DNA of 64,000 nucleotides from Escherichia coli (GTDB taxonomy: Bacteria > Pseudomonadota > Gammaproteobacteria > Enterobacterales > Enterobacteriaceae): NCBI RefSeq assembly GCF_003334385.1, contig NZ_QOWN01000001.1; one strand, given 5' to 3'. The stretch's first letter is position 1; each line of letters begins with the position of its first letter. Positions 1-64,000 of the stretch are shown piece after piece. Made by a program: the position numbers and the translations under genes. The notes below the pieces were generated by a model. The model made no database searches. It was not told the origin of the DNA and saw nothing but the letters and a program-made list of their open reading frames with translations.

Positions 1-804
1 CCATTCAATGCCAAGACCGTAATAGAGCGGCGTTGGCACCATAATCAGTTCTTGCGTCATAGGTTCGTTGCTTTCTGGCAACATGCCCATAAACCACGCC
101 AGCGCATATCCGGCCGCCATCGCAATTACCAGTGAGGCCACGCGTAAGTAAGGGTTACGTTGACGGTTAAGCAGGATAATTAAGGCTAAGACCACGCCTG
201 CCAGCAGCAGATTTTTCGGTGCGCCGAAGGTGTTATCGCTCATGGCTGCGTAACCGCCGCCAATGGACGTTAACCCAACCTGAATTAGCGACAGGCCGAT
301 AATCATCACCACAACGCCAGAAACCAGCGGCGTAATAATGCGGCGCGCCAGATGCAGAACGCGGGAGATCACCATCTCGGTGCAACTTGCCAGCATCAAC
401 GTGCCGAACAAAGCCGCCATCATGGTAGGAACATCAGCACCACCGGTTTTCAGCGCGGTACCGCCCATAATCAGCGGGGCAACAAAGTTGAAGCTGGTGC
501 CCTGAATAGACAACAGCCCGGAGCCAACCGGACCCCAGGCCTTAATTTGAATAATCGATGCCACACCGGAGGCAAACAGCGACATACTAATAATGTGTTG
601 CGTGTCTTGTGCCGGTAAACCCAGCGCCTGGCAGATTAATAGCGCTGGCGTGATCACCGCAACGAACATCGCCAGCAGATGCTGACAGGCGGCAAACAGG
701 GTTTGAGGAAGCGGCGGACGATCTTCAAGACGGTAAATCAGTTCGCTGTTTTGAGTCTGCGCAACCGGTTGCGCATTTTCTGACTCGAGGGTGGAAACAG
801 ACAT
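1..804 (-). CDS. xanP: xanthine/proton symporter XanP (NCS2 family); 5' part only, gene runs off the left edge
   Basis: The reverse frame is open from the window edge to the ATG at 804-802. Translation starts [36 protein letters not shown], recognised as E. coli YicE/XanP. It is absent from the ORF track because there is no stop in the window. Confidence 0.85.
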
Positions 805-1083
805 CGAAAACAATCCCGTGGTAGCAAAGCGGGCATTTTAGCTGACCGAAAGAGAAAAGCAAACGTTTGCCACATCCTCATCTAAATATTTAAATGAGAT
901 AAATGCACTTTTTTATATAACTTTTGGTATTTTTCTGCTTAAAATCCATGCCATTTGTTCATTAACAGCTGAGAATTTGACCCAGGAAAGCATAACTCGA
1001 TACCCGTCATAGTTCATGAAGTTGCCACTGCGCGATGAAGTATGACGAGTATGAAAGAGTGATGCGGATACAAAGGAGTAACT

Positions 1084-2289
1084 ATGTTTCATCTCGATAC
1101 TTTAGCAACGCTTGTTGCCGCAACGCTGACGTTGCTGCTCGGGCGTAAGTTGGTCCATTCCGTCTCCTTTTTGAAGAAATACACCATACCGGAACCTGTT
1201 GCGGGTGGTTTGTTGGTGGCGCTGGCGCTACTAGTACTGAAAAAAAGCATGGGCTGGGAAGTCAACTTTGATATGTCCCTGCGCGATCCGTTAATGCTGG
1301 CTTTCTTCGCCACCATTGGCCTGAACGCCAACATTGCCAGTTTGCGTGCCGGTGGGCGTGTGGTTGGCATCTTCTTGATTGTGGTTGTTGGTCTGTTGGT
1401 GATGCAAAATGCCATTGGCATTGGTATGGCTAGCTTGTTAGGGCTTGATCCGCTGATGGGGCTGTTGGCCGGTTCTATTACGCTTTCCGGCGGTCACGGT
1501 ACGGGCGCTGCGTGGAGTAAATTGTTCATTGAACGTTATGGCTTCACCAATGCGACGGAAGTGGCGATGGCCTGTGCAACGTTCGGTCTGGTGCTGGGCG
1601 GCTTGATTGGCGGTCCGGTGGCGCGCTATCTGGTGAAACACTCCACCACGCCGAACGGTATTCCGGATGACCAGGAAGTCCCGACGGCGTTTGAAAAGCC
1701 GGATGTGGGACGCATGATCACCTCGTTGGTGCTGATTGAAACTATCGCGCTGATTGCTATCTGCCTGACGGTGGGGAAAATTGTTGCGCAACTTTTGGCT
1801 GGCACTGCTTTTGAACTGCCGACCTTCGTCTGTGTACTGTTTGTTGGCGTGATTCTGAGCAACGGTCTGTCAATAATGGGCTTTTACCGCGTCTTTGAGC
1901 GTGCGGTATCCGTGCTGGGTAACGTAAGCTTGTCGTTGTTCCTGGCGATGGCGTTGATGGGGCTGAAACTGTGGGAGCTGGCTTCGCTGGCGCTGCCGAT
2001 GCTGGCGATTCTGGTGGTACAGACCATCTTCATGGCGTTGTATGCCATCTTCGTTACCTGGCGCATGATGGGCAAAAACTACGATGCGGCAGTGCTGGCT
2101 GCGGGTCACTGTGGTTTTGGCCTCGGTGCAACGCCAACGGCAATCGCCAACATGCAGGCGATCACTGAACGCTTTGGCCCGTCGCACATGGCGTTTTTGG
2201 TGGTGCCGATGGTCGGTGCGTTCTTTATCGATATCGTCAATGCGCTGGTAATTAAGTTGTATTTGATGTTGCCGATTTTTGCCGGTTAA
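1084..2289 (+). CDS. gltS: sodium/glutamate symporter GltS
   Basis: 401-aa ORF, highly hydrophobic multi-TM protein starting MFHLDTLATLVAATLTLLLGRKLV. Recognised as GltS, with the expected synteny next to xanP and recG. Confidence 0.95.
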   Translation: MFHLDTLATLVAATLTLLLGRKLVHSVSFLKKYTIPEPVAGGLLVALALLVLKKSMGWEVNFDMSLRDPLMLAFFATIGLNANIASLRAGGRVVGIFLIVVVGLLVMQNAIGIGMASLLGLDPLMGLLAGSITLSGGHGTGAAWSKLFIERYGFTNATEVAMACATFGLVLGGLIGGPVARYLVKHSTTPNGIPDDQEVPTAFEKPDVGRMITSLVLIETIALIAICLTVGKIVAQLLAGTAFELPTFVCVLFVGVILSNGLSIMGFYRVFERAVSVLGNVSLSLFLAMALMGLKLWELASLALPMLAILVVQTIFMALYAIFVTWRMMGKNYDAAVLAAGHCGFGLGATPTAIANMQAITERFGPSHMAFLVVPMVGAFFIDIVNALVIKLYLMLPIFAG

Positions 2290-2297
2290 CCGATGAA

Positions 2298-2319
2298 GCG
2301 GCGGTAGAAGTGCCGCCGC
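2298..2319 (+). terminator. GC-rich hairpin just after the gltS stop (stem gcggcgg/ccgccgc)
   Basis: The inverted repeat gcggcgg-N8-ccgccgc begins 9 nt after the TAA at 2287-2289. There is no strong T-run, so confidence is moderate. Confidence 0.45.
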
Positions 2320-2332
2320 AACAAAGACAAAT

Positions 2333-2412
2333 GCCTGATACGCTTCGCTTATCAAGCCTGCGTATTGATTCATAATTTATTGAATTTGTAGGGTGATGAA
2401 TCGCATCCGGCA
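2333..2412. repeat. pair of REP-type palindromic units in inverted orientation (BIME-like)
   Basis: gcctgatacgcttcgcttatcaagcctgcg and tgtagggtgatgaatcgcatccggca resemble the REP consensus (GCCGGATGCGxxxxxxCGCCTTATCCGGCCTAC family). They lie in the gltS/recG convergent intergenic region. Confidence 0.6.
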
Positions 2413-2457
2413 GGAAGGTAGGGTAACCTGAAATGGCGGTCTTCTCACTGCCGCCTT

Positions 2458-4539
2458 TTACGCATTCGAGTAACGTTCCGTCTCCGGCATCCAGCGTTCT
2501 ATCAGGGCTTTTGCCTGTTGTGGGTAACGTTCGTGAATATGGCGTGCCAGGCGCTGAACTTCCGGGATCATCGCCTGATCGCGCAGTAAATCCGCCACTT
2601 TAAATTCAGCATTACCCGTCTGACGCGTGCCTAACAATTCGCCAGGGCCGCGAATCTCCAGATCTTTTTGCGCAATCACAAAACCGTCGTTACTGTCGCG
2701 CAGCACTTGCAGGCGAATTTGCGCCGTTTTAGAAAGCGGCGTTTTGTAGAGCAGCACGCAGTGAGAAGCCACCGCGCCACGACCTACGCGCCCGCGCAGC
2801 TGGTGTAACTGCGCCAGACCCAGACGCTCCGGGTTTTCGATAATCATCAGACTGGCGTTAGGCACATCAACGCCGACTTCAATAACGGTTGTGGCAACCA
2901 GCAGGTGTAGCTCACCTTGTTTAAACGACGCCATCACCGCCTGTTTCTCGGCAGGTTTCATCCGCCCGTGTACCAGGCCAACGTTCAACTCTGGTAGCGC
3001 CAGTTTCAACTCTTCCCAGGTAGCTTCCGCCGCCTGCGCTTCCAGCAATTCCGACTCTTCAATCAACGTACAAACCCAGTATGCCTGACGACCTTCAGTT
3101 ATGCAGGCGTGGTGCACGCGGTCAATGATGTCGGTACGGCGGGTATCAGGAATAGCGACCGTAGTCACTGGCGTGCGGCCTGGCGGCAGCTCATCTATCA
3201 CCGAGGTATCGAGATCGGCATACGCAGTCATTGCCAGCGTGCGGGGGATCGGCGTGGCGGTCATGATCAACTGATGCGGATGGAAGCCCTGCTGCTGGCC
3301 TTTCTCCCACAATGCCAGACGCTGATGCACGCCAAAACGATGCTGTTCGTCGATAATCACCAGCGCCAGGCCGTTAAACTGCACCTGTTCCTGGAAGATG
3401 GCGTGTGTACCGACAATCATCTGCACCTGACCGCTGGCGATGGCTTCCTGCTGTGCCAGCCGTGCTTTACCTTTCTGCTTACCGGCGAGCCAGCCCACTT
3501 CGATACCGAGCGGTGCAAACCAGTTGCGGAAGTTATTGGCGTGCTGCTCGGCGAGTAATTCGGTTGGTGCCATCAATGCTACCTGTTTGCCGTGGGCAAT
3601 CGCACGCAACGCGGCGAGGGCGGCGACCAGCGTTTTACCGGAACCTACATCGCCCTGCACCAGACGCATCATCGGCACATCCAGCGCCATATCGCGCTCG
3701 ATCTCCGCCACTACGCGTGCCTGTGCGCCCGTTGGCTTGAACGGTAAGGCGGCGAGGAGTTTATTTTTCAGCGTGTCATTGGCGCTCAGCGGCTGGGCAT
3801 GAAAACGCTGTGCTCCGGCACGTAAGGCTAACATGCTGAGGTTGTGCGCCAGCAGTTCTTCCAGAATCAGACGACGTTGCGCCGGATGCTGCCCGGTTTC
3901 CAGATCGCTAAGCTGTAGCGTCGGTGGCGGGCGGTGCAAAGTGCGCAACGCTTCCGGTAGCGTCATCATTCCTTGTGACAGTTCCGGCGGCAGGAGTTCT
4001 TCAATGGCGCAGGTGTCGAGCAGATCCAGCGCCTGGTCGGTTAATTTACGCAGCGTGGCCTGCTTTACGCCTTCCGTTGTTGGATAAACCGGCGTGAGCG
4101 TTTCCTGTAATTCTGGCGTGCTGAGATCGCCCTGCACGCGGTATTCCGGGTGGATCATCTCCGCACCATATTTACCGCGCTTTGCTTCGCCATAAGCCAG
4201 TACACGGCGGCCCGCCGCCAGGCTATTTTTCATTGCCGCGCTGAAATTGAAAAAGCGCATGGTGAGGATGCCGGAACCGTCGCTGATCTGGCAGGTCATC
4301 ATCCGCCGACCGCCGAAGGAGATATTGCAGTTCAGCACTTCGCCTTCCACCGTGGCATAAACGCCCGGCAGTAGTTCTCCGATGGGGTAGAGATGGGTGC
4401 GATCTTCGTAGCGCAGGGGAAGGTGTAAGAGTAGATCCTGCACGGTATGCAGGTTGATTTTCGCCAGTTTGTTACTAAGTGCTGCGCCAACGCCCGTTAG
4501 GGAACTGAGTGGGACAGCATCTAACAGGCGACCTTTCAT
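2458..4539 (-). CDS. recG: ATP-dependent DNA helicase RecG
   Basis: ORF 2458..4572. I place the start at the internal ATG (4539), giving 693 aa that begin MKGRLLDAVPLSSLTGVG. Contains the Walker A motif GDVGSGKT and the DEQHRFG box. Confidence 0.95.
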   Translation of the reverse strand: MKGRLLDAVPLSSLTGVGAALSNKLAKINLHTVQDLLLHLPLRYEDRTHLYPIGELLPGVYATVEGEVLNCNISFGGRRMMTCQISDGSGILTMRFFNFSAAMKNSLAAGRRVLAYGEAKRGKYGAEMIHPEYRVQGDLSTPELQETLTPVYPTTEGVKQATLRKLTDQALDLLDTCAIEELLPPELSQGMMTLPEALRTLHRPPPTLQLSDLETGQHPAQRRLILEELLAHNLSMLALRAGAQRFHAQPLSANDTLKNKLLAALPFKPTGAQARVVAEIERDMALDVPMMRLVQGDVGSGKTLVAALAALRAIAHGKQVALMAPTELLAEQHANNFRNWFAPLGIEVGWLAGKQKGKARLAQQEAIASGQVQMIVGTHAIFQEQVQFNGLALVIIDEQHRFGVHQRLALWEKGQQQGFHPHQLIMTATPIPRTLAMTAYADLDTSVIDELPPGRTPVTTVAIPDTRRTDIIDRVHHACITEGRQAYWVCTLIEESELLEAQAAEATWEELKLALPELNVGLVHGRMKPAEKQAVMASFKQGELHLLVATTVIEVGVDVPNASLMIIENPERLGLAQLHQLRGRVGRGAVASHCVLLYKTPLSKTAQIRLQVLRDSNDGFVIAQKDLEIRGPGELLGTRQTGNAEFKVADLLRDQAMIPEVQRLARHIHERYPQQAKALIERWMPETERYSNA

Positions 4540-4544
4540 GGCAC

Positions 4545-5234
4545 TTACCCTGCAGCCTGCATAGTAGCCCACCAGTCGGCATCAGCTTCGATCTCGCCTT
4601 GCTGATTGACGTGGGGATAAGGCAGGCCTTTGCGTTTTGCGACTTTCGCCAGCACCGGATAGCCGCCTTCAAACAACAGGCGTTGTTGCTCTGCTTCCGG
4701 CAACATGCTGTTTTCACGCAGGTACATGCCTGCATTTTGCCGCTGACGCTGGGCTTCGTAAAGAATGAGGGCTGAGGCAACGGAAACATTCAGCGACTGC
4801 ACCATGCCGATCATCGGAATGATGATGTCCTGATCCGCCAGGGCCAATGCTTCCTGCGTGATGCCCGTTTTCTCCTGTCCCATCAAAATGCAGGTCGGGC
4901 GAGTGTAATCAATTTCGCGGAAATCGACAGCGTTATCAGAAAGATGGGTTGCCAGAATCTGCATGCCCTGGCCTTTGAGATGAGCGACGGCATCGCCAAT
5001 GGTGCGGTGTGTTTTCACCTGTACCCAGCTGTTACTACCCGCCGCTGCCGAAGCCATGGTGCGCATGCGGCTACCAGGCCAGACGGCGTGAACTTCATGT
5101 ACGCCAACGGCATCTGCGGTACGAATAATCGCAGAAACGTTATGAGGTTTGTGGACCTGCTCCATGCAGACGGTCAGATCAGGCTGCCGCCTGGCGAGCA
5201 TTTCGCAGATGCGTGCATAACGTGTTGGGTTCAT
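4545..5234 (-). CDS. trmH: tRNA (Gm18) 2'-O-methyltransferase TrmH (SpoU)
   Basis: 229-aa ORF starting MNPTRYARICEMLARRQPDLTV, a SpoU-family methylase. It is the fourth gene of the gmk-rpoZ-spoT-trmH-recG run. Confidence 0.93.
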   Translation of the reverse strand: MNPTRYARICEMLARRQPDLTVCMEQVHKPHNVSAIIRTADAVGVHEVHAVWPGSRMRTMASAAAGSNSWVQVKTHRTIGDAVAHLKGQGMQILATHLSDNAVDFREIDYTRPTCILMGQEKTGITQEALALADQDIIIPMIGMVQSLNVSVASALILYEAQRQRQNAGMYLRENSMLPEAEQQRLLFEGGYPVLAKVAKRKGLPYPHVNQQGEIEADADWWATMQAAG

Positions 5235-5240
5235 AAAACA

Positions 5241-7349
5241 TTAATTTCGGTTTCGGGTGACTTTAATCACGTCTGGCATCACGCGGATTTTGCGCATGAT
5301 ATTCGCCAGATGCACACGGTCACGAGCGGTCAGACGAATAAAGGCGCTGTAGACGCGACCATCTTTCTCTTCCGTATTCAAACTTTGAATATTCGAAGTC
5401 GTGGTGTTAATTGCCGCCGTCAGGTTTGCCAGCGCACCCTGATGATTGAACATCTCCACCTTGATTTCGGTGATGAACTCCTGCGCCGTCTCTTTATCCC
5501 ATTCCACAGCCATAAACTTCTCTGGCTCTTTCTGGTAGCCACGGATATTACGGCAGGATTCATGGTGGATCACCAGACCTTTACCGGGGCTGACGTGGGC
5601 GATAATCGGGTCGCCAGGAATAGGGCGGCAGCATTTCGCAAAGGTGATCAGCACGCCATCGGCACCTTTAATGGGCAGATGTCCGTGGCTTTGGGTTGCC
5701 GGTGGAATGGAGGCGTCCCCATGTTGCAGATTTTTCGCGACCACCACGCTCATTGCGTTACCAAGTCCGATTTCTGCCAGCAGATCGTCAAGCGTTGCCA
5801 GCTTCATGCGATCCAGCTCGCGCTGAATATTTTCCTGCGGGATTTCATTCAGCTTACGGCTACCACCCAAAGCATGGTTGAGCAGACGACGGCCCAGGCT
5901 TACAGAATCATCACGCTTGAGGTTTTTCAGCAACTGACGAATTTTGGCGCGCGCTTTCGAGCTAACGACAAAGTTCAGCCAAGCGGCATTCGGGCGAGCG
6001 CCCGGAGCGGTAATGATTTCAACGGTTTGACCGCTGGTAAGCGGCTGCGACAGCGGGTAAGGCTGGCGGTCAACGCGTGCGCCCACGCAGGCATGACCGA
6101 TATCGGTATGCACTGCATAAGCGAAGTCGACGGGCGTTGCACCGGCAGGCAGCTCGACAATGCGCCCTTCCGGTGTGAAAACGTAAATCTCATCCGGGAA
6201 GAGATCGGATTTAACGCTCTCGATAAATTCAAACGAACTACCGGCGCTCTGTTGCAGCTCCAGCAGGCTTTGCATCCAGCGCTGGGCGCGGATTTGTGCG
6301 GTAGTACTGGTTTCGCCGTGCTCTTTATAAGCCCAGTGCGCGGCAACACCCATCTCCGCCATCTGGTCCATATCTTCGGTACGGATCTGGACCTCAACCG
6401 GCACACCGTGCGGGCCGATCATCGAGGTGTGCAAAGACTGATAGCCGTTCGCTTTTGGAATGGCGATATAGTCTTTCACGCGGCCCGGACGCGGCTTGTA
6501 CAGGCTGTGCATCTGGCCCAGCACGCGATAACAGGTGTCAGAATCATTGACGATCACGCGGAAAGCGTAGATGTCCATGATCGAGTGAAAACGCTGCTCT
6601 TTGAGCACCATTTTGCAGTAAATCGAATAAAGATGCTTCTCGCGACCACTGACGCGGCACGGTATTCCCGCTTCCTGCAAACGCCCTTCGATTTCAGAAA
6701 GAATCTTCTGGATCATCTCTTTACGGTTGCCGCGCGCGGCTTTCACCACTTCTTTGATTACGCGATAACGGTTGGGATACAGCGCCTCAAAACCCAGCTC
6801 TTCGAGTTCGGTTTTAATGTGGTGGATACCTAAACGGTGCGCCAGCGGGCTATAAATTTCGAGAGTTTCACGGGCGATGCGGCGACGTTTGTCCGGGCGA
6901 AGTGAGCCCAGCGTGCGCATGTTGTGGGTACGGTCGGCAAGTTTGATGAGGATGACGCGGATATCCTGCACCATCGCCATAATCATCTTGCGAAAGTTTT
7001 CGGCCTGCGCCTCTTTCTTATCGCGGAACTTGAGTTTATCAAGTTTCGACACCCCCTCTACCAGCTCGGCGACGCTTTTACCAAAAAGCTGTTCCATATC
7101 CTGGTAGGTGGCGGGAGTATCTTCAATCACGTCATGCAGCAGCGCCGCCATCAGCGTTTCATAGTCGAGTTTCATCTCGGCCAGAATGCAGGCAACCGCT
7201 ACCGGGTGCGTGATATAGGGTTCACCGCTTGAACGTGTTTGCCCCTCGTGAGCATCACGTGCAACGAGATACGCCTGCCGCAGACGCTTGATTTGGTCTT
7301 CCGGCAGGTAGGTTTGAATCAGTTGATTCAGGCTTTCAAACAGATACAA
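5241..7349 (-). CDS. spoT: bifunctional (p)ppGpp synthase/hydrolase SpoT
   Basis: 702-aa ORF starting MYLFESLNQLIQTYLPEDQIKRLRQAY. Has the HD domain motif HDVIEDT and lies downstream of rpoZ. Confidence 0.97.
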   Translation of the reverse strand: MYLFESLNQLIQTYLPEDQIKRLRQAYLVARDAHEGQTRSSGEPYITHPVAVACILAEMKLDYETLMAALLHDVIEDTPATYQDMEQLFGKSVAELVEGVSKLDKLKFRDKKEAQAENFRKMIMAMVQDIRVILIKLADRTHNMRTLGSLRPDKRRRIARETLEIYSPLAHRLGIHHIKTELEELGFEALYPNRYRVIKEVVKAARGNRKEMIQKILSEIEGRLQEAGIPCRVSGREKHLYSIYCKMVLKEQRFHSIMDIYAFRVIVNDSDTCYRVLGQMHSLYKPRPGRVKDYIAIPKANGYQSLHTSMIGPHGVPVEVQIRTEDMDQMAEMGVAAHWAYKEHGETSTTAQIRAQRWMQSLLELQQSAGSSFEFIESVKSDLFPDEIYVFTPEGRIVELPAGATPVDFAYAVHTDIGHACVGARVDRQPYPLSQPLTSGQTVEIITAPGARPNAAWLNFVVSSKARAKIRQLLKNLKRDDSVSLGRRLLNHALGGSRKLNEIPQENIQRELDRMKLATLDDLLAEIGLGNAMSVVVAKNLQHGDASIPPATQSHGHLPIKGADGVLITFAKCCRPIPGDPIIAHVSPGKGLVIHHESCRNIRGYQKEPEKFMAVEWDKETAQEFITEIKVEMFNHQGALANLTAAINTTTSNIQSLNTEEKDGRVYSAFIRLTARDRVHLANIMRKIRVMPDVIKVTRNRN

Positions 7350-7367
7350 GGGCGACCCGCTTTGTGA

Positions 7368-7643
7368 TTAACGACGACCTTCAGCAATAGCGGTAACGGC
7401 TTGTAATTCAGCGGCTTCCTGCTCTTGCTGTTCCTGGCGTTCGCGAACGTCGAGGATCTGGTTGTTGATCAGACCTTCTTCGATTTCGCGCAGCGCGATT
7501 ACAGTGGTTTTATCGTTTTCTTCCGGTACCAGCGGATCCTTTCCGCCTACCTGCATCTGACGAGCGCGACGCGCGGCGACCAGTACCAGGTCAAAACGGT
7601 TACCAATTTTCTCTACAGCGTCCTGAACAGTTACGCGTGCCAT
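7368..7643 (-). CDS. rpoZ: RNA polymerase omega subunit
   Basis: 91-aa ORF starting [31 protein letters not shown], recognised as RpoZ. Confidence 0.97.
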
Positions 7644-7697
7644 ACTTAAAAAGCTCCACAGGTGAAGAAATGACTGGGCATGATACTGAAATCAGGT

Positions 7698-10875
<3,178 letters not shown>

Positions 10876-11165
10876 GGTTCTCTCCCTAAAAATCTGTCTG
10901 GCAGGGTAGCGATTTGTGCGCATTGTCACGATTGAGATTTTTTAAGGGGAGGGGAAATTGATAACTTGTAGTTATGTGAAATCGCTATTTTCTGTAGCAG
11001 AGATGCATTCTTCTGACTTCTTGTCTGAGAAAATGCATAAGAAAAAATAGGTTAAAACTGAGGGGGGAAAAGAAAGGTGCAATATTTAGCCATTGTGTTC
11101 ACTGCACCTGGACCTTGGCTTACGCATCGGGTGTCTCAATCAACAAAAAGAGTTTTTAGTTTCTG

Positions 11166-11990
11166 CTATTTCTTCTCTGTAATTTTTACACTGTTTTCCA
11201 ACTGCTTGATGCTGACCTGCGGGGTCGGCAACTCCTCAGGCATGGTTCCGCCAAGTTCCTGAATGGTTTGCCTCACCTTGCGACCCACGTCAAAGTGTGT
11301 GGTGTTTGCTTGCTGTTTTGAATTCACGCCATCCCGCTTGAGTTTTTCTTCTGTTTGGGTAGCTCGAAAGAGATTAGCCGCCAGTTCTGTTGAACCCATA
11401 TGATCCAGGATCTTCTGATTCTTTTTCAGCCCCTTCCGCTGATGAATAGCTTTCTGATCTAATCCACCATACAGCCCCTGGTAACCATGATTCTGAAATA
11501 TGGCGAAATCAGTAGCTGTCGCTACCCCAGCTTGCTGTGCTGCCTCAACCAATTGTTTGTTATGTTCTTTCAACTCATTTCTCAGAAACAGACGCTTTTC
11601 GTCTTCACGAAGTTGCTTAAATGCTTCATCGTCAGCAAGCTCCTGCCGTCGGGTCTGGATAGCAAAATAAGTCTGCCCTGCCGCAATGACCGGTTTCGCA
11701 GGGTCGCCGTTTTGTACTACCAGGTAACAGGCATAGCGGGAGAGTACGATGTCTTTTAATGCTCTTTTGGCATTTGAGCCAATTTTGACCATATCGAGGA
11801 TCTCCTCGAAATGGTCATCAATTGTGTGACCACTGTTCTCACAGGCTTCTTTGGCGCGCGTTAATACAGGTATAAAGTGACGATACTCTGAATAACCCAG
11901 TAGTTTCCCAAGTTGTCTTGCTGACCATTGTTCTGCTCCGTTTGCATTAATCAGTTTTATCTCTTCAAAAGGTTGATGATGTTCGTTCAT
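11166..11990 (-). CDS. dinD: DNA-damage-inducible protein DinD
   Basis: ORF 11166..12002. The ATG at 11990 gives 274 aa starting MNEHHQPFEEIKLINANGAEQW. A perfect LexA box sits about 45 nt upstream. Confidence 0.9.
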   Translation of the reverse strand: MNEHHQPFEEIKLINANGAEQWSARQLGKLLGYSEYRHFIPVLTRAKEACENSGHTIDDHFEEILDMVKIGSNAKRALKDIVLSRYACYLVVQNGDPAKPVIAAGQTYFAIQTRRQELADDEAFKQLREDEKRLFLRNELKEHNKQLVEAAQQAGVATATDFAIFQNHGYQGLYGGLDQKAIHQRKGLKKNQKILDHMGSTELAANLFRATQTEEKLKRDGVNSKQQANTTHFDVGRKVRQTIQELGGTMPEELPTPQVSIKQLENSVKITEKK

Positions 11991-12033
11991 TGCCCACTCC
12001 ATGTGATATCAATTGCAAAGAAAGTAAATCTGT

Positions 12034-12053
12034 AACTGTATTTATATACAGTT
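12034..12053 (-). promoter_or_regulatory. LexA (SOS) box of dinD
   Basis: aaCTGTatttatatACAGtt matches CTGT-N8-ACAG exactly, with an AT-rich spacer. It lies 44-63 nt upstream of the dinD ATG. Confidence 0.85.
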
Positions 12054-12146
12054 GTGAGTATCTCACGTTCTCAGTGTGCTGGGCAAAAAAACATCGCAAA
12101 ATCTGGAGCAGGCACGCAAAACAGAATTGAATGTTGCGGGGAAGAA

Positions 12147-12176
12147 AAATGCCGCTCTGTTTGAGTGGCGGCATTT
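12147..12176 (-). terminator. rho-independent terminator of yicC
   Basis: Stem aaatgccgc/gcggcattt (9 bp). On the minus strand it is followed by TTTTTCTT, and it sits 35 nt downstream of the yicC stop. Confidence 0.65.
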
Positions 12177-12210
12177 GTGAAGGCGGAAAAGTAAGAATTG
12201 GCGTTACGAG

Positions 12211-13074
12211 TTATTCGATGTTCTGAATCTGCTCGCGCATCTGCTCAATCAACACTTTCAGCTCGATGGCGGAGTTTGTCACTTCGGCATTGATAGACTT
12301 CGACGCAAGAGTGTTCGACTCGCGGTTGAACTCCTGCATCATAAAATCCAGACGACGACCAACCGCTTCTTTTTTCTTCAGAATGTTGTAGGTCTCTTTG
12401 ACATGCGCTTCGAGGCGATCCAGTTCTTCGGCAACGTCAATTCGTTGTGCCAGCAGAACCAGTTCCTGCTCCAGACGGTTGTTTTCCAGTTGCACCTGAG
12501 CATCTTCCAGCTTCGCGACCAGACGCTCACGCTGCCATTGCAGGATTTCCGGCATATGGGAGCGGACTTTGACCACTTCGGCGGTGACGCCTTCCAGACG
12601 CTGCTCGATCAATGCTTTCAGTGCCTGACCTTCGGTTTCGCGCGCGACAATAAAGTCGTCCAGCGTACCATCCAGCGCCGCGAGAATTTCAGCGGCAATG
12701 GCGTCAAGATCCTGCTCCTGGGCTGCCATCACGCCCGGCCAGCGTAGAATATCAACCGGGTTGATTTCCCCTTCGTCACTCTGCATTTTTACCCAGTTCG
12801 CGGCAGTTACCAGCTGTTTAGCCAGTTTTTCGTTGAGGATCAGCTCACCTTGCGCGCTAACATCTGGCTCATAGCGCAGGGTACATTCCACTTTACCGCG
12901 CGTCAGGCGAGAACGAATACGCTCGCGAACGACAGGTTCAAGGCTACGGAACTGCTCCGGCAGACGAAAGTAAGTTTCCAGATAACGCTGGTTTACCGAG
13001 CGCATTTCCCAGGTTGCGCTCCCCCATTCACCCTTGATTTCACGCCGGGCGTAGGCGGTCATACTGCGGATCAT
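12211..13074 (-). CDS. yicC: YicC-family stress-induced protein (reported endoribonuclease)
   Basis: 287-aa ORF starting MIRSMTAYARREIKGEWGSATWEMRSVNQRYLE, with YicC N- and C-terminal domains. It is divergent from rph. Confidence 0.9.
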   Translation of the reverse strand: MIRSMTAYARREIKGEWGSATWEMRSVNQRYLETYFRLPEQFRSLEPVVRERIRSRLTRGKVECTLRYEPDVSAQGELILNEKLAKQLVTAANWVKMQSDEGEINPVDILRWPGVMAAQEQDLDAIAAEILAALDGTLDDFIVARETEGQALKALIEQRLEGVTAEVVKVRSHMPEILQWQRERLVAKLEDAQVQLENNRLEQELVLLAQRIDVAEELDRLEAHVKETYNILKKKEAVGRRLDFMMQEFNRESNTLASKSINAEVTNSAIELKVLIEQMREQIQNIE

Positions 13075-13200
13075 AGACGTTCCTGTTTATAAAAGGAGAG
13101 GTGGAAGGATTATAGCCATCGATGCCTTGTCAGGATAGGAATAACCGCCGGAAGTCCGTATAATGCGCAGCCACATTTGTTTCAAGCCGGAGATTTCAAT

Positions 13201-13917
13201 ATGCGTCCAGCAGGCCGTAGCAATAATCAGGTGCGTCCCGTTACCCTGACTCGTAACTATACAAAACATGCAGAAGGCTCGGTGCTGGTCGAATTTGGCG
13301 ATACCAAAGTGTTGTGTACCGCCTCTATTGAAGAAGGCGTGCCGCGCTTCCTGAAAGGTCAGGGCCAGGGCTGGATCACCGCAGAGTACGGCATGCTGCC
13401 ACGTTCTACCCACACCCGTAACGCTCGTGAAGCGGCGAAAGGTAAGCAGGGTGGACGCACAATGGAAATCCAGCGTCTGATCGCCCGTGCTCTTCGCGCG
13501 GCAGTAGATTTGAAAGCGCTGGGTGAGTTCACCATTACGCTGGACTGCGACGTGCTTCAGGCTGATGGTGGCACGCGTACCGCGTCGATTACGGGTGCCT
13601 GCGTGGCGCTGGTAGATGCGCTACAGAAGCTGGTGGAAAACGGCAAGCTGAAAACCAATCCGATGAAAGGGATGGTAGCCGCAGTTTCTGTCGGAATTGT
13701 GAACGGCGAAGCGGTTTGCGATCTGGAATACGTTGAAGACTCTGCCGCAGAGACCGACATGAACGTAGTGATGACCGAAGACGGGCGCATCATTGAAGTG
13801 CAGGGGACGGCAGAAGGCGAGCCGTTCACCCATGAAGAGCTACTCACCTTGTTGGCTCTGGCCCGAGGGGGAATCGAATCCATTGTAGCGACGCAGAAGG
13901 CGGCGCTGGCAAACTGA
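13201..13917 (+). CDS. rph: RNase PH, full-length (rph+)
   Basis: ORF 13177..13917. The ATG at 13201 gives 238 aa from [28 protein letters not shown] to [14 protein letters not shown]. There is no frameshift near the 3' end. Confidence 0.93.
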
Positions 13918-13922
13918 TTTTT

Positions 13923-13950
13923 AAGGCGACTGATGAGTCGCCTTTTTTTT
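13923..13950 (+). terminator. pyrE attenuator (intrinsic terminator in the rph-pyrE leader)
   Basis: Stem aaggcgac/gtcgcctt with a 6-nt loop, followed by T8. It starts 5 nt after the rph stop and ends 33 nt before the pyrE ATG. This is the classical UTP-sensitive, translation-coupled attenuator. Confidence 0.85.
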
Positions 13951-13982
13951 GTCTGTAGAAAAGTAAGATGAGGAGCGAAGGC

Positions 13983-14624
13983 ATGAAACCATATCAGCGC
14001 CAGTTTATTGAATTTGCGCTTAGCAAGCAGGTGTTAAAGTTTGGCGAGTTTACGCTGAAATCCGGGCGCAAAAGCCCCTATTTCTTCAACGCCGGGCTGT
14101 TTAATACCGGGCGCGATCTGGCACTGTTAGGCCGTTTTTACGCTGAAGCGTTGGTGGATTCCGGCATTGAGTTCGATCTGCTGTTTGGCCCTGCTTACAA
14201 AGGGATCCCGATTGCCACCACAACCGCTGTGGCACTGGCGGAGCATCACGACCTGGACCTGCCGTACTGCTTTAACCGCAAAGAAGCAAAAGACCACGGT
14301 GAAGGCGGCAATCTGGTTGGTAGCGCGTTACAAGGACGCGTAATGCTGGTAGATGATGTGATCACCGCCGGAACGGCGATTCGCGAGTCGATGGAGATTA
14401 TTCAGGCCAATGGCGCGACGCTTGCTGGCGTGTTGATTTCGCTCGATCGTCAGGAACGCGGGCGCGGCGAGATTTCGGCGATTCAGGAAGTTGAGCGTGA
14501 TTACAACTGCAAAGTGATCTCTATCATCACCCTGAAAGACCTGATTGCTTACCTGGAAGAGAAGCCGGAAATGGCGGAACATCTGGCGGCGGTTAAGGCC
14601 TATCGCGAAGAGTTTGGCGTTTAA
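13983..14624 (+). CDS. pyrE: orotate phosphoribosyltransferase
   Basis: ORF 13968..14624. The ATG at 13983 gives 213 aa starting [29 protein letters not shown]. Contains the PRPP-binding motif [12 protein letters not shown]. Confidence 0.95.
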
Positions 14625-14631
14625 AGAAACT

Positions 14632-14655
14632 CGCCGGATGAAAAGTCATCCGGCG
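14632..14655. terminator. bidirectional hairpin between convergent pyrE and slmA
   Basis: 10-bp perfect stem cgccggatga/tcatccggcg with a 4-nt loop, in the 36-nt gap between the two stop codons. Confidence 0.6.
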
Positions 14656-14660
14656 TCATA

Positions 14661-15257
14661 TTACTGCAACTGTGCCGCAATTAGCGGCCAGCGGGCGTCA
14701 AAATCATCCGTCGGGCGGTATTTAAATTCGCTGCGGACAAAACGTGACAGCATACCTTCACAGAAGGCCAGGATCTGGCTTGCCAGCAGGGTTTCATCGG
14801 TGGTGTAACCTTCACCCTCACGCATTCTCTTTTCACGCAATACCTGGCGCAGCTGCGCTTCAATACGCTCGAACAGCTGGTTGATGCGCCCTTGCAGGCG
14901 ATCCTGTTCAAACATTAGCGCATGACCAGTGAGGATGCGGGTCAGGCCAGGATTACGCTCACCAAAACCGAGAAGCAGCAACACAATCAGACGCAGGCGC
15001 GCTGTGGTGTCTTTCTCATCTTTCAGAATCAGGTTGATGCGAGTAATCAGGCTATCTTCGATAAACTCAATCAGGCTATCGAACATGCGGGTCTTACTGG
15101 GGAAGTGGCGATACAGTGCCGCTTCGGAAACGCCGACAGAGGCGGCCAGTTTTGCCGTCGTGATACGTTGGCTTCCATCGCTGGATTCCAGCATCAGCGC
15201 CAGAGACTGAAGTATTTCCTCGCGACGGTTCCTTTTCGCAGTTTGTTTTTCTGCCAT
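14661..15257 (-). CDS. slmA: nucleoid occlusion factor SlmA (TetR family)
   Basis: ORF 14661..15299. The ATG at 15257 gives 198 aa starting [25 protein letters not shown], with a TetR-type HTH. Confidence 0.93.
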
Positions 15258-15363
15258 GTTACAAAATACCCCTGAAAATAAGCACTTGCCAGGCGGCACC
15301 CACGCTATGACCGCAAACGAAATGTTTGCGGCTATGTTATGACGTTATTCGGATGCGTATGTG

Positions 15364-15819
15364 TTACTGACGACCAGAGTGACCAAAGCCGCCTTCACCG
15401 CGGTCGGTGGCGTCGAAATCTTCCACCAGATTAAATTCAGCCTGTACTACCGGAACAAAAATCATCTGGGCGATGCGTTCGCCAGGTTGAATGGTGAAGC
15501 TGTCCTGACCACGGTTCCACACGGAAATCATCAACTGGCCCTGATAGTCAGAATCGATCAATCCTACCAGGTTACCAAGCACGATACCGTGCTTATGTCC
15601 CAATCCGGAGCGCGGCAGCATCATTGCCGCCAGTGAAGGATCGGCAATATGAATCGCCAGCCCGGTCGGAACCAGCGTAGTGTCACCCGGAGCCAGTTCT
15701 ACGGCGTCGTTGAGACAGGCACGCAGGTCAAGTCCGGCAGAGCCAGAGGTGGCATAAGTCGGGAGCGGAAATTCCTTCCCAACGCGCGGGTCCAGAATCT
15801 TAACGTCGATTTTTTTCAT
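15364..15819 (-). CDS. dut: dUTP pyrophosphatase (dUTPase)
   Basis: ORF 15364..15822 starts with tandem ATG ATG. I take the second ATG ([20 protein letters not shown], 151 aa); the first (15822) is equally possible. The start overlaps the coaBC 3' end. Confidence 0.92.
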
Positions 15820-17020
15820 CATAACGGGTCACGATCTCGTCGAGTAATAATTGGCCAAGGAGCTCTTTGCGCTCAAGCGGTAAGACTTTATCTCCGTCCT
15901 GCCAGAAAAGGTGTAATGCGTTGTTGTCGCTGTTAAATCCTTGAGTTGGCTGGGAAACATCGTTCGCGCAGATCAGATCAAGGTTTTTACGGATACGTTT
16001 TTGCCGGGCGTATTCTTCCACATTATTTGTTTCGGCGGCAAATCCAACGACGTAGGGTCGATGGTCTTTTAGTGCGGCAACGCCTGCGACGATATCGGGG
16101 TTTTTAACCATTTTTATTGTTAATTCATCACCCTGCGTGGCCTGCTTTTTGATTTTCTCTGGGGCCACGGTAGCTGCGCGATAATCCGCCACGGCGGCGC
16201 AGCCGATAAAAATATTTTGCTGCTGTACAGAAGCATTCACGGCGGCTTCCATTTCCAGCGCGGTCATCACATCAACACGTTTAACAAACGGTGGCGTCGG
16301 TAGTGAAACCGGACCTGATACCAGCGTGACGTTCGCGCCACGACGGGCAGCGGCGGCGGCGATAGCAAAACCCATCTTGCCGGAGCTGTGATTAGAGATA
16401 TAACGCACCGGATCGAGCGGTTCACGCGTCGGGCCGGCGGTAATCATAATGTTCAGATGTTTCAGGTCGTTGACGGGCGAAAAATGCGCTACCGCCATAT
16501 CCACAATGGTTAACGGATCGAGCATTCGCCCAGGACCGATATCACCACAAGCCTGACTGCCACTGTCTGGCCCCCAGATGAGCAAACCACGGGAAGCAAG
16601 CACCTCTAAATTATGCTGCGTGGCAGCGGCACGGTACATCTGCTGGTTCATGGCGGGGAGCACGGCTACAGGCGCAGGTGTAGCCAGACAAATCGTCGAT
16701 ACCAGGTCATTCGCCATTCCGGCAGCAACACGGGCAATCAAATCTGCCGTGGCAGGGGCGAGAATCACTAAATCAGCCCATTTACCCAGCTCAATATGGC
16801 CCATAGCGGCTTCGGCTGCCGGGTCCAGCAGACTGTCGGAAACGGGATAACCAGAAACCGCCTGCAAGCTAAGTGGGGTGATAAAGGCTTTTGCCGCTTC
16901 GGTCATGGCTACGCGGACGTCGGCCCCGCGATCGCGCAAACGACGCACCAGTTCAGGGGTTTTATAGGCAGCAATACCGCCGCTAACGCCGAGAACGATT
17001 TTTTTACCGGCCAGGCTCAT
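15800..17020 (-). CDS. coaBC: bifunctional phosphopantothenoylcysteine decarboxylase / phosphopantothenate-cysteine ligase CoaBC (Dfp)
   Basis: ORF 15800..17092. The ATG at 17020 gives 406 aa starting [28 protein letters not shown]. Confidence 0.95.
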
Positions 17021-17191
17021 GATGATTTTTCCTGTAGGGTGACACCAGAAGTTGGCGATTTTATCACAATACTTTTGTTGTCGTGCCTTCACCTGAGATT
17101 CACTTTGCGAGGCGCTTTCCAGGATTGAAAACTGGCCGTCGATTTAACGAAACGGCTATGACAGGATGCGAGCACCACAAAGGAGGTGAAG

Positions 17192-17860
17192 GTGAAAAAC
17201 AATTCACAGCTGTTGATGCCGCGCGAAAAAATGCTGAAGTTTGGTATTAGCGCCTTAACGGATGTCGAGCTGCTGGCGCTATTTCTGCGTACCGGAACGC
17301 GCGGTAAAGATGTATTAACCCTGGCAAAAGAGATGCTGGAGAATTTCGGCTCTCTTTATGGCTTGTTAACCTCTGAATATGAACAATTTAGTGGCGTTCA
17401 TGGAATTGGCGTGGCGAAATTTGCCCAGTTAAAGGGGATTGCTGAACTGGCGCGGCGTTACTACAACGTGCGGATGCGTGAAGAAAGCCCTTTACTCAGC
17501 CCGGAGATGACGAGGGAATTTTTACAAAGCCAGCTCACGGGTGAGGAGCGGGAGATCTTTATGGTGATCTTTCTCGACTCCCAACACCGGGTTATAACGC
17601 ATAGGCGTCTTTTTTCCGGCACGCTAAACCATGTTGAAGTCCATCCTCGGGAAATTATCCGCGAAGCGATAAAAATAAACGCCTCGGCGCTGATCCTTGC
17701 ACATAATCACCCTTCGGGTTGTGCTGAACCCAGTAAAGCGGATAAACTCATTACTGAACGGATAATAAAGAGTTGTCAGTTCATGGATTTACGCGTGCTC
17801 GACCATATCGTGATTGGGCGTGGAGAGTATGTTTCTTTTGCCGAACGCGGCTGGATTTAA
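17192..17860 (+). CDS. yicR: UPF0758/RadC-like JAB-domain protein YicR
   Basis: ORF 17186..17860 with tandem GTG codons after the ggagg SD. It runs [29 protein letters not shown]... and carries the JAB/MPN motif HNHPSG. The choice of start codon is uncertain by 2 codons. Confidence 0.88.
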
Positions 17861-18055
17861 CCCGCTATGCGCGATCCTTCGGGATCTTTGTCTGTTCGGG
17901 ACTTGAGCACATCGCTGAGTCAGCGTATACTACGCCACCTTTGAGAATCTCGGGTTTGGCATTTGGGCCTGGCAATCGAGAGTTCACATAGAACTGCGAT
18001 GACCGGGCTGTAAAGCCTGACGAGGCGCCAATACCCCATACGAAGCTCGAGCTAA

Positions 18056-18313
<258 letters not shown>

Positions 18314-18330
18314 GTACTTAGAGGAAATAA

Positions 18331-18501
<171 letters not shown>

Positions 18502-18520
18502 TTCTCGCTTTGATGTAACA

Positions 18521-18547
18521 AAAAACCTCGCTCCGGCGGGGTTTTTT
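18521..18547 (+). terminator. rho-independent terminator of rpmBG
   Basis: aaaaacctcgc-tccg-gcggggtttttt is a GC stem flanked by A5 and T6, 20 nt after the rpmG stop. Confidence 0.8.
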
Positions 18548-18598
18548 GTTATCTGCTTGCCCCCATATTGACTGCATCTGTTCATTCCTGGAGATGCT

Positions 18599-19408
18599 AT
18601 GCCTGAATTACCCGAAGTTGAAACCAGCCGCCGCGGCATAGAACCGCATCTCGTTGGTGCAACCATTCTTCATGCAGTGGTGCGCAACGGACGCTTGCGC
18701 TGGCCGGTTTCAGAAGAGATCTACCGTTTAAGCGACCAACCAGTGCTTAGCGTGCAGCGGCGGGCTAAATATCTGCTGCTGGAGCTGCCTGAGGGCTGGA
18801 TTATCATTCATTTAGGGATGTCTGGCAGCCTGCGCATCCTTCCAGAAGAACTTCCCCCTGAAAAGCATGACCATGTGGATTTGGTGATGAGCAACGGCAA
18901 AGTGCTGCGCTACACCGATCCGCGCCGCTTTGGTGCCTGGCTGTGGACCAAAGAGCTGGAAGGGCATAATGTGCTGACCCATCTTGGACCGGAGCCGCTT
19001 AGCGACGATTTCAATGGTGAGTATCTGCATCAGAAGTGCGCGAAGAAAAAAACGGCGATTAAACCGTGGCTGATGGATAACAAGCTGGTGGTAGGGGTAG
19101 GGAATATCTATGCCAGCGAATCACTGTTTGCGGCGGGGATCCATCCGGATCGGCTGGCGTCATCACTGTCGCTGGCAGAGTGTGAATTGTTAGCTCGGGT
19201 GATTAAAGCGGTGTTGCTGCGTTCGATTGAGCAGGGTGGTACAACGCTGAAAGATTTTCTGCAAAGTGATGGTAAACCGGGCTATTTCGCTCAGGAATTG
19301 CAGGTTTACGGGCGAAAAGGTGAGCCGTGTCGGGTGTGCGGTACGCCGATTGTGGCGACTAAACATGCGCAGCGGGCAACGTTTTATTGTCGGCAGTGCC
19401 AGAAGTAA
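18599..19408 (+). CDS. mutM: formamidopyrimidine-DNA glycosylase (Fpg/MutM)
   Basis: 269-aa ORF with the N-terminal [13 protein letters not shown] catalytic motif and a C-terminal zinc finger [25 protein letters not shown]. Confidence 0.95.
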
Positions 19409-19417
19409 TTCATGCGC

Positions 19418-19439
19418 GCCGGATGGCATACCATCCGGC
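19418..19439. terminator. bidirectional hairpin between convergent mutM and coaD
   Basis: 9-bp perfect stem gccggatgg/ccatccggc with a 4-nt loop, in the 38-nt gap between the stops. Confidence 0.6.
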
Positions 19440-19446
19440 ATAAACG

Positions 19447-21211
<1,765 letters not shown>

Positions 21212-21557
21212 AGTAAATAGCTGACTTATGGATGTGCTGGGGATTCTATGTATTTAGCTGTGGCTTTACCATTACTTTTCCCGTTTTTGACTTAAATAGC
21301 TTCAGTTTGGTCTGATCTGCCGCTACATCTTCATTTTTTTTGTATTTTTATGCGATTCATTGAAACTCGGCCCCATTTTCAAATCTACATAGGCCGTACT
21401 GACATTATCGAAATGCTATTTTTTATCTATTTGATTTTTATGATTAAAGTATATTTTGTGTATAAAAATCATTCGGGTCGGATTGCTGCGAAAGAAATGA
21501 TACACTAGCACGTCAAAGTAAGTGCGTTATCAGTATTCAGGTAGCTGTTGAGCCTGG

Positions 21558-21569
21558 GGCGGTAGCGTG
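21558..21569 (+). promoter_or_regulatory. ops element (GGCGGTAGCGTG) within the JUMPStart sequence; RfaH recruitment site of the waaQ operon leader
   Basis: Exact 12-mer ggcggtagcgtg, 48 nt upstream of the waaQ GTG. The preceding cagtattcaggtagctgttgagcctgg forms the JUMPStart context. Confidence 0.85.
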
Positions 21570-21616
21570 CTTTTTTCTGCTTAACTTAACCAGACAATCA
21601 CACAAAAGAGTCGCTA

Positions 21617-22687
21617 GTGGAAAAGCCATTTCGAAAAATCCTGGTCATAAAGATGCGATATCATGGGGATATGTTATTAACTACTCCTGTCATCAGTACG
21701 CTCAAGCAGAATTATCCTGATGCAAAAATCGATATGCTGCTTTATCAGGACACCATCCCTATTTTGTCTGAAAACCCGGAAATTAATGCGCTCTATGGGA
21801 TAAGCAATAAAGGTGCGGGAACTTTCGATAAAATTAAAAATGTGCTTTCGTTGATAAAAACTCTGCGTGCGAATAATTATGACCTGGTCATTAATCTTAC
21901 GGATCAGTGGATGGTGGCGCTGCTGGTACGTTGTTTACCTGCACGGATGAAAATATCGCAACTTTATGGTCATCGGCAGCATGGTATTTGGAAAAAAAGC
22001 TTCACACACTTAGCGCCAATACACGGTACACATATTGTTGAGCGTAATTTATCGGTCCTTGAGCCATTAGGTATTACCGATTTCTACACCGACACAACAA
22101 TGAGTTACGCCGAAGATTGCTGGAAGAAGATGCGCCGGGAATTAGATGCCCTGGGCGTAAAAGATCATTATGTTGTCATCCAACCGACAGCGCGTCAGAT
22201 ATTTAAGTGTTGGGATAACGATAAATTTTCTAAGGTTATCGATGCGCTGCAACAGCGAGGCTATCAGGTTGTGCTAACCTGTGGGCCCTCGGCAGATGAT
22301 CTCGCTTGTGTAGATGAGATTGCACGAGGTTGCGAAACAAAACCCATTACTGGCCTTGCAGGTAAAACACGTTTTCCTGAACTGGGTGCATTAATTGATC
22401 ATGCAGTGCTTTTTATTGGTGTGGATTCTGCGCCGGGACATATTGCAGCGGCAGTGAAAACGCCAGTCATTAGTCTATTTGGTGCAACGGATCACGTATT
22501 CTGGCGTCCCTGGACCGAGAATATTATTCAATTCTGGGCGGGGAATTATCAGAAAATGCCGACCCGGCATGAACTTGACCGCAACAAAAAATATCTTTCT
22601 GTTATCCCAGCGGAGGATGTGATCGCCGCTACGGAAAAGCTGTTGCCAGAAGATGCCCCTTCAGCTGACAGGAATGCACAATTATGA
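21617..22687 (+). CDS. waaQ: LPS heptosyltransferase III WaaQ (GT9)
   Basis: 356-codon ORF from the GTG at 21617 (MEKPFRKILVIKMRYHGDML...). The commonly used ATG at 21653 gives 344 aa. GT9 family, like WaaC and WaaF in this window. Confidence 0.88.
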   Translation: MEKPFRKILVIKMRYHGDMLLTTPVISTLKQNYPDAKIDMLLYQDTIPILSENPEINALYGISNKGAGTFDKIKNVLSLIKTLRANNYDLVINLTDQWMVALLVRCLPARMKISQLYGHRQHGIWKKSFTHLAPIHGTHIVERNLSVLEPLGITDFYTDTTMSYAEDCWKKMRRELDALGVKDHYVVIQPTARQIFKCWDNDKFSKVIDALQQRGYQVVLTCGPSADDLACVDEIARGCETKPITGLAGKTRFPELGALIDHAVLFIGVDSAPGHIAAAVKTPVISLFGATDHVFWRPWTENIIQFWAGNYQKMPTRHELDRNKKYLSVIPAEDVIAATEKLLPEDAPSADRNAQL

Positions 22688-23808
22688 TCGTGGCGTTTTG
22701 TTTATATAAATATTTTCCATTTGGTGGGCTTCAACGTGACTTTATGCGCATTGCATCAACAGTTGCCGCACGGGGCCACCATGTTCGGGTATATACACAG
22801 TCGTGGGAAGGCGATTGCCCGAAAGCATTTGAGCTTATTCAGGTGCCAGTTAAGTCCCATACCAACCATGGACGCAATGCAGAATATTATGCCTGGGTAC
22901 AAAATCATCTCAAAGAGCATCCCGCAGATCGCGTTGTTGGGTTTAATAAGATGCCTGGCCTGGATGTTTATTTTGCCGCTGATGTTTGTTACGCCGAGAA
23001 AGTTGCGCAAGAAAAAGGTTTTTTATATCGTTTAACATCACGATATCGCCATTATGCCGCATTTGAGCGAGCGACTTTCGAGCAGGGTAAATCGACGAAA
23101 CTTATGATGCTGACCGATAAGCAAATCGCCGATTTCCAGAAGCATTATCAAACTGAACCTGAACGTTTTCAAATTCTTCCTCCCGGTATTTATCCGGACA
23201 GAAAATACAGTGAGCAAATCCCAAACAGCCGTGAAATTTATCGCCAGAAAAATGGCATAAAAGAGCAACAAAACTTATTACTGCAGGTTGGATCAGATTT
23301 TGGCCGTAAAGGTGTAGATCGCTCAATTGAAGCTTTGGCATCGTTACCGGAATCATTACGTCACAATACGCTTTTATTTGTTGTTGGTCAGGATAAGCCG
23401 CGAAAATTTGAAGCGCTGGCAGAAAAACTCGGCGTGCGGAGCAATGTGCATTTCTTCTCCGGTCGCAATGATGTGTCAGAATTAATGGCAGCCGCTGATT
23501 TATTACTGCATCCCGCTTATCAGGAAGCCGCGGGTATCGTTCTTCTAGAAGCGATCACTGCTGGGTTACCTGTTTTAACAACAGCGGTATGTGGGTACGC
23601 GCATTATATTGCGGATGCCAATTGTGGAACGGTCATCGCTGAACCTTTCTCTCAGGAACAATTAAATGAAGTTTTACGTAAAGCGCTAACTCAGTCGCCA
23701 TTGCGAATGGCCTGGGCGGAGAATGCTCGCCATTATGCCGATACTCAGGATTTGTATAGCTTGCCAGAAAAAGCCGCGGATATCATTACAGGTGGTTTAG
23801 ATGGTTGA
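22684..23808 (+). CDS. waaG: LPS glucosyltransferase I WaaG (GT4)
   Basis: 374-aa ORF starting [32 protein letters not shown]. It overlaps the waaQ stop by 4 nt. Confidence 0.95.
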
Positions 23809-24598
23809 ATTAAAAGAGCCGCTTGCCACACTTTGGCGTGGTAAAGATGCTTTTGCAGAGGTCAAAAAACTGAACGGCGAGGTCTTTCGTGAACTGGAGA
23901 CTCGTCGTACATTACGCTTTGAACTGTCCGGGAAAAGCTATTTTCTTAAATGGCACAAGGGGACGACATTAAAAGAGATTATAAAAAATCTACTCTCATT
24001 GCGGATGCCCGTTTTGGGCGCAGACAGAGAGTGGCACGCTATTCATCGCCTGAGTGATGTTGGCGTTGATACAATGAAGGGCATTGGGTTTGGCGAAAAA
24101 GGGTTAAATCCATTAACTCGCGCATCATTTATTATTACCGAAGATCTCACTCCCACAATTAGCCTTGAAGATTATTGTGCCGATTGGGCAGTCAACCCGC
24201 CTGATATACGTGTTAAGCGTATGCTGATCGCACGTGTAGCAACTATGGTGCGTAAAATGCATACTGCAGGGATAAATCACCGCGACTGTTACATTTGCCA
24301 CTTTTTGCTTCATTTGCCATTTACTGGCCGGGAAGATGAATTAAAAATTTCAGTTATCGATCTGCATCGGGCACAGATACGTGTAAAATTACCGCGCCGC
24401 TGGCGCGATAAAGACCTGATTGGTTTATATTTCTCATCAATGAATATTGGCCTGACGCAAAGAGATATCTGGCGATTTATGAAGGTTTATTTTGGGATGC
24501 CTTTACGCAAAATATTGTCTCTTGAACAGAATTTATTGAACATGGCAAGCGTTAAGGCCGAGCGTATTAAAGAGCGAACACAACGCAAAGGATTATAA
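23801..24598 (+). CDS. waaP: LPS core heptose(I) kinase WaaP
   Basis: 265-aa ORF starting [31 protein letters not shown], with the kinase catalytic-loop motif [10 protein letters not shown]. It overlaps waaG by 8 nt. Confidence 0.95.
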
Positions 24599-24634
24599 AA
24601 ATATTTATTAGTATGTACTGGAACTAACTTTATT

Positions 24635-25570
24635 ATGACTATTTATTTTATAAATTGGGTTGCAGATTATGAATTAAAAATGATTCAGTACCTGAAAAAA
24701 AAGTACAAGATAAAAAATATAACAACACCAAAAAAATATAACTGGATTAATAAAAAAATATCAAAAATAGGGATGGATAATGCATGGCTGGGGCGATTAT
24801 TCATCAAGCATTACCTCAATGATATTAAAAAAGATGACATAATTATCATTAATGACAGTGTTGTTAATAAAGGTATCAATAAACAAATATTAAAAAATAT
24901 TAACTGTCATAAAGTTTTGCTTCTAAGAAATACTGTTGGCGAAGATTTTATTCTTGATAACGCGAATTATTTCGATATTATATATGATTTTGAGCATAGA
25001 TTTATAGGGAATGAAAAGATCAAGGCAATAGAACAATTTTTTCCTATAGGAATGGATGAAATTAGAAATTATAGTTTATCTGACAAAAATAACAGCCAGC
25101 CAATATGTTTTTTCCTTGGTCGTGATAAAGGGCGTCTTCAAATAATTAATGAGTTAGCCGAGAGATTAACAACACTAGGATGTAAGCTAGATTTTAATGT
25201 TGTCAAAGATAAGACATCATCTACGACTTCAAAGTATTTGATTGAAAAACAAATATCTTATGAAGAGAATATTAGAAGAACATTAAATGCTAATATAATT
25301 GTTGATATAACCAAAGAAAACCAATCTGGCTGGACTCTTCGTATACTTGAGGCACTATTTTTCAATAAAAAATTAATTACTAATAATATAAATGTATTTG
25401 GTTCAGAAATCTATAGTGAATCTCGCTTTTTTATAATAGGTCATGATGATTGGGATAAGTTAGAGTATTTTATTAACTCATCTGTTAAACCAATGGATTA
25501 TGATAGTTTATATAAATTCAGTCCAGATAAAATGATGTCAACGATTGTTTCTGATTTTATAGACAAATAA
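24635..25570 (+). CDS. waaS: LPS core biosynthesis protein WaaS (K-12 core-type specific; implicated in alternative glycoforms)
   Basis: 311-aa, very AT-rich ORF starting [25 protein letters not shown]. The position between waaP and waaB is as in the K-12 core type. Confidence 0.85.
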
Positions 25571-25613
25571 AACCGTTAAAACAGTGAGTTTTACTCAATT
25601 AATGAGAGTTTCT

Positions 25614-26693
25614 ATGAAAATAGCGTTTATCGGCGAAGCTGTTTCTGGATTTGGCGGCATGGAAACTGTCATCCGTGATGTTATTACTACCTTCAGGCAA
25701 CAACATATCCAAAGTGAAATGTTTTTCTTTTGTCGTAATGACAAAATGGATAAGGGATGGCTGGAAGGTATTAAATACTCATGTTCATTTTCCAATATTC
25801 GTTTAGGTTTTTTGCGTCGGGCGAAACATATTCATGCTCTAAGTAAATGGCTTCAGGAGTACCAACCAGATATCGTTATTTGTATTGATGTGATCTCCTG
25901 CCTGTTTGCCGCAAAAGCACGTAAAAAATCAGGAATTGATATGCCAGTATTTTCATGGCCACATTTTTCTTTAGATCACAAAAAACATGCTGAATATATC
26001 ACCTGTGCCGACTATCATTTAGCAATCAGCTCTGGCATTAAACAGCAAATGATTAATCGAGGTGTAGCAGAATCGACGATAAATGTTATTTTTAATCCCG
26101 TCGAAACTAAAGACTCAGTCATTCCCGCGCCCGAGGAAGGTGAAACGGCAACGTTTATTTATGTTGGGCGTATGAAATTTGAAGGCCAGAAAAGAGTTAA
26201 AGACCTGCTTGATGGCTTATCACAAGCGAAAGGTAACTGGAAACTCCATGTATTGGGTGATGGCTCCGATTTCGAAAAATGCCAGGCTTATGGTAGAGAA
26301 TTAAATATTGATGATCGAATTGTCTGGTATGGTTGGCAACAATATCCCTGGGAATTGGTCCAGCAAGATATTGAAAAAGTGAGTGCGTTATTGCTCACGT
26401 CATCTTTTGAAGGTTTCCCAATGACCCTACTTGAAGCCTTGTCGTGGGGGATTCCTTGTATCAGTGCCGATTGTGTCTCCGGGCCTGCTGACATTATTCA
26501 ACCTGATGTCAATGGCCATCTGTATCAACCGGGAGATATTGCTGGTTTTGTAACTCTTCTAAATAAATATATAGCAGGTGAAATTCATATCGAACATGAA
26601 AAAATTCCTGCGTCGATCGATGAATTTTACCAATCGAAGTATTACGATAGATTACATAAGGTAATTATTTCTGCTATTTCCCGGAGGAAATAA
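25614..26693 (+). CDS. waaB: UDP-galactose:(glucosyl)LPS alpha-1,6-galactosyltransferase WaaB (GT4)
   Basis: ORF 25584..26693. The ATG at 25614 gives 359 aa starting MKIAFIGEAVSGFGGMETVIRDV, with the GT4 motif EGFPMTLLEA. Confidence 0.92.
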   Translation: MKIAFIGEAVSGFGGMETVIRDVITTFRQQHIQSEMFFFCRNDKMDKGWLEGIKYSCSFSNIRLGFLRRAKHIHALSKWLQEYQPDIVICIDVISCLFAAKARKKSGIDMPVFSWPHFSLDHKKHAEYITCADYHLAISSGIKQQMINRGVAESTINVIFNPVETKDSVIPAPEEGETATFIYVGRMKFEGQKRVKDLLDGLSQAKGNWKLHVLGDGSDFEKCQAYGRELNIDDRIVWYGWQQYPWELVQQDIEKVSALLLTSSFEGFPMTLLEALSWGIPCISADCVSGPADIIQPDVNGHLYQPGDIAGFVTLLNKYIAGEIHIEHEKIPASIDEFYQSKYYDRLHKVIISAISRRK

Positions 26694-27712
26694 TGCAGCA
26701 GGTGTTTTTCCAGGAAACTGAGTTTCTTAATTCAGTTATTGATTATGATCATAAAGTAGAAACAGAAAATCTTTGTCTGGACATCGCTTATGGAACTGAC
26801 AAAAACTTTCTATTTGGTTGCGGAATTTCGATTGCTTCAATATTAAAATATAATGAAGGAAGTCGATTGTGTTTCCATATTTTTACTGATTATTTTGGTG
26901 ATGATGATCGTAAGTATTTTGATGCCCTGGCGTTGCAGTATAAAACCAGAATTAAAATATATCTGATTAATGGTGATCGACTGCGCTCATTGCCTAGCAC
27001 TAAGAATTGGACTCATGCAATATATTTTCGTTTTGTTATTGCAGATTACTTTATTAATAAGGCGCCTAAAGTCCTTTATCTGGATGCAGATATCATTTGT
27101 CAGGGGACTATTGAGCCACTAATTAATTTCTCATTTCCTGACGATAAAGTCGCAATGGTTGTTACAGAAGGGCAAGCTGACTGGTGGGAAAAACGCGCCC
27201 ATTCGTTAGGTGTTGCGGGAATTGCTAAAGGTTACTTTAACTCCGGTTTTTTATTGATTAATACTGCCCAATGGGCGGCTCAGCAGGTTTCTGCACGAGC
27301 TATTGCAATGCTAAATGAGCCAGAAATAATCAAAAAAATAACACATCCTGATCAGGATGTGTTAAATATGTTGCTGGCGGATAAACTTATTTTCGCTGAT
27401 ATTAAATATAACACCCAGTTCAGCTTAAATTATCAACTCAAAGAAAGCTTTATAAACCCAGTAACCAACGATACTATTTTTATCCATTATATCGGGCCAA
27501 CCAAGCCCTGGCATGATTGGGCCTGGGATTATCCTGTATCACAAGCCTTTATGGAGGCAAAAAATGCTTCGCCATGGAAGAATACGGCGTTGCTGAAACC
27601 GAACAATAGCAATCAATTAAGATATAGCGCAAAACATATGCTTAAAAAGCATAGATATCTAAAAGGATTTAGCAACTATCTTTTTTATTTTATTGAAAAG
27701 ATAAAGCATTAA
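26693..27712 (+). CDS. waaO: UDP-glucose:(glucosyl)LPS alpha-1,3-glucosyltransferase WaaO (RfaI, GT8)
   Basis: 339-aa ORF with the GT8 DxD motif (LYLDADIIC). It is a paralogue of the next gene, and its start overlaps the waaB stop. Confidence 0.92.
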   Translation: MQQVFFQETEFLNSVIDYDHKVETENLCLDIAYGTDKNFLFGCGISIASILKYNEGSRLCFHIFTDYFGDDDRKYFDALALQYKTRIKIYLINGDRLRSLPSTKNWTHAIYFRFVIADYFINKAPKVLYLDADIICQGTIEPLINFSFPDDKVAMVVTEGQADWWEKRAHSLGVAGIAKGYFNSGFLLINTAQWAAQQVSARAIAMLNEPEIIKKITHPDQDVLNMLLADKLIFADIKYNTQFSLNYQLKESFINPVTNDTIFIHYIGPTKPWHDWAWDYPVSQAFMEAKNASPWKNTALLKPNNSNQLRYSAKHMLKKHRYLKGFSNYLFYFIEKIKH

Positions 27713-27751
27713 AACTGGGAAACTATAAAGTAATGATATAAGGGTAGCATT

Positions 27752-28768
27752 GTGGACTCATTTCCTGCCATAGAGATAGATAAAGTTAAAGCCTGGGATT
27801 TTCGGCTAGCTAATATAAATACTTCTGAATGTTTAAATGTTGCCTATGGTGTCGATGCTAATTATCTTGATGGTGTAGGTGTTTCCATCACATCAATTGT
27901 CCTAAATAATCGACATATTAATCTTGATTTTTATATTATTGCTGATGTTTATAATGATGGTTTTTTTCAAAAAATTGCAAAGCTTGCAGAGCAAAACCAA
28001 TTAAGAATCACGTTATATAGAATTAACACTGATAAGCTCCAGTGCTTGCCTTGTACACAGGTCTGGTCAAGAGCAATGTACTTCCGTTTATTTGCATTTC
28101 AATTATTGGGTTTAACGCTTGATCGTTTGCTTTATCTTGATGCAGATGTTGTTTGTAAAGGCGATATTAGCCAACTATTACATCTGGGTTTAAATGGAGC
28201 GGTTGCTGCTGTTGTTAAAGATGTTGAGCCAATGCAAGAAAAGGCGGTATCCAGGTTGTCTGATCCTGAATTACTTGGGCAGTACTTTAATTCCGGTGTC
28301 GTTTATTTAGACTTAAAAAAATGGGCTGACGCAAAACTAACAGAAAAAGCGTTGTCTATTCTTATGAGTAAAGATAATGTTTATAAATACCCTGATCAGG
28401 ATGTTATGAATGTCTTACTGAAAGGGATGACATTATTTTTGCCTCGTGAGTACAATACAATTTATACAATTAAAAGTGAATTAAAAGACAAAACACATCA
28501 AAACTATAAAAAGCTGATTACAGAAAGTACTCTTCTTATTCATTATACAGGTGCAACTAAACCGTGGCACAAATGGGCAATTTATCCATCGGTAAAATAC
28601 TATAAAATAGCTTTAGAAAATTCCCCCTGGAAAGATGACTCTCCACGAGATGCGAAATCAATTATTGAATTTAAAAAAAGATATAAACATCTTTTAGTGC
28701 AACATCATTATATCTCAGGAATTATAGCAGGAGTCTGTTATCTTTGCCGAAAATATTACCGTAAATAA
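27752..28768 (+). CDS. waaJ: UDP-glucose:(glucosyl)LPS alpha-1,2-glucosyltransferase WaaJ (RfaJ; called WaaR for the K-12 core)
   Basis: 338-codon ORF from a GTG start, with the GT8 DxD motif (LYLDADVVC). It shares the C-terminal HYTGATKPWH motif with WaaO (HYIGPTKPWH). Confidence 0.9.
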   Translation: MDSFPAIEIDKVKAWDFRLANINTSECLNVAYGVDANYLDGVGVSITSIVLNNRHINLDFYIIADVYNDGFFQKIAKLAEQNQLRITLYRINTDKLQCLPCTQVWSRAMYFRLFAFQLLGLTLDRLLYLDADVVCKGDISQLLHLGLNGAVAAVVKDVEPMQEKAVSRLSDPELLGQYFNSGVVYLDLKKWADAKLTEKALSILMSKDNVYKYPDQDVMNVLLKGMTLFLPREYNTIYTIKSELKDKTHQNYKKLITESTLLIHYTGATKPWHKWAIYPSVKYYKIALENSPWKDDSPRDAKSIIEFKKRYKHLLVQHHYISGIIAGVCYLCRKYYRK

Positions 28769-28785
28769 CATTTAACTGGTTTATT

Positions 28786-29484
28786 ATGATTCAGAAGAGC
28801 AAGATCAAAGACTTGGTTGTTTTTACCGATGAAAACAATTCAAAGTACCTCAATGTATTAAATGACTTCTTGTCTTATAATATAAATATCATCAAGGTTT
28901 TTCGTTCTATTGATGATACAAAAGTTATGCTTATTGATACCGATTACGGTAAATTGATTCTTAAGGTTTTTTCTCCGAAAGTTAAGCGTAACGAACGTTT
29001 CTTTAAGTCTCTGTTAAAAGGTGATTATTACGAACGCCTTTTTGAGCAAACCCAAAAAGTACGAAATGAAGGGTTAAATACACTCAATGACTTTTATTTA
29101 TTGGCTGAACGGAAAACCTTACGTTTTGTCCATACTTATATCATGATCATCGAGTATATTGATGGCATAGAGTTGTGTGATATGCCCGATATTGATGATG
29201 CGCTAAAAAATAAAATTCAGCAATCAATTAATGCCTTACATCAACATGGCATGGTTTCTGGCGACCCCCATCGTGGTAACTTCATTATAAAAAATGGTGA
29301 GGTTCGAATTATCGATCTCTCCGGAAAGCGTGCTTCAGCGCAGCGTAAAGCGAAAGATCGTATTGACTTAGAGCGTCATTACGGTATTAAAAATGAGATT
29401 AGAGATCTAGGCTATTATCTTTTAGTATATCGTAAAAAAATGCGCAATTTTATGCGGCGTTTGAAAGGGAAACCAGCGCGCTAA
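28786..29484 (+). CDS. waaY: LPS core heptose(II) kinase WaaY
   Basis: 232-aa ORF starting MIQKSKIKDLVVFTDENNSKYLNVLNDF. It contains a kinase-like motif GDPHRGNFI and the later IIDLSG. Confidence 0.9.
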   Translation: MIQKSKIKDLVVFTDENNSKYLNVLNDFLSYNINIIKVFRSIDDTKVMLIDTDYGKLILKVFSPKVKRNERFFKSLLKGDYYERLFEQTQKVRNEGLNTLNDFYLLAERKTLRFVHTYIMIIEYIDGIELCDMPDIDDALKNKIQQSINALHQHGMVSGDPHRGNFIIKNGEVRIIDLSGKRASAQRKAKDRIDLERHYGIKNEIRDLGYYLLVYRKKMRNFMRRLKGKPAR

Positions 29485-29554
29485 AAAAAATCCCACAATT
29501 ACATGTCTTCACCAGGACAGTTTTAAGCGGAGTTATTTATTTCACAGGTTTATC

Positions 29555-30406
29555 ATGAAGAATATTAGATACATTGACAAAAAAGATGTTGAAAACCTGA
29601 TTGAAAATAAAACATCTGATGATGTTATTATTTTTCTTTCGGGCCCTACATCGCAAAAAACACCTTTGTCAGTATTACGAACAAAGGATATTATTGCTGT
29701 CAATGGTTCTGCGCAATATCTGTTAAGTAATAATATCGTTCCTTTTATATATGTACTTACAGATGTCCGATTTTTACATCAGCGTCGTGATGATTTTTAT
29801 AAATTTAGCCAGAGAAGTCGTTATACCATAGTAAACGTTGACGTTTATGAACACGCTTCCAAAGAAGATAAACTTTATATCCTCCAGAACTGCCTCGTAT
29901 TACGGTCCTTTTACCGTCGGGAAAAAGGTGGTTTTATAAAGAAGATTAAATTTAATATTTTGAGACAGATTCACAAAGAACTGCTGATCTCTGTACCGTT
30001 GTCTAAAAAAGGTCGTCTGGTTGGATTTTGCAAGGACATTAGTCTTGGTTATTGCTCATGCCATACTATTGCCTTTGCTGCAATTCAAATCGCATATTCA
30101 CTTAAGTATGCGCGGATTATTTGTTCTGGTCTTGATTTAACGGGTAGCTGTTCTCGTTTCTATGATGAGAATAAAAATCCCATGCCCTCGGAATTAAGTA
30201 GGGATTTATTCAAAATATTGCCATTTTTTCGTTTTATGCATGATAATGTAAAAGATATTAATATTTATAATTTATCAGATGATACAGCTATTTCTTACGA
30301 TGTAATTCCATTTATTAAACTTCAAGACATCAGTGCAGAAGAATCAAAAGATATGACAAGGAAAAAAATGCAATATAGAACTTCAACCGATTCTTATGCT
30401 AATTAA
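29555..30406 (+). CDS. waaZ: LPS core biosynthesis protein WaaZ (implicated in KdoIII addition)
   Basis: 283-aa ORF starting MKNIRYIDKKDVENLIENKTSDDVIIFLSGPTS. K-12 core-type gene order. Confidence 0.87.
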   Translation: MKNIRYIDKKDVENLIENKTSDDVIIFLSGPTSQKTPLSVLRTKDIIAVNGSAQYLLSNNIVPFIYVLTDVRFLHQRRDDFYKFSQRSRYTIVNVDVYEHASKEDKLYILQNCLVLRSFYRREKGGFIKKIKFNILRQIHKELLISVPLSKKGRLVGFCKDISLGYCSCHTIAFAAIQIAYSLKYARIICSGLDLTGSCSRFYDENKNPMPSELSRDLFKILPFFRFMHDNVKDINIYNLSDDTAISYDVIPFIKLQDISAEESKDMTRKKMQYRTSTDSYAN

Positions 30407-30438
30407 TCATCCTGAAACTAAAATAATATGGTATAAAA

Positions 30439-31512
30439 ATGCGCTTAGGAACTTTTCACAAAAAGAAAAGATTTTATATAAACAAAATCAAGATTAATTT
30501 CCTTTCTTTTTTATTTCGTAATAAAATAAATAATCAAATTACAGATCCAGCACAAGTTAAATCATGCCTTATTATTCATGATAATAATAAACTTGGTGAT
30601 CTAATTGTATTAAGTTCGATTTATCGTGAACTTTATAGTAAAGGGGTTAAAATAACTCTTCTCACAAATAGAAAGGGTGGGGAATTTCTCTCTAATAATA
30701 AAAATATATTTGAGTTCTGTATTAAAGAATCAACCGGTTTTCTTGAAATGCTTACTCTATGTAAGCATCTGCGGGATTTACAGTTCGATATTGTATTAGA
30801 CCCCTTTGAAACTATGCCCTCATTTAAGCATAGCTTAATATTATCAAGTTTAAAAGATTCTTACATTCTGGGTTTTGATCATTGGTATAAGCGTTACTAT
30901 TCATTTTACCATCCCCACGATGAATGTTTAAAAGAACATATGAGTACACGAGCAATAGAAATACTGAAGCATATTTATGGTGAGGGTAAATTTTCCACCA
31001 ACTACGACTTGCATTTACCAGTAGATGTTGAAGATAAAATAAAAGAATTTATTGGAGATACAAGAATAGTCATTATTAATCCATTAGGTGCAAAAAAAAT
31101 ATGCCGTCTTACGTTTGAGCAAATAAAAGTTATATATCAAGAAGTGAAAACACACTTTGAAAATTATCGGATTATATTTACCGGGTTACCGCAAGATTTA
31201 TTGACAATACCAATACTTGAAATCGAAACACTACCATTTGATGAGTTTATTTATACCGTTGCGTTGACCAAGTATAGTGATTTTGTCATTTCTGTTGATA
31301 CAGCTCTTGTTCATATCGCTGCGGCTTATCATAAACCAACGCTTGCATTTTACCCTAATTCACGTACTCCGGAATATCCCTCGCATTTAATTTGGTCCCC
31401 GAATCATCATAAATCTATACAAATAGTATCCCCAACATATACGGTAAAAGATATCGATACTGAAACTTTAACTAATTCAGTAAAGAGATTAAGTTGTATA
31501 GATAAGAAGTGA
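30439..31512 (+). CDS. waaU: LPS heptosyltransferase IV WaaU (RfaK, GT9)
   Basis: 357-aa ORF. GT9-like (KSCLIIHDNNKLGDLIVLSSIY; DTALVHIAAAYHKPTLAFY). It is the last gene of the waaQ operon. Confidence 0.88.
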   Translation: MRLGTFHKKKRFYINKIKINFLSFLFRNKINNQITDPAQVKSCLIIHDNNKLGDLIVLSSIYRELYSKGVKITLLTNRKGGEFLSNNKNIFEFCIKESTGFLEMLTLCKHLRDLQFDIVLDPFETMPSFKHSLILSSLKDSYILGFDHWYKRYYSFYHPHDECLKEHMSTRAIEILKHIYGEGKFSTNYDLHLPVDVEDKIKEFIGDTRIVIINPLGAKKICRLTFEQIKVIYQEVKTHFENYRIIFTGLPQDLLTIPILEIETLPFDEFIYTVALTKYSDFVISVDTALVHIAAAYHKPTLAFYPNSRTPEYPSHLIWSPNHHKSIQIVSPTYTVKDIDTETLTNSVKRLSCIDKK

Positions 31513-31530
31513 GTTTTAACTCACTTCTTA
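31503..31530. terminator. bidirectional hairpin between convergent waaU and waaL
   Basis: Near-perfect palindrome taagaagtgagtt-tt-aactcacttctta (12-13 bp stem). It overlaps the waaU stop codon. Confidence 0.7.
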
Positions 31531-31543
31531 AACTTGTTTATTC

Positions 31544-32803
31544 TTAATTAATTGTATTGTTACGATTATTAATGACGAGTAAGAGGACTATAGCGGATAT
31601 AATGATAATTGGAATGCTGCGTGCCCATATGATCACATCACTGAGTCCAATCCCCACAATGCCAAGCGTTAATATCAACAAACCCAAAGCTCGTTTTTTA
31701 TATGCTATATAAAATAGTGAAAAATAGAGGAAAAGTGTGGAAAAAATTCCCATCAGACCTTTCAGTGACCCTGCTTCAATTATCTCATTATGTAGATGTA
31801 CGTTAGAAAACTCCAATGCCCCTCTTAGCCTATTGTGTTCTGCAACTAACAAATTCATACTTTCAGCGCGTGACTCTGCTGATCTAAATGAAAAAGGTGA
31901 CTTTATGAATATATTTAAACCAATTTCGTACATTGCCAGTCTTGCACCTAGGGAAGTAACACTATTAGCATTGGTATAACTGTTTAAGTCATTTAATGCT
32001 TCATTATAGCGATTCTGTATTGGTTTATTAAATATAATAACAATGCTAGCTAATATAGCAATTAGTAGAACAATAGAGGAAGTGAATTTCTTGGGTGATT
32101 TATTATAATAAGCTATTAATGCAGCAACACAAATTATAGGGAACAGGAGTAGGGTTGCTCTGGTTTGTGTTAGCGCCAGAACATAAAGTACCGCGCAACT
32201 ATTTAATAAAAATAAAAAAGGATGATTTTTCTTAGTATAAAGAATCGCAACGCCACTAACTATCCCTATTAGCATTGTTGAATATGCTGCTCCTGTTGCC
32301 GTTCCTACACCAAAAGAAATGCGGTCATTTTCATGAATGCTATTAATATACATTGCATATCCAGCAATTAGAAATGACAGAGAATACAAAGTGTATAATA
32401 CACTCTCTTTTTTTGATTTTAGCTGGCTAGTTAGTGTCAAGAAAACAATAAAAGAACCAAATATAAATATTTTGGCAGTATTTAAATAACTATGGTAAGT
32501 AGCACGAAATGGCGAATTATCTACTTTAAACGCAGAATACCAAATTAAATCAAGCAAGCCTATTAAAAATATAGAAAGGGGAAGAATAAGGTTTTTTATA
32601 TTATAATTTTCTTGTCTGCCACGTAAAATTAGTGACAATAAGCAAACTATAGCAGTGATATTATATATTTTTATGCTGAAAGTATTATCGACGAATGCAA
32701 TTATCATTGAAAAAAAACATAATATATAAGTTATTATCTCTAAAATCATTGATGATTTCAGAGTGTAAGGTTTCAATGAATGAAGTTTAAAGGATGTTAG
32801 CAT
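31544..32803 (-). CDS. waaL: O-antigen ligase WaaL
   Basis: 419-aa polytopic membrane ORF starting MLTSFKLHSLKPYTLKSSMILEIITYILCF. AT-rich, and positioned upstream of waaC/waaF as in K-12. Confidence 0.92.
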   Translation of the reverse strand: MLTSFKLHSLKPYTLKSSMILEIITYILCFFSMIIAFVDNTFSIKIYNITAIVCLLSLILRGRQENYNIKNLILPLSIFLIGLLDLIWYSAFKVDNSPFRATYHSYLNTAKIFIFGSFIVFLTLTSQLKSKKESVLYTLYSLSFLIAGYAMYINSIHENDRISFGVGTATGAAYSTMLIGIVSGVAILYTKKNHPFLFLLNSCAVLYVLALTQTRATLLLFPIICVAALIAYYNKSPKKFTSSIVLLIAILASIVIIFNKPIQNRYNEALNDLNSYTNANSVTSLGARLAMYEIGLNIFIKSPFSFRSAESRAESMNLLVAEHNRLRGALEFSNVHLHNEIIEAGSLKGLMGIFSTLFLYFSLFYIAYKKRALGLLILTLGIVGIGLSDVIIWARSIPIIIISAIVLLLVINNRNNTIN

Positions 32804-32812
32804 GTTTTACCT

Positions 32813-33772
32813 TTATAATGATGATAACTTTTCCAAAACTGCTTGACTGTTGAGGTTAATTAAATTTTCTCTTGGAGCCCTACATACCATCTGATTCTTC
32901 CCATACCCACCAATTAATCCCGGATCGGTTGGTCCATAAACCGTGATATTGGGTCTATCCAGTGCCGCCGTTAAATGGCTTAACCCCGTATCCACCGACA
33001 CTACAAATTTAGCCCCGGCCAGCACGCGGGCAACGCCTTCCAGACTCATCTTCGGCAATACTTCAACATAAGCAAATCCTTCCGCCAGTCGTTTCGCCCG
33101 TTCTTCCTCATGCGGCGCGCCCCACGGAAGTTTAATCCGTATTCCTGAATCAGCCAGTAAACCAATCAATTCTCGCCAGTGTTCTTCCGGCCAGTGTTTA
33201 TCATCACGGGTCGTCGCATGAAGAAATACGGCATATTCGCCAGCATCTGTAGGCAGGTTCGTCAGAAAATGCTGTGCGATAGCATAATCGCCCTGGGTTT
33301 GCGGTTTGCTATAGCCCAAACTTTTGGCAAACAGTTCGCGGGTGCGTTCTACGGCGTGCTGCTGTTTTGCAATATGATGCTTACGATTGTAAAACAGGCT
33401 GGCTAAAGGTTCGCGAGCGGTTTGCCAGTCCATGCCATGCTTTACGCCATGCGCCAGACGCGTCACCAGCGCCGCGCTTTTTACCAGCCCCTGAGCGTCG
33501 ATAACTGCGTCATAGTTCTCTGCTTGTAGCGCTTCACGAAACGCTTTGCGTTCCGCTTTTATGGGGGCCGAGAACCAGGCTTTACGCCAGCGACGTATTG
33601 CCACAGGAATAACTCGCTCAACGGCAGCGTGCCAGGAAGGAATCTGTGCGAACCCTTCTTCCACCACCCAGTCAAACTTAATCCCTGGGATTGCCTGCTG
33701 GGCATCAGTGAGTGCGGGCAACGTATGGAGAACATCGCCCATCGACGATGTTTTAACGATCAAAACCCGCAT
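32813..33772 (-). CDS. waaC: LPS heptosyltransferase I WaaC (GT9)
   Basis: 319-aa ORF starting MRVLIVKTSSMGDVLHTLPALTDAQQAIPG. Confidence 0.95.
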   Translation of the reverse strand: MRVLIVKTSSMGDVLHTLPALTDAQQAIPGIKFDWVVEEGFAQIPSWHAAVERVIPVAIRRWRKAWFSAPIKAERKAFREALQAENYDAVIDAQGLVKSAALVTRLAHGVKHGMDWQTAREPLASLFYNRKHHIAKQQHAVERTRELFAKSLGYSKPQTQGDYAIAQHFLTNLPTDAGEYAVFLHATTRDDKHWPEEHWRELIGLLADSGIRIKLPWGAPHEEERAKRLAEGFAYVEVLPKMSLEGVARVLAGAKFVVSVDTGLSHLTAALDRPNITVYGPTDPGLIGGYGKNQMVCRAPRENLINLNSQAVLEKLSSL

Positions 33773-33775
33773 CCG

Positions 33776-34822
33776 TCAGGCTTCCTCTTGTAACAATAGC
33801 GCGTTGAGTTCTTCCAGTACGCGCTGGGGAGTAATGTTGATTAAGCTCTGGTGATAACCCTCCGCAGCGTCACCTTTACGCACTTTGTGATAGCCGGTAA
33901 TCAAACGGATCACGCGCGCTTTATGGGATAGCGGCGGTGTGAAGTCCGGGCTACTCGGACCATACAGGGCAACCAGCGGACGATTGAGCGCCGCCGCAAC
34001 ATGCATCAGGCCAGAATCGTTAGTGACAATGGCTTTACAGGCTGCAATCAGGATAACCGCTTGATCAAGCTGTGTTTCCCCCGCCAGGTTCCGACACCAT
34101 GCCTGCTGCTCGGTATTCAAAGCGGCAAGAATCTCATTGCCCGCTTCATGATCTTTCGCCGAGCCAAACAGAACCACCTGATAACCTTCATCAATCAGCT
34201 GCTTTGCCAGCTCCGCATAGTGGTAGTGTGGCCAGCGTTTTGCCGGACCAAACTCCGCACCCGGGCAAAAACCAATCATCGGACGTTCTGATGAAAGCGA
34301 AAATTGATTACAGGTATATGATTTTTCACCTTCGCTCACCTGCAACTGCGGCCATAACAATGGCTGCGGCAGATCTTGTGCTGTGCGCATAATGCCTTTG
34401 TCATAGGCCAGCGCTATATAGCGTTCCACCATTAGCGGCCAGGCTTCTTTATCGAGCACGCGTACATCGTTGAGTAAACCGTAGCGCATCTCGCCGCGCC
34501 AGCCGGTGCGATGAGGAATACCCGCGAAGAAAGGCACTAATGCAGATTTGAAGGAGTTGGGTAAGACGTAGGCGCGGTCGTAGCGCTTTTCACGCAGGCT
34601 ATGACCCAGTTTGCGGCGTTCGCCGATTTCCAGCGCTCCGTGACCGAGAGGCATAGGAATAGCTTCGTTAACTTCCGGCATCCGCGATAATAATGGACGG
34701 CACCATGCCGGTGCCATCACATCGATTATCGCCTGGGGATAGCGCGCCTGGAGCGTGCGATAGAGACTTTGCGACATCATCATGTCGCCAACCCAAGACG
34801 GGCCGATCACCAGTATTTTCAT
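33776..34822 (-). CDS. waaF: LPS heptosyltransferase II WaaF (GT9)
   Basis: 348-aa ORF starting MKILVIGPSWVGDMMMSQSLYRTLQARYPQ. Confidence 0.95.
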   Translation of the reverse strand: MKILVIGPSWVGDMMMSQSLYRTLQARYPQAIIDVMAPAWCRPLLSRMPEVNEAIPMPLGHGALEIGERRKLGHSLREKRYDRAYVLPNSFKSALVPFFAGIPHRTGWRGEMRYGLLNDVRVLDKEAWPLMVERYIALAYDKGIMRTAQDLPQPLLWPQLQVSEGEKSYTCNQFSLSSERPMIGFCPGAEFGPAKRWPHYHYAELAKQLIDEGYQVVLFGSAKDHEAGNEILAALNTEQQAWCRNLAGETQLDQAVILIAACKAIVTNDSGLMHVAAALNRPLVALYGPSSPDFTPPLSHKARVIRLITGYHKVRKGDAAEGYHQSLINITPQRVLEELNALLLQEEA

Positions 34823-34831
34823 GCAGAGCTC

Positions 34832-35764
34832 TTATGCGTCGCGATTCAGCCAGGCCATGTATTCCGTTACACCTTCAGCAACGGTTTTGAACGGTTTGTC
34901 GTAACCCGCCGCGCGCAGATTTGTCAGATCTGCCTGAGTGAACGCCTGATAGCGGCCTTTCAGTTTATCCGGGAACGGAATGTATTCGATCTGGCCTTTC
35001 TTGTGATAAGCCAGCGTAGCATCAGCTACCGCCTGGAAGGATTCCGCACGACCAGTACCGAGATTGAAGATGCCGGAAACGCCATTTTCCAGGAACCACA
35101 GATTCACATCAGCCACGTCGCCCACATAGACGAAGTCGCGTTTGAAGTTCTCGCTACCTTCAAACAGCTTCGGTGATTCACCGTTGTTAAGCTGGGTGTT
35201 GAGATGGAAAGCGACGCTCGCCATGCTGCCTTTATGGCCTTCACGCGGTCCATAAACGTTGAAATAACGGAAGCCAACAATCTGCGAGTTCGCTTCAGGC
35301 AGGATTTGACGAACATATTCATCAAACAGGAATTTTGAGTAACCGTAGACGTTCAACGGTTTTTCGTACTCGCGGGATTCAATAAAGTCGGAGGTGCGTC
35401 CGCCGTAGGTGGCTGCGGAAGAAGCGTACAGGAACGGGATTTCACGCTCCAGGCAGTAGTGCAGCAGCTCCTTGGAGTATTGATAGTTGTTATCCATCAT
35501 ATACTTGCCGTCCCACTCGGTGGTGGAAGAGCACGCGCCTTCGTGGAAAATCGCTTCGACATCGCCGAACTCTTCGCCAGCCATAATCTGGATCAGGAAG
35601 TCTTCCTTATCCATATAGTCTGCGATATTCAGATCCACCAGGTTCACAAACTTGGTGCCGTCTTTCAGGTTGTCCACCACCAGAATATCGGTGATGCCTT
35701 TATCATTCAGGGCTTTAACGATGTTGCTGCCGATAAAGCCCGCGCCGCCGGTAACGATGATCAT
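34832..35764 (-). CDS. hldD: ADP-L-glycero-D-manno-heptose 6-epimerase HldD (RfaD)
   Basis: 310-aa ORF starting [23 protein letters not shown], with a Rossmann GxGxxG motif. It is the first gene of hldD-waaF-waaC-waaL. Confidence 0.96.
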
Positions 35765-36067
35765 AACTGTAACCTTCGAATTATGGAGTCAGAGACAATC
35801 TCAGACACGAATGTCTGTAATCATACCATCACATCCGAATCCCTTCAGCCCTTTACATAGAGGTGCAAGGATGCTAATTGCAACAAACTAGTTTGGGTTT
35901 TAGCTAGTCCTTCATGGCGGATGTTGGTTTTGCATGTGAATAGTGCTTTAGTATCAATATTCCGATGTATGATAAATAACGGAAGCATTTGAATGGATAA
36001 TATACAGTATACATTCTATTAATATTTATGATATAATTCTTTTTTTATATTAATGGTCTTATTAGTA

Positions 36068-36925
36068 ATGAAATCATCCACCACAATTATCACTGCATAT
36101 TTTGACATTGGTAGAGGGGATTGGACTGCTAATAAAGGGTTCCGTGAAAAACTAGCTCGTTCAGTTGATGTTTATTTTAGTTACTTTGAGCGTCTGGCCG
36201 CACTTGAAAATGAGATGATTATTTTCACTTCTCCCGATTTGAAACCAAGGGTTGAAGCGATTCGCAACGGAAAACCAACAACGGTTATCGTTATCGATAT
36301 AAAAAAGAAATTTAGATATATCAGAAGTCGTATCGAAAAAATTCAAAAAGATGAGTCGTTTACAAATAGACTTGAGCCTCGACAATTAAAAAAACCAGAG
36401 TACTGGTCACCAGAGTATGTTTTGGTATGTAACCTTAAGGCCTATTTTGTAAATAAAGCTATCAACATGGGCTTAGTGAAAACGCCTCTTGTTGCGTGGA
36501 TAGATTTTGGCTATTGCCGTAAGCCAAATGTAACTCGAGGATTGAAAATTTGGGATTTCCCATTTGATGAAAGTAAGATGCATCTTTTCACTATAAAAAA
36601 AGGGCTTACTGTCACATCTCAACAACAGGTTTTTGATTTCATGATTGGCAATCATGTATATATTATTGGGGGCGCAATTGTTGGTTCACAGCATAAATGG
36701 AAAGAATTCTATAAATTAGTTCTGGAAAGTCAAAAAATAACACTAAATAATAACATTGTGGACGATGACCAGGGCATTTTTGTCATGTGCTATTACAAAC
36801 GCCCCGATCTCTTCAACCTAAACTATCTGGGGAGAGGAAAATGGTTCGATTTGTTTCGCTGCTTCAGGAGTAACACTTTAGGGGCAAAAATGCAGGCGCT
36901 GAGAATTTTCCTTTCAAGAAAATAG
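36068..36925 (+). CDS. htrL: HtrL (YibB), WlaTC/HtrL-family putative glycosyltransferase of unknown role
   Basis: ORF 36053..36925. The ATG at 36068 gives 285 aa starting MKSSTTIITAYFDIGRGDWTANKGFREKL. AT-rich gene flanked by long AT-rich spacers. Confidence 0.85.
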   Translation: MKSSTTIITAYFDIGRGDWTANKGFREKLARSVDVYFSYFERLAALENEMIIFTSPDLKPRVEAIRNGKPTTVIVIDIKKKFRYIRSRIEKIQKDESFTNRLEPRQLKKPEYWSPEYVLVCNLKAYFVNKAINMGLVKTPLVAWIDFGYCRKPNVTRGLKIWDFPFDESKMHLFTIKKGLTVTSQQQVFDFMIGNHVYIIGGAIVGSQHKWKEFYKLVLESQKITLNNNIVDDDQGIFVMCYYKRPDLFNLNYLGRGKWFDLFRCFRSNTLGAKMQALRIFLSRK

Positions 36926-36972
36926 GTTTCCCTCCATTAGTGGGTAGCGTTTTGATACCAACTGAGATAGGA

Positions 36973-36998
36973 AAAATGATGCTTTGGCATCATTTTTT
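36973..36998 (+). terminator. rho-independent terminator of htrL
   Basis: Stem aaaatgatgc/gcatcatttt with a 4-nt loop, running into a T-rich tract, 48 nt after the htrL stop. Confidence 0.7.
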
Positions 36999-37199
36999 CT
37001 TTTTATATCAATGCAGTAAAATCAATCATCATTATGCCCAGCCAAAACTGTACAGCTTTTCTACTATCTGTAGGTGTTGAGAGACATCAAGTTACACGTT
37101 ATTTATCCTGAATTTTGCAGAAGTGTTAACGCGTTATCTCGTCGCGACCTATAAGTTTGGGTAATATGTGCTGGAATTTGCCCTGTCTGGAGAATCGCA

Positions 37200-38396
37200 A
37201 TGCGTGGAGAATTTTATCAGCAGTTAACCAACGATCTGGAAACCGCACGGGCGGAAGGGTTGTTTAAAGAAGAGCGCATTATTACGTCTGCGCAGCAAGC
37301 AGATATCACTGTGGCTGATGGAAGCCACGTCATTAACTTTTGTGCCAACAACTATCTCGGGCTGGCGAATCATCCTGATCTGATTGCGGCGGCAAAGGCG
37401 GGAATGGATTCTCACGGTTTCGGCATGGCTTCGGTGCGTTTTATTTGCGGCACTCAGGACAGCCATAAAGAGCTTGAACAAAAACTGGCGGCCTTCCTGG
37501 GGATGGAAGATGCGATTCTCTACTCTTCCTGCTTTGATGCTAACGGTGGCCTGTTTGAAACGCTTCTGGGTGCGGAAGACGCCATTATCTCCGACGCACT
37601 GAACCACGCGTCTATTATTGATGGTGTGCGTCTGTGCAAAGCTAAACGCTATCGCTATGCCAACAACGATATGCAGGAGCTGGAAGCACGTCTGAAAGAA
37701 GCGCGTGAAGCCGGTGCGCGTCATGTGCTGATCGCCACCGATGGTGTGTTCTCAATGGACGGCGTGATTGCCAACCTGAAGGGCGTTTGCGATCTGGCAG
37801 ATAAATATGATGCCCTGGTGATGGTAGACGACTCCCACGCGGTCGGTTTTGTCGGTGAAAATGGTCGTGGTTCCCATGAATACTGCGATGTGATGGGCCG
37901 GGTCGATATTATCACCGGTACGCTTGGTAAAGCGCTGGGCGGGGCTTCTGGTGGTTATACCGCGGCGCGCAAAGAAGTGGTTGAGTGGCTGCGCCAGCGT
38001 TCTCGTCCGTACCTGTTCTCCAACTCGCTGGCACCGGCCATTGTTGCCGCGTCCATCAAAGTACTGGAGATGGTCGAAGCGGGCAGCGAACTGCGTGACC
38101 GTCTGTGGGCGAACGCGCGTCAGTTCCGTGAGCAAATGTCGGCGGCGGGCTTTACCCTGGCGGGAGCCGATCACGCCATTATTCCGGTCATGCTTGGTGA
38201 TGCGGTAGTGGCGCAGAAATTTGCCCGTGAGCTGCAAAAAGAGGGCATTTACGTTACCGGTTTCTTCTATCCGGTCGTTCCGAAAGGTCAGGCGCGTATT
38301 CGTACCCAGATGTCTGCGGCGCATACCCCTGAGCAAATTACGCGTGCAGTAGAAGCATTTACGCGTATTGGTAAACAACTGGGCGTTATCGCCTGA
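37200..38396 (+). CDS. kbl: 2-amino-3-ketobutyrate CoA ligase (glycine C-acetyltransferase)
   Basis: 398-aa ORF starting [32 protein letters not shown], a PLP-dependent class II aminotransferase fold. Confidence 0.96.
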
Positions 38397-38405
38397 GGAT
38401 GTGAG

Positions 38406-39431
38406 ATGAAAGCGTTATCCAAACTGAAAGCGGAAGAGGGCATCTGGATGACCGACGTTCCTGTACCGGAACTCGGGCATAACGATCTGCTGATTAAAAT
38501 CCGTAAAACAGCCATCTGCGGGACTGACGTTCACATCTATAACTGGGATGAGTGGTCGCAAAAAACCATCCCGGTGCCGATGGTCGTGGGCCATGAATAT
38601 GTCGGTGAAGTGGTAGGTATTGGTCAGGAAGTGAAAGGCTTCAAGATCGGCGATCGCGTTTCTGGCGAAGGCCATATCACCTGTGGTCATTGCCGCAACT
38701 GTCGTGGTGGTCGTACCCATTTGTGCCGCAACACGATAGGCGTTGGTGTTAATCGCCCGGGCTGCTTTGCCGAATATCTGGTGATCCCGGCATTCAACGC
38801 CTTCAAAATCCCCGACAATATTTCCGATGACTTAGCCGCAATTTTTGATCCCTTCGGTAACGCCGTGCATACCGCGCTGTCGTTTGATCTGGTGGGCGAA
38901 GATGTGCTGGTTTCTGGTGCAGGCCCGATTGGTATTATGGCAGCGGCGGTGGCGAAACACGTTGGTGCACGCAATGTGGTGATCACTGATGTTAACGAAT
39001 ACCGCCTTGAGCTGGCGCGTAAAATGGGTATCACCCGTGCGGTTAACGTCGCCAAAGAAAATCTCAATGACGTGATGGCGGAGTTAGGCATGACCGAAGG
39101 TTTTGATGTCGGTCTGGAAATGTCCGGTGCGCCGCCAGCGTTTCGTACCATGCTTGACACCATGAACCACGGCGGCCGTATTGCGATGCTGGGTATTCCG
39201 CCGTCTGATATGTCTATCGACTGGACCAAAGTGATCTTTAAAGGCTTGTTCATTAAAGGTATTTACGGTCGTGAGATGTTTGAAACCTGGTACAAGATGG
39301 CGGCGCTGATTCAGTCTGGCCTCGATCTTTCGCCGATCATTACCCATCGTTTCTCTATCGATGATTTCCAGAAGGGCTTTGACGCTATGCGTTCGGGCCA
39401 GTCCGGGAAAGTTATTCTGAGCTGGGATTAA
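38406..39431 (+). CDS. tdh: L-threonine 3-dehydrogenase
   Basis: 341-aa ORF starting [45 protein letters not shown], a Zn-dependent MDR dehydrogenase. Confidence 0.96.
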
Positions 39432-39438
39432 CACGAAC

Positions 39439-39462
39439 AAGGGCTGGTATTCCAGCCCTTTT
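39439..39462 (+). terminator. rho-independent terminator of kbl-tdh
   Basis: Stem aagggctgg/ccagccctt with a 4-nt loop followed by tt, 8 nt after the tdh stop. Confidence 0.75.
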
Positions 39463-39669
39463 ATCTGAGGATAATCTGTTAAATATGTAAAATCCTGTCA
39501 GTGTAATAAAGAGTTCGTAATTGTGCTGATCTCTTATATAGCTGCTCTCATTATCTCTCTACCCTGAAGTGACTCTCTCACCTGTAAAAATAATATCTCA
39601 CAGGCTTAATAGTTTCTTAATACAAAGCCTGTAAAACGTCAGGATAACTTCAGAGGTCGTCGGTAATTT

Positions 39670-40704
39670 ATGATGAACAGCACCAATAAACTTAGTGTTA
39701 TTATTCCGTTATATAATGCGGGCGATGATTTCCGCACTTGTATGGAATCTTTAATTACGCAAACCTGGACTGCTCTGGAAATCATTATTATTAACGATGG
39801 TTCAACGGATAATTCTGTTGAAATAGCAAAGTATTACGCAGAAAACTATCCGCACGTTCGTTTGTTGCATCAGGCGAATGCTGGCGCATCGGTGGCGCGT
39901 AATCGTGGGATTGAAGTGGCAACGGGCAAATATGTCGCTTTTGTCGATGCTGACGATGAAGTCTATCCCACCATGTACGAAACGCTGATGACCATGGCGT
40001 TAGAGGACGACCTCGACGTGGCGCAGTGCAACGCTGACTGGTGTTTTCGTGAAACGGGAGAAACCTGGCAATCCATCCCCACCGATCGCCTTCGCTCAAC
40101 CGGCGTATTAACCGGCCCGGACTGGCTGCGGATGGGGCTTTCTTCGCGCCGTTGGACTCACGTTGTCTGGATGGGGGTTTATCGCCGTGATGTTATTGTT
40201 AAAAATAACATTAAATTTATTGCCGGATTACATCATCAGGATATTGTCTGGACAACAGAATTCATGTTTAACGCGCTGCGTGCGCGATATACCGAGCAAT
40301 CATTATATAAATATTATCTGCATAATACGTCAGTGAGTCGGTTGCATAGACAAGGGAATAAAAACCTTAATTATCAACGTCACTATATTAAGATTACCCG
40401 CCTGCTGGAGAAATTAAATCGAAATTATGCCGACAAAATTATGATTTATCCGGAATTTCATCAGCAAATAACTTACGAGGCATTGCGTGTTTGCCATGCG
40501 GTGCGCAAAGAGCCGGATATTCTTACCCGCCAACGGATGATTGCCGAGATATTTACTTCCGGTATGTATAAGCGCCTGATTACCAATGTGCGCAGCGTGA
40601 AGGTCGGTTACCAGGCGTTACTGTGGTCTTTCCGCTTATGGCAATGGCGCGACAAAACGCGGTCGCACCATCGCATTACGCGTAGCGCCTTTAATTTGCG
40701 CTAG
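39670..40704 (+). CDS. waaH: GT2 glycosyltransferase WaaH (YibD), reported to add glucuronic acid to the LPS core
   Basis: 344-aa ORF starting MMNSTNKLSVIIPLYNAGDDFRTCMESLITQTW, with GT2 motifs INDGSTD and VDADD. Confidence 0.9.
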   Translation: MMNSTNKLSVIIPLYNAGDDFRTCMESLITQTWTALEIIIINDGSTDNSVEIAKYYAENYPHVRLLHQANAGASVARNRGIEVATGKYVAFVDADDEVYPTMYETLMTMALEDDLDVAQCNADWCFRETGETWQSIPTDRLRSTGVLTGPDWLRMGLSSRRWTHVVWMGVYRRDVIVKNNIKFIAGLHHQDIVWTTEFMFNALRARYTEQSLYKYYLHNTSVSRLHRQGNKNLNYQRHYIKITRLLEKLNRNYADKIMIYPEFHQQITYEALRVCHAVRKEPDILTRQRMIAEIFTSGMYKRLITNVRSVKVGYQALLWSFRLWQWRDKTRSHHRITRSAFNLR

Positions 40705-41650
40705 CGTTAAACTTCGCCGCTTCGGGCTGTTTGCCCCAGCCTTGCCACTGATGCTGGAAGTAAACGATCAGCGTGCTCTGGCTGATGCTTTCGCTTAATA
40801 CTTCAAAGAAGCGATTAGCATAAACAGGTTCTATCGGTTTCTTCGGTTTGCACAGCTTCACGCCACGGAACGGATTACGCGGTGCATCAGGCACAGCGTT
40901 TTTCGGCGGTGTAGAAGTATCAACCTGCGGTTCATTCAGCAAGCTGCTGGCTTTCACCAGCGTAATGTCTGGCGGCAGGTTATAAACCATCTGTTGCAAC
41001 ACGCGTACCGTTGCAGGGTGAGGATGCCCAATGGCAATGGTCGAACCGTTGCGACGCGCCAGGTCAATTGCGCGATTAAATTGCACACGGATGTCCGCTT
41101 CATTTTGCGAATCGTCGAGGAATACCTTCCGTTTGATCACCTTCACGCCAGTGCCTTGCGCGGCGCGCATCGCCTGGGTATTACCGATGGTTACGCTGTC
41201 GAGGAAGTAAAGATTGTAACGCTCCAGCGCCTGCATCACTTTCTGCATACCAAACAGGTTAGAGGTCATCTTGCTGCCCATGTGGTTGTTGATCCCCACG
41301 GCATAGGGCACGTTATTGACCGCACTACGAATAATGCGCTCAATTTCGTCGCTGCTCATCTCCGGGCGTAGCGTATTTTTCTCCAGCGGCTGTTTACTCA
41401 ACGGTGCCATCGGGAGATGAATCAACACTTCGTGCCCGCTGTTATGCGCTTTGGTCGCCATCTCTCTGGCGTGCGGTGAATCGGGTAATACAGCGACGGA
41501 GATAGCGGAAGGCATCGCCAGCACCTGGTTTTCGTTGTGCGGGCGATACCCAAAATCATCAATGACGATGGCAAGTTTGCCAGCAAGTACGGGGGAGGAG
41601 AGCGCCAACAGAGCGGCAAATGCAAGAACGTTACGACGAAATGGAAACAA
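40691..41650 (-). CDS. yibQ: divergent polysaccharide deacetylase family protein YibQ
   Basis: 319-aa ORF starting MFPFRRNVLAFAALLALSSPVLAGKLAIVIDDFGY (signal peptide). It is downstream of envC, and its 3' end overlaps the waaH 3' end by 14 nt. Confidence 0.88.
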   Translation of the reverse strand: MFPFRRNVLAFAALLALSSPVLAGKLAIVIDDFGYRPHNENQVLAMPSAISVAVLPDSPHAREMATKAHNSGHEVLIHLPMAPLSKQPLEKNTLRPEMSSDEIERIIRSAVNNVPYAVGINNHMGSKMTSNLFGMQKVMQALERYNLYFLDSVTIGNTQAMRAAQGTGVKVIKRKVFLDDSQNEADIRVQFNRAIDLARRNGSTIAIGHPHPATVRVLQQMVYNLPPDITLVKASSLLNEPQVDTSTPPKNAVPDAPRNPFRGVKLCKPKKPIEPVYANRFFEVLSESISQSTLIVYFQHQWQGWGKQPEAAKFNASAN

Positions 41651-41653
41651 AAC

Positions 41654-42913
41654 TTATCTTCCCAACCACGGCTGTGGATTGACCGCCTGACCCTGGCGGC
41701 GAATTTCGAAATAGAGTGAAGGCCGACCCTGACCGCCACTGCTGCCCACCAGTGCAATCGGCTGGCCCGCGCGAACCTGCGAACCAACGCTCACCAGTGC
41801 GCTCTGATTATAGCCGTAAAGACTCATGTCGCCTTTACCATGCTCAACCACCACCACCAGACCGTAGCCTTGCAGCCAGTCAGCCAGAATCACCCGACCG
41901 TCGGCAATCGCTTTAACTTCAGTACCTTCAGAAGCACCGATAACCATACCTTTCCAGCGTAATTCACCCTGTAGCTGTTCGCCATAGCGATGCAGCGTCG
42001 GCCCGCGAACCGGCCAGAATGCCTGACCACGCGGCGCGCCCAGACCACCGGTACGGGACATCAGCGATTTTTCGCTTTCGGTCGGTTTGTAGGTGGTGCC
42101 TTTGCGCGTCGCTTCTTTCTGGCGGTCGCGAACCGCCTGGGCCTCACGTGCTTCTCGTTCTGCACGCGCTTTCGCCGCGGCTTCCGCACGGGCAATGCTG
42201 TTACGCAGACGGGATTCGTTGGCGCGCAGCTCGCTCAACTGTTGCTGACCTTGCTGGATGGAAGACTCCAGCCCTGCCAGCGTCTTTTTACGCTCGTTCA
42301 GCGCCTGAGTCAGTTTCGCCTGTTGGGCGCGCTGCTCATATAACAGCGTTTGTTGCTCGCTCTGTTTCTCTTCCAGTTCAGCACGCTGCATGGCGACTTC
42401 TTCACGCGTTTGCTTCAACTGGGCAATGGTTTCTTGTCGTGCCTGGTTGAGATAGCCGAAATAAGCCTGTAAACGCTGTCCACGCTGGCTTTCTTCACCG
42501 CTGAGAATCAGCTGAATACCGGTATGCTCGCCCTGACGGAATGCGGCATCCAGTTGTGCGGCGAGGCTGCGCTCCTGGGCGGCTTTTTGCTGCTCCAGTT
42601 TGGCAATCGACGCGTTCATCTCATCAATCTGTTTATTGAGTTGATTGAGCGTGTTTTGCGTTTCGCGCAGCTTACGGGTGGCTTCAGAGATCGCTTCTTC
42701 CTGCTTTTTCAATTGTGCGAGCAGGCTTGCGCGTTGTTGTTGCTTTTGGCGTACCGCGCGCTCTTTTGCGGCGATGTCAGCCTGAATAGATTTGAGTTGG
42801 TCACGCTCATCCGCGTGGGCGGAAAAGGCGCACAACAATACGCCAGCGCTAAGAACGCTGGCGTAGATGATGGGCCTGATTGCAAACCTGCGCGGTTTCA
42901 CGGCCCGTGTCAT
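41654..42913 (-). CDS. envC: murein hydrolase activator EnvC (coiled coil + LytM/M23 domain)
   Basis: ORF 41654..42937. The ATG at 42913 gives 419 aa starting MTRAVKPRRFAIRPIIYASVLSAGVLLCAFSAHA. It has a long Q/E/A/R-rich coiled coil and a C-terminal M23-like domain. Confidence 0.92.
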   Translation of the reverse strand: MTRAVKPRRFAIRPIIYASVLSAGVLLCAFSAHADERDQLKSIQADIAAKERAVRQKQQQRASLLAQLKKQEEAISEATRKLRETQNTLNQLNKQIDEMNASIAKLEQQKAAQERSLAAQLDAAFRQGEHTGIQLILSGEESQRGQRLQAYFGYLNQARQETIAQLKQTREEVAMQRAELEEKQSEQQTLLYEQRAQQAKLTQALNERKKTLAGLESSIQQGQQQLSELRANESRLRNSIARAEAAAKARAEREAREAQAVRDRQKEATRKGTTYKPTESEKSLMSRTGGLGAPRGQAFWPVRGPTLHRYGEQLQGELRWKGMVIGASEGTEVKAIADGRVILADWLQGYGLVVVVEHGKGDMSLYGYNQSALVSVGSQVRAGQPIALVGSSGGQGRPSLYFEIRRQGQAVNPQPWLGR

Positions 42914-42946
42914 GGTATTAATCGCCTTTCCCCTCATGGGGAGGGA

Positions 42947-44491
42947 TTATTCCACGATGAACAGCGGCTTACCAGTCATCTCTTGCGGGATTTCCATACC
43001 CATCAGCGACAACATGGTCGGCGCGATGTCAGAAAGTTTGCCGCCTTCAACCGCTTTCACGTTCTTATCACCAACGTAAATCAGCGGAACTGGCTGGTTG
43101 GTGTGTGCCGTGTGTGCCTGACCCGTTGCCGGATCGCGCATCTGCTCAGCGTTACCGTGGTCAGCGGTGATCAGCAGTTGTCCACCCACGGACTCAACCG
43201 CTTTCGCGACTTCTTCCACGCAGTGATCCAGCGCTTCAACCGCTTTAACCGCCGCTTCCATCACCCCGGTGTGACCTACCATGTCGCCGTTCGGATAGTT
43301 ACAGATGATGGTGTCGTATTTGCCGCTCTTGATGGCCGCAACCAGTTTTTCGGTCAGCTCTGCGGAGCTCATTTCCGGTTGCAGATCGTAGGTAGCCACT
43401 TTCGGTGAGTTGATCAGAATGCGATCTTCGCCTTTGAACGACTCTTCTACGCCACCGTTGAAGAAGAAAGTAACGTGGGCATATTTTTCGGTTTCGGAAA
43501 TACGCAACTGAGTTTTGTCGTTTTTCGCCATCCACTCGCCGAAGGTGTTAACCAGGGAAGCGGGTGGGTAAGCAACCGCAGTTTTGATGTCAGCGGCGTA
43601 TTCGGTCAGCATCACGAAATCGACGTTAACCACTTTCTTACGCGCGAAGCCATCGAAATCAGCGTTCACGAAAGCACGAGTGATTTCACGCGCGCGGTCA
43701 GCACGGAAGTTCATGAAAATCAGTGCATCGCCGTCTTCCATTGCCGCGTCTGGCTGACCTTCAGCACGGATAACGGTCGCTTTCACGAATTCATCATTTT
43801 CGTCGCGAGCATAAGCAGCCTGCAAACCAGCAACGGCGGTATCGGCCTGGAACTCGCCCTGCGCCAGAGTCAGCAGGTCATAAGCTTTTTCTACGCGATC
43901 CCAACGGTTATCGCGGTCCATCGCGTAGTAACGACCAATGATGGACGCTACGCGGCCTTTGCCCAGCGCGGCAAATTTTTCTTCGAATTTTTTCAGCGAG
44001 GATTCAGCACTGCGCGGCGGAGTGTCGCGACCGTCAAGGAATGCGTGCAGGTAGATTTTTTCTGCGCCGCGTTCAGCTGCCAGTTCTACCATCGCCATGA
44101 TGTGATCTTCGTGGCTGTGTACGCCGCCTGCGGAGAGCAGACCCATAATGTGTACCGCTTTGCCTGCGTTTTTCGCTTTATCTACCGCGCCAGTCAGCAC
44201 CGGATTAGCAAAGAAAGCGCGATCTTTGATTTCAACGTCCAGACGAGTCAGGTCCTGATACACGATGCGGCCGGCACCCAGGTTAACGTGGCCTACTTCG
44301 GAGTTACCCATCTGACGGTCAGGCAGACCGACTTCCAGACCGGAAGCGTCGATTAGGGTATGCGGACGATTGGCCCACAGTGCATCCATTACCGGGGTTT
44401 TAGCACTAAAAATGGCGTTATCCTGCTGTTCTTCGCGATAGCCATAGCCATCCAGAATCACCAGTACCATAGGTTTTTTAGAAACCAACAT
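42947..44491 (-). CDS. gpmM: 2,3-bisphosphoglycerate-independent phosphoglycerate mutase GpmM (GpmI)
   Basis: ORF 42947..44713. The ATG at 44491 gives 514 aa starting [27 protein letters not shown]. The upstream 74 codons are an unsupported read-through. Confidence 0.95.
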
Positions 44492-44736
44492 TGCGACAAC
44501 CTCATACTCAAGAGTCAAAATTTGCGTAATTTTACTACAGCTGAATCGATAAAATAGCCTCTGAAGATCAAAATATACGACCGCTCGCGGCAAGCCGATG
44601 CCAGATTTACGCTTTTTTTTTCGTCGCGCCCCGCAAAATTGCATTCCAGTTAACGCGCTGGCTGTATTTGCCGCACCGCGCAGGTATACTCCTTTCCTGG
44701 TTTTTTTAATCACTACGTCGGGAGTTGTTACCCCCC

Positions 44737-45168
44737 ATGCAAGAAATTATGCAATTTGTTGGCCGTCATCCCATACTGAGTATCGCCTGGATCGCGTTAC
44801 TGGTGGCGGTTCTTGTGACTACGTTTAAGAGCCTGACCTCGAAAGTGAAGGTGATTACTCGTGGTGAAGCTACGCGTCTGATCAACAAAGAAGACGCTGT
44901 GGTTGTGGATTTACGTCAGCGTGATGACTTCCGTAAAGGCCATATCGCAGGTTCTATTAATCTGTTGCCGAGCGAAATCAAAGCCAACAATGTTGGTGAG
45001 CTTGAGAAGCACAAAGACAAACCGGTTATCGTGGTAGACGGTTCTGGCATGCAGTGCCAGGAGCCTGCAAACGCACTGACGAAAGCTGGTTTTGCGCAAG
45101 TATTCGTGCTGAAAGAAGGCGTCGCTGGCTGGGCTGGCGAAAACTTGCCTTTGGTGCGCGGCAAATAA
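44737..45168 (+). CDS. yibN: rhodanese-domain inner membrane protein YibN
   Basis: ORF 44725..45168. The ATG at 44737 gives 143 aa starting [27 protein letters not shown], with an N-terminal TM segment and a rhodanese fold. Confidence 0.88.
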
Positions 45169-45309
45169 TTTACCTGTCGTCTTTCATGATGCAGGCCGTT
45201 AGCTGCAATTAGGCCCCCAGCGACTTATTGTTATAAGCTTCTGGGGACACTCCATTTTGCTGCCGCCCTGCAACATGAAATTTCAGGGTAAAAAAACAGG
45301 AGCTAATTT

Positions 45310-45561
45310 ATGGCCAATGTTGAAATCTATACCAAAGAAACCTGCCCGTATTGCCATCGTGCAAAAGCACTGCTGAGCAGCAAGGGCGTGAGTTTCCAGG
45401 AGCTGCCGATCGATGGCAACGCCGCCAAGCGTGAAGAGATGATCAAACGCAGCGGTCGCACCACGGTTCCCCAGATTTTTATTGACGCACAGCACATTGG
45501 CGGCTGTGATGACTTGTATGCATTGGATGCACGTGGTGGACTGGATCCCCTGCTGAAATAA
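45310..45561 (+). CDS. grxC: glutaredoxin 3
   Basis: 83-aa ORF starting [26 protein letters not shown], with the CPYC active site. Confidence 0.96.
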
Positions 45562-45623
45562 CGTGTGAACGTTGGCATTACATTGCGCAGTATTTAAGGA
45601 CAACACTTAAGGGTTTTCTACAC

Positions 45624-46091
45624 ATGTCAGAACAAAACAACACTGAAATGACTTTCCAGATCCAACGTATTTATACCAAGGATATCTCTTTCGAAGCGCC
45701 GAACGCGCCGCACGTTTTCCAGAAAGATTGGCAACCAGAAGTTAAACTTGATCTGGATACGGCATCTTCCCAACTGGCAGATGACGTATACGAAGTGGTA
45801 CTGCGTGTTACCGTAACGGCCTCTTTGGGCGAAGAAACCGCGTTCCTGTGTGAAGTTCAGCAGGGCGGTATTTTCTCCATCGCGGGTATCGAAGGCACCC
45901 AGATGGCGCATTGCCTGGGAGCATACTGCCCGAACATTCTGTTCCCGTATGCTCGTGAGTGCATCACCAGCATGGTATCCCGCGGTACATTCCCGCAACT
46001 GAACCTTGCGCCGGTTAACTTCGATGCGCTGTTCATGAACTATTTGCAGCAGCAGGCTGGCGAAGGTACTGAAGAACATCAGGATGCCTGA
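45624..46091 (+). CDS. secB: protein-export chaperone SecB
   Basis: 155-aa ORF starting [33 protein letters not shown]. Confidence 0.97.
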
Positions 46092-47110
46092 TGAACCAAC
46101 GTAATGCTTCAATGACTGTGATCGGTGCCGGCTCGTACGGCACCGCTCTTGCCATCACCCTGGCAAGAAATGGCCACGAGGTTGTCCTCTGGGGCCATGA
46201 CCCTGAACATATCGCAACGCTTGAACGCGACCGCTGTAACGCCGCGTTTCTCCCCGATGTGCCTTTTCCCGATACGCTCCATCTTGAAAGCGATCTCGCC
46301 ACTGCGCTGGCAGCCAGCCGTAATATTCTCGTCGTCGTACCCAGCCATGTCTTTGGTGAAGTGCTGCGCCAGATTAAACCACTGATGCGTCCTGATGCGC
46401 GTCTGGTGTGGGCGACCAAAGGGCTGGAAGCGGAAACCGGACGTCTGTTACAGGACGTGGCGCGTGAGGCCTTAGGCGATCAAATTCCGCTGGCGGTTAT
46501 CTCTGGCCCAACGTTTGCGAAAGAACTGGCGGCAGGTTTACCGACAGCTATTTCGCTGGCCTCGACCGATCAGACCTTTGCCGATGATCTCCAGCAGCTG
46601 CTGCACTGCGGCAAAAGTTTCCGCGTTTACAGCAATCCGGATTTCATTGGCGTGCAGCTTGGCGGCGCGGTGAAAAACGTTATTGCCATTGGTGCGGGGA
46701 TGTCCGACGGTATCGGTTTTGGTGCGAATGCGCGTACGGCGCTGATCACCCGTGGGCTGGCTGAAATGTCGCGTCTTGGTGCGGCGCTGGGTGCCGACCC
46801 TGCCACCTTTATGGGCATGGCGGGGCTTGGCGATCTGGTGCTTACCTGTACCGACAACCAGTCGCGTAACCGCCGTTTTGGCATGATGCTCGGTCAGGGC
46901 ATGGATGTACAAAGCGCGCAGGAGAAGATTGGTCAGGTGGTGGAAGGCTACCGCAATACGAAAGAAGTCCGCGAACTGGCGCATCGCTTCGGCGTTGAAA
47001 TGCCAATAACCGAGGAAATTTATCAAGTATTATATTGCGGAAAAAACGCGCGCGAGGCAGCATTGACTTTACTAGGTCGTGCACGCAAGGACGAGCGCAG
47101 CAGCCACTAA
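46091..47110 (+). CDS. gpsA: NAD(P)H-dependent glycerol-3-phosphate dehydrogenase
   Basis: 339-aa ORF starting [29 protein letters not shown]. Its ATG shares one base with the secB TGA. Confidence 0.96.
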
Positions 47111-47135
47111 CCCCAGGGAACCTTTGTTACCGCTA

Positions 47136-47165
47136 TGACCCGGCCCGCGCAGAACGGGCCGGTCA
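47136..47165 (+). terminator. GC-rich stem-loop between gpsA and cysE (possible terminator or attenuator)
   Basis: tgacccggcccg-N7-cgggccggtca forms a roughly 11-bp stem with one bulge. It is followed by ttatct with no strong T-run. Confidence 0.4.
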
Positions 47166-47189
47166 TTATCTCATCGTGTGGAGTAAGCA

Positions 47190-48011
47190 ATGTCGTGTGA
47201 AGAACTGGAAATTGTCTGGAACAATATTAAAGCCGAAGCCAGAACGCTGGCGGACTGTGAGCCAATGCTGGCCAGTTTTTACCACGCGACGCTACTCAAG
47301 CACGAAAACCTTGGCAGTGCACTGAGCTACATGCTGGCGAACAAGCTGTCATCGCCAATTATGCCTGCTATTGCTATCCGTGAAGTGGTGGAAGAAGCCT
47401 ACGCCGCTGACCCGGAAATGATCGCCTCTGCGGCCTGTGATATTCAGGCGGTGCGTACCCGCGACCCGGCAGTCGATAAATACTCAACCCCGTTGTTATA
47501 CCTGAAGGGTTTTCATGCCTTGCAGGCCTATCGCATCGGTCACTGGTTGTGGAATCAGGGGCGTCGCGCACTGGCAATCTTTCTGCAAAACCAGGTTTCT
47601 GTGACGTTCCAGGTCGATATTCACCCGGCAGCAAAAATTGGTCGCGGTATCATGCTTGACCACGCGACAGGCATCGTCGTTGGTGAAACGGCGGTGATTG
47701 AAAACGACGTATCGATTCTGCAATCTGTGACGCTTGGCGGTACGGGTAAATCTGGTGGTGACCGTCACCCGAAAATTCGTGAAGGTGTGATGATTGGCGC
47801 GGGCGCGAAAATCCTCGGCAATATTGAAGTTGGGCGCGGCGCGAAGATTGGCGCAGGTTCCGTGGTGCTGCAACCGGTGCCGCCGCATACCACCGCCGCT
47901 GGCGTTCCGGCTCGTATTGTCGGTAAACCAGACAGCGATAAGCCATCAATGGATATGGACCAGCATTTCAACGGTATTAACCATACATTTGAGTATGGGG
48001 ATGGGATCTAA
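47190..48011 (+). CDS. cysE: serine O-acetyltransferase
   Basis: 273-aa ORF starting MSCEELEIVWNNIKAEARTLADCEPMLASFYHATLLKH, with hexapeptide repeats near the C-terminus. Confidence 0.96.
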   Translation: MSCEELEIVWNNIKAEARTLADCEPMLASFYHATLLKHENLGSALSYMLANKLSSPIMPAIAIREVVEEAYAADPEMIASAACDIQAVRTRDPAVDKYSTPLLYLKGFHALQAYRIGHWLWNQGRRALAIFLQNQVSVTFQVDIHPAAKIGRGIMLDHATGIVVGETAVIENDVSILQSVTLGGTGKSGGDRHPKIREGVMIGAGAKILGNIEVGRGAKIGAGSVVLQPVPPHTTAAGVPARIVGKPDSDKPSMDMDQHFNGINHTFEYGDGI

Positions 48012-48025
48012 TGTCCTGTGATCGT

Positions 48026-48058
48026 GCCGGATGCGATGTAATCATCTATCCGGCCTAC
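48026..48058. repeat. REP element
   Basis: gccggatgcgatgtaatcatctatccggcctac is a typical REP palindrome, between convergent cysE and trmL. Confidence 0.75.
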
Positions 48059-48063
48059 AGTAA

Positions 48064-48537
48064 CTAATCTCTCAATACCGCTCCCGGATACCCCAACTGC
48101 CGCCAGGCTTCATACACCACTACCGACACCGCATTGGACAGATTCATGCTGCGGCTGTCCGGCACCATCGGAATGCGAATTTTTTGTTCAGCGGGCAGGG
48201 CATCAAGAATGCTCGCTGGCAGGCCGCGTGTTTCCGGGCCGAACATCAGATAATCGCCATCCTGATAGCTTACGGCGCTGTGAGCAGGTGTACCTTTCGT
48301 GGTGAGGGCGAACAGGCGCTGGGGATTTTCTGCTTCGAGGAACGCGCGATAGTCATGATGACGCGTAACGGCGGTAAACTCGTGATAGTCCAGCCCCGCG
48401 CGGCGCAGGCGCTTATCGTCCCAGGCAAATCCCATCGGTTCGATGATATGCAGACGAAAGCCGGTATTAGCGCAAAGACGGATGATGTTGCCAGTATTTG
48501 GCGGAATTTCTGGTTCGTAAAGTACGATGTTTAGCAT
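48064..48537 (-). CDS. trmL: tRNA (Cm34/cmnm5Um34) 2'-O-methyltransferase TrmL (YibK)
   Basis: 157-aa ORF starting [34 protein letters not shown], a SPOUT methylase. Confidence 0.93.
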
Positions 48538-48595
48538 ACTGCCCCCTTAGTGCGGGGGCAGGATAGCAGAAAATTGGTGAGCAGTGCGGCCTTTT

Positions 48596-48725
48596 CCCCT
48601 CACCCCGGCCCTCTCCCCGGAGGGGCGAGGGAGAAAAAAAGAGTGCGGTGTCGTTTCAGAGTGAGGGAGTACATACAGCGCCGAACGGTCCCCTCTCCCT
48701 GAGGGAGAGGGTTAGGGTGAGGGGG
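48596..48725. repeat. two inverted copies of a GC-rich imperfect-palindrome intergenic repeat (boxC/REP-like, CCCTCTCC...GAGAGGG...GGGTGAGGG type)
   Basis: cccctcaccccggccctctccccggaggggcgaggg (48596-48631) and cccctctccctgagggagagggttagggtgaggggg (48689-48725) lie in opposite orientation between lldD and trmL. Confidence 0.65.
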
Positions 48726-48734
48726 CGCAAACGA

Positions 48735-49925
48735 CTATGCCGCATTCCCTTTCGCCATGGGAGCCAGTGCCGCAGGCAACTCTTTACCCAGCCCCTGCAC
48801 CAGCGAATCTTGCGTAATTTCGCTGATCGATTTCGCGCCAGTCAGCGTCATCGCCACTTTCATCTCTTTTTCGATCAGATTTAGCAGGTTAGCTACACCC
48901 GCCTGGCCCGCTGTTGCCAGCGCATACAAGAAAGCACGACCCAGCAGTACGGTGTCGGCACCGAGCGCAATCATACGCACGACATCAAGCCCGTTACGAA
49001 TTCCGCTATCCGCCAGAATGGCTATATCACCTTTCACCGCATCTGCAATAGCAGGCAGTGCACGGGCGGAAGAGAGTACACCGTCCAGCTGGCGGCCACC
49101 GTGGTTAGAAACCACAATTCCATCAGCACCAAAACGTACTGCATCGCGCGCATCTTCCGGATCGAGGATCCCTTTGATCACCATCGGGCCATCCCAGAAA
49201 TCGCGGATCCATTCAAGGTCTTTCCATGAGATGGACGGATCGAAGTTATTCCCCAGCCAGCCGATGTAATCTTCCAGTCCGGTCGGTTTGCCGAGATAAG
49301 CTGAGATATTACCTAAATCATGTGGACGACCGTTCAGGCCCACATCCCACGCCCATTGCGGATGTGTCACCGCTTGCAAGTAGCGGCGCATTGCCGCGTT
49401 CGGGCCGCTCATACCTGAATGCGCATCACGGTAGCGTGCGCCCGGTGTCGGCATATCCACGGTGAAAACCAGCGTCGAACAACCCGCTGCTTTTGCTCGC
49501 TCCAGCGCGTTACGCATAAAGCCGCGATCGCGCAGTACATAAAGCTGGAACCACATTGGGCGCTTGATGGCTGGCGCGACTTCTTCAATCGGGCAAACGG
49601 AAACCGTCGAGAGAGTAAACGGAATACCATGCGCGTCCGCCGCTTTGGCTGCCTGAACTTCGCCACGACGCGCATACATGCCACACAAACCCACCGGAGC
49701 CAGTGCCACCGGCATCGACAATTTCTCATTAAACAGCGTCGTTTCCAGGCTTAAGTCGGACATGTTTTTCAGAATACGCTGGCGCAGCGCCACTTCTGAC
49801 AAATCTTCCACGTTGCGGCGCAGCGTGTATTCAGAATATGCACCACCATCCATATAGTGGAACAGGAACGGCGGCAGAATGCGTTGCGCTGCGGCGCGAT
49901 AATCGCTGGCTGCGGAAATAATCAT
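48735..49925 (-). CDS. lldD: L-lactate dehydrogenase (FMN-dependent) LldD
   Basis: 396-aa ORF starting [38 protein letters not shown]. Confidence 0.96.
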
Positions 49926-50698
49926 GCGTTTTTCTCCCTCGAATGCTCATTATGCTCACCGGGCAGGCGGGTAATCCGTGCGTGGCGAGCCTGATCTTCA
50001 TCGAATCGTTTCATGGTGGTGTGAACAAAACTAAGGTGCGCCATCATTGCTTTACGCGCCCCGTCAGCATCACCGGCAAAAATGGCGTCAATGACAGCCT
50101 GATGTTGTTCGGTCAGTTGTGAAAAAACCGGTGGCACCAGATACATCCGCTGACGGCTATGCTTCACTGAGGATTGCAGGACATCGAAGAAACCGCGCAT
50201 GGTTTGCAGCAGCACGATGTTATGTGAGGCTTCGGCAATCGCCAGATGAAAACGAACGTCCGCTTGTGAGGCGATATCCGGGTCTTCACTTAGCGTTGCT
50301 TCAAAGCAAAGCTGAATCTTTTCTTTGTCGCCAGGTGTGGCGCGCATTGCCGCATGCCATGCGGTGCTGGCTTCAATGGCGTAGCGGGCTTCCAGAATAT
50401 CGAAACTGTAATCCGGATCATCGGCCATCAGTGTTTTTAGCGGCTGGACGATGTTTTGCTCCGACCATGTGTCATGACGCCAGCGAATAAACGTCCCGCC
50501 GCCGCGTCGACTGAGCAGCACGCCTTCACTCACCAGTTTTGCCAGCGCCTCGCGCAGTGAATTACGTGATACGCCGAGTTGCATCGCCAGTTGGCGCTCA
50601 GCGGGCAACTTCATGCCCGCTTCCAGGTTTTTTTCATCAATCAGCGCCCGCACACGATCGGCAACCTCGTCTGACAGGCGTCTGGGTAAAACAATCAT
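49922..50698 (-). CDS. lldR: GntR/FadR-family regulator LldR
   Basis: ORF 49922..50713. The ATG at 50698 gives 258 aa starting [38 protein letters not shown]. Start and stop overlap the neighbouring genes (TAATG, ATGA). Confidence 0.93.
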
Positions 50699-52353
50699 TA
50701 AGGAATCATCCACGTTAAGACATAAGCCTGAAGCGTGGTGATCACGCCCACTATACAGGTGAAGATCAGGCTGTGTTTGACAGTAAAGCGGAACAAATCA
50801 GACTCTTTGCCCACCAGGCCTACCGCCGCACAGGCGATAGCGATAGATTGCGGGGAGATCATCTTACCGGTGACGCCACCGGTGGTATTGGCGGCAACCA
50901 GCAACAGATCAGAGACGCCAATTTGTTGTGCTGCGGTGGCTTGCAGCGCGGCGAACAGGGCGTTAGATGAGGTATCCGACCCGGTCAGGAATACCCCCAG
51001 CCAGCCGAGGAACGGCGAGAAGAAGGTGAATGCATGACCGGTGTGCGCCAGTGCCAGCGCCAGTGTTGATGACAGTCCGGAATAGTTCGAAATAAAGGCG
51101 AATGCCAGCACCATACCGATGGAGTAGATGGGCAGAGCCAGTTCTTTCAGCGTGCTGCCGAAGGTGCTGATAGCGTCAGACGGTTTCATCTTCAGCCAGA
51201 CAATCGAGAGCAGTGCAGCAAACAGAATGGCGGTGCCGGTGGCAGAGAACCAGTCAAACTTAAACACGGCGGCATAGGCTGTAGCCTCGCTGACCACTGG
51301 CGGCATACGGGCAACCAGTTTATCGAGGTACGGCACCGGAATATTGATCACCCACTCATACAGCGCGCCACCCGATGCGAACAGGGCTTTAAACGGCGGG
51401 ATACTCCACAGTGTTACGGTAGCTGTCAGGAACAGGAACGGTGTCCAGGCACGTAACACCTGACCCGCAGTGTAACTGGTGTGGGCCAGCGTCATATCAA
51501 CCTGTGACGCCCCCAAATCACCAAAACGGAATACACGCACTGGCTGCCAGCGTTTGAGGAACAGCGTCAGGCAGAGCAGTGATACCAGCGAAGAGATAAT
51601 GTCCGGCAGCTCCGGCCCAATGAAGTTAGAGCTAAGGTACTGAGCGATGGCAAACGAGCCGCCCGCAACCACGACCGCAGGCCACGTCTCTTTGATACCG
51701 CGCCAGCCGTCCATAATCGCCATGATCCAGAACAGCACGATAATGGTCATAAACGGTAGCTGCCGCCCCACCATCTGACCAATCTCAAAGCTGTCGATAC
51801 CTGTTACCTGTCCGGCAACCAGGATTGGAATGCCCATCGCACCAAATGCCACTGGCGCGGTGTTAACAATCAGGCACAGCCCGGCGGCGTACAGCGGTTT
51901 AAAACCCAGGCCGACCAGCAATGCGGCGGTAATTGCTACCGGTGCGCCAAAGCCTGCGGCTCCTTCAAGGAACGCGCCGAAACAGAAACCGACGATCAGC
52001 ATTTGCAGACGCTGGTCAGGGGTTATCGAAAGAATAGACGAGCGAATGATGTCAAACTGCCCGGTTTTCACCGAGATCTTATAGACGAACACCGCTGCAA
52101 TAATGATCCACGCGATGGGCCACAACCCGTAGAAGAAACCATAAACCACCGAGGCCAGCGCGTTAGCGACCGGCATTTTATAGAACAGCAAAGCCACGGC
52201 AAGGGCGATTGCCACCGTCCACGAGGCGGCGACGTATCCTTTCAGTTTGAGCTTAATCAGCGCAAAGAAGAAAAACAGGATGGGAAGCGATGCTATCAGA
52301 CTGGAAAGCCAGATATTCCCGGCGGGATCGTAGTTTTGTTGCCAGAGATTCAT
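50698..52353 (-). CDS. lldP: L-lactate permease LldP
   Basis: ORF 50698..52380. The ATG at 52353 gives 551 aa starting [35 protein letters not shown]. Polytopic membrane protein. Confidence 0.94.
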
Positions 52354-52425
52354 TGCAGGTCTCCTGGAGTCCACGCACATCGTGTAATGAGTCTGTTGCT
52401 CATCTCCTTGTCACACGTTGTGTAA

Positions 52426-52442
52426 AAGTGGCACTGCCAATT
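52426..52442. promoter_or_regulatory. LldR operator-like palindrome proximal to lldP (O2-type)
   Basis: AAGTGGCACTGCCAATT is a near-palindrome of the AATTGG-N5-CCAATT type, 73-89 nt upstream of the lldP ATG. Confidence 0.7.
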
Positions 52443-52551
52443 GTGTTGTGTAGGGATAATGACAATGAATGGTTAACTAAATGTTATGTATTGGCAACAT
52501 TGATGTGAGTTTTAATTGGGAAATTGTGAACCAGAGGTCAGATAAGCGAAG

Positions 52552-52568
52552 AATTGGTAGGGCCAATT
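52552..52568. promoter_or_regulatory. LldR operator-like palindrome distal to lldP (O1-type)
   Basis: AATTGGTAGGGCCAATT has perfect 6-bp arms. Its centre is 126 bp from the proximal site, about 12 helical turns, which is consistent with looping by LldR. Confidence 0.7.
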
Positions 52569-52596
52569 CTTGTGGGGGGAGATGTCTGGTAAAGAA

Positions 52597-52626
52597 AAGG
52601 GCAATCCTCATCAGAGAATTGCCCTT
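52597..52626 (-). terminator. rho-independent terminator downstream of yibL
   Basis: Stem aagggcaat/attgccctt (9 bp). On the minus strand it is followed by TTTCTTT. Confidence 0.6.
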
Positions 52627-52654
52627 AGGTTGTTGATCCAGAGCGCCTTATCTT

Positions 52655-52688
52655 GCCGGATGCGGCGTGAACACCTTACTCGGCCTAT
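52655..52688. repeat. REP element
   Basis: gccggatgcggcgtgaacaccttactcggcctat is a degenerate copy of the REP consensus, just downstream of yibL. Confidence 0.7.
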
Positions 52689-52724
52689 AGGAATGTGCAG
52701 AATCACCCTGTAGATACTGTGTTC

Positions 52725-53087
52725 TTAAAACGCGGTCTTTGAAAACCCAGTCATCTCCTGCAGGCCCATTTCGCGGCCCAGTGCGGTCATTGGGTGCACA
52801 ACGACCAGTCCGCGAACACTTTTCTTCAGCTTGCCCATATCAGCCTGCTCTTTTTTGGTAATTGCGCGCTGGAATGGCATCTTCATCAGCTTCTGTGCTT
52901 CTTTACTCAGTTTTTGGCTATGAACTTCACGCAGGCGAGCAATTTCTGCTTCCAGCGTGGCTTTCTCTTTTTCCAGCTCGGCATATTTGTCTGCGGCTTC
53001 AACCAGCGAAAGATCGGCCTGCTGGTGGCGGATGGCGTCCAGGCGATCGCTGAGACGTTTGATTTCGTTTTTTTCGACTTCTTTCAT
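52725..53087 (-). CDS. yibL: ribosome-associated DUF2810 protein YibL
   Basis: 120-aa ORF starting [42 protein letters not shown]. Confidence 0.9.
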
Positions 53088-53371
53088 GTGATGGCTTCTG
53101 ATAAAGATAAATTTATAGCCCCTAGTATGCGCGACCAGGTGCTTTGTTCACAACTAATGACATTGTAATAGTTCTGTAACGTAATCATTAACATGCTCAA
53201 AAACTACGCAATTCGTTGATTAATTAAGAAATCTATAGAAAAAAGATAATAAACAGCAGCGGATGATTATTGAGGATTCAGCACGTTTTCCTTAATGTCA
53301 TCTTTACCGGGAACCTAAACTAAAATTGGCGGCCGCGCATTCCCGGCGCGGGGTAATACGGAGATATCATC

Positions 53372-53581
53372 ATGGGCAAATTAGGTGAAAACGTTCCGCT
53401 TCTTATCGATAAAGCCGTAGATTTCATGGCATCAAGCCAGGCGTTCCGGGAGTATCTGAAAAAACTTCCTCCCCGTAACGCGATTCCGTCCGGAATACCC
53501 GATGAAAGCGTGCCGTTATATCTACAACGTCTGGAGTATTATCGTCGGCTTTATCGGCCGAAGCAGGTAGAGGGGCAGTAA
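53372..53581 (+). CDS. yibT: small protein YibT (69 aa), function unknown
   Basis: 69-aa ORF starting [31 protein letters not shown], with a ggagat SD 8 nt upstream. The position between yibL and mtlR is as in K-12. Confidence 0.75.
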
Positions 53582-53600
53582 GCAGACGTTGCTTACTTTT
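53578..53600. terminator. bidirectional hairpin overlapping the stop codons of convergent yibT and mtlR
   Basis: Stem gtaagca/tgcttac with a 5-nt loop, followed by tttt. It spans the yibT TAA (53579-81) and the mtlR stop (53593-95). Confidence 0.55.
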
Positions 53601-54180
53601 GAAAGGCTTTTTTTAAGCTGATTTTGGAAATCAGCTCAGTCAGTGAAAGGACCATTGTTGATCGCACAGCCTGTTGATAGCGCTGAATTTGCATTGCATA
53701 CAAACTGGAGTCTGCTGGTTCAAACTGTGGCGGCGGTGGTAACGCCGCCACGCAGTGCAGTTCACCAAAGGGTCCAAGGATTTCGTCGTCGGTAAAGGCG
53801 TACTCGTTGCCGTCGTGATTTAGCTCTTCACGCAATGCCATCAGCAGTTCCGCATCTTCGTATTCCTGGCGGTTAATGACGCCCAACCCGTAAATGAGTT
53901 TTAAACGCACAGAAAGATCGCCCAGCGGACCATCGCCGTCGAGTAACGGTTCTACAGCATACTTCACCGCGTAATCGTCTTTGCGGAATACCTGAAGCAC
54001 CAGAAGATTTACCGCCTCGGTCAGGAGCTCGACGGCGGTGATCAGAAAGCTTCGCACGGTTTTGCCAGCATTCAGACGCTCAAGCACACGGTTTTCAAAG
54101 GCCTGGGTTTGTTCCATTGTTGCCTGCATATCTGACAATCTGTTATTCGGGCGCAGGGTGTCCTGCGCCTGGTCCACCAT
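53593..54180 (-). CDS. mtlR: mannitol operon repressor MtlR
   Basis: 195-aa ORF starting [40 protein letters not shown]. Its start overlaps the mtlD stop. Confidence 0.93.
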   Translation of the reverse strand: MVDQAQDTLRPNNRLSDMQATMEQTQAFENRVLERLNAGKTVRSFLITAVELLTEAVNLLVLQVFRKDDYAVKYAVEPLLDGDGPLGDLSVRLKLIYGLGVINRQEYEDAELLMALREELNHDGNEYAFTDDEILGPFGELHCVAALPPPPQFEPADSSLYAMQIQRYQQAVRSTMVLSLTELISKISLKKAFQK

Positions 54181-55328
54181 TATTGCATTGCTTTATAAGC
54201 GGTTACCGCCTCGGATACAACCTCGCTGTTGGCATCAAGACCGGAAATCTGTGCCAGCGCCGCCTGCGGACCTTTGTCAGCGATCAGTGCTGCCAGTTCC
54301 TGAGCCTGCGGATCATCTTCACTGCGGAAGTGCATTGCAGCGGCAATACCTTCAATCAGGTTTTTATGTGGCAGACCATATTCCAGCGTACCGAGCAGTG
54401 GCTTGATCAGACGGTCGCCAGCACTCAGTTTACGCAGTGGCTGACGGCCTACGCGCTCTACATCATCTTTCAGATACGGGTTCTCAAAACGGCCGAGAAT
54501 TTTCTGGATGTACGCCGCATGCTTGTCAGCGTCAAAGCCGTAGCGCTTGATCAATACTGCACCACTTTCTTCCATCGCACCTTTTACCACCGCGCGGATT
54601 TTCTCGTCGAGAATCGCGTCACGAATGGTCTGATGACCGGCCAGTTTTCCGAGGTACGCGGTTATAGCATGACCCGTGTTCAGGGTGAAGAGTTTACGTT
54701 CGACAAATGCCATCAGGTTGTCGGTTAACTCCATGCCTGGGATGTTCGGCAGTGCGCCTTTGAACTGCGTTTTATCGACAATCCATTCGCTGAAGGTTTC
54801 TACCGTCACTTCCAGCGGATCGTTAGTTGCCGAAGCCGAAGGCGGTACGATGCGGTCAACGGCGGAATCGACAAAGCCAACGTGTTCTTCTACCCACGCT
54901 TTGGCGTCTTCCGGCAGGGCGTTCATCACATGGCCTTTCAGCTGCGTGGTACCGCGTACCATGTTTTCACAGGCGATGATGTTCAGCGGGGATTCATTAC
55001 CTTGTTCTTTACGTTTCACCAGCCCTTTGGCGATTGCCGGAGCAATACGTTCCAGCACAACCGGGCCAACGGCGGTAGTGACTAAATCAACCTGAGCAAT
55101 CAGATCAACGACATCATCACCAATGCTGCTGACAGCATTGACGCCGGAAACGGTATCTACCTGCTCGGTTTCACCAACCACATGTACCTGATAGCTATGA
55201 CGGGCATTCAGGGCATCAAGTACCACCTGATTGACATCGGCAAACGTCAGTTGGATACCCGCGTCTGCCAGCAGTTTACCGATAAAGCCACGACCGATAT
55301 TACCTGCGCCAAAATGTAATGCTTTCAT
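54180..55328 (-). CDS. mtlD: mannitol-1-phosphate 5-dehydrogenase
   Basis: ORF 54180..55646. The ATG at 55328 gives 382 aa starting [24 protein letters not shown]. The upstream part of the ORF reads through REP repeats and is rejected. Confidence 0.95.
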
Positions 55329-55357
55329 AGTATTAACCTTCATCAATGTTTTTACCC

Positions 55358-55551
55358 GAGAGGGCTGGGGTGAGGCTTTTCCCTCACCCAAACCCTCTCC
55401 GTGAGGAGAGGGGCAGCGCCGGATGCGGCGTAAGCGCCTTATCCGGCCTACAAGAACGTGCAAATTCAACAAATTGTGATGCATCCTGTAGGCCTGATAA
55501 GCGTAGCGCATCAGGCAATTAACCCCACCTTCTCCATGTGGAGAGGGTGGG
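55358..55551. repeat. BIME-like cluster: GC-rich boxC-like palindromes flanking two inverted REP units
   Basis: The cluster reads gagagggctggggtgagg...ccctcacccaaaccctctcc, then REP gccggatgcggcgtaagcgccttatccggcctac, then REP gtaggcctgataagcgtagcgcatcaggc, then ccccaccttctccatgtggagagggtggg. It lies in the mtlA-mtlD intergenic region. Confidence 0.8.
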
Positions 55552-55557
55552 ATTGGA

Positions 55558-57471
55558 TTACTTACGACCTGCCAGCAGTTCCAGCACTTCATCCACGCTG
55601 GTGGTGTGTGCCAGACGCTCGATGACGGACTCATCATCCAGTGCATTGGTCAGGCTGGTGATAACCTGAATGTGCTCGTTGTTACGGGCAGCAATACCAA
55701 TCACCAGACGGGCAATGTCATCTTCTTCTTCACCGAAGCGCACGCCTTCCGGGTACTGGCAGAACACGACGCCCGTTTTCAGTACGCGATCTTTCGCTTC
55801 AACCGTACCGTGTGGCACCGCGATAGACTCACCCAGATAAGTCGGGGTCAGTTTTTCACGATCCAGCATCGCCTGAACGTATTCCGGCTCAACGTAACCG
55901 CCTTTCACCAGCTGCTCGCCAGCAAAACGAATCGCTTCTTCTTTGGTTGCCGCTTTGCGACCGAGGAAGATGTTCTCCGCGCCTAGCTTGAACAGGTTAG
56001 CACTGGAATCGTCAAAGCTGTCTTTCAGGCTGTCTTTTACTTTCTCTTCGTTTGCCGTGTGGCGTTGGGCAGCAACCAGACGTTCGGTCAGGCTGGTGTA
56101 CAGGCCGCTGTCGAGGAAGTTGGTCAGCGAAATATGCTGTGCCTGCGGAACCTGGCGCATAGCGCGTTCGGTCAGGTCACGGTGAGTGATGACGAGGTCC
56201 ACATCTGGCGGCAGGTTGTTGATCGCGCTGTTAGTAACAGAAATCTGCGACAGACCTGCATCCTGAATTTTCTTACGCAGAACGCCTGCGCCCATCGCAC
56301 TGGAACCCATACCGGCGTCACAGGCAACGATGATTTTACGTACGTGGCTCAGGTCGTTAGTCACATCGCCAGCAGACAGCGGAGATGCGCCTTTAGACTC
56401 AGCTTTCATGTCCTGCATACGACGAGTTGCTGCTTCAATATCATCTTCTTCTTTCACTTTGCTGGTTTTCAGCAAAATAGCAGAGACAACGAAGGAGACA
56501 GCCATCGCCGCACACACACCCGCGATGTTAGCGAAGTAAGCACCTTTTGGTGTCATCGCCAGTACAGCAAGGATAGAACCCGGAGACGCCGGAGAAACCA
56601 GACCACCGCCCAGGATAGTCAGCGTGAACACGCCAGTCATACCGCCGAGGATGACTGCGAGGATCAGACGCGGATTCATCAGCACATACGGGAAGTAGAT
56701 TTCGTGGATACCCCCCAGGAAGTGGATGATTGCCGCACCGCCCGCAGACTGTTTAGCGCTACCACGACCAAAGAACATGTACGCCAGCAGCACGCCCATA
56801 CCTGGACCTGGGTTAGCTTCAATCAGGAAGAAGATTGATTTACCCAGTTCATGGGACTGCTGAATACCCAGCGGCGAGAAGATACCGTGGTTAATGGCGT
56901 TGTTGAGGAACAGGATTTTCGCCGGTTCAACAAAGATAGACGCCAGCGGCAGCATGTCATGGACAACCATGAAGTTAACGCCCGCAGCCAGCATTTTGGA
57001 CAGGGCTTCAACAATCGGGCCAATGCCGAGGAATGCCAGAATAGCGAGGATCATCCCGATGATGCCTGCGGAGAAGTTATTCACCAGCATCTCAAAACCG
57101 GATTTGATCTTACCGTCTACCCAGCGGTCGAAGTGCTTAATGCACCAGCCGCCCAGCGGACCTGCAATCATAGAACCGAGGAACATCGGCATGTCTGCGC
57201 CGACGATAACGCCCATGGTGGTGATGGCACCGACTACGCCGCCACGTTCGCCGCCTACCAGCTTACCACCGGTATAACCGATCAGCAGCGGCAGGAGATA
57301 AGTGATCATCGGCCCGACCAGCTTCGCCAGCGTCTCGTTCGGTAACCACCCTGTTGGAATAAATAACGCGGTGATGATACCCCACGCGATAAACGCGCCG
57401 ATATTTGGCATCACCATGTTGCTGAGGAAACGACCAAAGCTTTGCACTTTGATCTTAATATCGGATGACAT
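55558..57471 (-). CDS. mtlA: PTS mannitol-specific EIICBA component
   Basis: 637-aa ORF starting [37 protein letters not shown]. Confidence 0.96.
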
Positions 57472-57614
57472 AAAAACACCCCTTCTTATGTTTGCTGTCG
57501 CGCAGGCTGGAAGCCCGAGGTTTTTTGTTAATGTGGCGGCAGAGGTAGCCGGACCTTGTAGATACTGCGAAATCTGGCACTGAATCGGTTAACTGTCCAG
57601 TCGACGGCCTTTTG

Positions 57615-57630
57615 TGTGATATCAATCACA
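57615..57630. promoter_or_regulatory. CRP site (perfect TGTGA-N6-TCACA)
   Basis: tgtgatatcaatcaca, in the mtlA upstream region. Confidence 0.8.
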
Positions 57631-57658
57631 TAAATATAGGGGGTAGAGAGGTAATTGA

Positions 57659-57674
57659 CGTGACGTTCATCACA
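57659..57674. promoter_or_regulatory. CRP-like site (one mismatch)
   Basis: cgtgacgttcatcaca. Confidence 0.55.
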
Positions 57675-57731
57675 AAACGCTTGTGTAAAAAAGCAACAAG
57701 GCGGCGATTTTCGCTAAAAATGGCATTTAAA

Positions 57732-57747
57732 TGTGAGTAGTGTCACA
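57732..57747. promoter_or_regulatory. CRP site (perfect TGTGA-N6-TCACA)
   Basis: tgtgagtagtgtcaca. Confidence 0.8.
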
Positions 57748-57775
57748 TTTTTGTTTTGATGGTTTGTTGAATCTT

Positions 57776-57791
57776 TGTGATCTGAATCACA
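57776..57791. promoter_or_regulatory. CRP site (perfect TGTGA-N6-TCACA)
   Basis: tgtgatctgaatcaca. Confidence 0.8.
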
Positions 57792-58007
57792 AGATATTTT
57801 CTTACGGCGTTCACCTGATGTGATCTACAGCATGTTATGCCTTCGTCATACAATCGTTATGTAACTAAGCAACTCATCACCTCTAAAAATTATTCTTTGG
57901 TGTTATGGCGAGAATCGCGAACCCGGATTATTGTCAAAATATCAGCCTGACTCCCTTCTGGCTGCCAGCCCAAAAACAACACTGATAAACGTGAATCCGA
58001 GGCAGAT

Positions 58008-58370
58008 ATGTTTCTAAACTATTTCGCGTTGGGAGTGCTGATCTTCGTCTTTCTGGTGATTTTTTATGGAATCATCGCGATACATGACATCCCTTATCTG
58101 ATTGCCAAAAAGCGCAACCATCCCCATGCCGACGCTATTCATACGGCGGGCTGGGTGAGCCTGTTTACTCTGCATGTTATCTGGCCGTTTCTGTGGATCT
58201 GGGCGACGCTCTATCAACCGGAGCGTGGCTGGGGTATGCAGTCACATGTTGCGTCGCAGGAGAAAGCGACTGACCCGGAAATCGCCGCACTTTCTGACCG
58301 AATTTCCCGGCTGGAGCATCAACTCGCCGCCGAGAAAAAGACTGACTATTCCACGTTCCCGGAGATCTAA
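58008..58370 (+). CDS. yibI: DUF3302 small inner-membrane protein YibI
   Basis: 120-aa ORF starting [40 protein letters not shown], with two hydrophobic segments and a C-terminal amphipathic helix. It ends 2 nt before yibH. Confidence 0.88.
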
Positions 58371-58372
58371 TT

Positions 58373-59509
58373 ATGGATCTATTGATTGTTTTAACTTACG
58401 TGGCGCTGGCGTGGGCGGTCTTTAAAATCTTCCGCATTCCGGTAAATCAGTGGACGCTGGCGACGGCGGCGCTGGGAGGCGTGTTTCTGGTGAGTGGTTT
58501 GATTTTGTTGATGAACTACAACCACCCTTACACTTTTACCGCGCAAAAGGCAGTGATAGCGATCCCTATCACGCCACAGGTGACGGGAATTGTTACTGAA
58601 GTCACTGACAAGAATAATCAGCTTATTCAAAAGGGCGAGGTGCTTTTTAAGCTCGACCCGGTTCGTTACCAGGCGCGAGTTGACAGACTTCAGGCTGACC
58701 TGATGACGGCGACGCATAATATAAAGACGCTGCGTGCGCAGCTCACTGAAGCGCAGGCCAACACCACCCAGGTTTCAGCGGAGCGCGACCGTCTGTTTAA
58801 AAATTATCAACGTTACTTGAAAGGCAGCCAGGCGGCGGTGAATCCGTTCTCGGAACGTGACATCGACGATGCGCGGCAAAATTTCCTCGCGCAGGATGCG
58901 CTGGTGAAAGGCTCGGTGGCGGAGCAGGCGCAGATCCAGAGCCAGCTCGACAGTATGGTTAACGGCGAGCAATCGCAGATTGTGAGCTTAAGAGCGCAAC
59001 TTACTGAAGCAAAATATAACCTTGAGCAGACTGTCATTCGCGCGCCGAGCAATGGCTACGTTACTCAGGTACTGATCCGCCCAGGTACATACGCAGCTGC
59101 CTTGCCGCTGCGTCCGGTGATGGTCTTCATCCCCGAGCAAAAACGGCAAATTGTCGCCCAATTTCGGCAAAACTCGCTGTTACGTCTGAAACCCGGCGAT
59201 GATGCGGAAGTGGTGTTTAACGCGCTACCTGGGCAGGTGTTTCACGGCAAACTGACTAGTATTTTACCTGTCGTGCCAGGCGGTTCTTATCAGGCGCAGG
59301 GGGTATTGCAATCATTAACGGTCGTGCCCGGCACGGACGGTGTGCTGGGAACCATTGAACTGGACCCTAACGATGATATCGATGCCTTACCCGACGGCAT
59401 CTACGCCCAGGTGGCGGTTTACTCCGACCATTTCAGCCATGTTTCGGTGATGCGGAAAGTGCTGCTAAGAATGACCAGCTGGATGCATTATCTTTATTTG
59501 GATCATTGA
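58373..59509 (+). CDS. yibH: HlyD-family membrane-fusion-like protein YibH
   Basis: 378-aa ORF with an N-terminal membrane anchor ([20 protein letters not shown]...), a coiled-coil hairpin ([24 protein letters not shown]...) and a beta-barrel C-terminus. Confidence 0.9.
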
Positions 59510-59554
59510 GGGGGAGGGGGGAGATTATGGAACTTTGCTCCTTGTAAGGACTAA

Positions 59555-59795
59555 TTATTTTTGCATATTACTTCATTAGCTGCGATGATTTTTCTTTAAT
59601 ATTCATTATGTTAATAAGTTCTGGATGAGTGTGCTCTCATTGGATTTTTTATCCGTCTTGTTCTGCCGCAGGATGAGACTATACATCGTCGAGATCGCAA
59701 TGATGATATGAGTTGTTCCTCCTGCGACGGCTCTAATCAAAAAAGAGCAGGAGTGCTTTTCCATCTATTGCGATGATGGCTTTATTATCTGAAGG
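59555..59795 (-). pseudogene. remnant of an H-repeat (ISAs1-family) transposase gene; probably the K-12 yibU pseudogene
   Basis: Minus-strand translation in two alternating frames gives AIIAIDGKALLL..SRRRR, THIIIAISTMYSLILRQNKTDKKSNESTLIQNLL and PELINIMNIKEKII. These match the H-rpt protein motif block [65 protein letters not shown] as I recall it. The remnant has stops and frameshifts and is only about 80 codons long. Confidence 0.65.
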
Positions 59796-59968
59796 ATGAC
59801 AGTCACATTTAAAAAATATTTAATCTATAGATCACAATGTAGGGTCATGGAATATATGTATACAACTATTTTCTTCTTCACTTTTAATTATCGTATTCAT
59901 TATAAAACTAAGTTAAAAAAACTCCTGGAGAGTGAGTTATTAATATATTTTTAAATAAAATTAAGTTA

Positions 59969-60489
59969 TCATTCATCGATGCACTTTATAGAATCATCAA
60001 TGGCCATAATAGTACTATTAACTCTCAATTTTATATTTTTATCATCACTACAAATATTAACTGAATTTATATCAATGATTTTTTTATTCTTATCTTTTAT
60101 TTTATTTACTGTTTCAATGCAATCAGCGGCAAGTTGGAGTGGATTTAGATTTTTCAGATATGGTCTTATGATCTTTCCCTTACTTAATAAATAGCATGTA
60201 TAGGATTCGGAAAGTCCAGCATCTATTTTGTACCTCATTATATTAGATAAGGATGTGAGAAATTCCTTGTTATCATTCGCAGCCATATATGCCAGTCCGA
60301 GTTCAGCCTCTGCGGCCTTACAGGCAAAATAGCTTAGTGAACACGCTTTTCGTCCCTCTTTAGTACTGGCTGATATTAGTGCCCATAATATTGCTTTGTC
60401 TGCCAAATCTAACTCTCTCTGAAATTGTCTTGCAGTAACTGCACTCGCAGAAATAGAGAAAAAAATACAATTGTTAATAACCTTGCCAT
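59969..60489 (-). pseudogene. putative exported orphan immunity gene, split by a frameshift in a T7 run (probably corresponds to K-12 yibV)
   Basis: An ATG at 60489, 5 nt after the upstream toxin-remnant stop, opens MARLLTIVFFSLFLRVQLLQDNFRES*. The 145-codon ORF (59969..60406 in the track, TTG start) lies in another frame that is open back to 60508. One extra T in the T7 run (60459-60465) would fuse them to MARLLTIVFFFSISASAVTARQFQRELDLADKAILW..., which is signal-peptide-like. Confidence 0.5.
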
Positions 60490-60494
60490 ATTTT

Positions 60495-61095
60495 TTAGTC
60501 CGTAACTGTTAATGTGCTATCTGGCTCTGAAAATATTAACTCATTTAATTTTTGCATGTCATTAGATAAACCAGTTATACAACCCTCGGAACAGAATCGA
60601 GGTCCTAAAGACGGACCAAAAGCGTTTAAACAACTATGTATTGAAAATCCATTGCGATTATAAGTTCCTGTATTAACTGACGGTACTAATCGTATGCCGT
60701 CAGGTTTTCTATTGCTTGCTCCCGGGTCATTAACATTCCAACTCCATAGGCCTTGAGGTATTGGCCATCTATTTATAAATGTGTACAACGGGGATTATTT
60801 TTACATTGCATATTATTACCAGAAGCGACTGGAATACTAAGCACATCATAAAAATTATCATCACATGGTATATCTGAAACACACGAAAGCATACCTAAAG
60901 TTATGCTGTATAAACAGGTGGCTAATCCCAAGGGGATCGATTCCAGAAATCGGGTTCAACGGATACTGATAAAAATTCCACCTACCTTCCAGCCCAATCG
61001 GAGCCTGAGTGTTATACCGCCCCTGCTGCGGTTAATGTTACCGATAATAGTTATAGTACAGCCCTGATTCATCATCATACTACTGCTGCGGCAGT
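60495..61095 (-). pseudogene. degenerate orphan Rhs fragment: decayed core 3' end plus an L,D-transpeptidase-like (DUF2778/Tlde1-like) toxin C-terminus; probably K-12 yibS/yibW
   Basis: Minus-strand translation gives [53 protein letters not shown], with 3 in-frame stops. The next segment, [10 protein letters not shown]...ASGNNMQCKNNPRCTHL*, is in a shifted frame. The 97-codon ORF 60495..60788 follows (YTFINRWPIPQGLWSW...GFSIHSCLNAFGPSLGPRFCSEGCITG...). Confidence 0.65.
60952..61095 (-). repeat. Rhs core 3'-end repeat, copy 3 (degenerate)
   Basis: gggttcaacggatactgataaaaattcca... aligns with copies 1 and 2 with many substitutions and three in-frame stops. Confidence 0.75.
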
Positions 61096-61112
61096 CTGAT
61101 GAACTATTGCTT

Positions 61113-61574
61113 TTACGGATTCTCCTTATTCTTCCTTCTATCCATTCGCTTTAGCTTTTTGAGCTCTTGAAGTTTGCTCTTTGCATCAATATTACCGTTA
61201 TTTACAGCGAATTCCATCCAATAAATAGCTCTATTCAAATTATAATATTCTGATAATGTTGGATTTGTATCTGATAAAAAGACCCCATAATTAAACTGCG
61301 CTGTAACATTCCCCTGAGATGCTGATCTTTCCAAGAATCGCAATTGTTTGTAAATGTTATTTTTAGTAAAGCAGTAATATTGATATAGTCGAAATGATGC
61401 CTCTGAATCACCATGTTGTGATTTATACTTCAGTTTCATCAACTTTTCTTCACTTAAATCATAGGTCATTGCTGTAGACCCCATCATACTTTCGTTTTGT
61501 TTTATTTTCACATCAGCACCATGCAATTGACAAATAAAAGAGAAATAAAAAAATAGTAACAAGCATGCTTTCAT
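61113..61574 (-). CDS. yibG: Sel1-like repeat protein YibG with N-terminal signal peptide; putative immunity partner of the YibJ C-terminus
   Basis: 153-aa ORF starting MKACLLLFFYFSFICQLHGADVKIK (signal-like). Sel1-type repeats are present (ASQGNVTAQFNYGVFL, AVNNGNIDAKSKLQEL). It starts 9 nt after the yibJ stop. Confidence 0.85.
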   Translation of the reverse strand: MKACLLLFFYFSFICQLHGADVKIKQNESMMGSTAMTYDLSEEKLMKLKYKSQHGDSEASFRLYQYYCFTKNNIYKQLRFLERSASQGNVTAQFNYGVFLSDTNPTLSEYYNLNRAIYWMEFAVNNGNIDAKSKLQELKKLKRMDRRKNKENP

Positions 61575-61585
61575 ACATCTACAAC

Positions 61586-62530
61586 CTATCTTATATCACT
61601 GGGTTTTTCTGGCGTACCTTGCATATTAGAAATGGGGTGCCCAGATGGCCCATATGTTATCCAATTACCAAGGTCTTTTGTTGTTATAGCCATTAGATCC
61701 TTATTTGAATTAAGGTTCGTTGGTGCTGTTAGCACTGTATCCATTTTTAACTTACCATTAGTTCCTCGCCCCCACCACGTCCATAGCGTGTCAGGTCCTA
61801 TTACATTTGTATGTAACTCTTTAGCTAATTGGCTAGCAAATGAATTTTGTCCTTTACCTGTATTACAAGAAAATAACCAAACTGTCATCCCATCTTTATA
61901 ATTCCCATCAAATTTAATTAGATATGCTAGATCTTTAGCTGTCATGATACTGCGCGTTGCGGATTCAATAGATGTGGGGGTACCATGCCCCCCGATTGTG
62001 AAAACGCCTGGGATATTAATCTCATCAGCTACAGAATGGATAAGATCACTTTCGGGGTATAAATTTATATCAACCAAACCTTGCGGATCTACATTTATGA
62101 CCGGATTCAACGGATACTGATAAAAATTCCATCCCCCCTTCAGTCCAATCGGATCCTGAGTGATATACCGCCCCAGCAGCGGGTCATAATAGCGGTGGCG
62201 GTTGTAATACAGGCCGGACTCCTCATCATACTGCTGACCCGGCAGGCGAATGAGCTGCTGCAGATGATGCGGGTTCTCATCACTCAGCAGGTTGCCCCAT
62301 TCATCATATTCTGCGCACCACGCTGTTGCCCCTTCCGTGCTGATGAGCGCCAGCGGCAGGCCGCGATGGTCGCAGTGGTACAGGTGGATTTTTCGCGCCG
62401 GCGTGTACACCGGGTCCATCTGGTTTTGCATCTGCTCCACGGTCAGGCCGCACGATGCCAGCCAGCGGCGGCTTTCCTCACTCACCCGGTCAGCCAGGAT
62501 TTCACTTTCCAGCCGGTCGAGCATCTGCAC
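61586..62530 (-). CDS. yibJ: orphan Rhs C-terminal fragment: last ~150 codons of the Rhs core, [13 protein letters not shown], then a 162-aa polymorphic toxin-like C-terminus
   Basis: 314-codon ORF from a GTG. The frame is open back to 62566, immediately after the yibA stop. It contains [52 protein letters not shown]. The true start, if the gene is expressed at all, is uncertain (an internal ATG gives [10 protein letters not shown]). Confidence 0.8.
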
Positions 62531-62566
62531 CGTGCCGGCGGGAATCCCCCACTGTGCATAGGCAAC
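62103..62566 (-). repeat. Rhs core 3'-end repeat, copy 2 (within yibJ)
   Basis: The first 145 nt are nearly identical to copy 1. The remainder encodes typical Rhs core sequence ([73 protein letters not shown]). Confidence 0.85.
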
Positions 62567-62571
62567 TCACG

Positions 62572-63414
62572 CTATGAACGCTTCAGCTTATCAATAGCGG
62601 AAGTTATAATTTCATTGTCATCAAACTTGTACAACATAGTATCTAAAACAGGAAGTAGCGTTTTATCACCTAATTCACCCGCAGCTTCAATGATATCATC
62701 ATAAACAGTATTTTTTTTTAACTCATCGCATAAAACAGATAAAACCCTTTTATCTTTTCTGTAGGAAAGTCCGATTATTGCTTCAATACGGACTTCCTCA
62801 TTTTTATCCTGAAGCATCTCCACAAAACAATCCCTAATATCACTATTATCATATTTATTGATATTTATTGCAAATGCGGCCCAGTTTCTGACATCTCCAT
62901 TTGGATCTTTTAACAGATTAATCAATAGTGGAATTGTTGCTTTATCATTGATAACAGAAATAGCAAATGCTGTAGCACGTCTGACATTAGTCGATTTATC
63001 AAAAGCAGTAATTTGAGATTGTTCTACTATTTTAGGTGAATAAATTGGGTTTTTCTTGCATCGCTGAGCCGTTGACTCGATTGCCGTAGCTCGAACGCAA
63101 GCGCTCTTATCATTCAATGCCATATTGTTCAAAATATTAAAAACATTATCTTCGCATTTTTTGCAAATTTTTATTTGCCCGAGTATAAATGCTCCGATAT
63201 CTCTACGGATATAATTTTTATCAGAGCAGAACTCAATTGCCAATCTAACAGCGTCTTGCCCACCTCTTAACTGTAATACTCTGGCAGATGAAATCCTTTT
63301 CAAGGAATTGTGATCATCAAGTAAGCGAAATAATTCATCATCATTTAGTTTCTTACATTGATTATATAAACCATACTCTTTACTTGCCTTTCTTTTCTGG
63401 TATGTATTTGACAT
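62572..63414 (-). CDS. yibA: HEAT-repeat protein YibA; cognate immunity candidate for the RhsA C-terminus
   Basis: ORF 62572..63429. The ATG at 63414, preceded by a ggagg SD, gives 280 aa starting MSNTYQKRKASKEYGLYNQCKK. It has repeated D-x-x-x-x-VR-x-x-A-x-x-A-L/I units (DKSACVRATAIES, STNVRRATAFAIS, DPNGDVRNWAAFAI, DKNEEVRIEAIIGLS). It starts 20 nt after the rhsA stop. Confidence 0.88.
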   Translation of the reverse strand: MSNTYQKRKASKEYGLYNQCKKLNDDELFRLLDDHNSLKRISSARVLQLRGGQDAVRLAIEFCSDKNYIRRDIGAFILGQIKICKKCEDNVFNILNNMALNDKSACVRATAIESTAQRCKKNPIYSPKIVEQSQITAFDKSTNVRRATAFAISVINDKATIPLLINLLKDPNGDVRNWAAFAININKYDNSDIRDCFVEMLQDKNEEVRIEAIIGLSYRKDKRVLSVLCDELKKNTVYDDIIEAAGELGDKTLLPVLDTMLYKFDDNEIITSAIDKLKRS

Positions 63415-63434
63415 TGCAGGAACCTCCACAAGGG

Positions 63435-64000
63435 CTATCTTTTTTTATCGTTTGACTGTCTGGAGTGACGACAATTCCAGGCTTTCTGTGTGCTTTTTGC
63501 ATCTTTAGCACTAATATCACCACAATCAATTAGTTCCTGAAGTACGTCACATCTGTCGGGTTTTTTCCCATCACTCCAGAATCTGTCATTTATTATGTCA
63601 TTGACACGATCAGTTATCCCTGTGTCTGCAACATTTCCACGAGAAGCTATCATTGTTATATCTAATGCTAGTCCCGGATTATTCAATATTAGAGAGTCAA
63701 ATATTCTTTGTGATGCTGTATCGTTCCACCATTTTGTCAATGCTTTTGCAGCATTATCATCTGCTTGCTGCTGTGCAGGGCTTTTGGGCCATGGAATTGG
63801 CAAGGGGAATGGTCTAGGAAAAACTTCTAACCCCAGAGGATCTGTATTCGTAACTGGATTCAACGGATACTGATAAAAATTCCATCCCCCCTTCAGCCCA
63901 ATCGGATCCTGAGTGATATACCGCCCCTGCAGCGGGTCATAATAGCGGTGGCGGTTGTAATACAGGCCGGACTCCTCATCATACTGCTGCCCCGGCAGGC
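63435..64000 (-). CDS. rhsA: RhsA, 3' end only (end of conserved core, [13 protein letters not shown], 130-aa C-terminal toxin-like extension); gene continues beyond the right edge
   Basis: The minus frame is open to the window edge and reads [67 protein letters not shown]...[12 protein letters not shown]-rich core is followed by an AT-rich tip. Confidence 0.9.
63856..64000 (-). repeat. Rhs core 3'-end repeat, copy 1 (within rhsA)
   Basis: 145 nt that differ at only 3 positions from 62103-62247. Confidence 0.9.

Follow-up and report, generated by a model that had tools for sequence, protein, structure and literature searches.

A close described counterpart of the module analyzed here is the Tox-LD-peptidase/Imm57 system, predicted computationally on RHS scaffolds of beta- and gamma-proteobacteria with conserved H, S and C residues and with Imm16 or Imm57 proteins as partners (Zhang et al., 2012; PMC3482391); in the passages of that paper covered here, the toxin, scaffold and immunity pairing match those of our module exactly, and the K-12 locus is not mentioned by name. 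Rhs-DUF2778 fusions were published in 2020, where H121 and C131 were found to be required for toxicity and the fusions were tied to Imm16/Imm57 immunity (10.1101/2020.02.18.954545). The Tae7 family of that work, presumably the Tlde1c of later nomenclature, includes full-length proteins from Enterobacteriaceae and Burkholderiaceae with a DUF2778-type toxin at the Rhs C-terminus (e.g., Shigella sonnei WP_052983304.1). Judged by this published architecture our module is of a like kind, and full-length Rhs and VgrG-Rhs carriers of its type of tip also exist; however, the copy studied here is only a decayed orphan tip. For Tlde1a (Tae5-STM, STM14_0336, Salmonella Typhimurium, PDB 7UMA), the structure and activities have been reported, with R115 and G130 conserved across the Tlde1 subfamilies (PMC9638812). 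Tlde1a is a stand-alone effector of 173 aa partnered by a DUF2195 immunity protein (Tldi1), whereas our tip was Rhs-fused in its ancestry, is of a type partnered by Imm57 and survives as a pseudogene. In genomic setting the module resembles the orphan Rhs/CDI toxin-immunity cassettes found downstream of main rhs genes, which were reportedly dealt with by Jackson in 2009, Poole in 2011 and Koskiniemi in 2014. Such cassettes combine a core fragment, a tip and an immunity gene downstream of rhsA, as here; in some strains the present cassette is intact and could recombine onto the main gene, whereas the window copy is degraded.

The window (the whole stretch of 64,000 nucleotides of Escherichia coli DNA that was analyzed) represents the rhsA-mtl region in reverse orientation, and all features described below lie on its minus strand. 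In MG1655 the matching stretch is annotated with yibG, the pseudogenes yibS and yibW, and yibV (a 'PF15596 family protein'); coordinate transfer places yibS at 60861-61112, yibW at 60495-60859 and yibV within 59969-60406. The segment 60495-61112 is the K-12 pseudogene pair yibS/yibW and holds a dead Rhs toxin tip of the Tlde1/DUF2778 type, accompanied by a damaged Imm57 gene. It is the third module in the series of tips at rhsA, which runs in the order RhsA-Ntox34/YibA, YibJ/YibG and then the Tlde1-like tip. The main RhsA tip (63435-63863) matches Ntox34 in Pfam (PF15606, E 5e-44) and is followed by YibA (62572-63429), a HEAT-repeat protein. The second module, yibJ (61586-62530), is an orphan that is open for 314 codons and contains an Rhs core fragment (PF03527, E 1.6e-15); it is followed by the Sel1/TPR-like yibG (61113-61574), whose product is presumably the immunity protein of the YibJ tip. 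No Pfam family was matched by the ~170 residues of that tip after DPQGL; with the Ntox34 main tip and the other two, the locus therefore holds three tips of three unrelated toxin families. In MG1655, yibJ is a 702-nt pseudogene that ends ~250 nt short of yibG, whereas the window frame reaches almost to yibG. The identity of the third module is already known from the K-12 y-gene annotation, from NCBI labels and, as regards its architecture, from the 2012 and 2020 literature. In NCBI records the intact alleles, and the 97-aa remnant ORF too, are labelled tlde1 or DUF2778 in some genomes; literature searches with yibS, yibW and yibV returned unrelated matches or gene lists, and no paper was found that treats these pseudogenes as Tlde1-like.

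The module opens directly after the yibG stop codon with what is left of an Rhs core, its final ~60 codons (60930-61112, most of yibS), recognized by the NCBIfam RHS_core profile (E 3.6e-16) and by Rhs_assc_core (38.2 bits against a cut-off of 32.5). The Rhs shell itself (RHS/YD repeats) is absent from the window, and the remaining core codons are interrupted by four in-frame stops (61104-06, 61080-82, 61038-40 and 61032-34). An earlier reading of the same stretch (hereinafter the sequence-only reading) had counted three stops, which are the last three of these; the first lies just outside the interval that it treated. The core end, PxxxxDPxGL, precedes the tip at 60930-60975, and family-profile matches at the junctions of Rhs proteins of known structure support the placement of a core end at this point. 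Beyond the junction the toxin domain is divided between two frames, which together correspond to yibW: an N-terminal half in frame B (60776-60931) and a C-terminal half in frame C (60495-60772, stop included). Frame C translates as INRWPIPQGLWSWNVNDPGASNRKPDGIRLVPSVNTGTYNRNGFSIHSCLNAFGPSLGPRFCSEGCITGLSNDMQKLNELIFSEPDSTLTVTD, terminated by a stop at 60495-60497, and includes the segments NRWPIPQGLW, NRNGFSIHSC and FCSEGCITG and the terminal TVTD. The putative catalytic His is encoded at 60636-60638 and the putative catalytic Cys at 60579-60581, with a conserved Arg six residues before the His. The frame translations of the sequence-only reading are read as it quoted them, and every motif that it singled out is present, i.e., NNPxC, WPIPQGLW, R-x-x-F-x-I-H and, 15 residues further on, S-E-G-C-I.

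The lesions were defined by reference to intact E. coli alleles, namely S1-SRL-01-C, in which the tip lies in one frame, and PS10-3, in which the entire module is intact. The first frameshift is an extra base in a C4 run (G4 on the plus strand, 60932-60935), where the window has GAT CCC C TT GGG against GAC CCG TTG GG in the intact sequence. The second (60773-60775) is the loss of one base at 60774/60775 (CATTTAT-AA), which creates a TAA stop in frame B. The extra C had been pinpointed before and is borne out by the alignment, and the missing base falls inside the range (60771-60790) near which a compensating shift had been proposed. The view that the gene is dead likewise stands on the two frameshifts and the stops in the core; to these we add three changes that had escaped the sequence-only reading. 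One is a 9-bp in-frame deletion of one GNN unit in the frame-B half (~60821/60822); the other two are substitutions, G to W (NRGPIP to NRWPIP) and N to D (KPNG to KPDG), each at a position that hardly varies in the family. Programmed frameshifting of the toxin was considered and rejected: the two shifts lie 160 nt apart, and the upstream core has its four stops and no start codon.

With its frames repaired, the window sequence reaches 21.9 bits against the Tlde1_dom profile (PF10908; E 2.5e-4), below the 30.1-bit cut-off, and 14.5 bits against YkuD, also below the Pfam threshold. The 30.1-bit gathering threshold of Tlde1_dom is passed by an intact allele of this E. coli locus (34.9 bits, E 2.3e-8), and full-length relatives score 22-34 bits. 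The profile search proposed by the sequence-only reading thus fell short with the repaired decayed copy and succeeded with the intact allele. A search of 5.8 billion proteins with the intact-allele tip as query recovered 26 close relatives (E 7e-93 to 1e-26), all of them short Rhs tails and many with a precomputed PF10908 assignment. Their alignment shows the invariant elements GNN, C-x2-N-x2-C, R-x2-I-P-x-G-x-W, K, R, H-x-C, F-G-P and C-x-E-G-C, and in a wider alignment R, H-x-C and C-S-x-G-C stay invariant. Of the window motif FSIH-x15-SEGCI, close and distant members alike retain the His, Gly and Cys without exception and the Ser almost without exception; homologs lacking the His and the Cys, which had been named in advance as evidence against the assignment, do not occur among those aligned. 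Several further conserved cysteines in the tip family would fit a periplasmic protein. A deeper search with a profile of the toxin domain only, run against 1.84 billion representatives, returned 313 matches at E ≤ 1e-3. These include proteins of 1,378-1,616 aa with the tip at their C-terminus (all five scanned have RHS repeats and DUF6531), and the weaker matches are canonical Tlde1_dom proteins, of which one (P0161), found by the family profile at E 1e-7, scores 51.5 bits against Tlde1_dom.

A fold search with a model of the intact allele returned L,D-transpeptidase-fold enzymes only, Tlde1a among them. The modeled tip folds as an L,D-transpeptidase (YkuD) and is a member of the Tlde1/DUF2778 superfamily; in this model residues 109-121 of the loop between the His and the Cys have a pLDDT below 50. 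The earlier suggestion of an L,D-transpeptidase-type tip is thereby upheld by the Pfam match of the intact allele, the invariant His and SxGC Cys, and the fold search. One might still argue that the resemblance is coincidental and that the tip comes from an unrelated toxin family, pointing to the sub-threshold Tlde1_dom and YkuD scores of the repaired window sequence and to searches of the PDB by sequence profile, where the close family (A2), the broad family (A5) and the canonical member P0161 retrieved Rhs junctions only or nothing, and no LD-TPase. We give this notion almost no credence, contradicted as it is by the Tlde1_dom score of the intact allele, the invariant residues, the fold and the Imm57 partner. 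As the profiles reach no solved LD-TPase, residues were paired with those of Tlde1a by motif position and fold; the Arg, His, Ser, Gly and Cys of the window would on this basis be equivalent to R115, H121, S128, G130 and C131 of Tlde1a.

The tip shares with Tlde1a the Arg six residues before the His; however, the His-to-Cys spacing is 19 residues in the tip, as in YkuD-like domains, against 10 in Tlde1a, and the catalytic motif is SEGC against SHGC. The top structural matches include enzymes of other reactions, namely the carboxypeptidases Csd6 and Pgp2, and DpaA. The ancestral toxin could accordingly have had the same fold and the same role as a toxin but a reaction other than that of Tlde1a: cutting of the Lpp-peptidoglycan link (as by DpaA), formation of aberrant 3-3 or 1-3 cross-links, or pure carboxypeptidase activity (as in Csd6 and Pgp2). 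We regard this as a possibility of some substance, though an unlikely one. The L,D-carboxypeptidases Csd6 (H. pylori) and Pgp2 (C. jejuni) themselves differ from the tip in that they are not toxins but housekeeping enzymes of cell shape and possess additional NTF2-like domains; they share 11-13% sequence identity with it.

The Imm57-family gene (PF15596) occupies 59969-60489 in the K-12 yibV region, its ATG (60487-60489) lying 5 nt past the toxin stop, and matches Imm57 with E 1.3e-47 and 160.4 bits (cut-off 25 bits) when one frameshift is bridged. Alignment to intact versions locates this frameshift in the T-run at 60459-60465, which is one T short in the window and in MG1655; the leader MARLLTIVFF… is therefore out of frame with the Imm57 domain. 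In other strains the intact Imm57 is a protein of 173 aa that starts with MA[KR]LLTIV.FFSISA.A, an N-terminus that on inspection looks like a Sec signal peptide. Beyond the frameshift the window ORF remains open to its natural stop, unlike that of MG1655, and, the frameshift aside, it differs by 2 residues from the intact PS10-3 allele; what the window encodes is a form of 145 aa that has no leader. MG1655 and an O157:H7 strain carry an extra A at 60086, which the window, WAT, strain 118 and MB06102 do not have and which alone distinguishes the window from MG1655 over 1.3 kb. This indel and the SNPs are distributed differently among the strains, pointing to recurrent slippage.

We used a 1.3-kb query around the module to survey 5,426 complete E. 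coli genomes and recovered it in 3,700 of them, 3,335 at an identity of at least 99%. The K-12-type decayed allele is present in ~3,490 of the 5,426 (~64%), O157:H7 included, and the intact-type tip allele, named 'tlde1 domain-containing protein' by PGAP, in ~190 at an identity of at least 95%. A fossil cassette this common, of an Rhs-DUF2778/Imm57 architecture already published, leaves little weight to the remark of the sequence-only reading that a peptidoglycan-targeting tip on an Rhs scaffold is worth noting in a strain background without an obvious T6SS; for a pseudogene that most E. coli have in common, the T6SS status of the host is of hardly any consequence. The suggestion of that reading that intact versions be sought at rhsA proved fruitful: in PS10-3, 2014C-3075 and S1-SRL-01-C the orphan module linked to rhsA is intact. 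The five K-12-type genomes sampled (MG1655, WAT, strain 118, O157:H7 and MB06102) all have the two frameshifts of the toxin and the one of Imm57, and differ from one another by SNPs and homopolymer length only. Since K-12, O157:H7 and the three other sampled lineages share the same lesions, the inactivation is older than their divergence. Comparison of the repaired window allele with an intact allele gives a dN/dS of 0.27; most of the divergence therefore arose under constraint, before the death of the gene. A group of 1,264 genomes that differ near the first frameshift was considered as a possible set without the extra C, and this was rejected, as the two that were sampled (WAT and MB06102) show a SNP at 60905 and no indel.

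Residual function at the locus might take the form of activity from the 97-aa ORF (60495-60788) with the His and the Cys, of a toxin product restored by ribosomal or transcriptional slippage, or of an Imm57 restored by slippage that protects, as an orphan immunity protein, from Tlde1-type toxins delivered by other cells. Many records list the 97-aa ORF as a protein, and it belongs to a cluster of 480 sequences; yet it is without the N-terminal half of the fold, including the invariant Cys and GNNG positions, and has a TTG start, no export signal and no Rhs carrier. The spacing of the toxin frameshifts and the state of the upstream core, which led us to reject programmed frameshifting, also speak against a slippage-restored toxin. 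For Imm57, near-identity to the intact allele and the position of the frameshift inside a homopolymer (a T7 run one T short, with a strain-variable A-run nearby) would favor restoration, but the frameshift is common to five of the five K-12-type alleles inspected. On balance, we consider a partly living locus very improbable; neither the toxin nor an exported immunity protein can be made from the window.

In PS10-3 (~6710-8136 of its locus, compared with 59969-60945 of the window), an intact-type toxin allele lies beside a window-like Imm57 allele; the two allele types diverge much more over the first ~250 nt of the toxin gene than over its last ~200 nt, where they are almost identical. From such sequence comparison the toxin-immunity pair looks like a recombination mosaic. 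In 2014C-3075 (7532-8668 of its locus) the intact orphan tip has an ISEc1 (ISAs1-family) transposase immediately upstream, and the main rhs gene of this strain has a different tip with a YhhH neighbor, which shows cassette turnover at the locus.

A scan with one genome per species yielded 38 loci with the tip in Gamma- and Betaproteobacteria, Acidobacteria and one Rhodospirillales assembly. It ends open frames of 1,514-1,954 aa in a Nitrosomonas-like MAG, Paraburkholderia, Solilutibacter, Stenotrophomonas, Pseudoxanthomonas and Luteimonas. The carrier from Paraburkholderia (sp. J67) is a VgrG-Rhs fusion with the architecture Phage_GPD, Gp5_trimer_C, Phage_base_V, DUF6531, RHS repeats and tip, and is the one link between the tip family and the T6SS spike. 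ORF listings and N-terminal sequences revealed no obvious vgrG/PAAR ORF immediately upstream of seven full-length carriers. At most loci outside E. coli the tip is followed by an ORF of ~150-190 aa with a signal-peptide-like start, and in eight of the ten such loci tested from other genera this ORF is Imm57 (E 3e-9 to 7e-35); the other two matched no Pfam family. The leaders of these downstream proteins lend indirect support to a toxin that would act in the periplasm.

Taken with the architecture of these carriers, the locus is very probably the fossil of an orphan Rhs toxin-immunity cassette, in which nothing works any longer and whose ancestor would have combined a T6SS-delivered periplasmic toxin of the L,D-transpeptidase fold with Imm57. 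From the analogy with Tlde1a and from the domain architecture, we infer the chemistry and delivery route of this ancestor as follows. The toxin would have been the C-terminal tip enclosed in the Rhs shell, freed at the PxxxxDPxGL junction and carried by the type VI secretion spike to the periplasm of a neighboring cell. There its most likely target would have been, as for Tlde1a, the mDAP3-D-Ala4 bond in the stem peptides of peptidoglycan, with L,D-carboxypeptidase activity or the exchange of D-amino acids weakening the wall, while the producer would have been shielded by a Sec-exported, periplasmic Imm57 encoded 5 nt downstream. More speculatively, and in our estimate improbably, the Imm57-linked Rhs-borne clade, with its long His-Cys loop, SEGC and conserved Cys, may catalyze another peptidoglycan or lipoprotein reaction, and, as a separate matter, the near-intact Imm57 of most E. 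coli may act as slippage-restored, phase-variable orphan immunity. The assignment gives yibS, yibW and yibV a concrete origin, namely a dead Tlde1-type Rhs tip and its Imm57 gene, and carries little weight beyond a tidy annotation; the intact alleles of PS10-3 and 2014C-3075 are convenient material for a first biochemical test of the Imm57-linked Tlde1 branch.

Among the loci of other genera, partners other than Imm57, of 150-210 aa and with signal-peptide-like leaders, occur in Acidobacteria (L023-L025 and L030), in Rhodoferax and Rhizobacter (L031, L037 and L038) and at two further loci (L036 and L039). One partner from the Acidobacteria group and one from the Rhodoferax/Rhizobacter group were searched against Pfam and matched no family, and these partners may represent undescribed immunity families for the Tlde1-like tip. 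Two contigs assigned to Amycolatopsis orientalis (L033 and L034; 258 and 330 bp) code for the C-terminal 63 residues of the tip, 87% identical to the query from E. coli; most likely these very short contigs stem from contaminating enterobacterial DNA and are not genuine genes of an actinomycete.

Follow-up and report, generated by a model that had tools for sequence, protein, structure and literature searches.

The rhsA locus of Escherichia coli holds a short Rhs fragment, yibJ, with a small gene, yibG, directly behind it. What does this pair encode, and in which compartment would its products act? We analysed a stretch of 64,000 nucleotides of E. coli DNA (contig NZ_QOWN01000001.1, hereafter the window), which contains the region from mtlA-yibI-yibH to rhsA in reverse orientation (Table 1). 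The pair yibJ-yibG is a spare cassette of a contact-dependent bacterial weapon. Taken as a whole, the evidence leads us to a reading that we regard as probable: yibJ-yibG is an orphan cassette of the rhsA locus, encoding a toxin with a clan-CD dyad that would act in the periplasm and an exported Sel1 immunity protein.

Table 1. Features of the yibJ-yibG locus and its neighbours, in positions of the window.
Feature	Position	Strand	Remarks
End of rhsA with Ntox34 tip	63435-63863	minus	
yibA	62572-63429	minus	HEAT-repeat partner of the Ntox34 tip
YibJ, orphan Rhs fragment	61586-62530	minus	314 aa from GTG (mechanical ORF)
YibJ Rhs-core remnant	62075-62530	minus	Residues 1-152; RHS profile matches, GC content
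DPQGL	62075-62089	minus	YibJ residues 148-152; end of core
YibJ toxin tip	61589-62074 (with stop codon 61586-62074)	minus	Residues 153-314 (162 aa)
His182 codon	61985-61987	minus	CAT; next codon Gly183; predicted general base
Cys222 codon	61865-61867	minus	TGT, within LFSCNTG; predicted nucleophile
Six-G run (six C on the plus strand)	61988-61993	minus	Gly180-Gly181 codons, directly before the His182 codon
yibG, cognate immunity gene	61113-61574	minus	153 aa: leader, disordered linker, Sel1-like repeat domain
YibG predicted Sec signal peptide	61518-61574	minus	Residues 1-19, MKACLLLFFYFSFICQLHG; predicted cleavage before AD
YibG Sel1-like repeat domain	61122-61451	minus	Residues about 42-151; model, partner alignment, Pfam Sel1
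Further decayed Rhs cassette	60495-60788	minus	Tip weakly Tlde1/YkuD-like
Imm57 gene of the decayed Tlde1/YkuD-like cassette	59969-60406	minus	Frameshifted

YibJ shows the features of an orphan Rhs C-terminal cassette, namely the end of an Rhs core, a DPxGL motif, a drop in GC content, an adjoining immunity gene and the presence of the same tip on full-length Rhs proteins elsewhere. The core remnant aligns with the last part of the NCBIfam RHS_core profile (positions 1111-1261 of 1261, E 2.1e-90) and also matches NCBIfam Rhs_assc_core (E 3.7e-25) and Pfam RHS (E 1.6e-15). At DPQGL the GC content falls from 55-63% in the core to 31-44% on the tip side, which is a classic core/tip junction. The PGAP annotation treats YibJ as a pseudogene, 'incomplete; missing N-terminus', that is, as a 5'-truncated Rhs fragment, and we number YibJ residues by the mechanical ORF of this fragment. 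The core remnant is a homology arm, through which recombination can transfer the cassette to a full-length rhs gene. YibG starts with MKACLLLFFYFSFICQLHGAD, and 11 nt separate the yibJ stop codon from yibG. According to genomic SELEX data, RpoD holoenzyme sites precede both yibJ and yibG; our promoter scan of the locus returned no higher number of sites than shuffled sequence. Plus-strand ORFs at 61632-61901 and 61944-62120, among others, were rejected as shadows of the minus-strand genes.

A preliminary description of this DNA had read the tip as a clan-CD cysteine protease of the caspase/C80 type, from the order of a His and a Cys that each follow a predicted β-strand. The positions and strings on which it relied (DPQGL, GVFTIGGHG, His182, Cys222 and the spacing of 40 residues) were exact when we re-derived them. 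No model in the Pfam (E<=1), NCBIfam or PADLOC copies searched matched the tip, and phmmer and two family profiles retrieved nothing significant from the PDB sequences. A match to the adhesin domain of Kgp in the PDB sequence search was dismissed as spurious. The preliminary description had proposed structure prediction of the tip as a check, and the structural matches found in this way are led by clan-CD proteins. The highest score was that of Pseudomonas aeruginosa Tce1, a DUF4347 protein (9qpe_G; 8.7), followed by the Vibrio cholerae RtxA CPD (3fzy; 8.1), the Clostridioides difficile TcdA CPD (3ho6; 7.7) and Kgp (7.2). TcdB, CHAT proteases, asparaginyl endopeptidase and legumain, GPI transamidase, C11 and RgpB scored from 6.7 to 5.2, and caspase-9, metacaspases and separase lower still. 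The Foldseek ranking agrees weakly, with the V. cholerae CPD at its top (E 0.021, probability 0.95, TM about 0.35) and nitrilase-superfamily noise among the matches.

The tip contains the α/β/α sandwich that is common to caspases, legumain, gingipains, C11, C80 and separase. The segments VFTIGGHG and VWLFSC, 40 residues apart, place His before Cys after hydrophobic strands, as is characteristic of clan CD. In the AlphaFold model, strands 24-28 and 64-68 of the tip end two residues before His30 and Cys70 (the tip numbers of His182 and Cys222), as anticipated in the preliminary description. The models support the assignment of the tip as a minimal clan-CD domain (caspase-haemoglobinase fold) of small α/β type. 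A sub-threshold profile alignment places His30-Gly on the legumain 'HG' and Cys70 on the legumain 'EACESG', which we take to be the catalytic His148 and Cys189. Judging from the β-α-β topology and this alignment, His182 and Cys222 are expected to lie side by side in the active site.

Profile matches of more distant family members agree with this placement. Among 41 relatives (alignment A1, 21-53% identity), 15 match DUF4347 (Pfam PF14252) weakly and in one register, at about positions 54-134 of the 164 in the profile; the best match, from one relative, reaches 26.3 bits against a gathering cut-off of 24.6. These cross-matches fit a YibJ tip group that is a sister family of DUF4347. A few of the 41 match Peptidase_C13, Peptidase_C80 or CHAT. 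For the Pfam C80 profile (PF11713), the YibJ tip gave no match at E<=1, and two of the 41 relatives gave one (best E 1e-3). PGAP names YibJ DUF8616, and recent RefSeq annotations label the pseudogene 'DUF8616 domain-containing protein'; our literature search found no mention of the name DUF8616. The 'C80' in a Stenotrophomonas preprint is a cluster label and not the peptidase family.

To follow the two residues across the family, we searched exhaustively with HMMER and obtained 562 cluster representatives at E<=1e-3. These span Rhs tips from Proteobacteria and Kiritimatiellales as well as repeat modules in actinobacterial-looking giant proteins. The best 150 of the 562, together with close relatives, made up a conservation set of 165 proteins with 184 usable domain copies. 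His is present in 175/184 copies, the following Gly in 178/184 and Cys in 176/184, while Ser or Ala precedes the Cys in 170/184, like the clan-CD 'Ala-Cys' motif. Across relatives the consensus reads HG ... L-x-[SA]-C. Among the polar positions of the 184 copies, only His, Gly and Cys are near-invariant; the other conserved positions are hydrophobic or small. In A1, His30, Leu67, Cys70 and Ala80 are invariant. His182 lies in GVFTIGGHG, and Cys222 is the sole Cys of the tip. Both residues are intact in 125 of the 127 C-terminal copies. Among eight degenerate internal copies from giant multi-copy proteins, both are gone in seven and a single residue in the eighth, and this joint loss is the pattern expected of a functional dyad. 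Conservation thus supports His182 and Cys222 as the catalytic dyad of a predicted cysteine peptidase. With the structural matches and the DUF4347 cross-matches, the conserved dyad also bears out the earlier clan-CD reading. Three E. coli variants (P0017, P0018 and P0020) lack one G of the six-G run (61988-61993), and the cluster of P0020 has 54 members.

The preliminary description had offered an α/β-hydrolase-type enzyme as an alternative home for the HG motif and the Cys, and a nitrilase-type amidase (Cys-Glu-Lys) may be considered beside it. Both readings were rejected. There is no α/β-hydrolase fold among the structural matches, the Pfam cross-matches are to clan-CD families, and neither A1 nor the set of 184 copies contains an invariant Glu, Lys, Ser or Asp of the kind that such enzymes would need beside the near-invariant His, Gly and Cys. 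We consider it extremely unlikely that the two residues belong to an enzyme of either type.

A domain of this kind has been described before. Zhang et al. (2012) defined Tox-Caspase by its caspase-like fold and conserved His and Cys, and reported that it usually serves as a releasing peptidase and in some cases as the toxin at the end of Rhs/T6SS proteins in gamma-proteobacteria, with arrays in Streptomyces giants in which some copies are degenerate (PMC3482391). The YibJ tip family has in common with Tox-Caspase the fold, the His and Cys, the C-terminal position in Rhs proteins, the arrays in giant proteins and the degenerate copies. The fold assignment is therefore not new, and the YibJ tip joins a known toxin class as an uncharacterised member. 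The supplementary file of that study that we searched has no yibJ entry (PMC3482391). Immunity to Tox-Caspase is assigned there to Imm36 and Imm57 and not to an exported Sel1-like repeat protein, and the compartment is not mentioned. The same study ties Imm57 to Tox-LD-peptidase and Tox-Caspase in gamma-proteobacteria, and the Imm57 gene beside the Tlde1/YkuD-like and YibJ tips of the window fits this link (PMC3482391).

Since most Tox-Caspase versions are releasing peptidases (PMC3482391), the YibJ tip might likewise be a self-processing domain only and not toxic itself, and the giant proteins, in which 5-7 copies are placed between other modules, would suit such a role. In Rhs proteins, however, the domain comes last, with only about 1-60 residues beyond it. 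The protease of the Rhs core already frees the tip, and a dedicated immunity gene co-varies with it. On these grounds a purely self-releasing role seems very unlikely to us, and we continue to treat the domain as a toxin.

Closest to the YibJ tip are the self-cleaving C80 domains of MARTX and TcdA/TcdB, along with the DUF4347 effectors Tce1 and Tce2. C80 domains require inositol hexakisphosphate (InsP6), which bacteria do not have, and this counts against our reading of the tip. The Peptidase C80 domains (V. cholerae MARTX, C. difficile TcdA/TcdB; 3fzy, 3eeb, 3ho6) share with the tip the core of the fold and the order His-Gly...Cys, with a β-strand ahead of each of the two residues. Modules of this type are 200-250 residues long, lie inside their proteins, are activated by InsP6 through a basic pocket and β-flap to cleave themselves after Leu, and work in the eukaryotic cytosol, whereas the YibJ tip is a terminal domain, 40-90 residues shorter, with an immunity protein and no evident InsP6 site. 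Tce1 (PA0256) and Tce2 (PA2372) are CPD-like DUF4347 effectors of the P. aeruginosa H3-T6SS (2021, 2026; PDB 9qpe; PMC13323088, PMC8262886). They travel as cargo in the Hcp lumen and their proposed targets are eukaryotic, in contrast to the YibJ tip, which is an Rhs tip with an adjoining immunity gene. Their His-Cys spacing is 50-54 residues compared to 40 in the YibJ tip, which falls below the DUF4347 threshold.

The tip has also been met in a pathogen. A 2020 study of EHEC modelled the identical tip of EDL933 RhsA on PDB 3HO6 (TM 0.73), interpreted the match as 'GTPase inhibition' and called the partner a Sel1-like repeat protein. The rhsA-specific primer for EDL933 from that study matches positions 61971-61989, across the His182 codon and inside the tip; therefore EHEC RhsA carries the YibJ tip. 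PDB 3HO6 is the protease domain of TcdA and not its GTPase-inactivating domain, and the 2020 reading is mistaken. The published likeness of EHEC RhsA to 'toxin A' is thereby corrected to one with a protease domain.

Of 5426 complete E. coli genomes, 3508 (about 65%) contain the tip together with yibG. In E. coli AW1.7, a full-length Rhs protein of 1409 aa bears the tip, with yibG directly after it; the Ntox34/yibA pair is missing from this strain. In an Enterobacter genome, an Rhs protein of 1405 aa has a tip of about 80% identity, and here too a yibG homologue comes next. The homologous pair of Salmonella salamae is more divergent (47% identity for the toxin, 41% for the partner), and the pairing recurs in one Kiritimatiellales genome and in many metagenomes. 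In many S. enterica an internal deletion has removed the toxin. What remains is a stub of the core fused to the final 16 codons of the tip, and the same lineages have an intact immunity gene (a cluster of 605 sequences). As far as it can be read from the sequences, this combination bears the marks of an orphan immunity gene that selection has maintained.

The partner protein speaks to the compartment. YibG has the Sel1-like repeat signature and a paired-helix solenoid. In a model built from 8 enterobacterial sequences, the repeat region consists of paired helices at pLDDT 84-97, preceded by a low-confidence helix at residues 3-15 and a disordered stretch at residues 16-33. Aligned partners from distant loci have the motif GDxxAxFxLYxYYxF ... 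AQYNxG ... AIYW in common with it, and 7/12 partners match Pfam Sel1. PA5086 was among the structural matches and is a Sel1-like repeat T6SS immunity protein; with PA5087 and PA5088 it confers immunity to the phospholipase PldB/Tle5b (PMC7216683). These three proteins differ from YibG in that they inhibit a phospholipase D and not a protease and are larger, and the sequence likeness is at the level of the repeats only. The N-terminus of YibG consists of a basic n-region (MK), a hydrophobic core of 13 residues and LHG before AD, and its 12-residue Kyte-Doolittle mean is 2.5. We judged the signal peptide by this hydrophobicity rule together with conservation: across orthologues the leader varies in sequence yet stays hydrophobic. 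Of the two elements noticed in the preliminary description, the Sel1 repeats are borne out, and the signal-peptide-like N-terminus is a predicted signal peptide. The EHEC annotation starts the yibG homologue at Val22, and this start codon strips the predicted export signal from the immunity protein.

Partners were surveyed in 67 metagenomic loci (the third alignment) and in genome loci, the narrow alignment A2 covering 4 genome loci and the protein search with the A1 profile yielding close enterobacterial relatives only. The distance from the toxin stop codon to the next ORF is -3 to 27 nt in all loci except L036/L039 (71 nt), in which the Sel1-like partner has no visible leader. A leader or lipobox is present in 15/16 distinct partners from several bacterial groups, with a lipobox in four. 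By the same hydrophobicity rule, 9/51 long ORFs of the window have a leader (P about 7e-11 compared to the 15/16 partners). Most partners contain GDxxAxFxLYxYYxF, and a few have other folds yet also carry leaders. Immunity proteins of T6SS effectors are usually located where the toxin acts. Together with the leaders and lipoboxes, this points towards a periplasmic toxin, and from the sequences of its partners the YibJ tip is likely to act in the periplasm. The single Cys of the tip is counted among the evidence on compartment. The preliminary description had called the periplasm unusual for such a fold, which is right among T6SS antibacterial toxins but does not extend to bacterial clan-CD enzymes at large, for which an extracytoplasmic site is normal.

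Some observations on the DUF4347 effectors count against a periplasmic site. In yeast, Tce2 has a Cys-dependent toxicity, production of PA0256 in the cytoplasm of E. coli is reported to be toxic, and no immunity gene is known for Tce1 or Tce2. Together with the omission of the YibG leader in the EHEC annotation and the one leaderless partner, they would suit a toxin that works in the bacterial cytoplasm or in eukaryotic cells, with a YibG N-terminus that is irrelevant or serves as a cytoplasm-facing membrane anchor. We think such a toxin improbable given the leaders or lipoboxes on nearly all partners across several bacterial groups, a dedicated adjoining immunity gene that indicates a bacterial target, the retention of the immunity gene alone in Salmonella, the lack of an evident InsP6 pocket in the tip and the absence of InsP6 from bacteria.

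For the tip as a periplasmic toxin, we infer catalysis, compartment and delivery route along the following lines. By analogy with established Rhs biology, the tip of full-length Rhs carriers would be enclosed in the Rhs shell, would be cut after DPxGL by the aspartyl autoprotease of the core and would be delivered into a neighbouring cell via the type VI secretion system. Within the periplasm of the target, the predicted His182/Cys222 dyad would cleave an envelope substrate. YibG would be exported via Sec, and in the periplasm its Sel1-like repeats would bind to the toxin and block it. K-12-type strains have the cassette without an Rhs shell and secretion signal and would not deploy the toxin; in these strains the cassette may serve as a recombination reserve, and YibG may guard against neighbours that are armed with the tip.

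The same fold in the same compartment could also act on the cell wall, as an amidase or transpeptidase of peptidoglycan stem peptides or of the Lpp-peptidoglycan link. Acyl transfer is known within clan CD, for example from legumain ligases and GPI transamidase, and both kinds of enzyme are among our structural matches. The next cassette in the locus has an L,D-transpeptidase-like (Tlde1/YkuD) tip, and the periplasmic T6SS toxins known so far mostly target the cell wall or membranes. The nearest matches of the tip (C80, DUF4347) are endopeptidases, however, and its sequence contains no pointer to a cell-wall-binding element. To our knowledge, no clan-CD member acts on peptidoglycan, which also counts against this chemistry. 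We judge it unlikely and prefer proteolysis of an envelope protein as the predicted activity.

New here are a consistent family of exported Sel1-like repeat immunity proteins, the periplasmic prediction that results from it, and the dyad and the orphan immunity genes as lines of evidence. The T6SS toxins known to act in the periplasm are a small set, made up mostly of cell-wall hydrolases, lipases and pore formers, with one metallopeptidase. The latter, the C-terminal domain of P. aeruginosa VgrG2b, is a zinc metallopeptidase fused to VgrG, unlike the YibJ tip in fold and delivery route. By the title of a study (PMC6899460), it is a T6SS-delivered periplasmic toxin that disturbs bacterial cell morphology. 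We see about an even chance that the tip family is the first antibacterial clan-CD (C80/DUF4347-like) periplasmic protease toxin, one that is independent of InsP6, is held in check by a secreted Sel1-repeat inhibitor and harms the cell by cleavage of an envelope protein or linkage. If the periplasmic reading is true, the periplasm-acting T6SS toxins would gain a protease class, a vulnerable target in the envelope would be indicated, and Tce1 and Tce2 would have an antibacterial counterpart. For E. coli K-12, in which yibJ and yibG are still 'y' genes, the analysis provides a specific predicted function and two named residues.

The start codon of yibG, the predicted immunity gene, bears on whether its product is exported. 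In EHEC, the corresponding gene z5018 ("RhsAI", 132 aa) is annotated from an internal GTG, equivalent to YibG Val22 (window 61509-61511), which removes the predicted signal peptide. An ATG lies upstream, at window 61572-61574. Since the hydrophobic leader is conserved in all orthologues, comparison of the sequences favours this upstream ATG as the true start. Among the related loci, the metagenomic L036 and L039 encode the sole Sel1-like partner that has the GNSQAASKLANYFAFY motif yet lacks a hydrophobic N-terminus. This ORF (1815-2195 in L039) starts 71 nt past a small toxin ORF of 157 aa, and further upstream no in-frame start is evident.

The resident tip of rhsA is an Ntox34 domain (E 5e-44), and its partner is YibA, a HEAT-repeat protein without a leader (window 62572-63863, minus strand). 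Unlike the adjoining yibJ/yibG pair, the Ntox34/YibA pair probably acts in the cytoplasm. Genomic SELEX has placed RpoD holoenzyme sites in both the yibA-yibJ and the yibJ-yibG gaps (window 61575-62571) (PMC3946193), which hints that the orphan yibJ cassette and its immunity gene have their own promoters. Downstream of yibG, the window also contains a third, decayed Rhs cassette (59969-61080, minus strand), the features of which are listed below.

Features of the decayed Rhs cassette downstream of yibG
Feature	Position in window	Strand	Details
Rhs-core stub	about 60860-61080	-	short; internal stop
97-aa tip, IHS...SEGCI	within 59969-61080	-	weak matches to Tlde1_dom and YkuD (L,D-transpeptidase-type toxin)
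Imm57 gene	within 59969-61080	-	frameshifted; E 1.9e-48

A run of six G residues (window 61988-61993, minus strand) directly precedes the His182 codon of the YibJ tip. In some E. coli, represented by P0017, P0018 and P0020 (the last a cluster of 54 members), one G of this run is deleted and the protein end is altered. Slippage may have occurred here repeatedly and inactivated the toxin, or the deletion may be a sequencing error. At the Salmonella enterica loci L077-L079 (about 4797-5435), a yibA-like HEAT gene precedes a scar of 200 bp, in which a stub of the Rhs core is joined to the final 16 codons of the tip; after the scar comes an intact yibG homologue that is predicted to be exported. 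The toxin is deleted here and the immunity gene retained, in a cluster of 605 sequences.

Domains of the YibJ-tip type also occur in five to seven copies per protein in giant proteins of 3100-6800 aa (P0025, P0028, P0029, P0031, P0033, P0043 and P0052), which, to judge by composition, are actinobacterial. Some of the copies have lost both the His and the Cys. P0028, the only giant scanned, contains four PI3_PI4_kinase-like stretches besides the domain copies. The giant proteins resemble multi-effector polyproteins in which self-cleaving modules recur.
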